In this document: piece by piece, positions 1-64,000 of the stretch
Layout of the letters: each line of letters opens with the position of its first letter
Numbering within the stretch: position 1 is the stretch's first letter
Source: Camelus dromedarius
Lineage: Eukaryota
Length of the DNA stretch: 64,000 nt
Direction: 5' to 3'
NCBI RefSeq assembly: GCF_036321535.1
Contig: NC_087436.1
Coordinates: forward strand, 81,594,001 to 81,658,000
Notes under the pieces: generated by a model
Databases searched by the model: none
Told to the model about the DNA's origin: nothing
Seen by the model: the letters and a program-made list of their open reading frames with translations, nothing else
Translations under genes and position numbers: made by a program

Positions 1-39
1 TGCTGTTTACTGAAATAGGAAAGACTCTTCCTTCATTAT

Positions 40-573
40 ATCTGCCTGGAGAAACCCTGGCCTTTGTTAAACACAACGATCCAATTATTCTTGCCAGAAC
101 TTAAGCAAATGAACTACTGTAGAAAATCCTGACCATACTGCTTAGTCTCCCTACAAATTTGAGTCAAGATTCCTCAGCATTGCCAGAAATAATCCATGAT
201 TATTCCCTCAAAATTTCAATTCCCATTTTCCTAGATGACTATTTCATTCTTTCTTCTTATTCTCCTAAAATTTTCAAAAACCCCTTCTGCTCCACTCTCA
301 TCTGATAACCTTATATCATAATTTAAGAAAACCGCTGTAATCAAAGAACTACTTCATCTTTCCATCAAAAATTGTTGCTCTCTCTCTCTGCCTTTCCTTC
401 TGCTATTCTGGAAGTAGTACTGCTGCTCAGATCTTTGCCAGCCCTTCCTCTTGTGCCCTAACACCTGCTCTAATATGCTCTATTTTCTCAAAGCCCTTTT
501 CTATATAGTGCGTTCTCATGCTCTGTTGAATCCTTTCACTAGCATACAAATGTGTGTTAATATCACCCCACTT
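40..573 (+). mobile_element. Degenerate LINE-2 fragment (5' part, interrupted by L1)
   Basis: C/T-rich L2-like sequence that appears to resume after the L1 insert at ~1265. Confidence 0.5.
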
Positions 574-794
574 ACAGGCACATGAAAAGACGCTTAACAT
601 TGCTAGTTATCAGGGAAATGCAAATAAAAATGAGATATCACCTCAGACTTGTCAGAATGGCCACCGTCAAAAAGAACACAAATAACAAGTGTTGGCAAGG
701 ACGTAGAGAAAAGGGATCCTTCATACACTGTTGATGGGAATGTAAATTGGAAGCAACCTAAATGTCTGTTAACAGATGAATGGATAAAGATGTG

Positions 795-833
<39 letters not shown>

Positions 834-1232
834 GGAATAGCACTCAGCCATAAAAAAATAATAAAATTCTGCCATTTGCAGCAACATGGATGGACTTCGT
901 GGGTATTATGCTAAGTGAAATAAGTCATATGATATCACTTATGTATGGAAGCTAAAAAATACAACAAACTAGTAAATATAACAAAAAAGAAGCAGACTCA
1001 CAGATATAGAGAACAAACTAGTAGTTACCAGTGTGGAGAGGGAAAGGGGTAGGAGAAATATAGAGGCAGGGAATTAAAAGGTACAAAATATTTATATAAA
1101 ACAAGCTACAAGGATATATTGTATAATATGGGGACTATATCCAATATTTTATAATAACTATAAATGGAGTATAACCATTAAAAATTGTGAATCACTATAT
1201 TGTATACTTGTAACATATAATATTGTACATCA
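574..1232 (+). mobile_element. L1 (artiodactyl-type) ORF2 end + 3'UTR, 5'-truncated, internally deleted
   Basis: Hallmarks: 'catgaaaagacgc..cagggaaatgcaaat', 'gttggcaaggacgtagagaaaagg', 'ccatttgcagcaacatggatggac', 'gactcacagatatagagaacaaacta'. Confidence 0.92.
797..831. repeat. (CA)n microsatellite inside L1
   Basis: Direct sequence. Confidence 0.95.
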
Positions 1233-1264
1233 ATTTTTTTAGATGGGGAAAAAACAGAACAAAA

Positions 1265-2575
1265 TAAAAGCTTTTGTTGAACCCATGTCCCCTTCTAGCT
1301 ACCATCGCATTTCTCTGTATGTATTTACAACAAAATTCCTTCAAAGCCTATACTTGTTGTCCTCAAATCCCTTTTCTCCTTCTCTCTTGAACCCATTCCA
1401 GTTAGGCTTTTGCCCTTACCACCCACTGAAACAGATCTTGTCAAAATTTAATGACTCCCTGTTGCCAAATCCAATGGTAAAATATTGACCTGAAACCTGC
1501 TTGACCTATCAGCATCACTTGACACAGCTGACCATTCTCTCTTTGAAAGAATTTCTTCACTTGGCTTGACTAACTGATCTCTCCTCAGTCTCCTCATCTC
1601 CTGACTTCCAATGTTGAAGTGCCCAGATCTCAGGCCTCAGATCTTTCCTCTCCCCCTTTCCTTCCCTAGGGTATCTCATTTTGTCTCCTCTTTAAATATA
1701 ATCAGATGCTGACCACTCCCAAACTTGTACCTATAGTCATAGTCAGGACTTCTCCATTGAAGTCCAATGTGTATGTGTGTGTGTGTACACACACTCCAAG
1801 TCACCACTTACATGTCTAATAGATGTCTAAAAATTAAAATGTCTGAAACTGAATATTTGTTTTTCTTTGAAAAGCCTAGCCATACTGAGGTCTTCCCCCA
1901 TTTCAGTAAATATCAATTCTGTCCTTCCAAAATCTTGCAGCCATCATTGATTCTCCTCTTTTATTCAATATTCCAAATCCATTCTGTCAGCAAATACTAT
2001 CTGCTCTGCTTTCACTATATGTATCCCTAATTCAGTCATCTTTCGTGACCCTTACTATCACCATCTTGATTCAAAACACCAATGTTTCAGACCTACTTGG
2101 CTGCCTCTCAGGTCTCCTGTCCCTCCATCCTCTACTGCTCACTCCGCTCCACTCATGCTGTCCTTCTTTCTCTTGAACACCCAAAGCACATCTCAACCTT
2201 TGTTTATTTGCTTTTGTGTTCCTTCTCCTTGAGATACTCTTTCCCTAGGTCTTCATTTTGACAGCCTCCATCTCACCACTCAGGTCTTAACTGAAATATC
2301 ATATCCTCCCACAGGCCTTCCCTGACAGCTCCAGCCAGAGTTACTCACCCATCCTCCCATTTTCTATATTTACCCAGTTTTTTAATGCTTTATATAACTC
2401 ATCTGTATGTGACTGAGTGAATTACATGTCATTGTCTCCTCTACTCTCTTATCCTCAGTAGAATATAAACTCTTTGAGGGATGTGACTCCTTCTATGTTG
2501 CTCTTTATTATGCATTTCCAGTGCCTAGAATACTGCATGGTATGTGGTATTATACATACAGTAATGATTTAATTA
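1265..2575 (+). mobile_element. LINE-2 (L2a-like) ORF2 remnant and 3' end
   Basis: 1497-1541 translates LLDLSASLDTADHSL (L2 RT motif LLDLSAAFDTVDH); 3' end 'ccagtgcctagaatactgcatgg'. Confidence 0.85.
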
Positions 2576-3849
2576 CTGACTTCACAATGTCTGCCAACAT
2601 TTATTAAATGGCTAAAATGCACCTTTCCCCGTTCAAAATATAGTACAATACAAAGGTAAGAGTAATAAAATACCTGCCATATGAGAGAAAAAGATAAGTA
2701 TCAAACTATTGCAATGCAATGTGACATTCTCTGCTTTCCTCTCCCCACCTCCTAAACATAAACTACATAAATTATTAGAACCCACTAGTCTGTTAGAGTG
2801 AGCTACACTAGGCTGTGTAGTGAGTATATCTTCTTGTCATTATGACACATGCCTGGACTCCTTAATGTTTTTGGTTCCTGTCATTTTGACAAATTCAAAT
2901 TTCTCTTTGCTAGCCTCAGTGCTTCAAATCTCTTCTTCCAGTTAATTCAAACTCTGTCTCCTAAAATCTTCCCTTTTTATCACCATGACTACCTCATTGC
3001 ACTCCTTAAGCTCTTCCTCTGACTCCCAGGTCTTAATAATTCAATTTAGAAAGTGCTTGCGTGCCTACGAGCACAGTGAGTCTGTGCACTTGTCTCAGCA
3101 CTCCCGGCCTGTGTCTCTGCACCTACTCTCTTGTCTCTGTGCAACCCACTTCATTTATTAATTCACACTCTTCTTCCTCCATGTGTCTGCTCCCATTTGG
3201 AGAGCAGTACCACTTCAGATACTGCATTCCTTGCTACTACCTGCTCAGCCAAGCCCAGCCTCAGTCTGATTAATAATAAAATCCTAGATAACAAAATACA
3301 AATTATCAGAAAGCAATTCAACCTCATTCTAATACAAGTTGCAATAACACAAAATTCAAATATTTGGCATCCTTAAGGTCATATACTAACAAGGTTCCCA
3401 TATAGTAGTAGTAAAACTAATATGAAAATTCTAATTAAAAGATATTTCTACAGTGAGCTAGCCTAAATTTAAAATTTTTAAAGTAAAATATGCTACCATG
3501 AGGCTGTTTTCTGAATAACTGAATATTATAATTTAAAGAGGATGAAAAGTCTTGTGAAGATATTATGGTATCAATTTATAAGAGAAAGTTTACAACTTTA
3601 AATAAGAAAACACGCAGATATTATGATAAAATACTTTAAATTTCTTTGAGAAAATCAAAATATTTTAAAAGCATTACATGGATCAGTTTATTATAGTATC
3701 CATTTAGCACAGAAATGGAATGCATTTTATGTTCTAATTCCAGCTAGAAATTGGGGATCTTACTCTTCAAAAGTTGCTCAGCATTCTGACACATAAAATG
3801 AAGAGATTAATTTGACTTTGAATGTGGCAAGCTCTTATTCTTACTGTAT

Positions 3850-4050
3850 TTTTTTCTTGCATGTAATGTCTTCTGGTACATGTCTAAAAAGTGTTACCTA
3901 CTCCAAAGTATAAAATCTATTCTTAAAATGTTTCCCTGAAATTTTACGGCTTTAGCTCACATGTTTAATCTTATAATCCACCTCAAATTAATTTCTGTAT
4001 GATGTCAAATAGAGCTTGAGATTTATTTTTTTCCATACATTTATATTCAT
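3850..4050 (-). mobile_element. Old L1M ORF2 fragment
   Basis: 'tttagctcacatgtttaatcttataatccacctcaaattaatttctgtatgatg' resembles antisense L1M. Confidence 0.7.
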
Positions 4051-4476
4051 TATTGAATTTTAAGTGAAAATTTTGGGGTGAGAAACATAAAAACACAAGA
4101 TACCTAACATGAGCACTAATTTTCTTTCCTTCACATTTTGCCAGGTTTCTTCCTGTTGTTGTTGCTTTTACTGTCCCTCACATCTCCACAAGAAGAGTCC
4201 AAATAGATGTGGACTACTATGGTTCACAGGTCTAGAGAAGGCAAACTGCTTTTGCCATTTGCTTCTGACCAAAGCCCACATTACTTGAAGATATTTGCTT
4301 GATGACTCAAGCTTAGGAAGTTTCTTAGGTCTCATACAACCCGGAGTCAACATGCACATTGAGCAAACTGCATCGTCTGCTGCTCGTAAGAAACAGCACT
4401 GACACATGATTTGATCTACCCAGAATTCCACCTTAGCAGCCATCTGCAAAATACAGTTGCCTCCCGGGTAGAGGAT

Positions 4477-4953
4477 TGTGAACGAAAAAAAATGCAAGCC
4501 ATATCAGTAAACAGAGAATGCTGAAGCCATCAAGTCATCAGCCACTGCCGCCACCCCCCAGTGAAGACAAGCCTGCTGCCCAGCCTCTGCAGCCACTCAC
4601 AATGGTGCACTCTGAGGGGACTCAGAACAAGAAAGGACGTGATACTGGCCCTAGATAGCTAGGTGCTTGTCAAAGGAATGAATTCAATGAGCCCAAACAT
4701 TTGCTCCCTCCCATACATAGAAAAGCACCGATTTCTTTAACTTGAGATGTCTGGTCTTCTTCAGTTAACAAGTAATCTTTTAATGTTCAGGCTACTTGGT
4801 CTTTGTTGTAAAACTCATATATCCTAGCTCCTCCCCTACCTCTTTGGAGCAGTTTCTCAGAGCGATCTGAGAGGCTGTTATCCTGGCTCAAGTCCTTCCC
4901 CCAAATAAAACATAACTCTCAACTTTTAGGCTGTGCATTTGTTTCAGTTGACA
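4477..4953 (+). mobile_element. ERV1-class solo LTR
   Basis: TGTGAAC...GTTGACA inverted termini; TATA-like 'catatatcc'; AATAAA at ~4904; 4-bp flanks ggat/gggt (TSD with 1 mismatch). Confidence 0.85.
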
Positions 4954-5679
4954 GGGTCTAGAGCAGCCTCCAGGTCTCTTTTTAATAAAGTTAACACATG
5001 CTATTTTGCAGAGCTTTTTAAAATTCTACAAAATAAAATAACCAAGTAGAAACAAACACTTCAACATATCTAATTATAGAATCTCATTATTTTACCTAAA
5101 TATTTTTAAATCTGCCATTTCTATTTACTATAAGGTACACACCAGCATTCTCACTTTAGGAAAACAACAGCTCCACTGTGATAAAAAGGAAATAAAAGCT
5201 GTGTGAGCACATAATTTCATCTTGCCCAAGGCCTAACAAAAGAAAGACAACTGCTCTGTAGAGTTATTTAACAAAGTGAAAATACAAGCTGCACCTGTTA
5301 GCAAAGGCCAAAAAGTTCTCCAAATGACAGTTCACATTTCATCCTTTTCTAAAATCCCATTAATAAAATCAACCAACAGAAGACAGTTGACATGTTTCAT
5401 TTGTACTTTTATAGTATGGATATTAACTGGTTCACGGTCACGAAGTTGACAAAGTATTTTAGGAGAAACTAATACAATTTTGTGGTGGTGTCTATGACGT
5501 CCAGAGAATTTGACTTACTGCCAGCAGTCACCAAGTCTGGCTCTGGGCAATCAGATATTGATATTGTTTCAAAGTTTTTGCCTTCATCACGTTTGATTTC
5601 GATACAGCACTACTGGAAAGTATTTGAAAATAGGGAGCTAATGTATAATTTCTGTGATTTTTCCATAAAACTCAAATAC

Positions 5680-5752
5680 CTGGTACCAAGTGTTGTATTC
5701 AAAGAAACAAAAGGCAGCAACCAAAAGTAATTCCAATTTCTAGTTGTACTGC
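5680..5752 (-). other. Candidate (probably non-coding) exon; alternative donor at 5519
   Basis: Minus-strand acceptor ctctaacttttttcag|G at 5753/5752; donors CAG|gtattt (5680) and GCA|gtaagt (5519); non-repetitive sequence with retained CpGs. Confidence 0.35.
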
Positions 5753-5794
5753 CTGAAAAAAGTTAGAGATCCAATTTGCAACCTATTTCTTTAA

Positions 5795-5968
5795 AATCTC
5801 TTTTTTTCTCATTCCCGTTGATTTCCCATTTTTCCTCCTCCTTAACTTTCCCCACTCTCCCTTCCCACTCTCTTCCTTAAATCTCCTTCCCTTTCTTCTG
5901 TCTCTTGATGGAGCTTTCCCTTTCCCTTCCCTCTTCCCTTTTATCCCCGCTGTTCTCTTTTTCTCTCA
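5795..5968. repeat. Polypyrimidine low-complexity tract
   Basis: ~170 nt, almost entirely C/T. Confidence 0.85.
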
Positions 5969-7331
5969 GGACAATATCTTCATGCAAATACTCATCCCAG
6001 ATTCTACTGTTCAGCCTCTAAAGATCTTGCCAATCTGCAGAGTAAATTGGTGAGGCAGGAGAATAGAGAAGAGCGTGTCTCCTCACACATTAAGATTTTC
6101 TATTCCTGTTACATACATATCACCTCTCTCAAGGAGTCTCAGGACATTTTAAGGTACTCAGCATCTCAGTGCACCTCCCACTAGTAGTTACCTGTCAATC
6201 AAACTTGACAGAAAGGCTGAGGTTAAGCAATTTTCTCAATTAAATTGAGGATAATAAGGAATTTGGCTTAGGGCTCTGTCTCCCAAATTAAAACACTTTC
6301 CCAGTGAATACCAAGCGTCTCTGAGGCTTTACGTGTACAAGCACATCTTACTCATCTTGAAAATCACTTTTACTGGCATTATCAACTTTCTCCACTCTTC
6401 CAAAACAAAGGATCTTGATTAAAACAAAGAAAATTAAACCTATGATAATAATTTTGTGCAGCCACTAGGTGAACATGCACCAGTTTTTTCACAAAATAAA
6501 TACAAAATTCTTACCACAATGGATTCTTAAAGAAATCACTTCCAGTTACACTGCCTGATAAATATGTAAAAATATTAAAAACCCTTATCTCTATATCTAC
6601 TTAGGGAGTAAAATTCTAGCTAATTTTGTGTAAAACATAGGGCTGCTAGGTGTTTCCTTGCTAGAATATAAAGAAGGTCACAATCTAAAATAATCTACAT
6701 AATTTTTTAGATAAGATGAAAGTGAAATCCATGACAAGGAGATGACATAGTCTACATCTAATGAGTGACTCCATATACTCAATCCTACATGGTCCTACTG
6801 GGAAAGTCACACTTAAAATCACATTTCGTCAGATGTGGAAGACTCAAAGGACAGCAAATGCCAGAGTAAGCTTCCCATCTCATGAAAGACCACTCTAGGG
6901 CTACAACTGCCCAGGCCTTAAAGATTCTAAAGTCAAGTATGATTTTACTACCTCTACAAAAGATCTATGTGCTGTAGTTTCCAAGGTGTAAAGACACACA
7001 AATTTTGAGCCTTAACTAGAAAGCCGTCTTCTTCAGGAAACTTCCCACAATAAGGTTAAAGCATTTTCCATCTTACATAATTTCAACTTTCCTGGCACTT
7101 TATTCGTATTTGATTTGGCGTTTAAATACAGCTTAGCACTCAATGCCTGTTTGACTTCTTCAATGTCAAGCAAGCCTATCATCTGTACGTGCAAAGGTTG
7201 TTCAACAGGTATTGTAACACTGAAAATATACTTTTGATCTTTATTTTCATGAAACGTTTTCTACTTTGAGAAGTGTGAAAATTTCTGATAGAAATCTATA
7301 TTAAACCTGTTTTAGTGTTTTCCTCCTATTT

Positions 7332-7917
7332 TGTTGAGTTTATTTAGCCAATTCGTATTTTTCCATGACCAATGGTCTTCTGGTTCCTCAAGACTACCAG
7401 GCGATTGAGAGAGGTGATTAGGCAGGCTTGCTGACCCGGACTAATTATTAACAAGGGGAAGAAAATGTCAAACTGTTAAGAAAAACAAGATGTTTCTCTT
7501 AGGCCACAGCTGGCTCCTTGATTCCAAGGGCACAGCCACATAATAGGATGTTTTTGTTCCACAGCCACTGCCCTAATCCCAAGGACATAACCCAGTATCT
7601 TTTCCTTTGTTCTCTTCCCCACTGAAGTTCCTGTTCTAGGGTTGAGCTCCGCAGGAGGAAAGAGCCCGTAACATGAAAAAAGTGATTGGCTTTTGCACCA
7701 TCAGAATGAAGATAATGATGGCAGAGCCTTCCAATAAAAGACTCTCAGCCCAGTGGGTGATGGGGGGGTACTGTCTCAACTAGCTACCTGGCTGAGCAAT
7801 AAAGTACTTTTCTCACTTTGTTTCTCTGCCTCTGCTGAGAATACCTTCTCAACCGGCAAGCAAGGACCCATACTTTTGGTGGGCTTCCTAATTTGGAAAT
7901 CTCTCCATCCACTAACA
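7332..7917 (+). mobile_element. LTR-like element (ERV solo LTR), boundaries uncertain
   Basis: TATA-like 'ccaataaaag', polyA signal 'caataaagtacttttctc', ends '...actaaca'; no TSD found. Confidence 0.55.
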
Positions 7918-8074
7918 CAGCATTTCTGCATTTTCCTAGTACCTGTCTCTATTATTCCATCCCCTACAACTAGTTATTTCAAACTAACTTCTTTCTTTTC
8001 AAACCTTATGCCCTTTCCCACCAACTCTTAATTCTTAGAAAATAATGTCATCTCCTCATTTACAGAGAATATAG

Positions 8075-8503
8075 AATCTGTCTGTACAATAGTGTAAGCT
8101 GCTGTAACAAAGGAGCTCCCCAACCCAGTATTTCAATAAGATAAATGCTTATTTGCTTCTGGCATAACATGCAAAGGGAGATAGCAAGCAGTCTAGGCTC
8201 TGCTTGGGGCAACAGCCAGGACCCCTGGCTCATGCCCTCAAGTGACGAAAACATGGTTTTCATCTGTGTCCTAGACTGCCTTCCATTTTAGTCACTTCCC
8301 AGCCAGGTGGGGAGAAAGGGGAATCGGGGCAAGCCACTTTATCTTTCCCAGACAATGCACACATCATTCCATTCACATCCCATTGGCCCGAATATGATTA
8401 CAGAACCACATTTAGCTGCAAGGGAGGCCATGTACCTAGCTAAAATTCAGGGGGGTTCTATTACTAACAAGAATAAAAGGAAAATTAATACCAGAGGCAA
8501 TTT
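8075..8503 (-). mobile_element. MaLR LTR (MLT1J/K-like)
   Basis: 'taagctgctgtaacaaa', 'cacatcccattggcc', 'agctgcaagggaggc'. Confidence 0.75.
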
Positions 8504-8874
8504 ATCATACATCAAACCAACAGATAGTAATTTTTCAAACTATTTCCACAAATCGTCACTCTAACCCTAACCATAAACCACACACACACACACACACACA
8601 ATGTATCTGGGTCCACACCCATTCCTTCTGACTCCCTTTGGTTAGTGGAGGATTTAATCATCCTCGTTCCATCTTGAATCTATCTTATTTCATTTTCTAG
8701 GGGCCTTTTCTATCATTTATTCTCTCTGTAACTTCAAATACTCTGTGTCTGCTGGATCTTCCCCATCGGAATTTATACGTTTAGATCTCTTCTGTTTTCA
8801 TTCTTCAATTTCTTTGAACTAGTTTCTTCTATAACCTCCTTTATAAACTTAAATTCTTGTGAGATTCCTCTAAA

Positions 8875-9054
8875 ACAGGGACACATGCTGTTCCATGAAC
8901 TGACTTCATCAGAATCACCTTTGGAACCCTCTAAAAATTCACACACCTAGGTCTTCTCTTGGGGGAAGTCAATTCAGTAAGCCTAGCATGGTACAGAATC
9001 TATATTTTTAAAGCCTCCAGATGATCATAAGTGCACCCAGTTTGGAGACCCCTG
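8875..9054. mobile_element. MER5A-like hAT-Charlie DNA transposon
   Basis: 'catcagaatcacct', 'gaatctatatttttaaagcctccagatgat', 'agtttggagacccctg'. Confidence 0.75.
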
Positions 9055-9289
9055 GTGTGCTCTTCATTTGTACTGCCTCACCTCCTATTCACACACCCAG
9101 TTCTGCTTCCATCCTTACTAGCCCACTCAGGAGATTATGAAAATCACATCTCTATCTACCTGCTGGGACAGGCTAGAAAACCACAAGTCAATCCTGACTC
9201 CTCTTCCTCCTTTTGCCCACTCACCATCACACTAACCACTGCTCACAGATATCTCCTCTGTTGCTAAAGATAAAACTTATTCATAGAAG

Positions 9290-9495
9290 GTAATGTTCAC
9301 TGGTTGAAGCACTTCATGTGGTTTGACTCTGGTATTCCTCTTAATAACCTGAGTATCTGGTACTATCATTATCACCAATTTTTAAATGAGACACAAACCC
9401 AGAGAGGCTAACAGCTCAGCATCACAGTGCTAGTTGGGGGCAAACACCAGGATTTGGACTCACGGTCTGGTTCCTAGTCTATGGTCTTAACTCTC
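9290..9495 (-). mobile_element. MIR SINE
   Basis: MIR core 'tactatcattatcaccaattttt..cagagaggcta..aggatttggactc'. Confidence 0.75.
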
Positions 9496-10530
9496 AAGCA
9501 TTCCTCTAAACTCCTTCTTTATCCCTTAAACATCTCTCCAAGTTACTCAGAACTCACCAGCATACCCTGGACTACATCATCCCTTCCCCAGTTTAATAGA
9601 GTGGCCTCTAATTAGTCTCTAAGCCTCAACTCCCAGCACTTATCACATTGTACTGCAATGGCCTGTTTCTTTTATTCCCCCATTAGAGTGTTTGAGGATA
9701 GAAAGTGTTTCTTTCATTGTGTTCCCAGCACCTAAAACAATGTCTGACACATAATCAGTGCATAAGAACTATTTGTGGTATCAATGAGTGAAATAACAAA
9801 TAAAAGTTTCCTTCCCCAAATATTTGCCTATCCTCACATTACTCCTCTTAAGCAATAGCCTCATTATACTTTACTCCTCAGTTTACGAACCATACACTCC
9901 GGGACTTCATGGATTACCGATAGCCTAACCATCCACAGGGAACACTTTTTAAAAGTCAGCAATAAACCTGACTAGGCTCTTAAACATTAGGAATAGCTAC
10001 CATCATCAAAGCCACTGAAAAAGTTCTTTTGCATTTTATTTGCTCATATTATACAAAGTTTGGCTTGTAATAGACTTGCAGCCTCAGCTTCGACCTTACA
10101 AAAGTCTTCTGGGAAAGAAAATAGTTCTTGACAGCTAGCTTCTGTAGCTGGAGAAATGCCACAAAAAATCTGAATATGCTGCTGTTCCTTAAAATAAAAC
10201 CCTCTCTCATTCATGTAATTAGTGTTGCTTTGGAAGCATTATTTCCATGGATAAGTGCAGCATAATTAATGCAATGTACAAATCCCATCTCCAACTAGAA
10301 TTTTAACATAATCTATTGCCAAATTCTATCCTCAAAGAAACTTAACAAAAGTTAAATGTTTTTAATTTATATAAATGACACCAAAAAAAAATTATGTTTT
10401 GTTTGGAATTGCTTATCTCATCGTCTTAGGGCCTCTTTATTTCAAGTGGTAATACTCTGACTAACTGCATTTTATCTCATATTCAAATTTTACTTTATTT
10501 CCCAATCCCTATCTTAATTTAGATGCCTTT

Positions 10531-10785
10531 GGGAAGGGGGGTGGGAAGGGATAGACTGAGAGTTCAAAATTTGTAGATACTGACAGGCATATGTAGAATA
10601 GATAAACTGTGTAGCACAGGGAAATATATACAAGATCTTGTGGTAGCTCACAGTGGGAAAAAAAGTGACAATGAATATATGCGTTCATGTATAACTGAAA
10701 AATTGTGCTCTACACTGGAATTTGACACAACATTGTAAAATGACTATAACTCAATAAAAAAAGTTTAAATAATAATAATAATAAT
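10531..10785 (+). mobile_element. Young 5'-truncated L1 3' end (camelid-type) with perfect TSD
   Basis: 15-bp TSD aatttagatgccttt at 10516-10530 and 10786-10800; TT|AA endonuclease site; AATAAA plus (AAT)n tail. Confidence 0.93.
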
Positions 10786-10839
10786 AATTTAGATGCCTTT
10801 TATTAATACAGTCTATTCAAATCTTATATCATTTTTAAA

Positions 10840-11270
10840 AAACAGAAATGTACTGCCAATCTACTGTGTGTTCAGCCCTGTTTTAGGCATTGAAAAATCA
10901 GAAATAAAAAGATGACAGGAGATTCCTCCCCTGAGGGAGCTTATATTACAAGAAGGGAGAAAGACAGCAAACAAGCAAATGAACTGTATACTTTCAGAGA
11001 GTAGTGAGTGTTAGAACAAGAATAGGGGCAGAGTGATGGAGAGGCAACTGTGCCAGGTCAGGGCGTGGGCAGGCCAGGGGGGCTGTTTTAGACAGGACAA
11101 CCAGACAAGGTCTTCCTGAAGGGATGATACACAACTTCAGATGGGAAAAAGGTTAGCCAAGTGTATACTGGAGGGAAAAGTATTCTAGGCAAAAGTAATG
11201 CAACAGCAACCTCAAATACTCTTGAGAAAGGGATGAACGTAGCATGTTTGACTGATGGGGAAAAAGTCAG
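10840..11270 (-). mobile_element. LINE-2 3' fragment
   Basis: 'ctactgtgtgttcagccctgttttaggc', 'cctgagggagcttatatt'. Confidence 0.75.
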
Positions 11271-11394
11271 TAATAATAGAAGAATAGCGATTTTTAAATC
11301 ACATGGCCTTCCACTATATTTGATTTTATTTTCTCTAAGAAAACACATACTCACAATGTTCATTGTAAGCTTATCAAGCTACCAACATGAACCC

Positions 11395-11687
11395 CAAGTA
11401 CACAGAGTTGGGAAGAGATGTGCAGTGGCATACCATCACAGAGCATTTCAACAGACTAATAGCCTCAAGAACATAAATAACGTAACAATAGTACAGTGTG
11501 ATTTTAAAAACCAGGAAATGATGTCTCCAGATTTTATTTATCGTTAGTTTTAGTAGCACTTGTTTGTGAGTTTATACAATGTAATTTTTAATAATGGCTG
11601 TATTTAATAATTGGGTGGTAAAACACCTTAGAATTTAAGAAGTGGTTTTGCAAGCTGGTCCAGGCCAGCTCCAGCACACCACTACTG
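11395..11687 (-). mobile_element. MER63-like hAT-Blackjack DNA transposon
   Basis: 'agagttgggaagagatgtgcagtggca' and terminus 'ccagctccagcacaccact'. Confidence 0.75.
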
Positions 11688-11804
11688 CATGCTTTCCCTG
11701 ACTCAGGGCTCTTTAACCTGCCCAGAAGCCAAAGATGGTCTACAGGGACATTTAATTTTGTGTCCAGCTTCCTACTGCCAAATAGTTTTTCCCATTTCCC
11801 CATC

Positions 11805-11850
11805 ACTCACCTGAAAACAAACAGAAAAAAAAAAAAGAAAAAGGAAGTAA
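11805..11850 (-). other. Recursive splice-site motif (polyY-CAG|GTGAGT)
   Basis: Minus strand: cttcctttttc(t)n ctgtttgttttcag|gtgagt, junction 11811/11810. Confidence 0.45.
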
Positions 11851-13239
11851 TGATTTGTAAATATACCCTTTGTGGCATATATCCTGGGAAGTAAACTGAG
11901 TTATTTAACTTTCAGGATTTTTCATGTATTAGAGGATTCTATACTAGCTCTTGGCAGTAACAAACTAATAACATTGTTCAAAAGCAATCATATAACAAAT
12001 TTAATACTAAGATTACTACGATGCTTTTAAAAATACCTAAGCATCCTAAGCATTGAGATAAAAGCTAATGTTTGTGTGACTAGATGGCTAAGCAGAGCAT
12101 AACTTTTTAAAATGCTAACTTTTTTTTTTGCAAAAGCAAAGTACACAAGAACGCTAAGTAACCAGTATCACCATGTTCCAAGTTGATAAATACAAGAGCA
12201 TTGCTAAAACTGTAGCATACTAAATACTGGCTTATAATGAGTCTATAATTTTATTTTTTTCTACCTTTAGCCACGCCTTCACTATCACTCTTCTAAATTT
12301 AATTTTGTTAACAAAGAATTTACCAAACATTAAAAATTGTCACTATCTGTTGGAGGCCTGGAGCAGATGTTACTATTTTGAAGTGGAGACAAACACACAC
12401 GAGCAACACATAATACTACTCCAAAGATTGCAAAAAATTAAGGAGGGCTTACAGATTGGATCTCTAATCTAAGAAAAAAAGGATATATATGTATATATAA
12501 ATTTATTATGTAAATGAAACACAAAAGTATTAAAATTACGACGGTTTTTAAACAGGTACTTCAGTTATATGCAAAACATACAAATGACAAAAGATCATGG
12601 GCTTACACAGGGATGATTACAAATAGTTTTCTTTAAGAATAATTTGTCAACGTCACTATTTTGGCACATGTTTTACTCATATCAAAAGACAGATGTACAG
12701 TTTTACATATGGAGGGTTGTTTCAAATGAGCTATTCATAGTATCATAAAACCCAGGCTAATAGCCAAATTGGCCTGAAGGCCTTACTAACAAATGTAGCT
12801 TTCAAGAACAGCAAAAGAAATGGCCTGGATACTCATTAAACGGACAGAATTGACTATAATTCACTAACTCCCTAGTGTGGTACTACATTTTGTCTTAGAA
12901 TAAGGATTGCCTTTGGCTATGGCGACTACTCCAAAATATGGACATAGTGGACTGCTCATCTTTCACTTAGCTTATTACACAGATGGAGCATTCAGTTATG
13001 TGTAGTTTAAGGAACAGATTATGTTCCAAATCACAGAAACTTAGACACTGAAAGGCAAGAATGAGTTATATGTGATACAGGAATCGATATGAATTAGAGG
13101 TTTTGCAATATAATAAAACCTGCAAATAAAAAATAAATAAAATTTACTAAATACTAGAAATGTTAACCCAACTAAAGTTTCAGGAAGAAAAAAAAAGTTA
13201 ACTTAATAATTTATTAAAAGAAAAGTATGATTAAAAATT

Positions 13240-13790
13240 AAACATAGTCATCTTAATCGAGTGATCAATGTTAACATCACTAATAATATGACACGTTGAT
13301 ACGACAGAGTCCCTGGTAAAAAGCACTAAAAAGGGCCTTCTTCCTCCAAATTCACAACCTCAATTTACTCATAAGAAAGGTTACCAAGCTCCAACTGAAA
13401 GTGTTCTACAAAATACTTGACCATTATTCATCTAAAGTATCAAAGTCACAGGAGACAAAAGAAAAAAAAAAAAAAAAAAAGACAAAGGAACTGGCAGGAA
13501 CTCGCAGAGATTGGAGGTGACTAAAGAGCCATGGTAAGTTAATGCCATGTAGGACTCTGGATTGGCTCTTGGAACAGAGAAACAACACTGAGGAAACAGG
13601 ATTAAAGTCTGCAGCTTGTTAAGAGTGAAGCAGCAGTGTTAATTTCTTTGCTTTGTTCATTATACCACCATTATGCGAAGTGTTTAACTTTAGGGAAGCT
13701 GAGTGAAGACTATATTGGGAACTTTCTGAACTATTTTTGCAAATCTTCTGTAAATCTAACATTACATCAAAATTACAAGTTTAAAAAATA
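13240..13790 (+). mobile_element. L1MC-type 3' end
   Basis: 'gtgatcaatgttaacatcac', 'gggaagctgagtgaag', 'tttttgcaaatcttctgtaaatctaa'. Confidence 0.85.
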
Positions 13791-13989
13791 CATGAATTTA
13801 CAATATACAAAATAAAGAGAAAATGGAAATCCCATATTTTATCATCAAACAGAAGAAACATTTGCTTGTTGATTTGATGATTGTTGATTTGACTCATCAC
13901 GTTCTCTTTTTCTTTTCTTTTCTTTTTTTTAATGCTAAGTCTCTGAACACTCATCTTTGGCAAGACTGAGCAAGCTGGAGAAGGACACA

Positions 13990-14190
13990 TTCTGTAACCT
14001 GAGTGCCAAGCTTCAGATTCCATCTCTACCATTTATTGTGTGACTTGAGGCAAATAAATTAACTTCCTGTGCCCAGTTGCTTTGTTGTACAGATGGGAAG
14101 AATAATATTGCCAAAAAGAGTTGTTGTAAAAATAAATGAATGTATGCAAAGCTCTTAGAACAGTGCATGTAAAAGTCAGCGCCGTTTGAC
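13990..14190 (+). mobile_element. MIR SINE
   Basis: 'tgtgtgacttgaggcaaataaattaacttcctgtgcccagtt', 'gcaaagctcttagaacagtgc'. Confidence 0.85.
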
Positions 14191-14241
14191 AGAAATGTCA
14201 AAACAGTTTGGAAGCACAGTGCTCTCTCCCACTCTGCAAAC

Positions 14242-15313
14242 TGAAGGGGTTCAGAACGAGCCTCCCCAAAATGTACCACCTTGGCATGTACATTATTTTG
14301 AACTAAAGGAAATCCAGACCCTGCTGATTCAAGAGAAACTTCTGTCCTTCCCTTAACTACCTAGAAGAATTTAAATTGGAGGTCTTTCCCAGAATTAATA
14401 TTATTACCAGAGATAAATTTTATCTGAGTGAGACTAGGGACCTTAATTACAGACAGAAACCACAAGTTATTTAAGATGTCTGAAACACAGAGTGAAAGGT
14501 GGCACTGAGTGAGAAAGGAAAAAAAAAAAAAAAAACTAAGTCACATAGAACATTGTAAGCGGCATATGTAATGTGGCCTTTATCCTAGCAACAATTAGAA
14601 CCCATTGAAGGAGTGAAGGGTTTTGAGAACAAAAATGTTAGAATAGAATGGTCAGATCTGCATTTTAGAGGACTGGCTCTAGGGAATGCTCTCAGAAATG
14701 CTTTGATTTGAAAAACAATTACTGAACATCTATTCTATTCCTAGGAACAAAGCTAATAACCAAAACCAAGTCATACGCCCTTCCTCCTCTAGCCTACCAC
14801 AAATACACACCCAGCACTGCAACCCACACCACATCTCCATCTACTGTTGCCAGGTAGGGTAAAATTTCTTTCTATTTTGGTGCTATAATAATTTTATTTC
14901 ATAAATATTTCATATTTATTTCATACTAATTCTTTTTTTAATTGAAGTATAGCTGATTTGCAATGTTATGTTAGTTTCTGGTGTACAGCATGAAAAAAAA
15001 ATTTTTTTTATCTGAGTGACCCGTCTGCATGGCAGAGCAAACATCTCATTACCAAATACCTGCACTTCTTCTCACTGTCCTGTAAATGGCCCTTCTTCCA
15101 ATTGAAGCCCCAGTCCCTCTTCTCACTCCTCAGCTCAGGATGGCATATATATACTCCATTTTACCCTGTCTTTGAGTCCCTTATGTATGTGGGATTCCTG
15201 CACATACAAAATGAAATTTGTTTTTCTCTTGTTAATCTGCCTCATGCCAACCTGATGATTAGACCAGTCAAAAGAAGCCTTGAAGAGTAGAGGAAAATTC
15301 TTTCTCCCCAACA
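14242..15313 (+). mobile_element. MER34-like ERV1 solo LTR split by an insertion (LTR parts 14242-14431 and 15006-15313)
   Basis: Start 'tgaaggggttcagaac..ccccaaaatgtaccac.ttggcat'; end 'ttctccccaaca'; 4-bp flanks aaac/aaag. Confidence 0.85.
14432..15005 (+). mobile_element. TSD-flanked, A-tailed insertion of non-autonomous genomic sequence
   Basis: 14-bp direct repeat ttttatctgagtga at 14418-14431 and 15006-15019; A9 run just before the right copy; contains an L2-like piece and an antisense L1 tail. Confidence 0.75.
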
Positions 15314-15349
15314 AAAGCAAAATGGAATAACTCTTTCCCTCCTTTTACT

Positions 15350-15665
15350 CCTCTGCTATAATGAAGCTGACATTACTGGAAGCTGGCTCATCTAATCAAA
15401 TATTTCTACTGGAATTTTGACTCCTGAAAGCATAACATGGAAAAGGGCAGAAGGTTCCCAGCCCAGGCATTCCACACAGACTCTCCCCAGGGAGAAATCA
15501 GGCTACGTGCTCAAATGCCTACCTTTTTGGTTTCCTGGCCATCTTCCCACCCTGGATTTCCAAAGCTCCTGCTGCTCTGTGAACCATCACATGCTCTTCC
15601 AACAAAGCCCTTTGCTGCTTAAGTTTAAAAATGTTAGTTTTGATTGTTTTCAGATGACAACAAAC
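15350..15665 (+). mobile_element. Degenerate MaLR (MLT1-like) LTR
   Basis: 3' end 'caacaaagccctttgctgcttaagttt..ttagttttgattgtttt' resembles the MLT1 terminus. Confidence 0.55.
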
Positions 15666-15701
15666 ACGCTGTGTGTATGCCCGGATACTGTTATTCAATG
15701 A

Positions 15702-16630
15702 CCCAATTCCTAAAGTCTGGGAGGAGAGATGCCCCTAAGTCTTGCTTCTAAAAATGTCCTCAACTCACACTTTGATCGAAAAGAAATGAAGTTTGTTGAG
15801 TTGGTGTTTGAGATGATAAGTTAAAGGGAGAGGAAATCTCATTGGAATGTAGGCTCCTTGAGAAAAGAGACAGTTTTTCAGCCATGTCTCAATTGCCTAT
15901 CATGCAAGTTCTCTCCAGTCCCAGTACAGATAGTAAACAAAGGTGGATGCCTATTATTCATGGGGATTTAATTGACTGCTGTGACAATACCTATTGGTTG
16001 GACTGGTCCAAAAATGGCCCATAGTTTGGGTTTGTTCTCAAGACAATTCATTTTACACTAAACACTAAAATTCAATCTATACCCTTCTATGGGTACCTCA
16101 TAAGAAGACGCTGATGCTAGAAAATGGCCATGGGTATCTTTGTGTTTTGCATGTGGGAAAAATTATTTGAGAAGATGGAATAATTACTGAAGGGCCTAGA
16201 TCACCATGTAAATGCAGTGTTACCTATGTGATTGACAAGAACTCTGAACAAATTCACTGGCCTTACAAGAAAAACTCTTAATTAAAAATTTCGACTATGA
16301 GATTACAGAATTAAACAACACCTTAGGCTCCGATTGGGGAAGATTCACCAAAAACTATAAAATAACACTGAAGTAGTCAATCACTTGAAAGAAGAAGCAA
16401 CAGTCTCCACAACAGTTTGTGAATTTAATGTAAACATTCCTAATCAAGAATTAAGAAGTCTAATCAAGAATCATACATTAGCGTGATAGATTTATAGATA
16501 TTCTCTCAAGGTGAATACTGTATTTTTTTAATTTAGCCTATTGTAATTCCGATAGTTGCTTAGTTTGGTATTTTACTATAGACTTGCTGGATATTTATAC
16601 AACTGCAAACTGCTCAGAAAAAGTAGAAAC
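15702..16630 (+). pseudogene. Decayed endogenous retroviral env-like ORF (multiple stops and frameshifts)
   Basis: Piecewise translation gives a Cys-rich ectodomain (KTLMLENGHGYLCVLH, PCKCSVTYVI), tandem stops TGATAG at 16484-16489 (possible WW), then hydrophobic FLI*PIVIPIVA*FGILL*TCWIFI; followed by a PPT-like tract and an LTR. Confidence 0.6.
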
Positions 16631-16691
16631 AGTAATGAAGATCCTTTAAAAACTGTAGCACAACTATAAAATAGTACCAAACATGGGAGAT

Positions 16692-17270
16692 TGCAATGGT
16701 AAATATAGATCTAAAGAAACACTTTATTTTAAATTTTCCCTAGTGCCAAAAAGAATGAGTACTCTTCCCCCTCCCTTTAGCATTTTCCTTAGAAAACTTG
16801 AAATTGGAACTGCTTAAAAGAGATGTGTATAGATCTGTGTAAAAGCTTAATAAGCCTCGTGTCAATTCTGCATCCTGGGGTTGTATTTCTTGGAGCCCTC
16901 AGAGTCATTTCTTTAAAATCTGAACTTCCAGGAGGATGGATGGCACTTGCCTCCCTGTCTCTGTGGAAATTTAAGCCTAGGTGCTTGGCTTCACGATGTG
17001 ACTTGCTGCTTGTCATAAAGTTACAAGTTGTTTTGGGTTTCACTTTTGTTGAAGACAATTAACGTGTATGTAATGGATTGTATCTGCCTAGCTATGTAAC
17101 AGGGTGAGATTCCTGTCTCCCTTTGCAATCTCCTTAGCAGACTGCCTGTGATGTGCATCTTCAGCTTGACAATGTTTATTCAATAACAGAACTTTTTCCT
17201 TCTTTTCTACATAGAGAAGATTCACTGGAATGGCAGGAGATTTCATTTCTAATTATATTTCTCCAACCCA
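16692..17270 (+). mobile_element. ERV LTR (MER67/MER89-like), probable 3' LTR of the env remnant
   Basis: Begins TG after purine-rich 'gggaga'; U5 end 'ggcaggagatttcatttctaattatatttctccaac' resembles MER67/MER89. Confidence 0.75.
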
Positions 17271-18134
17271 GATTAGCAGTAATGGGGTACAGTGGGAATA
17301 ATTCCTATAGAAGCTAGCTAACTTCTCTCTGAATAAACTCCTGCCCAGTTCTGGAAAGCCATGTAGGATACGCCGTCAGTGCAGAAACATTAAATAAAAC
17401 ATAAAGTGATCAATATAAGCTATCAGCAGTTCTGAGGGAAAAAATAAAATGAACTTCTGAATAATGTGTTTTTATGTTAATACCAAAGTAGGATGCACCA
17501 GAGAAATGTAATTCCAACATACAAGAGTGTCCTTTTGACATGGAAATAAGACAATGAAGCACAAACATGTTGAGGGAATTACAATATGATAAAATAAATC
17601 TCCAAATTGGAGATGACTGGAGTCATGTCAATTTAAATTCATTTTTTACAACATTCTGTAAAAATGCTGAAAAAACTTTCAATGTTAAAGGTGATACCGT
17701 TGTCAAGAGTGAGTGATCACAAGGTTTGAGTGCCTGGGTATATGGTCTTGTACAGTGGAGAAAGAGGTGTATTCATGGTGCTTTGTAAAGCTAAAAAGGC
17801 CTGTGATGGCCAGTTGTTTGCAGTGCAGGTCATCAGTGAAAGACATTTTCACATCTGTTTTTCTATTCTTCTGTCCAGTGGGGGAGAAATAAAGAACATT
17901 TCCTAGATTGTGGTCTGTATAACACCTGGGTCCCACAAGACATTATATATACTCCGTGAGAAAAAAGGGGGAGGAAGGAGGAGGTTCTGTGGTCAAATAA
18001 ATCTGCAAATCCCTTTCTTGAAGTTTTACAATCTAGGTAAGCATAGGAGGAGACAAGCTGTAAACAAATTCAGTTAATTAGAACTCTCAAAATTATCTGA
18101 CCATGAGTTCTCCTCCCTTTTCTTCTCACCCATT

Positions 18135-18375
18135 CAATAATAAAAATAATGATCATAATCACGATCACTTACTGGGGACTTACTGTGGGTCACAGTTCTA
18201 CGTACCACTTTACATGTAAGACTCACCTAATCCTCATAAAAACCGTCTGAGGAACATGTTATCATCATCATCTCCATTTTACAAATGAAGAAACAAGCAC
18301 AGAGGGGCTAAGCGCACGGTCATGCCTCCTGCAGTAGAGGAAGAACCTGAATCCAGAACACCTGCCTCCAGCGAC
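18135..18375 (-). mobile_element. MIR SINE
   Basis: 'catctccattttacaaatgaagaaacaagcacagaggggctaag'. Confidence 0.85.
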
Positions 18376-18598
18376 GCTCCGCTCCTCCAGCAGCGAGCTG
18401 TGCGTGCTCAGTGCGTGCATTCCCTCCGGAAGGCTGCTGCGTTCACATCAGCTGTTTGAAGGGGTAGGAAAGGAAAAGGCTTCCCTGATGCTGAAACTGT
18501 CTGCTGATTCTGTCTAAGAAATCCTGTAGTTTGCTTTCTCTGCCTCACTGCATTTGTGCTAAGTAATCCCTGAACTTCTCCCTGACGGTCTTTACAAT

Positions 18599-18955
18599 TG
18601 TTTTAACCCAGAGGCTATGCTCCAGGAAGAAGGTAGAGGCCCGATAACCTCAGAAGAATGGACAGACCCTCGCAGTTCCTCCGTGACTCCAGAAAGATTC
18701 CTCGAGGCTAAGGGGGATGCAGCAGTACCCTGCAGTGCACCCTGGTGGTTATCATCTTTTCTGTTCTACCTAGTTTTTTTCTATGAAACTTGAAGGCCCC
18801 AACTCGAAGATGGATTCACAATCTGTATCTCTAAGGCATTAGCCTGCTCTGACTCCCCTTTACCTGGCAACGCAAGCTGTTCTTTTTCTCCCAAAACTCT
18901 AACTCCGAGTCTCAATCCGGCTTTCGGGGTGCAAGATGCCAGTTTTGCAGCAGCA
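18599..18955 (+). mobile_element. LTR-like element (ERV1)
   Basis: Ends 'tctcccaaaactct..ccgagtctcaatccggctttcggggtgca..gccagttttgcagca', typical U5; no TSD seen. Confidence 0.5.
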
Positions 18956-19029
18956 AGTTCTCATTTACTCCTCTGAACAACTTCCATTCCAAGGGTTGGT
19001 TGGAGATCCGTTCCCTGGTTTCCAGATCT

Positions 19030-19260
19030 GTCAGCTGCACTGTCGTCGTTTCATTGTCCCTTCCCGCTGCATGTTGGCAACGCGTCTCGACTTGGTCTTC
19101 CAAGGCACTGCCTTCCGCATCCTCGTTCAGGTAACAGGAGTAATACTACCTGCCTGACAGGCTGTGGTGATGCCTAAATAAAGACCAGTGGTGAGGAGGC
19201 TTTTGAACGGCAGCCTGTGCATAGCAAGAGCTTGGTGAGTATTACTAATGACCATCATCA
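19030..19260 (+). mobile_element. MIR SINE (unusually CpG-rich)
   Basis: 'gccttccgcatcctcgttcaggtaacaggagtaatactacctgcctgacaggctgtggtga'. Confidence 0.7.
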
Positions 19261-19677
19261 CCACCTATGTTACTGCTGCTGTTTTGCTCATTGTTTCAGA
19301 CACAGAGTCAGCGTCTGTGCGGGCGTGGAGAACAACAGATGGATAACAGATGGGTAACAGCCTTTGACTGTTCAGGGTATGAAGTGACAAAGAAACAAGG
19401 GTCTTCATACCTACTTTCAGAAAAGCAAGATTTTTTCTTTCTTGCCACAGGGCCTAGCCATTTCTTTTCCCAGTCAAGTTTCTATGGTTTTACAACGAGC
19501 GGAAAGTCCCTTGGAATCTAGCAAAAGTAAATTTACCAATCTCTCTTTGTTTTTTGTTTTTTTTTTCTGTTGACTTTTTTTATTTGCCTCTGTTTTTATA
19601 GACATTTATGTTAGAAGATGGAAGTGAGTGCATTAGAGAAAGCTAGTGAGATGGTATTTTTAACCAAAATCCCAAAA

Positions 19678-19836
19678 TTTTTATATATATATATATAAAA
19701 GCACATATATATATAGTGCTTAGAACAGTGCCTGGTACAGAGTAAGCCCTGCAAGTGTTAGTTGTTGTAATTGTTATTATTTGTTACTTTTCAGCAACAC
19801 TGCCTCTCTAGGTAGTGATGGGAGGAGCAGTAACAG
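19678..19836 (+). repeat. Left arm of perfect 159-bp inverted repeat
   Basis: Exact reverse complement of 20240-20398. Confidence 0.97.
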
Positions 19837-20239
19837 GGAATTTTGCTTTTAAAGGCTATTCAACAAAATTTGCATCTTCTAAAAAAACTGAGATTTCTTT
19901 CCAGTTTTTTACTTAAAACTCAAGGAAATTTTCTTATTTGAAGAAAGCGGTTATATAAGTTCAGTGATGTTCCATTCATGAATTTCAAAGAAACCTAACA
20001 TCTGCATAGTGACATGGACTTTTGAAGAATTGCGTGGGCCAGCAGATCAAGTCACAGCCAGCTGTCGGTGTGCATCCCTTGATCTATAGCGCAGTGGGTC
20101 GTAACTGGATTTCCTCCCACTCTTTGGATCTGCAGCTGACTTGCTCAGGGCCTGGGCAGTATTGGCCTTCCAGCCTAGAGCAGTGTCTCTCTACAGGGCT
20201 TTGGTGACAGGGCCTCACCACCTCATTCCCATAGAGATT

Positions 20240-20398
20240 CTGTTACTGCTCCTCCCATCACTACCTAGAGAGGCAGTGTTGCTGAAAAGTAACAAATAAT
20301 AACAATTACAACAACTAACACTTGCAGGGCTTACTCTGTACCAGGCACTGTTCTAAGCACTATATATATATGTGCTTTTATATATATATATATAAAAA
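20240..20398 (-). repeat. Right arm of perfect 159-bp inverted repeat
   Basis: Exact reverse complement of 19678-19836. Confidence 0.97.
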
Positions 20399-20612
20399 AT
20401 ACGTATACTAACTCATTTAGTTTCATTCTTATAGCTATCCAATGACTTAGGATCTATTATTAGCCTTATTTTACAGATGAAGAAACTGAGGCGGAGAGAA
20501 GCGAAGAAACTGGCGCAAAGGCACACAACTAGTAAGCGGCACAGTTAGTAAATGGCCCAGCAGAGATTCAAATCCAGGCATCCGGCTCCAGAGTTCTTGC
20601 TCTTAACCTCAA
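20295..20612 (-). mobile_element. MIR SINE (near full length)
   Basis: 'ttttacagatgaagaaactgaggc', 'gattcaaatccaggca..ggctccagagttcttgctcttaacc'. Confidence 0.9.
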
Positions 20613-23401
20613 GGCTGCGCTGAATGAGGGTGCTGTGGAATTCCTTAGGCAAGTGACAGATGGGGTGGGGAGGAAGGCTGTCATCTCTAGAGCCTGTTCC
20701 CCTTCTACCTACCTACCTAAGAGTAGCCTTAGGCAGAGTAACTCTGTTGGTTTGCTGATGATACTTTTCAGTGTCACTGAAGACTGATGGGAAAGAAATT
20801 TAAAGCCTGAACCAACAGGATCTGGAAACTTGACGAATGGAGAGCGAGTTAGAGCTTGTCTGGCAGACCTCACTGTTAACAGAAATATAGAATCAGATCT
20901 GCCTTCAGGGACCTTGAGTTGCATTCAGGAAAGACAAGAATAAAGACACGCCATTTCAATTCAATGAGGAAAGTACTATGATCTGCTCCAGGTGTTGTAG
21001 GACAATGGAGGAGCACTTACCCAGCTGGGTGAGGAAAAAGGATCATCAGGGAAAGCTTCAAAGAGCAAAATCCATTTTCTAGGATTATAAACCAATAAAT
21101 CCAGTATTTCCCCTTTATAAGCAATCAACAAAAACATTTTTAAAATGTTATCTCTGCTTGTCATAGGTAAACAAAAACACTGAAACTTGTATTAGAGTGA
21201 TTCTAGTTTTGTTTCCTAAGCTATCTATTAATCTGAAGTATTTCTATCAAAATGTCTTATCCACAAACTTTCTGGTTTTTGCTTTTCTGTGTTGTGGGTT
21301 TTTTTTTTTTAACCAGAAATGAGCCATACGAACTCTACATACTATCTAAATATATCCTTACCCTTTTCCATATGGTAATCTTAAGAATATTCATCACCAG
21401 ATAAGAAACACAGCTGCTACTCTTTTAAAAAAAGAGTCGTGAGTAATGGTTTAGTCTACATTTCTAAACATCAGGTGTTCTAAAAATCTTAAGAGAGTCA
21501 AGTTATTTTTATTGTCCCTAAATGTTTTAGGCACAATGCAGTTTTCACCGTTTAAACGCTTACATTAAAATTATTCCCATTAATCCATAAATTGCACACT
21601 ACTGTATAAATTTGCCTAACTCCTTTAAAAAAAGACTAATCACTACCAAAAATAATTCAATAATGTTAATGATATCTAGAATCAAGCTATACCTTGGAAT
21701 TTATCTAAAAATTGGATCTCTGTGTCTGCATCGTTCATACTCTTGTGATAAAAAGTATGACTCACTGAACTGGATCACTGAGGCTTCAAATATGCAGAAA
21801 AGAAAATCTAACATGACAAAACACAATAGGATGAAGAGGTTGGATACATACAGGCTTTTGAGGTTACCACTGGAGATGTGATCACCAAGATCAGGGACTC
21901 AAATAAGGATGGAAAAATGGCACAGTGAGGAAAGAACCAGACTGTGGTGACCCAGAGAGCCCAATTCTAGCTTGAGTTTTGCCACCTCCCAAGTTCAGAT
22001 CCTCAGCTTCAGCATGAATAAAATAAAGCATCAGACTAGATGATCACCAGTGTCAAATTCTACAAAATCTAAGATTCTAAACTCTGCATTTGCTGCCTTA
22101 ATGTTGTCAAACTCCGCACTTTTCATCATGTGGGAAATTGCATGCTTTTCACTATTAAACATTTTAATCTAAAATTTCGTATGGTTTCAGATTATTCAAC
22201 TTTTTTCTAAACCAGAAATGGGCTGCATTTTACCGGCTGCAGGACAGTTGATCACAGCAATGCTTTGGGGAAACACCAGAGAGTCAAAATTATGATGATT
22301 AAGCTACAGAGTACTTCAACATTTCAAAGTCATGAGAAGGAGAAACCAGCAAAGGGAACCTGGGTAAGAGAAAAGGAAACCTGGGAGAGGGGACCGTGGT
22401 AGCAGGTGACCCACTGCACCGAGAGCTGCTGACGAGGACTGGCCACAGTGAAGTGGGGGCCCAGACAGCTGGAGAACTGGCCCAGATTTCACCTGTGCGT
22501 GATGGGGAACACAATATCAGAAAAAGTCTGGGACTTAAGTCATTTTTTCACTGAATATTTGTTGACATCTCAGCACAATGTTAGGCACTGGGGATACAAT
22601 AAGCAAAAGAACACAGCCTCTCCCTTATAGAATTCAATCTAGCAGTGTTTATGACCTATCTGGGTGAAATCAGTACTTCAAAAAAGCAACGGCTGAGGTG
22701 ATTTAAAGATCCTTAGCCAATTCTAGGTAGCCGCATTACATATCACACTGTCCCATGCCGGAGAAGAATGTGATGTTCTGATGAATGGTTCTCAGTGAAA
22801 ACATCTACGCACACCTCATTGCTGGCCCAATAGTTACAGATAAAGCACAAGGTTTTATTTGAGCAAAGGCAGTCAACTGAGCTACACACATATTTTTTTA
22901 AAGAAATGCATCTAGCTTTGGCATTTCAAACTGAGACATGACACTGGAAGGCTAGATGCTGGGATAAAAAAATTGTAAATGATAACATTTCAGCATAAAT
23001 TTTTCTTTTTTCAGATAATTCATTTCTCCAGACTGGCTATCTTCTATGTGATATTCCTGTGCACTGGTACTTGCCAACTTCCAAACTGAAAAGATTCCAA
23101 GGAACCAAATGCCCTTTGGTGAAAGCAGGAGAAAGAAAAACAAAATTTCAAGGGTTAATGCTACAAGTTCTTTTAAAATAAAATAGCTGGGAGTCAAATA
23201 TAAATAAATACATGCATAATCATATAATTTCTTTCTTACTAATTTTATAAATTTTTATACTTACAGTGAAAAAAAAAAAAAAAAACTTCAGGTAATCGTG
23301 CTTCCCTCAGGGAAGACCACCGTTACGTCAGACCTTTTTTTCAAATCTTCCTAAGCCACAGTGTCATTTCACTAATAGATCCCATGGAGAGAGACACTTA
23401 C

Positions 23402-23428
23402 TTCTCAGATTTCACAGGGTTGTTGATT
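23402..23428 (-). other. Candidate 27-nt micro-exon
   Basis: Minus strand: cttatacacactcttcag|AATCAACAACCCTGTGAAATCTGAGAA|gtaagt. Confidence 0.25.
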
Positions 23429-24509
23429 CTGAAGAGTGTGTATAAGGAAGTTGGCCAATTAATCAAGAACATTTCAAGCTTTTCAATATTTCCTAATTAT
23501 TAAAGTTTTAATTCTTGTTTAAGTGGTGTCCTGTATTCTATTTCTAATAAAATGTTTAGCGGAATATACAGAAACATGTGCAACTGACTGGTGTCCAAAA
23601 AAAGTGTAATATGATACTGATTCCATGATTATTAAGAAAATATAATCCTTCTTTCCACATCTCTGGCACAATTCTTAAAATGTCAAAGCACAATCCTCAT
23701 TTAATTCTGTCAACAATATCTTGGAGGGAAAAGCATTTGAGTGAATGAATGAGGAGATGCCTGGGATCAACTGTGTTTGTGGCGTAGCAATAATAGATGA
23801 GTTTTGAACAGGGCTGACAAGTCAAAGGATGGGAACAGCTTCAGCAAAGGAGATAATGTGGCTGTGGGAGGGGCAGCGGAACTACTCAGAGAAGGCTGTG
23901 GGGTCTGTGATCTCATAACTGTTTTTATCTAACTCACTAGTATTATTTCCCTGCCCACGCTGTCAAGCTGCTCTCCTCTTGTGAGAAAGGTATCAGTGCA
24001 TAAAACTAAGTTGGCATGAGATGTTTTGTCAAGAAAGCCACTACCAATGTGCCCATCTACCCTAAATTTCCTTCTCTCCCCTTCTACAAAGGCAACTATG
24101 TCTGTGGTTTCAGTACTCGACATTGAATAAAATTACTAAGTCTCCAACAAAATCTAAAACCTATTTCATGTCCTCTACTTAAGATGTCAATAAAAAATGG
24201 ATATATTTCTATAAAAAATTAATGCGTCAAAATGTCATTACCTAAAGGGTCCAAGTTTCAAGTATTTGGAAATATTAAAAACAAAGGATTATTCATCCCT
24301 TGTGAGTTAGGTGTTCACTATACTTTTGAGGAATAAAAACTTAGAGAACATTCTCTAATTATTTTGAAAGGAAAAGTAGATTGACAGAAGCTTGCAGCTA
24401 TTAGTTTAGCTCTCTTTAGTTTGCTAGGTTGAAAGAAGAGCAGTCCTGCTTTAGAATGAGTTTAACGTCATCTTTTTCTAGTGCTAGTAACGTAACTGGT
24501 ACCCCACTT

Positions 24510-24933
24510 ACATCCCCTTGGCTTTCCCCTCCACATCATGAAGGCTGCCCACTGTGAACACCTGAAGCTCTCTGCCTGAAGGCTTTTCTCTGGCTATAGG
24601 AAATGTGTTCAACCCGCACATAGAACAAACCAGACGTGCAGAATCAACACCCACAGAAGCAGCTCGCGACAAATGATGAGGAGTAGCGAGATATACCTGG
24701 CTTCCCAGTGTGATAGCTCTAAGGTGTGCTAAGCCCATTTGACCTCCCCGAGTTCCTCTGCAGGACTGAGCCCTTTGCTGTATCCAGTGAGTAGGCTGAC
24801 AGCACACTGTTCAGTGTCTCCTCTCCCTCACCCGCTCCTCCATTCTTAGTTCCTGGGATCACCTCCCAAATGAACTACTCTGCACATAAATCACTGTCTC
24901 CGGGTTCACTATGAGATAACCCTATCCAAAACA
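24510..24933 (+). mobile_element. LTR16-like ERVL LTR
   Basis: 3' end 'cctgggatcacctcccaaatgaactact..aaatcactgtctccggg..aaaaca'. Confidence 0.85.
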
Positions 24934-25069
24934 CGTGGGCAGAATTTATGCTTCCACTGTATACAGACTTTTAAGTGAGGGCCAGAGTTCACATATAAAT
25001 AAAAACATAAACAGGTTAGGTTCTGAAAGGCTTTTAATTAGCCCATGCATATGGCAATCAGAAGTTATA

Positions 25070-26092
25070 GTAGGGTTTCTGTTTCTCCCCATGAGGGGTT
25101 AATAGTCAAGAGGACTGCTCTCCTGCTTTAAAGAAAGAAAAAAAAAAGATTTATATGTGAAAATAGGTATTTTCTGACATTGGACAATAGCTAGAGCAGG
25201 ACTGTGACCCTTGAAAGGAGAAAAATAAATGAAGTGATCTTTATACTTTCTCCAAATTGTTGTCTGGAGGCAGCTTTAGAGCCACAGGGAAGGAGAAGCC
25301 TAAGGAAGCTCAGGGTCTCACAGTGTCCTGCAGGTGGGAGATGAGAGTTCAGGAAGGCTAAGGCAGCTAGACTTCCTGGGGAAGGCTACCTGGAAGGGGC
25401 GAGCAGCCAAGAAAGAACTCCCGAAATCTGATGAGAAAGCCCTCTGAGGCGTTGCCGGGGACTGACCAGCACCATCTGGGTTAACACTCCACATAACCAA
25501 GAAAAAGACCCTCCTGAAGAAATTCTCGAAGCTCAAGCCTGCCTGGGAATAGTTTGCCTCTTCACAGGCCAGAGAGGAAAAAATTGATAATCCATGGAAC
25601 TTGGATAGAGTCCTCAGAGAGGTATCACCTGAGTAGTCAGTTAAATTAGCCCTAGATGAAAGGCAACTGTGGACCTGCCAAACTAAAGCACGGAAGCAAG
25701 ATTTGAAAAGATCAGTGCGATCCAAAGTAGCTCAATTATATGCTAAAACAGAGCACGACACTTCTATCCCCCTGGCTTTCATGTCTACATCATCAAAGAA
25801 TAAAACAACACAGTGTTCGAAATATTCCGTATCCAATAAAAAATTGCCAGGTATGCAGAGTAGCAGAAAAAATATGACTCCAAAGCAGGAGAAAAAAAAA
25901 ATCAGTCAATAGAAACAGACCCAGGAATGGTAGAAAAGATGGGATTAGCAGGCAAGGACTTAAAGCAGATTTTAAGAATTTCACAAGTGTGCATACAAAG
26001 AAGGTATGCACATAATGAGGTGAGAAATGGAAGATATAAAAAAGATCCAAATGAAACCTCTGATTATGAAAATTCAGTGTCTGAAATGAATT
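25070..26092 (+). mobile_element. Old L1M 5'UTR/ORF1 fragment
   Basis: 'aaaatcagtcaatagaaacagacccag', 'gagaaatggaagatataaaaaaga', 'aaattagccctagatgaaagg'. Confidence 0.8.
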
Positions 26093-26114
26093 CCAAAGAA
26101 TGAAACTCAAATGC

Positions 26115-26555
26115 TTCACTGTCCTATGAGGCCCATGGGATTTCACCGACTACTCTCCCATCTCACCCCAGGCCTCAGGGACTTTGCACTGGCTGCACCC
26201 TCTGCCTGGAGCACAATGCCCAGATTCGGTTTGACTTGTTCCCACATTTACTCGAGTCTGTGCTCATATGTCTCCTTCTCAAGGAGGCCATCCCTGACCA
26301 GACCATTTAAATCCATATCATTCTCCCTACTTCTCAACCTCTTTCCCTGCTTTATTTTTCTCCATAGAATTTTTCACCATATAACTTGCTCTACTTTTAA
26401 CACACGTGCTTTGGGGTTTTTTGGTCAGTTTTCCTCACTACACTATAACCTTCATGGGGGCAGGGATTTTTTTCCTGTGGTCACTGCTATCTCCCTAACA
26501 TCTATAGCAGCTCCTGGTACATAATAAATGTTCAAAGGATATCTGTCAAATGATT
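26115..26555 (+). mobile_element. LINE-2 3' end
   Basis: 'cctcagggactttgcactggctg..cctctgcctgga', 'ggcagggatttt..tcactgctatctcc'. Confidence 0.85.
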
Positions 26556-27458
26556 ATTTTAGAAAAATAACTCTAGCTCCAATGTATATTGATTGTCTAT
26601 TATGATACAGAAGAAATAGAAAATACAGTTTTATAAAAGTATGATATAACGTATCATTTGGTATTATATCTTCTGTCATCAATATGTCTCTTCATATTAG
26701 TAACAGTATGTTCTCAGCATTTCCCTCCTCCTTTTCTTTCTTACTAATAACCCAAAGACTATTTCTTCCCTCCCCTGCTCAATGCAGAAACCAAAACAAA
26801 GACTCCAAGGATCTAAGGGAAATGCAAAACAGAAAAATTTGGTTGCCATGCAAACTTTTTGCCTTCCTGCACCTAAAGATTAGTTAAAGCCATATTTGTG
26901 AGAAGTTAGAGAAGAAAGTTCAGCAATTACTAACTAAAAAAGAAGGAAGGGCTGAGGTCTCAGAAATGGGAGAACACAGGACCATCTGAAGGAGCACCAA
27001 GAAGCTAGAAAGAAAAGCTGCTCCCTTCTGATAAAATGGAACCAAACAGAACCAGGTAGGAATTCCCCTATTAGACGAGATTTGAAAAATTCAAGAGCAG
27101 TACTGACTGGTGAACACAGAACTGGAATGCAAATATAATTTTCTTTGCGTAAAATCTATTTCATGGTACAAGGAATCTTACGCCAAAGACTTGGAATAAA
27201 ACAAGGGACCTAATCTACTCAGGAGAACAGCAGAGTCAAATTCTCATTAAAGTCAGAAGTTTTAATAGTTTCTACTATCATTTCTTCCCTAATAATGAGA
27301 ATTTCTTATATCTTAGTCATTTGATGACCCTGTATGTGCATTTCTGATTATTTCTTAAAACATTTTTTTGTAAATTCTATTCCTAGAACCTCTGCCTTTA
27401 GAAAAGTTGACTTCTTGTATCCTTAGTATTGGAAGAGATCAATCTCAACCTGCCAAAG

Positions 27459-27633
27459 CAGTGGTTATCAATCTTCAGTGTGTACGGGAATCCCCTGGAA
27501 GGCTGGTTAAACACAGACTGCTGGGCCCCAGCCTCAGAGGTTCTAATTCACAGGCCTGAGCATTTGCATTTCTAACAAACTCCTAGGTGACACTGATGCA
27601 GCTGGTCTGGGTACCACACTTTAAGAACCACTG
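27459..27633. mobile_element. MER5A DNA transposon
   Basis: TIRs cagtggtt...aaccactg; 'tttgcatttctaacaaactcctaggtga'. Confidence 0.9.
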
Positions 27634-29213
27634 CCTAAAGTATGGTATTAACTTTTAAAGGGTTATAAGCATCTATGGTTTCTGTTAGCTGTTTTGCCTC
27701 TCTTGTACAATTTGTATCCCTAGTCACTGGCACGGGCTGGGCTGTCAATAAACATTTGTTGAATGAATGAGTTAGGCTTCTTTCTGAAGTCATATGAAAG
27801 CAATTAGGTATCATCATATCTGTATTGAATTTTTACCAATCATAAAGACAAAATTTCTACATTATGCTAACATAACCTCTAAATTTCTATTGATAAAAGC
27901 AAAACCTGAAGGGCCTACCAATTATTTGAATACTTGTGAGTCATGACCTCCTTGTTATATGTCTATAATTTGAATCAATTTGGTGATGCAGTAAATAGGA
28001 GTTAGCATAAAATAAGAAAATCAGTTTAGTAATAATAATACTTTGTTCATTTTGCAACTTTAAATATGTGAATATTCATGAAAAGGAACTTTAAAAGTAT
28101 TTTAAATAAAAACTGAAAAGAAAAGAGTTTATAGACTTGATTTTGGCAGCATAGAGATATTAATATAATATTAATTTATCTCAGTACTTTGTAAATTTAT
28201 TATCCAGATTTCCTTTCCCTTAAACTATCAAGACTAGTTGGTTAAAGGCAAAAACTAAAAATTACTATGTTATGCTATTTACAAAGAAAGCATCTGGGAA
28301 GGGGATTTAATTACAGTATTCAAGAGCAGAAACACTACCCTTAACCACTGTTCATGAATTTGCTAAACTGGAATATTATATGGTAAGCATGCTCAAATCT
28401 TTCAAAACAGATAATAATACATTTCTTATTACAAGAGGGTTATGAAGATTAATTAGTTAATATTTCTAAAGAATTTAAAGATGAAATGCTTCCCTCCCTT
28501 CAAATGTCACTGAAATCATTAAACAAGTTACACTCAATATTCCCTTTTTAAAGTTTTGAAAAAGTCTATCAAGTGCTGTGCAGTTATCTAACTTTTCCAC
28601 ATTAGAACCAAAATTTGAGCCTCATATCCATGAATAAACATGTGCAGTTCTTTTCCTAAAATACCTATAATGTAATTCAATCAATTTGAAGTTTTCAAAG
28701 ACACAAAAATGCCCATCCTAAAAACAATATTATTAAGGTTATTGAACCACATCTGCTTTCCAAAATTTGATGTAATACACAAATACTCAATTTACAATTC
28801 CTCTACAGTGATAAAAAATTCAGAACAATGCAAAATATTTATTATTTACAGAGCAGCTTCAAAATTCCATGTGGTATATTTGTAGAGCTTCTTTTTCTGT
28901 CTCTCTTAAAAGCAATGGGATATTCAGGATTGATTATTCCTGGCATTCAATCTGCATATTTGCCTTTCTACCCTCTGGAATTTGGGGCTACAGGCAAGAA
29001 TACTATGTATCTGAGTTCAGACCCTGGTAGCAATGAGTGAGAGTCTCTCTGTGGCAACATCTTGAGGTAGAGAAAGCAAATTTTAAAAGTATAAGAAAAC
29101 AAGCCAAATTTAAAGGGAAAAAAAAGTGGGGGAGGAGTAGAGACGAGGAAGGCAGAGAGTGTCATTCCGAAGGGTTCTGAACAGGTTCCACGAAAGAACT
29201 GGAAGCCCCTGAG

Positions 29214-29467
29214 CAGGGTTTCTCAGCTTTGGCACTACTGACATTTTGTGCCAAAAAAGTCTTTGTGGTGAGGGTGGCCTGTGCGTGGTAGGATTCAGCA
29301 GCATCCCTGGCCTCCACAGACCAGACCCGACAGCACTCTCCAACCCACCCCACCCCAGCCAGGCTGTGCTCACCACAAATGACTCCACATATTGCCAAAT
29401 GTTCCCGGGGCAGGAGGAGCTGAGGGGAAAGGAGGCAGATGAAATGGTCTCCAGTTGAGAACCAGGG
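29214..29467 (+). mobile_element. MER20 hAT-Charlie DNA transposon
   Basis: 'cagggtttctcagctttggcactactgacattttg', 'cagcatccctggcctc', 'attgccaaatgttccc'. Confidence 0.88.
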
Positions 29468-31564
29468 GCAGAATTTGGCACAAGGAGAGGAAAATCATCA
29501 GAGGTGCCTGCGCAAAACAGCCAGCAGGAGCTTTGACCTTGACGAGGTAGAGAGGGTGGCCACAGGGTCAGAAATGACCAATGAGGCCACCAAAAGCTAT
29601 GACTATTAGATCCACTAGCTGGGGGAAAATGCTGATGGGAAGAGCCCCCTCTGAGTGGGGTCTGTTGGGAACAGACACTTTGGCCACAGCCATAAGTAAC
29701 TGCCAACGGAACTTCCACATCAGACGTTTAGCATTGAGGGTCATGTAGTGGGTTATATGCTTTGTAAGGAAGGGATGAGTCTAATAGCTTCTTCCGGGGA
29801 ACTTGATGGGCTTAAAAACCAGACACTTCTTGCAGAGGATATATTGAGTTTCATTTACTTCATTAAATATTTACTGAGTACTCAGTGTGTGTCAGGCCCT
29901 GTGCTGGCTGTCAGGAATGCAGTGATGAAAACAGCCTACCCTCAGGGAATGTATGCTCTAGAGAGAAATACAATTACAACAAATCTGGTTTTCAGATTCC
30001 TGGGATAGGTTGTGACCCAGTCAAAGGGGATCTACACTGATGATCCTCATATATCTAAAACTTCAAAATCACAGTACTCTTCATTTTCAAAGAGCAAAAA
30101 CTACTTAACTTGTTTCTCTACTCAAATGCTCCGATTTTTCCCCTCTTATTTTAAATTTCTCAGCCATTTCACTGGCATTTCAGGCAGCTGCTTTTTCTCC
30201 ATTTCAGAGCAATCAATATATGAACATTTTAAACAGCAAAAAAAGCACTTCAGTTCCAAATGTATTTTTCTGCTGGCAACCATGTGCACAATCATTTGGA
30301 TTTACATGACAATGCTGGCCAGCCAAAGTCAGTGAGCCTTCCTGAAAACACATTTGACTCAACGATGACCGATGTGCTGTCACTTCTCATTCAGGCCCAG
30401 CTGCCTAACAATAGCAAGGTAACATTATTAATAAATTACTGGCATAGCTAGTTAGGAAATGTACAATCCAGTTATGTACAGTTTTAAATTCACTACAGGC
30501 AAAACGCTCACTACTCTTCCACATGTGACTCCCAGGCCCATCTTCAGGGCAATTGAACCATGTGGCCTTTGTAGACCAGTCATTAGTATTCAGAATAAGA
30601 AACAATTGCTTGGAACAGGAAACACAGAAGCCAGACACTTGGCAGCATCACACAGGGTTCACTGCTGAAGTCAACCATCAGAGACTGGCTGACAGTAACT
30701 GGCCTCTGTTGCCATGGAAACAGCAGCTGAGCTGTATTAGTAAATAGTTTGGGTTCTCTCACCTGCCAGGACATAAATTCAGAATTTACTGCTGGTTTTT
30801 AAGTCCGCTATTTGTAAGTGACCTATTTATGAAGTAAATACTAGAAATACTTGCTTCAGAAGGAATATCCAAACATTTGTAAAAAAGTAACTGAATCTTA
30901 AGGTATCCAAACACAATTAAATTTAATTGTGCAAAGTATCTGACAAAAACGTCTGCCTCTCCATTCTAACGGTTGCTTATTTTGCCAAAAACTAGTTCTT
31001 AAAAATACATAAATAAAGTAAAAATATAAATGGTGAGGATGTGAGGATAATTCTAAAGACTTCCAAATTTAAGGTAAAGAGTCAAGTCACTTTTCAATTT
31101 TATTCAAGCTATATATAGTTGTATATTTCACATTGTAATAAAGCCATATTTATTTTAGATTTCTCTCACTCATTGCCAAATGAAAGTAAGGCTGCCCCAT
31201 GCCCACTTTTGACTCTAACATCCCCTTACAGGAATTCCTCTGTCTTGATAATTGTAATTATTATCATTACTAGCTTATAGATATATAAAGCATGACAGAA
31301 GAAAAATGTCTCAACTATAGTAATTCAGGAAAAAAGCCATAACGCAAACCTCTAACTCTCAGCTCGCTTAATCCTTATCTCTTCTAGGTCATTCTCGCTT
31401 CATTAAGCGTCTTCTTTCAACTTTTTTCAATTTCATGCTGAATTATATTTTCCCATAAGGTCTACAAGTAAAAGAGTTATTCTGGGATTTTGTTGTGAGA
31501 AGCAAACTCCCCTCATCAACAAATGCTAAAACATGCCCATCACCCTCTTCTGTGATTTCTACTT

Positions 31565-31870
31565 TGATTCATTGATAAACATTTACCAAGCAAATGTCTG
31601 TATGTCATGTGCTATATGCTTGGCAAAGGAGTAGATGATATGAAGATGAATAAAACATGTTTTCTGCTTTTGAAGATCTAGTCTAGTGGGAAAAACAGAA
31701 ATATAGATAGATTTGCTACAATTTGGTTAAGAGCCGCAGTAGAAGTAGATTGAAAGTGTAATGGGATCATTATGAGGCAAGAAGCTAATTTTGTTTAGGG
31801 AAATAGAAAAGGTCCCACTGAGAAGGTGGTGTTTTCACCATATTTTAAAGAATAAATAGGAGCTTCATAC
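31565..31870 (-). mobile_element. LINE-2 3' fragment
   Basis: 'gattcattgataaacattta..', 'atgaataaaacatgttttctgc..ctagtctagtggg'. Confidence 0.7.
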
Positions 31871-32009
31871 ATGGTAGTTGAAAGCACAGATAATAAATCT
31901 AATTTTCAAAAAGTCAAAAACATTACTGTCATTTATATATAAAATGAGCATATGTCAAACATTTTATTTGACTTACAGAGATTTATATCTTCTACCGGAC
32001 AAAATTCAC

Positions 32010-32071
32010 TTGCATTGCTATGAATAGCAATTGTTTGTATTGCTATGGATAAGAATCATTTGCATTGCTAT
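32010..32071. repeat. 25-bp-period minisatellite (~2.5 copies)
   Basis: ttg(c/t)attgctat at 32010, 32035 and 32060. Confidence 0.8.
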
Positions 32072-33374
32072 TAGTTTTCTACAACTTAACTTCTACTGTT
32101 ACAAAACTGTAAAATCGTCTAGTCAGTAGAAAAATCAATCAACCCAGCACACCCCTATAGAATCAACAATTCCCAGAGGGTCCCTAGAAAATACCTAGGA
32201 AATCCGTTTCCAAGTCTTGAACAGTTTTTCCTGATGTGGAATAAGGCATTCCAAATTTGGGGGGAAATATGTTAAATACAAAGAGATATAGAAAAGTCAG
32301 TACTTGGATATGCCTGAGAATGAGGCTATGGGAGGAGGAAGATGTCAATGCAGCCATGGAAAGAAGGTAAGATTATTACACTGGAACTGGGGGCTTGGGA
32401 TCAAAGTGTGAAGGATCTCACATGCTGTGCTAAAAACTTTAGACTTTGCCCCAAAACAGTAGGAAACCAATGAAGGATTTTAAACCTGAAAATGTCAGGC
32501 TAAAAGATGTTTTCTGTTTCCTCACTCCTAATTCTGAATTTTTTCAAAACTGCAATTTCTACATTTATGACCGGTTTTGGAGTATTTCTTAATCCAATAT
32601 TTAGTATTTTCCTGTTTGCTTTCTAAACTTTAAAAATGTCTCTGCTACATTAATGTATTTACTCAAAACTCCTTTTTTTATATATAAAAAAGAAAATAAC
32701 ATGTTCATGTTTTATTTAGTCAATAACTAAATTGACATGGGGAAATAACTTGACAGGATTGATCAATTAACTTCTATCAGTTTCCTACAAAAATATCCAA
32801 ATTTCAAAATTCAAAACTCCTTTCTAATCTGGCCATAAGCAAACTAGTGGCACCAATTTAAGAATCCCAAAGATATGATTAAATTTGGTCTTAAAACCAT
32901 AAATATGATTTTATGTACCCAGAATCACTATGGAAAATAAAATATGCACTATCTAGATTGGAATTTTCTCCTCCAATACTTCAAGATTAAAAATACATAT
33001 ATATTTTCTTAGGGGAAAAATCAAGGAGAAGTTGTGGCATGTATTTTCTGTTTACTCTTGGAAAATTTCAGAAGTTAAAAAAAAAAAGATTTAGCTCTCA
33101 CATTGTCAGTGATAGCCTTCACCTACTGAATGAAAACCTTGCCACGAAGGCCGTGAGCTAACACTGCAAGGGTAACTATTCTCCACGTGTGCTCACGGAT
33201 ATGTGTAGCCTTTGTGGGAGTAAATTTTTACTTTAACTTCTAAGTATTTCTAAGTGGCTCAGAGTCTACAATGCAAGCATGGGTCTGATAACCTTCTGAG
33301 TCTGTGCAGTCATTCCGATCGGAAACCATGCACCATAAGGAGGGCCTGACAAGAAAATGAAGCGTAAGCAGTGT

Positions 33375-33390
33375 CAGCCACTAGGGGGAA
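33375..33390 (+). promoter_or_regulatory. CTCF-like motif
   Basis: cagCCACTAGGGGGaa matches the CTCF core CCACYAGRKGG. Confidence 0.4.
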
Positions 33391-33714
33391 AGACCTTCAG
33401 CTGATTTACAATGATAGAAATCAAGCTAAATTTCCAGAAAAGGCCCAACAGATCCATTAATTAGAAAACAAATATATTCCTACGTAGCCAATCTCGTGAT
33501 AGAGGGAGTCCATGCATTCACTTTGAACAAAGTTTCAGGCTATGTTTTTAATATGCTAAATGCAGATCTTTGAGCCTTTCTAATGTGTAACTGAGACCAG
33601 CCTACGGTGATAGAACCCCAGTTCCATTCAACTGGCCTAATATTTTTTTATAAGGAACTCTTACACAAGTGCATGGGTGTGGGTCTAGAGAGTTGGGAGA
33701 GTGTTGGAAAATGT

Positions 33715-34485
33715 AACGCTGATTATAATACAAGGAATTTTAAAAGAAGTACAGAGGGCTATGGAGATTCACAGAGAGAAGGGAGTACTTTAGGTTGGGG
33801 TAAGGAGGGAGAGTCAGAGGTGACAGATGTAGACATACACAGGCAAATATGATTTAAAAAGGCAGAGCTGGAAAGTGAGGTTATCCTGGGAAAAGGAAAT
33901 GGCTCTAAAAGAGAACAAAGACAGGAGATAGAAATATATGATTCATGTTCAGGAAATGGTGAAGAATCTAGTTTGGTTGGAGCATAGACTTGTTGGGCAA
34001 ATAGAAGTTAAACAGGAACAGCAGAATGATGCTGCCATATGGTAAAGGTCCTTGAATTCCTGGTTGAAAAGTTCGTAGTTCATTCTGAGGCAAGAGGGAA
34101 TAATCAAAGATTTTTAAGCAGTAATCTGAGAGCCTTGCATCAGGCGGATTAGGGAAAAGAGGCAGGACACCAGTAAGGAGCTATTACCCCAGGCAAGGCA
34201 AGAAGCCTTGCATCCTAAACTGGAGTTCTAACCATGGAGTTATAGTAGTGAGAGTCATTTTCCAGGTAGAATCTATACAATGTACCAACAGGTGAATATA
34301 ATGATTAAGAAAGAAAGATTTCTCAAACATGACTCAGATTCTGACCTTAGTCCACTAGGGAAATGATGATATTACTAATATTAATGGAAAAGCACAAAAA
34401 AGAAATGAATTGATTTGGAAGAAAGAAAATGGTTGTTGAACATGGTGAATTCCAGAGTGGAGGTCAAGCAGGCATTAGAATAGAG
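33715..34485 (-). mobile_element. LINE-2 fragment
   Basis: Purine-rich antisense L2 motifs ('acagagggctatgga', 'aaagatttttaagcag', 'gaacatggtgaatt'). Confidence 0.65.
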
Positions 34486-34913
34486 TCCTAAGTCTCATCT
34501 AGACATCTCTTTAATACCTTAAACCTCAAGGAGAAAAAAGAGAAGAATGATTTTCTTATGGAAAAAAATGGATTGATTTTTATCATGGCATTTTATTCCA
34601 AAAAGATAAAACATCTGACATTATTATCCTGTATTTCTGCATAAAGGTTAAAACGAGTACAGTCTGCTTTCCTTCCTGAATTGCTACTTTGACTTGAAGA
34701 TTATAGAGAGAAAAGGAAAAAAGGAGGGGAAAGAAAATAAACTTGTAAGAGGACACGGTAATATAACACCTCTGTGCCTCTGTTCTTACATGAATTCTTA
34801 TAGGTCATCCACCTTTTTGCAAGTGAGAACATGTCTCATGGCATGATTTAGATAAGTTACAAATAGCCTACTTACATGCATGTATCCAAGAGTAATACCC
34901 ACAAGCTACTCAC

Positions 34914-35011
34914 CTGATGAGTCATCAAGCTTTTAGTTTAGTTTAGTATAGACTGGGGGAACAATGCACCTGCTCTGCTGACCAAGGAAAAAGGAAAATT
35001 TTCAAGGCCAT
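34914..35011 (-). other. Candidate 98-nt non-coding/poison exon
   Basis: Acceptor ttttctttcctatctcag|A, donor CAG|gtgagt; stops in all three frames. Confidence 0.35.
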
Positions 35012-35864
35012 CTGAGATAGGAAAGAAAATGTATCATTTAAGAAATTAAAAACCATCTACTTTTCCTGCTAATTTTGCTAATATAACTGGTGTTCAATTA
35101 AATAGTATTTAAATTTTATTCTGTGAACTTTATTTCATAATATTAAAAACACTCAATATGATGACGAATGAGTTAACATATGTAAAGTCCTCAGAACACT
35201 GCCTGGCCCTAGGGAGGTGCTAGTTAAGTGCTGCGATCATCATCATCACCATTATTAGCAGCTTTGTGCTCCTCAGTTGCTGAAAACCCTGGACACAGAA
35301 ATTATTCCATTTAGAAAATTGGGGGAAAAAAATCCTGCAATCCTCATGTTAAAGTGAAAAGAAAAGGAACCCTCTCAAATTCAAAATCTTAAAGGAGAGT
35401 ATTCTTTGTTGGCACTGGAATCTGGCCTGTATTCCAGTTTTTTTCTTATTTATTTTGTAACTTGCTTCCTTTATAAAAAAAAAAAAAACAAACTCTATAA
35501 CTAAAATGAAAAATAACTGAGGTTCAAATGCAGTCCCACATTCTCCACTGATGCTAATCAATGCCCATATCTCCACTGTTGCCACTGGTGAATTATGAGC
35601 TGGTACACAAAAGACAGATGGACTCAGGCATGCAGATTTCTTGACTCCTCTGTGCACACATATTGCATCAATGCATCAATAAGTGAATAAGGCTTACGCT
35701 CAGGAAGTAAAGACCAAGGGTCACACTGCCTTCGGACACCCGCCACCTGCATTCAACAATCTGCTGGACAACTCCGTAAAGGAGATGCTTCTAGCAACAA
35801 TGATGTATATATAAACCTAACCACTGGGACCTTCCCTCTCCTGGCCATAACCTGGAAATTATTT

Positions 35865-36100
35865 GTAGGGATGAAAACTGGAACCAGAGGCAGTTTGTCT
35901 TGATTCAAATCCCACTGTCTTTCGAGTGTGTGACCTTGGGCAAGTTACTAACCTCTCTCTTTCCCAGAGACTGTATCAGAAAATAGAAATAATGATAGAA
36001 TCTTCTTCATTGAACTGCTAAGGACCAAGGAGTTAAGACACGTGAAGAGACTGGAGCAGTGTCGGCACACACTAGTACTAAACATAACCTAAGCCAGCAA
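35865..36100 (+). mobile_element. MIR SINE
   Basis: 'gattcaaatccc..gtgtgaccttgggcaagttactaacctctct'. Confidence 0.88.
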
Positions 36101-38149
36101 TGATGCGTGCCAGGCCACGTGCAGGTGCTGCCCACTCCCCTTCACACTGTTGGAGCGTGTCAGTAACGCCCTCAGCAGATTCATAATACTCTCCATTTTG
36201 GTTTTTATTCAAAAGTACAGAAACCATATTTCTTAAACATGAGTCTCCATTTACATGCCAAGTAATATACGACTAAGTGATGACAAAGTGTGAAGGTTCC
36301 TGATAAACATGGATAGTTACATTGGCTCCTCCATCAGTAACTTCCTCACAAGAAACGTTAATATGACACCAATGTGACGTCAAGGGAAAAGCTGATTCTA
36401 AAATTGCTGGCAACCTGAAAATCCACAGAGACGTTTTCACCTTGCTAAGCGTGGGTCCTGTCCATAAAATATTGGTCACTTCCTTGAGGCACAATTTATG
36501 ACGGCTTGCTCTCCGTTGTTATTTTCTTCCTCATTTCTCACTGTGTGATTTTTCTTCTCAAGGAAGATTCTTTATTCCTCTCCTGCTGTGGAATGCTTTT
36601 CATGAAGACAGCTTTAATTATTTACTGCATATCTCCTACTGTGGCACAGGTCACATTACTTTTAAGATGGGCTGTGATACTGGTTTCCTGTGAGAGCCCA
36701 AGTCAGAATCAAGCCCAGAGACACAAAGAAAGAGGAAGCCAAATTCCTAAGCATTATCTGGTTCAAGTCTCACACACAGTCTTTTCTGTGAGTCTAAGTT
36801 TCTCCATCATGGCTGCATACCTTTTTTAAATGGCACTGACATTACCTGATGGGACACCTTTGGGATAATTCCTGCATGGAGTTTTGAGGACCTCCATCTT
36901 CAACATTGCCACTAAAAAGAATTTTTTTTTATCTTGCAGAAAGCAAATGAGACTTTAAAAGACTGACTACATTTCCTCACCAAATGATGCTAACTTCTAT
37001 CTCCCCCTTTGCAGAGAGATGACATAGTTCAGTTTCTGCCACACATACAACAGTAGGCGCGGTGAGGCTCTTTACTTCCTAGAGAGGCTGCTTATAACTT
37101 TTGCTATTATAAATTACACTGGATGAATATCTTTACATAATTTTTGATTGCACACGTAAAATGCATTCTAGACATGGAATTACTAAGCCCAACAGTGTAA
37201 ACATTTTACTGTTCACTTGCTAAATACTGCATTGTCAAATTATCTTCCAAGAATGTTGTACCAGAATAGTTTTTGTTGTATCAGAATAATTTTACTTCTG
37301 TGTATGTATAGAGTTGCTTTCTAAGGTAAATAAAAGGAATTATCTAACTTCACTTAAGTTATACATTTTTGATGCTGAGACAAATATACCAAATAAGCAA
37401 AATTAAGTGTACAGAAATCGCACACAGCCTCAAATGCAGATTTGCATTAAAATTCCTTTACCTGGACTTATTGAAAATACATTTTAATAACTTGTGATAC
37501 GTACAGAAAAATAAAATAAAATATCAGTTTCTTCCTCCAAACAACAAAAGTTGTACACTTAAGATTTCTCTTCTGTGCAGGTAAATCTTTACACTTATTC
37601 ATAAATGAGATTTGTTTATAAATTGTCCTCAAAAGACTCCATTGCTAGAGTGATCTCTTCTTAAGAAGTGCTTCTATATCTCAATAAAACTGGAAAAAAA
37701 GAAAAGAAACACTTCTGTAACCAAAGACTGGTGTTTCTCCCTATCTACAGTTGCCTTTAACTGATGCTTTCAGGAGCAACACAAATCATATAAAACCAAC
37801 ACCACACTATACAGCAAAGAAAAATACAGAGAAAACAAGAGGAAGTGTACTGGCATAGCTGATCTTTACAAACAGAAACATAAATAGATGACTACCATGT
37901 GCACCAAAAATAACATTCAAATCTGAAAAAAAAATTTGCAGTGAGGTGGAACCTGGCATTTATATATTTTTCTCTGTTCTAAATTAAACTTAACCAAACA
38001 ACTTGAAACCAACTTTTTATCAAGGTCAGACAGAAAGAAAATTAACATATGATTATAAATCTGAATTGGTCATATGACTAATATCTACATGGCTACATAA
38101 GAATTATCTTTTCCAATGAAATCTCACAGTACATTCAGTAAGGTACAAT

Positions 38150-38215
38150 TTGTGTGTGTTTGTGTGTGTGTGTGTGTGTCTTCGTCACCCTCTCTCTCTC
38201 TTTCACACACACATG
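38150..38215. repeat. Compound (TG)n/(CT)n/(CA)n microsatellite
   Basis: Direct sequence. Confidence 0.9.
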
Positions 38216-38334
38216 CACAAAAACTTTAAGGTGATGTGATTTTCATCACAGTTAAGAAAATAATCATTGACTTAAAAAGCAGGAGCAGCAGGCAGAGATC
38301 ATTAGGTCAAGGGGTTTCAAGTTCAAATGAGCAC

Positions 38335-38733
38335 AGGGGCTATAAAGTACCACAAGCTTTGTTTAAAACAACAGAAATGTATTCTCTCAAAGTACTGAAA
38401 GCAACACACATCAGAAATCAAGCTGTGGCAAGACCACGCTGTCTCTAAAGGAACTATCCTTCCCTGCCTCGTCTAGATTCTTATGGTTGCCAGCAATCCT
38501 TAGCTTTCTTTGGAATATACATGCATCACTCCAATCTCTGCTTCTGTCTTTCCATGAACTGCTTCCCTGTATTTCCCCAAATTTTTCTCTTCTAAAGGAC
38601 ACCCATTATAATGGATTTAAAGCCCACCCAAAGCCAGGATGACCTCATCTTAACTTGGTTACATCTGCAAAGACCCTATTTCCAAACAAAGTTAGATCCA
38701 CAGGTCCAAGGTGACACTATTTAACCCAATACA
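38335..38733 (-). mobile_element. MaLR LTR (MLT1B/C-like)
   Basis: 'taaaacaacagaaatgtattctctca', 'gacctcatcttaactt..ttacatctgcaaagaccctatttccaaa'. Confidence 0.9.
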
Positions 38734-39364
38734 GCATCTAATCTACTCAGGGTTGACTTTATGAAGAATCTGAAATATCATTAATCACTACAGAATAAAT
38801 AAGATTCTAAAATAAGTCAAATGAATGTACATAGTTCTTACATTTTTTCTAGGATTATATTTAATGTGGGGTATGTATAGAAACCCATTCATAACACCAC
38901 GAAAAAAAATCAGAGAAAATGTATAATTACAAAAGTTTGGCTTAAGCTGTCTTGCCCGTGTAGCTCAGATTATCCATAGATTTTAAATGCTTCAGTAATA
39001 CATAAGAAGCTAAGTCATCAGGCAGTATAACTGGGGAGGAAGTGTAAATGATACAATGGTCTTCTCTCTCATTTCCTTGCATTACTTGAAGGGCCTCATC
39101 TGATCTCCACCTGTAGTTATCAAGTTGTGCCCATTGTTAAGAATTACATAAATCAAATAAACAGCTCTATTCCCCAATCATCAGAAGCCTGCAATTCATA
39201 ATATTTACATTAATTAACGATTTATATTAGGTTGGCAGTATGATAGATAGAAAAGATCCCTGAGTGTTGGGACCCCACAGCTCTGTCTTTATTAGTTGTG
39301 GGACCTGAGTAGGTCGCTTAACCTCTCTCTATATCCCCTCTTCACTTGAAAAGTGAGATGGCAC

Positions 39365-39475
39365 GGAGGGGAATAGCTCAGTGGTAGAGTGCATGCTTAG
39401 CATGCATGAGGTCCTGAGTTCAATACCCAGTACCTCCATTAAATAATTAATTAATTAAAATAAAGTAAATTTTTA
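39365..39475 (+). mobile_element. tRNA-Ala(AGC)-derived SINE (camelid vic-1-like) inserted in a MIR
   Basis: A box 'tagctcagtgg', B box 'gagttcaatacc', anticodon arm catgc-ttAGCat-gcatg, AT-rich tail; 16-bp TSD aaaagtgagatggcac / aaaagtgaaatgggac (39349-39364, 39476-39491). Confidence 0.9.
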
Positions 39476-39658
39476 AAAAGTGAAATGGGACCGCACAGAT
39501 TATCTCTAAAGTTCCTTCCAACTCTAAGTGGAAAGAGGCACCATCTACATTTATTGAACCTGTGAGTTAGAGAGTGTTTCAGAAGTAGCAGAAGGGACCA
39601 TCAGTACTTTCCAAAGAGTAGCTCAAAGTTTCCAAAGAGTAGAATACTAGATTATTTC

Positions 39659-39778
39659 TTTTTTTAATTTTTTATTGAAGTACAGTTGATTTACAATGTT
39701 GTGTTAGTTTCAGGGGTACAGCAAAGTGATTCAGATATAGATATAGATACACACATACATATATATGTTCTTTTTCAG
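39659..39778 (-). mobile_element. Short L1 3' end (artiodactyl-type)
   Basis: 'tttttattgaagtacagttgatttacaatgttgtgttagtttcagg..tacagcaaagtgattcag'. Confidence 0.9.
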
Positions 39779-40242
39779 AAGATGTATTTCAATATATCAC
39801 TTCAACTGATGTATTGAAGGCAAATAAAACTTGGGTTAGAGAACAGGAAATTTATTGTTAGAGGAAGGCAGGTGAGATAGACCTAAGAGATGATGACCAG
39901 GCAACAGACAGTCAAATGAAAGTTTAAGCTATGAGGCATAGGGAGTGGAGGAAATGGGAAGCAGCCAGAGCAAATTAACTGCAAAGAGTAAACGGAGAAG
40001 CAGGGCAAAGGCCAGAAGTGAAAAAGAACAGAATGGGAATTATGGAGAGAAAATGCTGAAAAACAGTTTCAGGATTCAAAGACGAAGCATTCCTTACACA
40101 TAGATGAGTCCTCTATTTTAGGAAATTCATGCAAATAACAGAATAAAAAAACTGTCGATGAAAAGGATAGAAGGTCCTGAATCACCCCATGGGGAAAATG
40201 TGAAGCAATGTAATTACACGCTATCAGGAACGTGGACACAGA

Positions 40243-40715
40243 TGCAGCAGACCCTTCTGTTGCCCTCTCCCTCCGCTTATCTCTGATTTTTCAGCCGCTG
40301 CTGCAGTGGACAGCTCCAGCTAGGCTCAGACTTACTTTGGCAGCATTCTAACTCAGGCTGGCACCATACCTCTCCCTACTTCATGGCCCAAGCTTTCTCC
40401 AACTCTGAGAAAGTCTGTTCACCCCCAAGAAAGCTCAGCCTAAAAGTGCTGGAGAGGTTAATGGCCCCAGAGGCAACCTTCAACCAATAAAGGACTGCAG
40501 CCACTGCTCCCAAGCGCTTCTGTCTCAGGTCCTCAAGCTGACAACACTGGGATATCTAATGTTTGCCTCTCAGGAAGTCTTGACCAAATCAAGCCCTTAC
40601 TGCCCATGGTGGAGACCTGTTCCCCTATCTCCCTCTCCCTCTCCTTCACTCCAGCCCTCTGGAATGACCTCTGAAATATACTTACACCCAAGTCCCGTTC
40701 AGTTTCTGCTGCCAC
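40243..40715 (+). mobile_element. LTR16-like ERVL LTR
   Basis: 'ggcaaccttcaaccaat', 'ctggaatgacctctgaaatatacttacacccaagtcc'. Confidence 0.7.
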
Positions 40716-42369
40716 TGTCAGAGTTTTGGGAAATTGTCTCTTTAAAGGAAATTCTTAAAAGTAATAAGAAGTAGTTAAATCTAAAGAACTGTGGTTAGCA
40801 GAGGCATGGATTCTAACTCATTCCCTTGGACAAGTCTATTAACCTGTACAATCTGTGGTTTCCGTATCAGCATCAAGCTAGACATCTTATGCTATTCCGA
40901 TTAACATAGTCTTTAATTCGAAAATGTATCTTCCAATCTGTAGTTCAGAAATTTGAGATCAAATAGGTAAGGTTCTTCTATACCTTGTTTGTTGAAATGT
41001 AATTCCAGTCTCTTAAATTCAACTTTAACGAGAGCCTTCAGGGATTCAAACTGATGTCCATTTTCAGGACTGATGCTTATTTCTATTCCAAGTTCCCACA
41101 CAGTCTGACACCAAAGCAAGTAGAATGTCTACATTTATTGCCAGAAAGAATCGCATTAGTGTCATAGAGTATTAAATAATAAATAATCTACAAGAGTTGA
41201 TTTACTAAATATCTCAATTGTAAACCTGTTCTGTAACTCTAAGACAGGTATGCACTGTCTCATTTGTAATACATCTCATTTTCAAATGCAGGTCTGCAAA
41301 GAATTATCAGATAAATTTTAGATGCCACTGTAAATCAAGTGTTCATAATTCCATAAAATCATCTGTCTTGATCTATAGCAACTGAAATATAGCCCCAAAC
41401 TAATGCCCGTGTTTAAACAGCACGACAGCATGTTTTGAGTCATGGGAAGCTATTTAAGGAAGAGTTTCTGACAATTTTGTTTACAGATCAGAAAGACAGC
41501 AGAAAAAAAATTGCATTTGTTTATCCCTGAAATTTCTCTCCTGCATCAGCTTCCCACTTCTCAGGAGAATGCCTCCCTTATATGTGAAATATTTTAGAAC
41601 ATAATCTAGTCAGCTACTGCACATTCTGCAGAGCTTCTATTTATGGAACTCAGAGAACAAGGCAGCACCAAAAAAGAAGATGTGAAGTTATGAATTCTAA
41701 CACAAATTAATTGGCAGGGAGGAGGCAAACCAACGTGAATAATACCTACACAGAAGTCTAAGAGCCTTCTGCTCAAGTCTGATCTCCTTGCAGAGCTTAA
41801 AAGGCAAAAAGAGTCAGTAACTGGGAGGCACTCCTGTGGCAGAATTCAAGTCCACACTCGTTCATAGGACTAACTACCTTGTTCTGAAATGCCAGCAGCT
41901 ACATATAGCAGAGGTTTGCTGTTGTTAAGAAGGCTGGTATCAGCTAAGATTTATCCTCTATGCTACCTCAGCCCCTTATTACAGACCTGCCCGTGGGGCC
42001 AGTCAGAAGCACCATTTTCTCTCCTGGGGAATTTAAAGTCAATAATTATGGTTTAGATGTTCACCAAGATCATTCAAAATTTGAAATATTTAGGCCAGGA
42101 AAGAGGAAAATAGTACTTTTCAGATTTCAGAGGGAAAAATGAGTACATTTTGAAAAATAGTATTTATGATAGAAGGAGATAAAAGCAGAAATCCACCGCA
42201 CCTGCTGGAGAGGAAATGCTGGTAATGAAAGGTCAACTTCCTCTCTGCTCTCTTTTTTATGGTCTCTTGGGAGCAAATCTGTGTAATCTCTAAGGCTCCC
42301 AATGTGGTCTCACATTTCATTTTTATTGTAAATTCAGAGCAGGCCAGGCAAGGTACAACTGCAAAATAA

Positions 42370-42560
42370 ATTAGAAATAGTGTTTGCCACTCTGTGCCAG
42401 ACAATAAACTAAGTATTTTATGTATGTAATCACATTTAAATCTCACCAAATCATCCTGAATACCCGGAAAACTAACTTGTCCAAGATTATACAACAAGCA
42501 AGTGTCAGAACCAAAGTGTAAACCAGATCTATCAGATTTTACAATCATAATCTCTCCTGT
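42370..42560 (-). mobile_element. MIR SINE
   Basis: 'tgtgccagaca..catttaaatctcac', 'taacttgtccaagat'. Confidence 0.75.
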
Positions 42561-43134
42561 AACAGTCTAAACAAAAACTGAAAATTCTAGAGAGAAAATA
42601 ATTGTAACAGGAAAGAATTCTACTAATGATATACGGAGTTCCCCGTCATAGTCTCTGTGGCATCAGGGACTGATCAGAAGATTCTATACAATAACAAAAT
42701 CATCACCTATTATTTTACTCTTACATTTAACAGTATATTATTTATTATGTACAGAATGTATAAGTTGATTTGGGGATAATCAAGAGAGTCAAACCACCAA
42801 AGACAATATACATTGAAAAACGTCTGCATGAAGCTAATGCCCACCTTAATCTAAAAAGAAACAATCTCCTTTCTAAGAAATTCAAGTGATGTTACAGGGG
42901 TATTTCTTTGCCATACCTAGACTGCAGGATGGAACTATTACGTAGTCTGTTATTGACCAGTTCTAAATGATAAAATTGAAAATATTGTACAGTTTCTCTT
43001 TGTTTGAGGTGGAAAGTTCCCAGGAAAGGTTTTGGAGAAGCAATATCAACATCTGAGCCTAAGAGAAGGGCCATATTATGCGTTATAGCACCTAGTTTCA
43101 TGGCAGAACTGACAAGACATAGAGATAATAATCA

Positions 43135-43305
43135 ACTGTGTACCAGATACTAGAACCATCCATTCAGTGTCTCAGTCCACATAACGACTAGTATGTGTTA
43201 TTACTATTAGTGTCTCCATTTCATAGAGGAAACAGAGGTTTAATGTGGTCAAACGATACTGGAATCACAAAACTTATAAATGGCAAAATCAAGATTTGAA
43301 CACAA
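43135..43305 (-). mobile_element. MIR SINE
   Basis: 'ctccatttcatagaggaaacagagg', 'aagatttgaac'. Confidence 0.7.
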
Positions 43306-43905
43306 GAAGCAGTTTGTTTTCGATCCCTCATGACACATCTCCTTCATAATATTTATTATTTGGACTCAACTTCTAATAGTTACTAGAAAGAGGTGTCCAG
43401 GAAAGAAGAACAACTTTAGGCAGAGATATGATTAGAGATGGAAAAATATTAAATATAACCATTTATTCAGGTTGATCTCTCCTTTGAGGAATTATCTCTG
43501 GTTCATTCTGTGCATAAAATAACCAAATAGGTAGATAGAAGAATATATTCCATCTCCATAAATGTAAGAAACTCACACTATCCATAAAATCTTCTGCCAA
43601 ATTTCTATCATTAACAGCATTATTAATGAGCATGTTTTCCACTCATTTCTTAGTCACTCCCCATTTCAGGAATTCTTGCCTATGAATTTCTTCCACCTAC
43701 TTACAAGTCTGAGCACCTTTTAAAACATACATCTTTATTCACACACAGCCTCTAAAAAAATTGCCTTTCATGGCAAAAACTGTGCCTTTTTAAATTATTT
43801 TTTAGTCTGTAGTCTGCATAGGCTCTCATACTTTAACCATCACATTCTAAATTAGACACTTTTTTGGACAAGGACTTTTACACAAAGGAAATCTAATTTG
43901 AACGT

Positions 43906-44240
43906 TTACACACATGGAATGTAATATTATTCAGCTATTAAAAAGAAGGAAATCTTGCCATTTGCAATAACATGAACAGACATTGAGGTATTATGCTAAG
44001 TGAAATAAATCAGACAGAGGAAGACAAGACCATAAGATCTCACTTATGTATGGAATGTAAACAAACAAACAAAACAAAACAAAACTCATAGATACAGAGA
44101 ACAGAATGGGGGTTGCTGGAGGAAAGGAGATGTGTGCAGGGTGCAAAATTGGTGAAGGGGATCAAGAGGTAAGTTTTGGGGTAACATATAGCATGGTGAC
44201 TATAGTCAATAATACTGCAGTGCATATTTGAAAGTTGCAA
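43906..44240 (+). mobile_element. L1MA/MB-type 3' fragment
   Basis: 'aaggaaatcttgccatttgcaataacatg', 'tagcatggtgactatagtcaataatactg'. Confidence 0.88.
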
Positions 44241-44477
44241 AAAGTCGTATTAGAACATTGTTATTTTTATTATAGTTGCAATGCAGAGTTTTTAAGTAAA
44301 AAAACAATTTAGTGTAGAATGTTGCACCTTAATTCATTTCACCTTAATTGTTTCCTTAGTTTAAACAATGATAAAATTTAGATTACTAATATATATTTAA
44401 CAGTATTAAATGGGTAAATTATTGCAGAAAAAAGGATACATAAAGAATTAGAAAGCAAAAACCCTAGGCAGAATTTA

Positions 44478-45055
44478 TTCACTTGTCAACCAATATTCAT
44501 TGAGCACCTAGCATGTTCATACAGCATGCCCGAGGAATGGTAACAAGAAAGTAACCCTGTCTTTGAGGATTTCTCAAAGGAGCTATGAGGAACAAGAAAA
44601 AGGGACATTATTTTTGCTAGGTTTGAACACATCCAGAAGGTCTTCACAGAGTCAGTAACACTGCAGAACACATGTGACTTACCCAGTCAGAGACTGTGAT
44701 TAGCAGACACAGAATACTCCTGTCAGAAGGAAATGCACAAAAGGACATGGCTGGTTCAGGGAATAACCAGAGTCTCAGATTCACAAGGGCCAGGAAATGA
44801 GGCTGGCAAGACTGTAACAAGACTTGGTTACTGTGGTAAGAAATTTGGACTTTATGGGAAAACCACTGGATGTGTATAAGCAGAGAGAGACACGTCCAAT
44901 CTATTTTTAAAAATTCACTCTGACATTCAAATGTGGAGAAAGCTGAGGCAGGGAACAGGAGGGAGGTAACCGCAGTGGGTTAGCTGAGAAATGGTAAGGG
45001 GCTGAGCTGGGGCAGTAGTGGTTTAGAGATTTAATGGGGAGATGACTTGCCATAG
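44478..45055 (-). mobile_element. LINE-2 fragment
   Basis: 'caatattcattgagcacctagcatg', 'tttttaaaaattcactctgac..tgtggagaa'. Confidence 0.75.
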
Positions 45056-46514
45056 ATTCGCCATCCCTCTTACAATTTCCCCCTAAACATTGAAAAAGGA
45101 GGTCCACAGGATAATAGCCTAAATTCCTTTTAGGAATTTAGTATGCCTCTGGAGTCATCTGTGGTCAGATTCCATTAGATTTTTAAGATGAAATAGCTGA
45201 AAATCCACCAAGTACAAGTCTATAGCTCTTTTCACTATTGGAAAAGAAATTAAGCAATAACAAATAACAGAACTAAAAGTCGACTACATTCAGTAGGGAC
45301 ATAAAATTGCTAATGAAAAGTAGAGTAAACTATTTATGCTAACAAATTATTATAAATATGCCTAGTAGCACAGAAAATATACACACTTACTTGATTTTAA
45401 ATCTACACTGAGTATTTAACCACCTTGTTTCTTGTTATACTACTTTCAGCATTCTTAAATCTACTTTAAGAACATTTATATAACTGTGTAGCGGGAGCAA
45501 ATGTAATGTACAAGGACTCAGAGTCTTTTTATGTCTTTTTAAGTCTTTTTATTTCATGTGCTATGTAATCCATCTGGTTTAAAGTCAGATTATTAAATTT
45601 TACAAATCTTGGAAACCTTGGCTATTCCAAGAGAAATTAACCAAATACACAATATCTTAATTTCTGTTTTTGACTTTTACCACAGATTATCTTACCCTTA
45701 GTTTTAAAAAATAGGAATGTTTTTCTTCAATCAGAGCCAACATCCTGCTTTAACCAATGAAACCTTATGGAATTCTACCTTGTAGTGTTTGACACTCTTC
45801 CCTGAATTACTTGTAGCACTGCTGTCTTTTGCAAATGTTTGAACATTTACAAGTTTCATTCTTGCACTGAATACAGTTCCTTAAAAGACAACATGATCTC
45901 AACATCCTACATGATGCTTAATTAAGTTGCATAATACTGTACATTTTTAAATACTATATTTTTCTAAAATCTCAATAATTATTTAAAGTTTATAAAATGC
46001 TATAAACTCTATTTGTAATCAAACATGCTTCACACATATAAACATATTTACACACATCTTAATCAGCTGGATGAATGCATGTAAGTCTTTAACTCACTGA
46101 TCTCTTAGTTCTACTCTTTTTCATTTTATTACCATTACAGAAATTTTAAGAACACAATTCATCTAGACATTAAATTGCACTGTTACATTACAATTTCATT
46201 TAAGTAGGAAACCAGCACTATGTAATAAAGAGGAAGATGCCTTTTACTATCCACAGCCTGTCACCTTGGGCAAGGACAAGGTCCTGAGCTTGGTCTGGGC
46301 CAGTAGCGAAAAGAGATCCGCATTCGGGGCTTAAAACAGTGTGACTTCCCCTCCCCCACGCCTGTCCTGATCACTTTGTTCTCCTCTGTGCCTCCTGCCA
46401 TAGCCCTATGCAAAGATCCCAAGTCACAAATTCGTTTTTTCTTCTCCTAGTTTTGTTGAATAACCCCCTTCTCTAGTCTTTGCAGGTCATCTCGTTTCTA
46501 CTTTCCCAAAATGA

Positions 46515-46600
46515 ACGAAGAAAGAAAGAAAGAGAGAAAGGGAAGAAGGGAGGAAGGAAAAGGAGGAAAGAGGAGGGAGGAAGAAAGGGAGAGAGGGAAA
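46515..46600. repeat. GA-rich low-complexity repeat
   Basis: Direct sequence. Confidence 0.9.
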
Positions 46601-49600
46601 ATGAATCTTTTTGGGAAAACTTATATTTCTTATGTCTTCCATTGTTTTCAAATGCAGCTACACCCAAAGTTACAAAGATCATTAAGCAATGAAGAGGCTA
46701 AAACAATTAAATCTTACTTAGATAAGGACTGACAGAGGCATCTATTTTCTAGACTTTAAATTTAGTAGAATTTTACATCCTTAATTCAGGAAAGTTCAGT
46801 TATGATGGGCCATCAGAGAGAACACAAGAGTATATGTGTACATGGCTGTGTGTGAGTGTGTGTACATGGATGTCTTTCTCCCTTAAAACGAGTACCTATT
46901 CATATGAGAATGTGTATTGTGTTGTGTTGTTCAGAATAATCAGAACCGTTTTATGGGAAATAATACAACAATAATATGGCACTTATTTTAAGTTTCTATG
47001 CATTCAAATAGAAGTTCATGAGAACCTCCGGTACCAGCTAACTTAAGGAACTCCTCAACCTGATGGGATTTATGAGCTACCCACAAGTGAATCAAAAGCA
47101 GATGCAAGCAGCAGGCTTTCAAGGTAAATTTCATCTTTGTCATTACTTTTCCCTGTCTGCTCTTCCACACCTGAGAGAAGCTCTGGTAGAGACTCAGAGA
47201 AGCAGTAGGGATCACTGCAAAGGAGTCTGCTTTCATTTCTGTATGTTAACTTGATATAATCATAATGATGGGTTAGTATTCCAAATTATTTATCAAAATG
47301 ATAAGCCAATTAAAATCTGTTAAATATATTTGTTGGTATTCCTTCTGGGTACCAATAGATCATGTGTAAAAATTGTATACTATTCATTTTCTTCCTACAA
47401 TTACAGCACAATGCCTAGCATGTAACAGATACTCAATAAATATTTGTTGAATAAAAAAAGGTTCGAAAAAATTACTAAAGAGAAAACAAACATTGTCAAG
47501 CAGTTTATCAATGTTGTGAATGATCTATAATAAAACTATAAACTCAGAGACAGAGGGCAGGTCACTATATATATTAACACCTGAGCTAACGAATCTTTAC
47601 AGGGGAGCTGGGGAGGAACAGTGCCTTCCTCTCTCAAGGTTGACTTAAGCCACTAGGAAAGTTCTGAAAATCAAAGACATTCGACAGCCTTTCTCAAGCT
47701 CCCAGCAAAGCATGAGCTGGAAAAACAGGTTTTTCCAAAGGCAGAGATACTTCCACACAAGGCAGACAGTGACAGAAGTCAGGAAGGACAAACCATCCCC
47801 TCACGTAATGGCACACGGGCAGGACGCAGAACACAGGGCAGACTCGGTCATTTCCTTTGACTACAGGAAATTTCTCTTACGTGATGTATAGGCACGTTCA
47901 GTTTGAATGTGATTCAGAGTCCCCTCTGCACCCTGTATCAGCCTGTAAACTCAAGAGTAGAGTCTCAGCAGAACAAGCCCAACAGAGGGAAAAGGCCCCT
48001 CTGTTTATGACTCCCAGAAAGGGATGCTGAGAGGTACACTCCGAGAGCACAGGTGGTCCTTCGCCCTCACACTCTCACTGACCTGGAAGGCAAAAGGATC
48101 TCCATTGGCCTCATTGCCCTGTTTTTCATTCAGTCAAGACTATGTACTGAGAATTTCCTCAAGCAAATAGTCACTGAAGCCTTTTAACAGGGGATGGCTC
48201 AAGCATTTTTTATCAACAAATCAATCATGAAATGAACCTCCTGAAATAGATTTTATAGTTAATATGAGGAAATGCACAAGGAGACAAATGACTCAGCAAG
48301 TATAATTACCTACAAGGCCTGTTAAGAAGGGAAAAAACTACCAAAATGATTCTTTAAATGGTTTTGCCTATGCTTTTGCTGGGCTTGTAACTGAAATTCA
48401 CTTAATCATTAACTGTATTTGTCTGTCATTAACCTTGCTTTCCACTCCCCTTTCCTTTTACTGATACCTAAACGTAGACTCTAAGATGAAGGTGACAACC
48501 TTACAGTTTTTTCCTAAAAAGGTATGATTAGTGCAGATAGCAGAGCTCTACTCATAGCACACTATTTTTTTCTTCAAATAATACACAAATGTACTATGAA
48601 TGTTTCAAAAAAGCACAAACTAATACAACAAAGTTAAGGTGTTAAAATAATAAAACTTCACATTTAAATGCATTTTACATTGAAATCAATTTAATAAAAC
48701 TTTAAACAAACTTTATCTTAAATAGAACTTTACATTAATACAACTTTAAGCTTAAACTCATCATTTTATAAATCATTCCCCTTCACCAGGAGGATTTTTT
48801 TTTTAATTATTCCCAAAAGTTTCATAAGGTCATCAAACTCATGCTGTGAATTTAAGATAAAGAAGGAAAAAACTTCTGGAATTAATATGTCTTTGAGATT
48901 CAGTAAAAATATATATATATATTCTCAGTAATTCAGCTCTCTACAATAGAAAAAAGGAAAGATACCACTCATCAAATTACATAGAATATTAAAGAACACA
49001 TTCCAACCCACCTTTGTTATGAAGGCACTGTTTGTGGTTTAACACAGCACAGTACCACTTTGGCATTCGTGACATTTCCTGTGCCCTACCTTCCCACAGA
49101 GAAATAGGCCAGTTCATCCTGTAACTTTCCACAAAATCTTTCATAAGAACTCCTTAATCATCTGGAGGTTACAGCAGGGATGTTGGTCCAACTGACCTTC
49201 TAAGACAAAAGCCTAAGGTCAAAATTAAACCTGATTTGAAGTTATACGGAAAAGCAATTTTTAGGGAAGCTTCCCCAAGGCAACTCTTGCCATCTGTAAT
49301 AAATGGGAAAAAAACTGAGCAAATGGAGTGAAATGCACTAAAATATGATTGTCATTTGTTGTAGGTGAGAGCACTCTATTTATGTCTGGTTATACCCAGT
49401 TAAAATTTATAATTATTTGTTCCCAAGATTCTCAAGAGAGAAATCACAAATCAGTATGATCCTGGCCATAGGTTTTGTTTCCAAATTTAATGCTGCTGAT
49501 GTGAGTAATGGCAGTCAACTAATTACTGTATGGCTGTAGAGATTTTTAAAAAGCAACAAATTCTGGAAATTATAATCAAGGATTGTTTATGATTATTTGG

Positions 49601-50029
49601 GGCCATACCTGCCTTCTAGAAAAAGCAATTTGTCTCAAATTTATTCCTCTCATAGAGAACCCCTCTCTGGTCTACCCCCACATTAATCCATTTCCATGAC
49701 TTTTTTTTCCTATCCTGAGTCTGTCATCCAGAATTTCCCAGCTCCTCTCTCCTCACTTTCCCCGTCAAACATCTGGACAACACTGTGTACACCTGCTGTC
49801 TTTGTTTCCTCATCTCCCAGGAGATCCTCAGCCTACTGTGATCTGTCTTCTCGGCCAACACAACAGCAAAGGAGTTCTTGTTAGTGGTAAATGTCATTAA
49901 AATTAACGGACAACTTTCAGCCCTGATCTTCCTTGGCCTCTAGGCTGTGACATGGCTCTAGACTTCCTTTCTCCTCAGAGTGTCTGGACAGCATAACACC
50001 ATGGCTTTCAGAAGAAGGTGGAGAAAGAA

Positions 50030-50262
50030 CCCACAAACTCCGCAGCCAGAATGCCTATGTTTAAGTCAGTTCTGACATCTACTGGCCGTGTGGCTGTCTG
50101 TAAGTCACGTGACTTCTTTTGGACTTACGTATTTTTCATCCACAAAATCAGAGATAACAGTAGCACCAAACTCTCAAGGTGATTAAGCTGATTTAATATA
50201 CGTAAAAGCACATAAAATAGTACCTGATATCTGGTAATTGTCATATACATTTTAGCTTTTAT
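50030..50262 (+). mobile_element. MIR SINE nested in L2
   Basis: 'gataacagtagcacc..tacgtaaaagcacataaaatagtacctgat'. Confidence 0.75.
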
Positions 50263-50279
50263 TGTTTTTGTTATAATTT

Positions 50280-51330
50280 TCCTGTTTCTCTGATCTCTCC
50301 TTCTCTGTTGGTGTTTATCAAGGTTTGTTCCTAGATTCTCTCTTCCCCAGGCTACAGCGCCCTTCTCCTTGCTGATGAAGCCTAAATGGAATCTTCAGCC
50401 CACACTTATTTCTTAAACTTTAAACATACATATGCAACTGCCTACTGGATATCTTAGATTCAACATGTCCACAGCTGAATTCATCTTCCTTCCAAGCCTG
50501 TTCCTCCTCCAGTGTTCCTTTTCTCTAAACTTGCAATCACCACCCACACAGTCATCCAAGCCAGAAACCAGGAATCATGTCTTACTCTGTCATTCCCCTC
50601 ATCTTCCAAATGCAGACAAGTCCTGCAGATTCTACCAACCCCCTAAACATCCCTTGAGCACATCCAGCCCCTTCTCTTCAAACTCCACAGCAGCTAGTCC
50701 AGGCCACCACTGTGTCTTTCCTGGAACGCTGCAGCAGCTCCTTGTCTCTTCACTGTTTGTCTCACCCATCTCTGAACATTTTCCATACAGCAAAGGGAAC
50801 ATTATTCTAACCCTCACATCTGATCATGCTTCCAACCCTGTGCTTAAAACTCTTCTGCAACATAATGGATATGGCACGCAAAGCTCTTCATAATGGAATC
50901 TGGACCGTGCGTACTTCTTAAGCCTCATTTCTTCTTCTTCTTCTCTCTCTTGCACAACTTGCAGCTCTTCAACTTTTTGTCACCTCTGGATCCTCACAGA
51001 TGCTGTTTCCTCAGTCAGAAACTTTCTTCTACTCCACCAGCCTCCTTCCTTCATCCGAGTAATTCCTACCCAACCATCTTTACTCAAGGAGACTTTCTCT
51101 GACACCTAAACTATATTCAGCTCCCTTGCAAAAATACTGTAGCCCCCTCCTGGTAATATTTCTCATATTTTATTTAAATATCTAAAGTAAACATGCACAT
51201 AAATTGTATCATTACAAATTGCGACAGGTGCTATGAAGAGAAATGTCTGTGTCCCTCACCAGACTAGGATCTTATGAGGACTAGACCTTTTCTGAACTCA
51301 GTGCCTAGAATAATAGGCATTCAAAAACAT
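50280..51330 (+). mobile_element. LINE-2 fragment
   Basis: 'caactgcctactggatatc..caacatgtccacagctgaattcatc', 'cagtgcctagaa..taggcattcaa'. Confidence 0.8.
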
Positions 51331-52619
51331 ACATATAAATAGAGAGAGAGAGAGAGAGAGATTATCAATGCTAACAGGAAGAAGTAGGAGGGAGGAAAGA
51401 GGAAGAAAGATAGCCTAATTTTCTACCTGCACTCACTGGTTAGATTCTCTGTGGGCCTTAACTGTCGTGCAAATGCCCATCTTCACACACCAAACCTGCA
51501 CTTCCAACGTCCCCTGAATAGCTTTGATGCAGCAAAAGGTAACTTATAAAATACGTGGGATAACCCCTGATATATACTTTAATTTGGCCAATAAACATTA
51601 ATTATTTGTTGTCTGTGTTACATTGTGCTAGGCATTGAAGTCTGTTCAAACGAAAAGATCACAAAGCTCTTAGAAACTAAAGCTAAATGCCCTTTATATC
51701 AAACATGTTGAAGACACTGGAATATAAACACTACGTGAAGAGTTATTTTTAAAATTTATACTCTGTCCATAATGATCCTGCCTTAGAGTGTAAGGTAACA
51801 GACAACAACCAAATAATGTCACTACAGATAGAAATGAGAGGCTAAGATGTTTCTAAAAATCATTTGGCTTTTCATCTTCTTGCTCTCTTTTTCCCTCCTT
51901 CTCCTCCTCTTCCTTCCTCTCTCCCTCTTTATCTTTATGTCTGTCTCTCTGTCTCCCTGCAAACAGTAATATATCACACAGCTCATATAATGTCAGAGAT
52001 GCCCCCTGAGTTGGAAATTAGTCAAAAGAACTCAAACCAGAATCAAAAGACTTTTCTAACATAAAAAGACAAGCATAATTCATGTTGAAATCAGTATAAG
52101 ATCAAATAATAAATGAAAATGAGCAAAGAAATGTCACACAATAACCTTTCGAAAACAACTAGAACATGAAATTACTTCTATAAATTAATGTCAGATAATT
52201 CCTAAGTTAGGGAAGAATCAATTTCATGGAAGAGAGACAATAAAAATGTTTTAAGATGTTTTCTTTTAAATTAGTGGTAAGTATATTTGGGGAAAGCTAA
52301 ATCACTGTGACTAACTCTGGAAGTTGGCCTTTGCTGCTTGAGACCTGGTCTTAAGCAGAATCGAATGTTTTCACTTAAGCTCAACAACTCTACTTTCTAC
52401 TACAAGCGATTTTCGAGAACTTGTTTGGAGGTTCTATCAAGCAGTTAGGGGCACCCACAGACCCTTGAGTAGAGGGTCTTATCTGGGAAGGTAAGACTTA
52501 GAGGACTTATCCAGGAAGTGCTATCACTTGTATCAAGTACACAGCTTTAAAAGGGACAAACACAGAATCGTGCAGAGAAGGAACACATGCTCATGAAGAC
52601 CTATCAAAGAAGGTCTTTG

Positions 52620-52915
52620 CTTAATAACACTCCAGGAAGCCCTTCCCTTGTCACCCTATCTAAAATTCTAAACCTCTACCATACTCTCCAACCCGCTTTC
52701 CTGCTTTAATATTCTCCTTGACCATTTCAAACATCTAATATACAACATATTTTATTTATTCTTCTGGTTTACTGTCTGTCTGCTTCAACCAGAACATAAG
52801 CTCATGAAGACAGAGATGATCAGAGGTGATTTTTTTAGTTCATTATATTCATTACTGTATCGCCACAGCTAGAACATAGCTAGTATTTAATAAACATTCA
52901 TTGAATGAATAAATG
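52620..52915 (+). mobile_element. LINE-2 3' end
   Basis: 'agaacataagctcatgaagacagaga', 'taataaacattcattgaatgaataaatg'. Confidence 0.8.
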
Positions 52916-53981
52916 TAATGAAATCTATCCTTGGAATCAATATGGTAACTTATGGTGCATCCAGATTACCTTTACCTCCACGTGGTAAGTTTAATGCATT
53001 AAGAAGTCTTGCCACAGCTTAAATTAAGAAACAGTTTTTTGCACTAGTGATAGAGGTTAGATAATCACTTCGATCACCCAAGAAAGGCAAATCGTACCTG
53101 AGTCACTTCAGATGGATACCTCAGGCACTGTCAAGGTCTCTGTCCATACTTGCATGAGTGGATGTCTAGAATAAGACAGGTAATAAGCCCTTTGTGTTCA
53201 AGAGTCATAAAGAAGAAACTGCCTCATATCAGAGAGAGAATGGGGAAGTGGAAAGTGGTGCAAATTCTGGGTCCATAATATGGTAGACATCTGCACCCAA
53301 GCTCACAACCCAAGAAGAGGGATTATTGCAAATAGTCTTTATATCAGTGACTCAGTCAAGGCTATATGCTATAGCCACTCTGCATATAATGAAAGAAAAT
53401 GCTGCTCTCTGCTTCCCTGGATCACCAAGTGAATCAGTATATGGGACCAAGCACTGATGCTGGGATAGGCTGAGACTGACTGAATGTCATTTAGACTCCT
53501 CTACCTGGCACTCAAACCCCTACTGATTTACCAAAATATTCAAACACTATCAGACTGGTTAATTTATCCTTATCATATATACTTTTCCAAGATCTATCTA
53601 CATGCCTTTTTCTAATAATCCAATTGCTCAAATTCTGATTTCCTCCAACCCAATCGTACTTTCCTTAGCACATCATGCAAGACTTCCTCTGCTCCCTGCC
53701 TTTGTTGACTCAACTAATTCCATACTTTTTTTCTTGTCAGAATTTCTACGGAAATTTTTTTTAATCTTATATTTGCAAAGAAGTTGAGAATCTGCAAAGC
53801 ACGTCCACATACATTATCTCACTTATATAAACAGCAGAGTATTATTTTCTAGACCCACTTTTTTCTTGCACTTCCCAACCCTATCCCCTTTTCACAGCTT
53901 GCTTTCCCCAAATCTGGGTGGAGAGGGGTGTCATCCCAGAGCATACATGCTAATGAGGATGAACATAAGATTTATTTTATT

Positions 53982-54434
53982 GTTTAATATATTTTTATTG
54001 AAGCACAGTCAGTTTACAATGTTGTGTCAATTTCTGGAGTACAGCACAATACTTCAGTCACACAGGAACATGCATACACTTGTTCTCATGTTCTTCTTCA
54101 CCATAGGTCACGACAAGGTATTGAATATGGTTCCCTGTGCTGTACAGTATGAACTTGCTGTTTATCTATTATATATACATTAGTATCTGCAAATCTCAAA
54201 CTATCAATTTATCCCTTCCCACCCTCTTCTTCCCCGGGTAACCGTAAGTTTGTTTTCTATGTCTGTGAATCTGTTTCTGTTTTGTAAATAAGTTCGTCTT
54301 TTTTTTTTTTTTTTTTTTGAGATTCCACATAAAAGTGGTATCATGTGGTATTTTTCTTTCTCTTTCTGGCCTACTTCACTTAGAGTGACATTTTCCAGTT
54401 TCATCCGTGTTGCTGCAAATGGCATTATTTTATT
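53982..54434 (-). mobile_element. 5'-truncated L1 (camelid-type) with TSD
   Basis: 17-bp TSD ataagatttattttatt / ataaaatttattttatt (53965-53981, 54435-54451); ORF 54204-54425 (-) is L1-derived. Confidence 0.92.
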
Positions 54435-55267
54435 ATAAAATTTATTTTATTTTATTAAAAGTGCCCCAGGGCATTTGCCATGATAATAACTGAGTTTCTT
54501 TAGTTATTTCTATATGAAACTGCTTGGTAATGAGCCAAAGCAAACAAATCTTTTTCAAAAGTTTTAGAGTTATGATAACAATAATAAAATGTAATTCCCT
54601 GCTTTAGCCAGATACCATACTAAAATGTTTTACATTCAATTCCCTCAAAAACTATGGCTATGTAAAACATGACCACTTCACAGATAAGGAAACCAAGTCT
54701 TCAAGTTGCTAACTAATTGCCCAGTGTCATACTGGGAATTAGTACCTGATCTGTATGACTTGAAAGCCAAAAAGCCCTTTGACACTGTCCCCCGCAGTCA
54801 GGCACTATTCTGTTCCATGGAGTAGAAAAGCAGGGTTGCAGCCCAGGACAAAGGTCGGCTCACCAGGGACATATGCACCACAAAGTAGAATAAAATCACA
54901 TTTATTTTCTTTATAAATAAATAAATAGTAAATGTATGTGATTGCCTGGGGCTTCAGACAGAGCCGTGCAATGACTGAAGTAAGTAGCAGGAAAGGGGAG
55001 AAGTTGGAGCTAAATCAGAGCAGAAGTCTTCACGTAAACCCGGTCCTCTCACCTCATCCCAGGACAATAGGAGCTTATCTGAGGCCAGAGGACTGGAGGC
55101 TTCCCTTCCATCCTCAAGCACAGAGACTTCAGTTTCCCCTATTACGAACTGCCTCACATTCTCTTCTTCCCCAGAGCTACTTATCAATCTTCATTTTAAC
55201 CGGGTTTAACTGACCACATGAATAGATTTAGGGTTTTTTGTTTTTAATTTAATGTTAAATACTATTT

Positions 55268-55590
55268 CTTTTTTTTTTTTAACTTTTTTATTGCAGTATA
55301 GTTAGTTCACAATGTTGTGTCAGTTTCTGGTGTACAGAATAATAGTTCAGTCATACATATACATACATACATTCCTTTTCATATTCTTTTTCATTAGAGA
55401 CTACTATAAGATACTGAATATAGTTCCCTGTGCTATACTGAAGAAACTTGTTTACCTAGTTTATATATAGTAATTAGTATTTGAAAATTTTGAACTCCCA
55501 ATTTATCCCTTCCCACTCCCTTACCCCCAGTAACCATAAGTTTGTTTACTACATCTGCGAGTCTGTTTCTGTTTTGTAGATGAGTTCATT
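55268..55590 (-). mobile_element. L1 3' end (camelid-type)
   Basis: Poly(T), then 'ttattgcagtatagtt..tgtgtcagtttctggtgtacag', 'taaccataagtttgttt'. Confidence 0.9.
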
Positions 55591-55704
55591 AAGGGTTTGA
55601 AAGAGGACAGGACACAGTGAGAGCTTCAATCATTAGCCCAACAGTCTCATTTCACTCTTCAGACATTGTAGTCAACATTTTTCTTTATTTTTCCCAAGAG
55701 GCAA

Positions 55705-56430
55705 TAAAGTGTAATGTGGAAGAGTACAGATTCTGCTCCGCCACTCACTAACTCTGGGACCTTGAACATGTTGCTTGACCTCTCTGCGCCACAATTTGTT
55801 CATCTGTAAAAGGAGCATGATAATAGTACCTACCTTACCGTAAGGTATTGTGAAGAATAAATGAGGCAATATGTGTAATGTACTTGGGATATTGCCTGGC
55901 TCAGAGTAAGTTCTCTATAAGCATTTACTACTATGATTACTATATAATTCATGTCATAAGGATTATAAAAATAATATCTAATAGTCAGTGAAAATTATGC
56001 TAAGTGATTTCCATTTATTCCTTACATAAACCTTGTTAAGTAGGTACTGTTACTGTCCCAATTATAAATGAAACAGAGGTTCAGAGAAGTCATGAAGGGC
56101 TCCAAAATTACCCAGGCAGTAAGCGACAGAGTTAGGACTCAAGTCCAAAAGTCTGATTCCAGAATCAAGTTCTAAACCACCATGCTACTTCAGATGGGTA
56201 ATAAATAATACTTGCTAATGGGTACTGAAGTTTGCTCCGTCCCAGGCACTGTTCTAATAACTTTAAATCTCTTCTATCTTACATCTCTTGCAAAAAATTA
56301 AGTGAAATTTTCAGAACTACCCTATGAGACACATACATTTATTGTTCCTATTTTACAAGTGAGAAAACCAAGAAATCAAGCATTGGTTAACACAGCCAAG
56401 ATCACAAAATCAGCAGATGGCTAAAGCAGG
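55705..56430. mobile_element. Cluster of three MIRs (+ ~55705-55945; - ~55965-56190; - ~56200-56430)
   Basis: MIR cores 'catctgtaaaaggagcatgataatagtacctacc', 'aaatgaaacagaggttcagagaagt', 'ttttacaagtgagaaaacc'. Confidence 0.8.
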
Positions 56431-57410
56431 TAAACCTCATATTGAAAGATGTGTAAAGCTGAGGTGTTAAATTTAAACTTCAGTGACCTAATATCAGATG
56501 GAGTATGACAATTTTCAAAAAGGAAACTCCCTCCTGGTATATCCAGCTAAACAACTTCTAAACCAGAATGATTAAGGCTGATACTCAACTTTAGAATCAT
56601 AAAAGAAAGAATTGATTAAATGCTAGTATATTCTGATTTGCCTCACTACTCAGTCATCATCCCACCTCTAATAGCAGCTATTTTCAGTAGTCATTTTCAT
56701 TCTGTCCTCTACAATTCGAACAGATTCACTATCAGCAAATAAGGATCAACTTTTCATAGGAAGCAAGACCATTGCCTTCCTCTGGTTTCTGCCCCATGGA
56801 AGTTAGAGACAATGCAGAGAGAGATGGTGGATAAATACTCAGTCACCCATGCAACTAAGACAAGGGGAGAATCTGTCAATGATATATTCAGCCGAAACTC
56901 ACAGGAATTTATAAGCATTGTGTATCAATAGTAATGGGTAACAACTGATTGGGTGCTGAGCAGGGGCACAGCAGTCCAACAATTCTTGAGATATTCATGC
57001 AAATTATAAAAATGAGTTTTGGTTTAGTGAGCAGAGCACAGGTTTGGTTGTAGCTCCAAACACTCACTGAGCTTCAACATTATGTATTAAGGGTTTGGTG
57101 TATGTTACAATGGGCCTCAAAGGGTTTGAGTTAATATGAGAAGGTGCCTTTAGAAGTCCAGAGAGACATGATTGATAGCAAGGACAGAAACATACTGTTA
57201 CAGACCTTGGGAAAAGATTGAATAAAATACAAGAGTCAAGAAGGAAGATGGCCAGCAAATTTTCTTTACAAGATGGTTGTGTGGGAGGATAACAATGTGC
57301 CATGGGAAATAATACCAGTTAGATGGTTAGAACAAGTTACAGGATCCTTTATACTCACAGCAGAATTAAATATCTGATTTGCTAGGCAAGGGAAAGCCTG
57401 GCAGGAATAT

Positions 57411-57472
57411 AACATACATATATATACATATGTACATATATATGTGTGTGTGTACATATATATATATATATA
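57411..57472. repeat. (AT)/(AC)/(GT) compound microsatellite
   Basis: Direct sequence. Confidence 0.9.
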
Positions 57473-57679
57473 AAATAATGAATAAAATTTAAGATTTGGG
57501 GGATTCCTCAAAAAGTTTATTCTAAATAAAGAAAAAGCTGCTGATCAATTGTATGGTCACAAATTAACTACCAGTAAACAAATAATGAATTAACAAGGTA
57601 TGGAACAGGAACCTGATTAAAGAAGAAGACATGTTGATGATAACAGTAATAAATTTGACAAAAAACAGAATAAAACCTG

Positions 57680-57897
57680 GCAGTTACTGAGTACCTTATG
57701 CCTTGTGTTCTACATTCATACACTCACAATAACCTCACAAGATCACCATCTTTATTAGCACTATTTTTACAGATAAGGAAACATCTGTTTCCTTCAGAGA
57801 TTATGTGAATTAACCAGGATCTCAAGTGAGATAATAGAATTTGGGTTTAAACCAGATGGTCTAACTCTGGAGTTTACATGCTTGACCACCATGCTAT
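57680..57897 (-). mobile_element. MIR SINE
   Basis: 'ttttacagataaggaaac', 'tctaactctggag..cttgaccaccatgcta'. Confidence 0.8.
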
Positions 57898-59391
57898 AAA
57901 GCTGTGTGTTAAATTAATAGAAGTGGCCACAATTAACAAGAACACAGATGCACATATCAAGTAGTACCACCTCTACCTGCACAGAGAAGTCAGGATAATG
58001 AGGCCTCTGATAGTGATGAAAAACCTGACCAGAATAGAGTGATGGAAGTAATGAGATTCAGTGAAATTCAAATACTCTTAAAATGATGTCCCTCCTAACC
58101 AGGAAAATAGTTTACAATAAGCAAGATTCATAGTAAACAAAATGGAATGGACTTCCATGCCTGGTTTCATCTTCCCACTTTGGAATTGACAGAGAGTAAG
58201 TTTGCTGTGTAGGCATTTCATGGTAATGACTTTACTATCATTAACAGTGACAATAGTTCCAAGCAGTATTTCTTATTTGCATAGCAGCCTTCAACATAGG
58301 AGCAAAAGCATCTGGCAAACATTCTCATTTTTATTATTGATGGCTTAGATTAATAGAGTGCCTTTCTGCCAAAGAGCTCGTTAATCTTTACATGAACTCT
58401 TGTGACACAAATTGGCAAGCAATCCATTGCTGCATTTTACATATGGAGAAACCAAAGTCCAAGGACTTCTGTATAACTGCTCAGTAATACTGTGGCTGGG
58501 TCTACAATGAAATCATAAAGAATCTGGCATTCCCCTTCCTTACTGACTGAAGCCCTATCTCTTTTGCAACTTCTTACTCCAAACTACCGAAGCGGAGGCC
58601 TTCTTTATCTACTGGATCCTTCTCCACTGATTCTTACTAACTCTTCTCCATGCTGGATTCTCAGCGCCCCCCTCCTAATAGCTCAGCTGGCCTCCATTCT
58701 CTCCCCTCTCCAAACTACTCTCGTTATTGCTACCGTATTCATTTTCTTAAACTTGATCAGAAAACAGCAGGAGCTCTCCACTATCTGTGGAAACAGACCC
58801 AGATTCCTTCCTAGAGCACTGAGAACCTCAGTCTATTTTTCCAGCCATATCTCTGACTACCATCTCCTCTGTGCCTCGGTCACCCAAGCCTAAACTTCTG
58901 AACCCAAGTCCACGCTTCTCTTTGCTCATTCTGTTCCCTCTTCTAGAAGTAGCCTTTCCAACTCCAACACTGACTACTAAAATCATCTTCACAGTTCCAC
59001 TCTGATCCTGTTTCTTCCATGAATCCCTTCTAAAACCTCAGTGGAAAATGGGTGCTCCCTCCAACTCCACAAGACCCATTTAACATTATTTGTAGCACTC
59101 ACCATATTCCACCTAGGGTTATCGTGACTTATGAAAGTACATGTCTTACTAGAATGTTCCATCATTGAGATTCACAGAGTCAACAATATATCAGGCCCTG
59201 TGACAGCTAATAGGTAAAAAAGAGAAATAGATCTCTGCCTTTGTGGAAGCTACAATCTTACAGACTTTTCTTGTCTAGGGTTCCTCCTCTGAATGATCAA
59301 ACACACTATTTTCTCTATTTTTCTGAGAATAGTACCATTCTATATGCATAAAAGAGATGTTAATTTATCACATTATAAGCGATGCTTTTTA

Positions 59392-59897
59392 CAAGTGGTT
59401 CTCAAAGTATAGTAAACAGATACCCTGAAGGTCCCCAGGACATTTTCAGGGGGGTCCCTGAGTCAAAACTAACTCCAAATACTATTAAGACATAGTTGGC
59501 CACTTCCACTCTCATTTTCTCTCAAATGTACAGTAGAGCCCTCCAGAGGCTGCATGTTGTATGATATAATAGCAGACTGAAGGCATAAGTAGATAAGAGA
59601 ATTCAGGGGTTTTCCATGAAGCCAGTCATTAAATAGATTTGCAGAAATGTAATACTTTGTCACAATTATTTTTGGTTTATAAAAAGCAGTTTTCATTAAA
59701 AGATACATTATTTTATTTATCATATGTAACAGGCTCACTGTTGCTAATTCTTAATTATCTATTTCAAATTTGTATCTTAATTTCTGATATGGTAAATACC
59801 AATGGATATAACCCACATAAACAGAAGTTCTTCAGGTTTCTCAATAATTTTAAGTTGTATAAAGGAATCATGAGACCACAAAGTCTGAGAATTGCTG
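59392..59897 (+). mobile_element. Charlie1 (Charlie1a/b-like) non-autonomous hAT transposon
   Basis: 'gtggttctcaaagt..ttcaggggggtcc..gtcaaaacta', 'tgtacagtagag..tccagaggctgcatg', terminus 'tgagaattgctg'. Confidence 0.85.
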
Positions 59898-60084
59898 CCT
59901 GGGAGAACTGGGACTCATGTCATTCTGTGGCGCCCCAGTCGAGAATGTGTGGGTGGTGGCTGAGTCATTTGCATTGCTCCCTGAACTCAGCCTCTGTTAA
60001 AGGAACTCTCTGTCCAATGTGTCAGATGAATTTATTTTTGATGTGGCAGTATCTAGCACAGAGGAGGTAGCCAGTGAATATTTG

Positions 60085-60192
60085 AAGAAGGAAGGAAGGA
60101 AGGAAGGAAAGAAGGGAAGGAGAGATGGTAGGAGGGAGGAACAGATAAAAAAGAAAGAAGAAAAGGAGAGAGGGAGGGGAAAAAAGGAAGAG
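60085..60192. repeat. (GGAA)n/GA-rich repeat
   Basis: Direct sequence. Confidence 0.9.
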
Positions 60193-62547
60193 CTGTGTCT
60201 TACTCATTCTTCAGAGATGACCATAGTAATCCACCCATTGAAAATATCTTAACCTTCATGTGAATTGTGTTGTATTGATGTGACATCCAAGGTGATTAAG
60301 ATGTCAATAGTTTCACCTGGTGTGTTGGTAAATTTCGATACAGCTTAGAAATCATGATTTTTAAAGTCAGATTTTTAAAACTCCTCTCATAAATAGATCA
60401 GTGAAAAAACATTTGTGCAGACCAGTCCTTCAATAGCAGAGGATAATTTTAATAAAGATAAAAATATGTAAAATAGATGCAGTCAAATGTTGCCCACACA
60501 TAAACCATCTTCCTTATGGATATGTCAAGTCTCAGTAATGAGAAGTGACTTCCTATAACTAAAATATGGTATCTCCAGATTTAGAGTGAGAATGGGTAGA
60601 ATTAAGCTAAAGCTAACAAAAGGGAGAGGGCCAAAGCAAAACTGGGAATAGGCAAGTCTGTCCTCCAGGCCCTTCTAAGCCTCCATCTGGCCTATCTTCC
60701 CCTTTACCTGTCTGTGAAGCTGCGTTTCATCCCCATGAAGCCCCTTCACTGGCCAAGGCTACCATCACAAAGGTACTCCACTTGGCCTGGCCTTTTGGGC
60801 ATTATTATCCCATGCTTTAATTCAATCTGTACAATTTAATCCATACAATTTTTAGAGTTAAAGAGAAATTTAAATATCATCTATCGCAACTCCCTCACAC
60901 ACACAGTTGAAACTCAGCTAGGTTAGGACTTGCCCAAAGGAATATTAATTCATGACAAAGCTGCAATGAGAATCCAACATCAAGTCCTCTTCCTTTTCCA
61001 GAGACAATACAGTGAAAAGTTTAAATAATCTACTAAACCCCTACAAAGCACTCTCTTTCAGACCAGTCTTGATTCCCTTCCTATAAAACTCTTTCCCATA
61101 CATTGCACTTCTTTAGTCTTCTGTGTTAATGCATTAAGACATTTATCCAAGTGTGGATATTACCTAGATTCAAAACCCATTATCGCCAATTCATACCTTA
61201 ACTCAAGTTAGTTTATCAGGCTAGCTAGCCAACAAATTTACCTCATAACATTTCTATTTTAATAGGAACAGTCTTCAACCAAAGGAGTAAGTGGGAAATT
61301 TCACACACTGTATCAGGTTCAGAAGCAGAGAGAGTTGAGGACCAGAGGGTGTTTTGGCTCCTTAGATCATAACACAGAGTCAGACATCTATACTTAGGAA
61401 CAAGACTAGGAAAAAAGTCAGCATGTGAGGTCTGATTGCCTGCCACCTTCCACACTGCTGACCTGAACCCTGATTGGCAAGAGGATAGTCAACAGACACC
61501 TGACATGATATATTTGGCTGAAATTCATAAAGAATGAAAAACAGCTTAAACTAATTGTTTCCTACCCACTATTTCACATAGTTTTTCCCGAATACATTTT
61601 ATTCAATCTTTTCCTTTACGGAGTGGGGAAAGGGAGGGTATGATATCTTTAAATCTTAATAAACTAAATTCCAAAGCAGGATTATGTTGATTCTTAAGAT
61701 TTATTAATGACTTTGTAAAGATAATACCGTCAAGGTTATTCATTCTCAAACTTAAAGGCATTTGAAAGTGGGCCTTAAGGATTTAAAGCACCAAAAAACC
61801 AACTAGACCTTCCGAAAGTACAACTAGAAAGAAAACTTCAAAACATCTGGCATCTATCATTTCTGGTATCTACATTATAAATAATATATTATTACATGTA
61901 ATGAATGCTGTTAAACTGTAGACTCAATTTCCCAATAAGCTGAGAAGATTTATGTTAATCAAATCTTCATTAATATCTCATACTTTTATTTTAGTAATAG
62001 TTCTCTTATACTGTTTATCAGAATACAGAGAATTCTTTATGAAGAATCTGAAATATCCTAAAATTTATACTGACTTATTCTTCAAATAAGCTCCAGGAAA
62101 AGATTATTATTTTCCTGATCTGACATCAAATTACTTGGGACCTCTCAAACAATGGAAGTCCCAAATCTATCTTCTAAGAGATAGCCTAAGGTACCACCAA
62201 ACAGTGAAAAGCCTTTAAAATTGTATACAATACAAGGGTTACTTATGTTGATCTTACTAAGGTTAAATAAACCTAAGGATTTAGTTTCCCATCTGAGTAA
62301 CTTGCAGCCCACTGAGAAGCCAAACAGAGCAGCCCTATAATGATAAATCTATTCTCTGTTTCATCCCATTTGTAAGACTTTTGGTTCCACAAACTTGTTA
62401 TGCTCATTTCTACATCTTTTTACTTTATGTTGTTATGATTTCTTAAAGTCCCTGTTCTTCCTATTACCTGGAATTCAAATCACATTAGTGTTTAAGGCTC
62501 CATTCAGGTCCAACTTTTACCTTTAATTCTGAGAAGGATACCATATG

Positions 62548-62765
62548 GTAATAAAAGAGGAAGTGCTCCAGAATTGGATTCCTTGGGTTTACCACCACTA
62601 GTTGCATGACCTAGGTCAAGTTACTAAACCTCCAATGTTTCAGCCTCATGACATGTAAATGCTTAGTAGGATTTCAGGGACGATTAAACAAATCAGTGCA
62701 TGCAAAGTGCTTTGAACAGTGCATGGCACAAAGAAATCACTCAATAAATGTTATCCACTATTATA
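62548..62765 (+). mobile_element. MIR SINE
   Basis: 'tgacctaggtcaagttactaaacctc', 'gcaaagtgctttgaacagtgcatggcaca..ctcaataaatgtta'. Confidence 0.85.
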
Positions 62766-63439
62766 ATCTTTATTATAACTCTCATCTTCCTGCACCTCTT
62801 TGAACAAATACAGACACATAATTCATACAGACCTTAGACCTTAGAGGTCACTTAGTTCAATCCCTCATATAAAGTAGCAGCATCTCTAAAAAGTTCTTGA
62901 TATTTGGTTGACCATGAAAATAGTTAAATACTTGCAATGCTGGCAAGTTTTCTACTTTTCAAAAAGCACAGACTGACAAATAATTTTAATCACCAGAAAG
63001 TCCCATTATATACAGTGCTTACTTCTACTCAGTGGCCTCTTAATTCTGTCTCCTGTGCAACTTCAAAACCAACCAGCATCCTCTCTCCTCTTTCACACAA
63101 TATTCCAAACAGTCTCTGACTAGTTAAAAGGACGGTAAGACACTTTGTTTAATAAAGTAAAACAAATTTTGGCAAAATTTACTCAACCACAATAACATAA
63201 CCATACTATTATATGAGAAATTAAGGTAATCACTGCTTCTGAAGGATTTTGCAAACAATATTCATATTTATCACCTTATCTACTTAAATAAGATTGTAGA
63301 CTCTCTGTCAGGCTGCTTTCCAGGTCATATTCAGACATACAACTTCTCGTATGTCTTTCGTAGTCTAGTTATTTCTCTACAAAGTCCCTTTGGCTATGCT
63401 TTTTTTCTCCTTGTTATTTTCTTTTTCCTGCCTCTGCTA

Positions 63440-63473
63440 TACACACGCGTGCGCGCGCACACACACACACACA
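63440..63473. repeat. Alternating purine-pyrimidine (CA/CG)n tract
   Basis: acacacgcgtgcgcgcgcacacacacacacac. Confidence 0.9.
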
Positions 63474-63497
63474 TCTTGCTTTTTCTTCTGTCTTTTA

Positions 63498-63752
63498 ACC
63501 ATTCAACAAATAGTCATGTAATACTAAGTGTGCTAGGCATGGAAAAGTCAAAGATAATTAGATCTGGCTCAAATTATTCACAGTCTAAGGTAGAGAGACA
63601 GACATAAAAACAGTTAACAAAACACTGGTAATGCAGTGAGAGAGACATGCACTGGCTACCGTGAGAACACCAGGAAGGGATGCTTAATGGAAGGAGTCAG
63701 AATAGGTTTCTGGAAGGAGATAACATCTAACGAAGTCTAAAGTCAGCCTAAG
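63498..63752 (-). mobile_element. LINE-2 3' end
   Basis: 'cattcaacaaata..gtgtgctaggca', 'cacagtctaaggtagagagacagac'. Confidence 0.8.
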
Positions 63753-63910
63753 CAGTGCCTCTCAAACTTTAAATCAACTGAGAATCTTGTTCAAAAGCTT
63801 CTGAGTCAGTAGTTTTCGGTGGGACTTGAGATGTTGCAATTCTGATCAAGACAATCTCTCAGATGATGTCCAGGTTCCTGGTCCCCAGACCACTCTTTGA
63901 AACACAAAGG
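63753..63910. mobile_element. MER5A DNA transposon
   Basis: 'cagtgcctctcaaacttt', 'tggtccccagaccactctttga'. Confidence 0.8.
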
Positions 63911-64000
63911 TCTTAAAAGATGACTAGTGACTAAGTAAAGGATAGATGGGGTGATTACTGACAGAATAGACGGTATGAAGTAAATCACAGAAGTAAGAAG

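What the first reader, a model, noticed from the sequence alone, without database searches (positions are those of the whole stretch)
19678..20398. Perfect 159-bp inverted duplication around a 403-bp spacer
Seen: 19678-19836 is the exact reverse complement of 20240-20398, including identical lengths of two unstable (AT)n runs. The right arm continues into a near full-length MIR. The left arm carries only the MIR tail plus unique flank, so the left arm is the copy. Because MIRs are ancient, zero divergence implies a very recent template-switch duplication (MMBIR/FoSTeS-type), ongoing arm-to-arm gene conversion, or an assembly error. Inference: if this lies in an intron, the pre-mRNA would form a perfect ~159-bp dsRNA stem (ADAR substrate, possible endo-siRNA source or PKR ligand). 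The DNA would be prone to inversion of the spacer.
Basis: partly seen in the sequence, partly recalled or inferred. Interest (0 to 1): 0.7.

Follow-up and report, generated by a model that had tools for sequence, protein, structure and literature searches.

The report
Small local inverted duplication, non-coding DNA
A 159-base piece of non-coding mammalian DNA has a perfect flipped copy 403 bases away, most likely left by one DNA-copying slip of a well-described kind; nothing shows that it has a function, and an assembly error is not excluded.

Summary
19678-19836 is the perfect reverse complement of 20240-20398, and the next-longest exact inverted match in the window is 22 nt. The left arm is the copy: a SINE profile built from other copies in the window runs through the right arm's outer edge (20295-20601) but matches only the tail on the left. 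Similarity falls to background at both edges, which argues against an old repeat kept alike by conversion. The junctions carry short microhomology-like marks, the donor starts at a 22-nt AT palindrome, and base composition favours an un-inverted spacer. The best reading is a single template switch (type 1-4-3-2, MMBIR-like), the known class of small local 'inverted duplications' (PMC4617611). Zero divergence bounds the age only to under about 4 My, not 'very recent'. No reads were laid on the locus, so misassembly, polymorphism, spacer flipping and RNA editing are untested. The scan noted similar perfect hairpins on other DNA (e1-7801956, e1-7222654). Verdict: ordinary, low interest.

The parts
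19678..19836 (+). Left arm: derived inverted copy of 20240-20398
   Evidence: 159 of 159 complementary; the SINE profile matches only its tail portion and nothing further upstream
19837..20239 (.). 403-nt spacer, single copy in the window; AT-rich left half (GC 0.30), GC-rich right half (GC 0.54); probably in ancestral orientation
20240..20398 (+). Right arm: donor, made of about 55 nt of unique flank plus the SINE tail with two (AT)n expansions
20295..20601 (-).
   Evidence: nhmmer E 9e-25 with a profile built from 11 other copies in the window; 67% identity over 141 nt to a copy at 55740-55877
19707..19781 (+). Copied SINE tail inside the left arm
   Evidence: nhmmer E 9e-08, profile positions 365-454 only
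20376..20397 (.). Perfect 22-nt palindrome T4(AT)7A4 at the donor's outer breakpoint (its copy lies at 19679-19700)
19676..19681 (+). AATTTT across the outer junction of the copy; repeated at 19839-19844, two bases after the inner junction
   Evidence: empirical P 0.026 (0.051 in AT-rich contexts)
20225..20229 (-). GGAAT in the donor's continuation, 10 nt past the arm end; identical to the first five bases after the copy (19837-19841)
   Evidence: empirical P 0.021

Best explanation
A real germline templated insertion made in one replication or repair event (four-point type 1-4-3-2, or its mirror 3-2-1-4; MMBIR- or Pol theta-like). A nascent 3' end at an AT-rich site near 19678 left its template. 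It annealed by 3-5 bases to the opposite strand 0.4-0.7 kb away, at the edge of an (AT)n palindrome in an old SINE, copied about 160 nt backwards and returned with little or no loss. SHOWN: the identity of the arms, the direction of copying and the sharp edges. INFERRED: the pre-insertion sequence, the microhomologies, the polymerase, and an age under about 4 My. It is most likely neutral. If the region is an intron, the pre-mRNA can fold a 159-bp stem as a by-product.
For: Direction of copying from the SINE profile. No decayed homology beyond the arms: 19 of 80 and 17 of 80 in register; local-alignment P 0.26 and 0.996. A 6-nt direct repeat across the insertion (P 0.026-0.051) allows a lossless insertion with 4 nt of T/A microhomology at one end and 3 nt plus a 2-nt slip at the other; the modelled empty site is a 10-bp palindrome, and such centres occur at 0.19% of positions. 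The first five bases after the copy recur 10 nt further along the donor (P 0.021). GC continuity favours an un-inverted spacer, 42 to 1 among background segments with as large a difference. Size and distance fit the human 'inverted duplication' class (PMC4617611). Type 1-4-3-2 makes up 31% of human-chimp events (PMC5453318). Such events are enriched in AT-rich and poly(dA:dT) DNA (PMC7954356). About 100 germline templated insertions were found per person (PMC8421209).
Against: No read-level confirmation of either new junction. No ancestral or orthologous allele was found: no genome held, 0 look-alike windows, 0 metagenome matches. The junction statistics are modest, were chosen after looking, and are not independent of each other (they share the AAT bases). 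A pure insertion at the nominal boundaries has 0 microhomology at both ends. At 159 nt the copy is longer than the longest gold-standard short-range event in apes (median 12, maximum 128; PMC7954356). The spacer's AT skew leans slightly the other way (likelihood ratio 1.8 for inversion).
Confidence: 0.72

Rival explanations
1. Assembly or library artefact (fold-back chimera, gap-filling or polishing error): the left arm does not exist in the animal.
For: Perfect identity, including both microsatellite lengths. Amplified-DNA long reads are known to yield artificial inverted duplications (PMC6218980). The run search did not cover the left arm or its junctions.
Against: The sequence switches out and returns cleanly after 159 nt with microhomology-like marks, unlike the fold-back palindromes described in that paper. 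There are no Ns and no other such repeat in the 64 kb. The same class was validated by long reads and PCR in humans (PMC4617611).
Confidence: 0.13
2. The same kind of switch, but of type 1-3-4-2: arm and spacer were copied backwards together, so the spacer is inverted relative to the ancestor.
For: This type makes up 23% of human-chimp events (PMC5453318). Spacer AT skew is -0.087 against a window mean of +0.044 (likelihood ratio 1.8).
Against: Microhomology is 0 at both junctions under this model. The summed GC jumps at the joints are 0.48 against 0.12 for the un-inverted model. The neighbouring left flank is also T-rich, so the skew is local.
Confidence: 0.05
3. An old inverted pair kept identical by arm-to-arm gene conversion, or by selection for an RNA stem.
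For: Identity includes the mutable (AT)n runs. The stem folds far better than shuffles (z -36), as any perfect inverted repeat would.
Against: No decayed homology outside the perfect tract. No SINE body upstream of the left arm. Zero differences are unremarkable for any age up to 1-4 My.
Confidence: 0.04
4. RNA-templated insertion (L1 target-primed reverse transcription, or RNA-templated repair) of a short + strand transcript primed at the donor's A6 tract.
For: On the minus strand the insert ends in an A run that merges with a 6-nt direct repeat, and there are 2 extra bases at its other end.
Against: No added poly(A): the A run is no longer than in the donor. The site does not match the canonical L1 endonuclease motif (recalled). 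Landing 0.4-0.7 kb from the source is not expected of retrotransposition. Window composition points to minus-strand transcription. Human inverted duplications were 'not typically associated with retrotransposition' (PMC4617611).
Confidence: 0.03

Closest known systems
'Inverted Dup' structural variants of the 1000 Genomes phase 3 SV map (PMC4617611; passages seen)
   Same: A duplicated stretch under 1 kb inserted in inverted orientation within 5 kb of its source; 54% of the characterised inversion sites (229 verified) were of this type; attributed to replication errors.
   Different: Those were validated polymorphisms; here neither polymorphism nor read support was tested.
Four-point template-switch mutations, type 1-4-3-2 / 3-2-1-4 (PMC5453318: first part of the text and passages; PMC7954356: passages)
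   Same: A new perfect inverted repeat with an un-inverted spacer, no pre-existing repeat needed, AT-rich context.
   Different: The copied fragment is 159 nt, against median 12 and maximum 128 in the ape gold-standard set; the ancestral allele is not available to place the four points.
Germline MMBIR-linked templated insertions, MMB-TI (PMC8421209; passages)
   Same: A locally templated insertion with microhomology or microhomeology at the junctions, possibly with a second small switch.
   Different: The microhomology here is inferred from a modelled empty site, not observed against a reference allele.
Template-switch-born miRNA hairpins (bioRxiv 10.1101/2023.04.19.537475; passages)
   Same: One event creates a perfect RNA stem, often in an intron.
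   Different: Their miRNA-like class has 30-55-base stems; this has a 159-bp stem around a 403-nt loop, and no small-RNA evidence.
Inverted SINE pairs in introns as ADAR substrates (recalled; PMC5080714 seen only as a search listing)
   Same: Two inverted repeat-derived arms within 1 kb that can pair in a transcript.
   Different: These are not two independent insertions but one copy of the other, 100% paired, and including unique flank.

Membership tests
Small local inverted duplication (inv-dup) | Duplicated stretch under 1 kb, inverted | tested here: met
   159 nt, exact
Small local inverted duplication (inv-dup) | Inserted within 5 kb of the source copy | tested here: met
   403 nt between the arms
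Small local inverted duplication (inv-dup) | One copy is derived and the source stays in its context | tested here: met
   SINE continuous across the right arm's edge, truncated on the left
Small local inverted duplication (inv-dup) | An allele or species without the copy exists; junctions supported by reads | not tested
   No reads were laid; no orthologue found
Template switch type 1-4-3-2 | Spacer in ancestral orientation | tested here: inconclusive
   GC continuity 42 to 1 in favour (overlapping segments); AT skew 1.8 to 1 against; no outgroup
Template switch type 1-4-3-2 | No pre-existing long repeat needed; sharp edges | tested here: met
   Background identity beyond both edges
MMBIR-linked templated insertion | Microhomology or microhomeology at the switch points | tested here: inconclusive
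   4 nt, and 3 nt plus a 2-nt slip, under the modelled empty site (P 0.026-0.051); 5 nt at offset 10 (P 0.021); 0 at the nominal boundaries
MIR SINE (donor element) | Match to the curated MIR consensus | not testable with these tools
   No repeat library here; the name is recalled. Shown only that it belongs to an old dispersed family, with 12 profile hits elsewhere in the window
Template-switch-born miRNA | Stem of 30-55 bases with a central loop | tested here: not met
   159-bp stem and 403-nt loop; no Rfam match at the locus
ADAR-edited intronic dsRNA | Both arms in one transcript | tested here: inconclusive
   A+C fraction 0.523 on + suggests minus-strand transcription; unlaid RNA rows hold 0.62-0.65 of the words of 19840-24000; no exon identified
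ADAR-edited intronic dsRNA | Clustered A-to-G changes in RNA reads | not tested
   No reads were laid

The most novel reading that the evidence does not exclude
The copy is real, young and still segregating, and lies in a transcribed intron. Carriers make a perfectly paired 159-bp RNA stem that non-carriers lack. The stem is hyper-edited or diced, and it buries an acceptor-like site in the donor arm (weak minus-strand exon candidate 20219-20281). That would be a natural presence/absence test of what one newborn perfect dsRNA does to its host gene, and of whether its spacer flips.
Probability: 0.05. Interest if true: 0.5.

Novelty: new member of a known kind. Interest (0 to 1): 0.17.

Why it matters
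Little as it stands. It is one instance of a mutation class that made up 54% of the characterised human inversion sites (PMC4617611) and whose short forms number in the thousands along primate lineages (PMC5453318; bioRxiv 10.1101/2023.04.19.537475). It could serve as a lineage or population marker and as a tidy example of a template-switch scar at an (AT)n palindrome. It would matter more only if RNA reads showed allele-specific editing, small RNAs or a splicing change.

Tried and rejected
Own-genome search: no genome held. Pfam on 243 of 243 stop-to-stop frames of at least 58 aa: 3 weak hits, all below their curated cut-offs, so no host gene was identified. A crude splice-site scan with recalled weights gave 22 rows (9 on +, 13 on -) and no recognisable exon. 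Rfam: 1 hit, far from the locus. Tandem Repeats Finder: 0 of 11 rows at the locus. Run search: the query 19840-24000 left out the left arm on purpose, so its shares say nothing about that arm. Of 24 rows, 14 hold 0.99-1.00, and 12 of these are marked as possible sources. No reads were laid on the locus (one search returned none). A metagenome scan with a spacer pattern gave 0 matches. Earlier findings: 0 near the locus, 0 in relatives. AT skew as a test of spacer orientation was uninformative. A hairpin formed by the two flanks of a pure insertion was considered and set aside, because it rests on the same bases as the direct repeat. Paper searches on long inverted repeats in introns and on editing in camels returned nothing on this locus or species. 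These two searches, are all that was searched, so absence from print is not established. No supplementary files were read; structural-variant tables for camelids could list this site.

Full report
OBSERVATION. The feature is in the window exactly as described. Positions 19678-19836 equal the reverse complement of 20240-20398 at 159 of 159 bases, with 403 nt between them. An exhaustive scan for exact inverted matches of 20 nt or more found nothing else above 22 nt, and the chance expectation is about 1e-82. Both (AT)n runs have equal lengths in the two arms. The arms are 35% GC and contain no CpG. The window has no N.

CONTEXT. The window looks like non-coding mammalian DNA. It is CpG-depleted. 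None of 243 reading frames of at least 58 aa had a credible Pfam hit; 3 weak hits were below cut-off. A crude splice scan gave no recognisable exon among 22 rows. The only Rfam hit is far away. The + strand has an A+C fraction of 0.523 (binomial z 11.5, which overstates certainty because bases are not independent). Mammalian introns carry a T+G excess on the non-template strand (PMC2927911, passages), so the window probably lies in a minus-strand transcription unit. This is inference. In the run search, 2 RNA-seq rows held 0.65 and 0.62 of the words of 19840-24000, and 3 rows of guessed kind held 0.70-0.89. None was laid, and DNA carry-over could explain them.

WHICH ARM IS THE COPY. I built a profile from 11 other copies of the same old dispersed repeat in the window, leaving the target locus out. 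It matches 20295-20601 on the minus strand as one element (E 9e-25), running through the right arm's outer edge, with the (AT)n block as an insertion relative to the other copies. On the left it matches only 19707-19781 (E 9e-08) and nothing upstream. The order of events is therefore SINE insertion, then microsatellite growth, then duplication, and the left arm is derived. One result pointed the other way: a BLAST alignment to a paralogue at 56232-56321 extended 25 nt past the left arm into the left flank. The profile search did not support it, and a local alignment of the two outer flanks scored at background (P 0.26).

EDGES AND JUNCTIONS. In register beyond the arms, identity is 19 of 80 outside and 17 of 80 inside, so there is no decayed halo of the kind an old repeat under conversion would leave. 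The donor's outer breakpoint abuts a perfect 22-nt palindrome, T4(AT)7A4, at 20376-20397. AATTTT spans the copy's outer junction (19676-19681) and recurs at 19839-19844 (P 0.026 against 20,000 random contexts; 0.051 in AT-rich contexts). Reading this as a lossless insertion gives 4 nt of T/A microhomology at one end. At the other end it gives 3 nt (AAT, the donor's own next bases) interrupted by two extra G. The modelled empty site is a 10-bp perfect palindrome; such centres occur at 0.19% of window positions. The five bases after the copy, GGAAT, also occur 10 nt further along the donor (20225-20229, minus strand; P 0.021), so the two G may come from a second small slip. These tests were chosen after looking, share bases and are modest. 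With the nominal boundaries taken as a pure insertion, microhomology is 0 at both ends.

SPACER ORIENTATION. Two one-step events give this layout: a simple inverted insertion (1-4-3-2) or arm plus spacer copied backwards (1-3-4-2), 31% and 23% of human-chimp events (PMC5453318). The AT-rich left flank (GC 0.32) meets the AT-rich spacer start (0.26), and the GC-rich spacer end (0.56) meets the GC-rich inner arm (0.50). The summed jumps are 0.12, against 0.48 if the spacer were flipped. Among 1195 overlapping background segments, differences of at least 0.3 favoured the true orientation in 42 and the flipped one in 1. AT skew leans weakly the other way (likelihood ratio 1.8). The inverted-spacer model has no microhomology at either end. 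I favour the un-inverted spacer.

AGE. With 1.1e-8 per site per generation and five-year generations (PMC7305198, passages), zero differences give a median of about 1 My under a flat prior and a 95% upper bound of 4.3 My. The bound runs from 2.7 to 8.6 My over the rates tried, and camel rate calibrations are uncertain (PMC12337305, passages). Equal microsatellite lengths tighten this by an amount I did not compute. The event is young relative to the SINE, but could be anything from a private variant to nearly as old as the dromedary-Bactrian split (4.4-7.3 Mya, PMC7305198).

IS IT REAL? This is not settled. The run search left out the left arm so as not to favour carriers. It found 14 of 24 rows at 0.99-1.00, 12 of them marked as possible sources, which shows only that the spacer, right arm and right flank exist in public data. 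No reads were laid on the locus, no genome is held, and no orthologue turned up. Amplification can create artificial inverted duplications (PMC6218980, passages). The clean switch-and-return, the junction marks and the match to a validated human class argue for a real variant. I give artefact 0.13.

MECHANISM. Most likely (0.72) a nascent 3' end detached at an AT-rich site, primed on the opposite strand 0.4-0.7 kb away through a few bases, copied about 160 nt in reverse and rejoined. The direction of the fork is not determined. A rightward fork would switch between strands at the A tract beside the AT palindrome. A leftward fork gives the mirror event, entering at the AAT/GGAAT end. PMC5453318 found no evidence of intra-strand events in its data. 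Shown: identity, direction of copying, sharp edges. Inferred: empty site, microhomology, enzyme, neutrality. Any transcript across both arms can fold the 159-bp stem (-421 kcal/mol for 19600-20480, z -36 against 20 shuffles), which follows from the repeat and is no evidence of function. Editing is plausible by analogy with inverted SINE pairs (recalled). PKR activation or endo-siRNA from a nuclear intron is less likely (recalled). Neither was tested.

COMPARISON WITH WHAT IS KNOWN. It works like, and on the tested features belongs to, the small local inverted duplications of the 1000 Genomes SV map: 54% of the characterised inversion sites (229 verified), nearly all under 1 kb and within 5 kb of the source, not typically linked to retrotransposition (PMC4617611, passages). 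It is a long example of the four-point template switch (median 12, maximum 128 nt in apes, AT-rich context; PMC7954356, passages). It resembles germline MMB-templated insertions (103 and 99 in two people; PMC8421209, passages). It fails the stem-size criterion for template-switch-born miRNAs (bioRxiv 10.1101/2023.04.19.537475, passages). Of PMC5453318 I saw the first of six parts and passages. PMC5080714 was seen only as a listing. No supplements were read. Earlier notes of this scan reached similar readings for shorter perfect hairpins on other DNA and for an old inverted SINE pair in this genome; these are unchecked and are not counted as support.

VERDICT. This is a new member of a known kind, interest 0.17. 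The most novel reading not excluded is a segregating, transcribed, edited perfect stem that affects its host gene (probability 0.05, interest 0.5).

Noticed in passing
window 39367-39438 (+): tRNA-Ala(AGC)-like sequence found by Rfam and ARAGORN, followed at once by an A/T-rich tail; it looks like a tRNA retrocopy or tRNA-derived SINE head rather than a working gene.
   Followed up: partly
window 30708-30721: A near-palindromic 14-mer resembling an RFX X-box (name recalled), the only match to the pattern in the window; a possible regulatory site.
   Followed up: no
window 20219-20281 (-): Weak exon-like candidate from a crude splice scan (score 9.3), with its acceptor inside the donor arm; the stem would bury it, and the copy places the same acceptor-like site on the + strand of the left arm.
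   Followed up: no
window 1-64000: A+C excess on + in all three sub-ranges tested, suggesting that the whole window is intron of a minus-strand gene; host gene not identified.
   Followed up: partly
window about 18550-19000: Lies in the 1-kb bin with the most CpG in the window (18001-19000: 23 CpG); by eye it resembles a solo LTR (recalled, untested).
   Followed up: no
window about 55570-56480: Cluster of three overlapping profile hits of the same old SINE family, in both orientations: an ordinary diverged inverted pair for comparison.
   Followed up: no
window 20021-20239: GC-rich (0.54) single-copy half of the spacer with most of its CpGs; conservation not tested.
   Followed up: no
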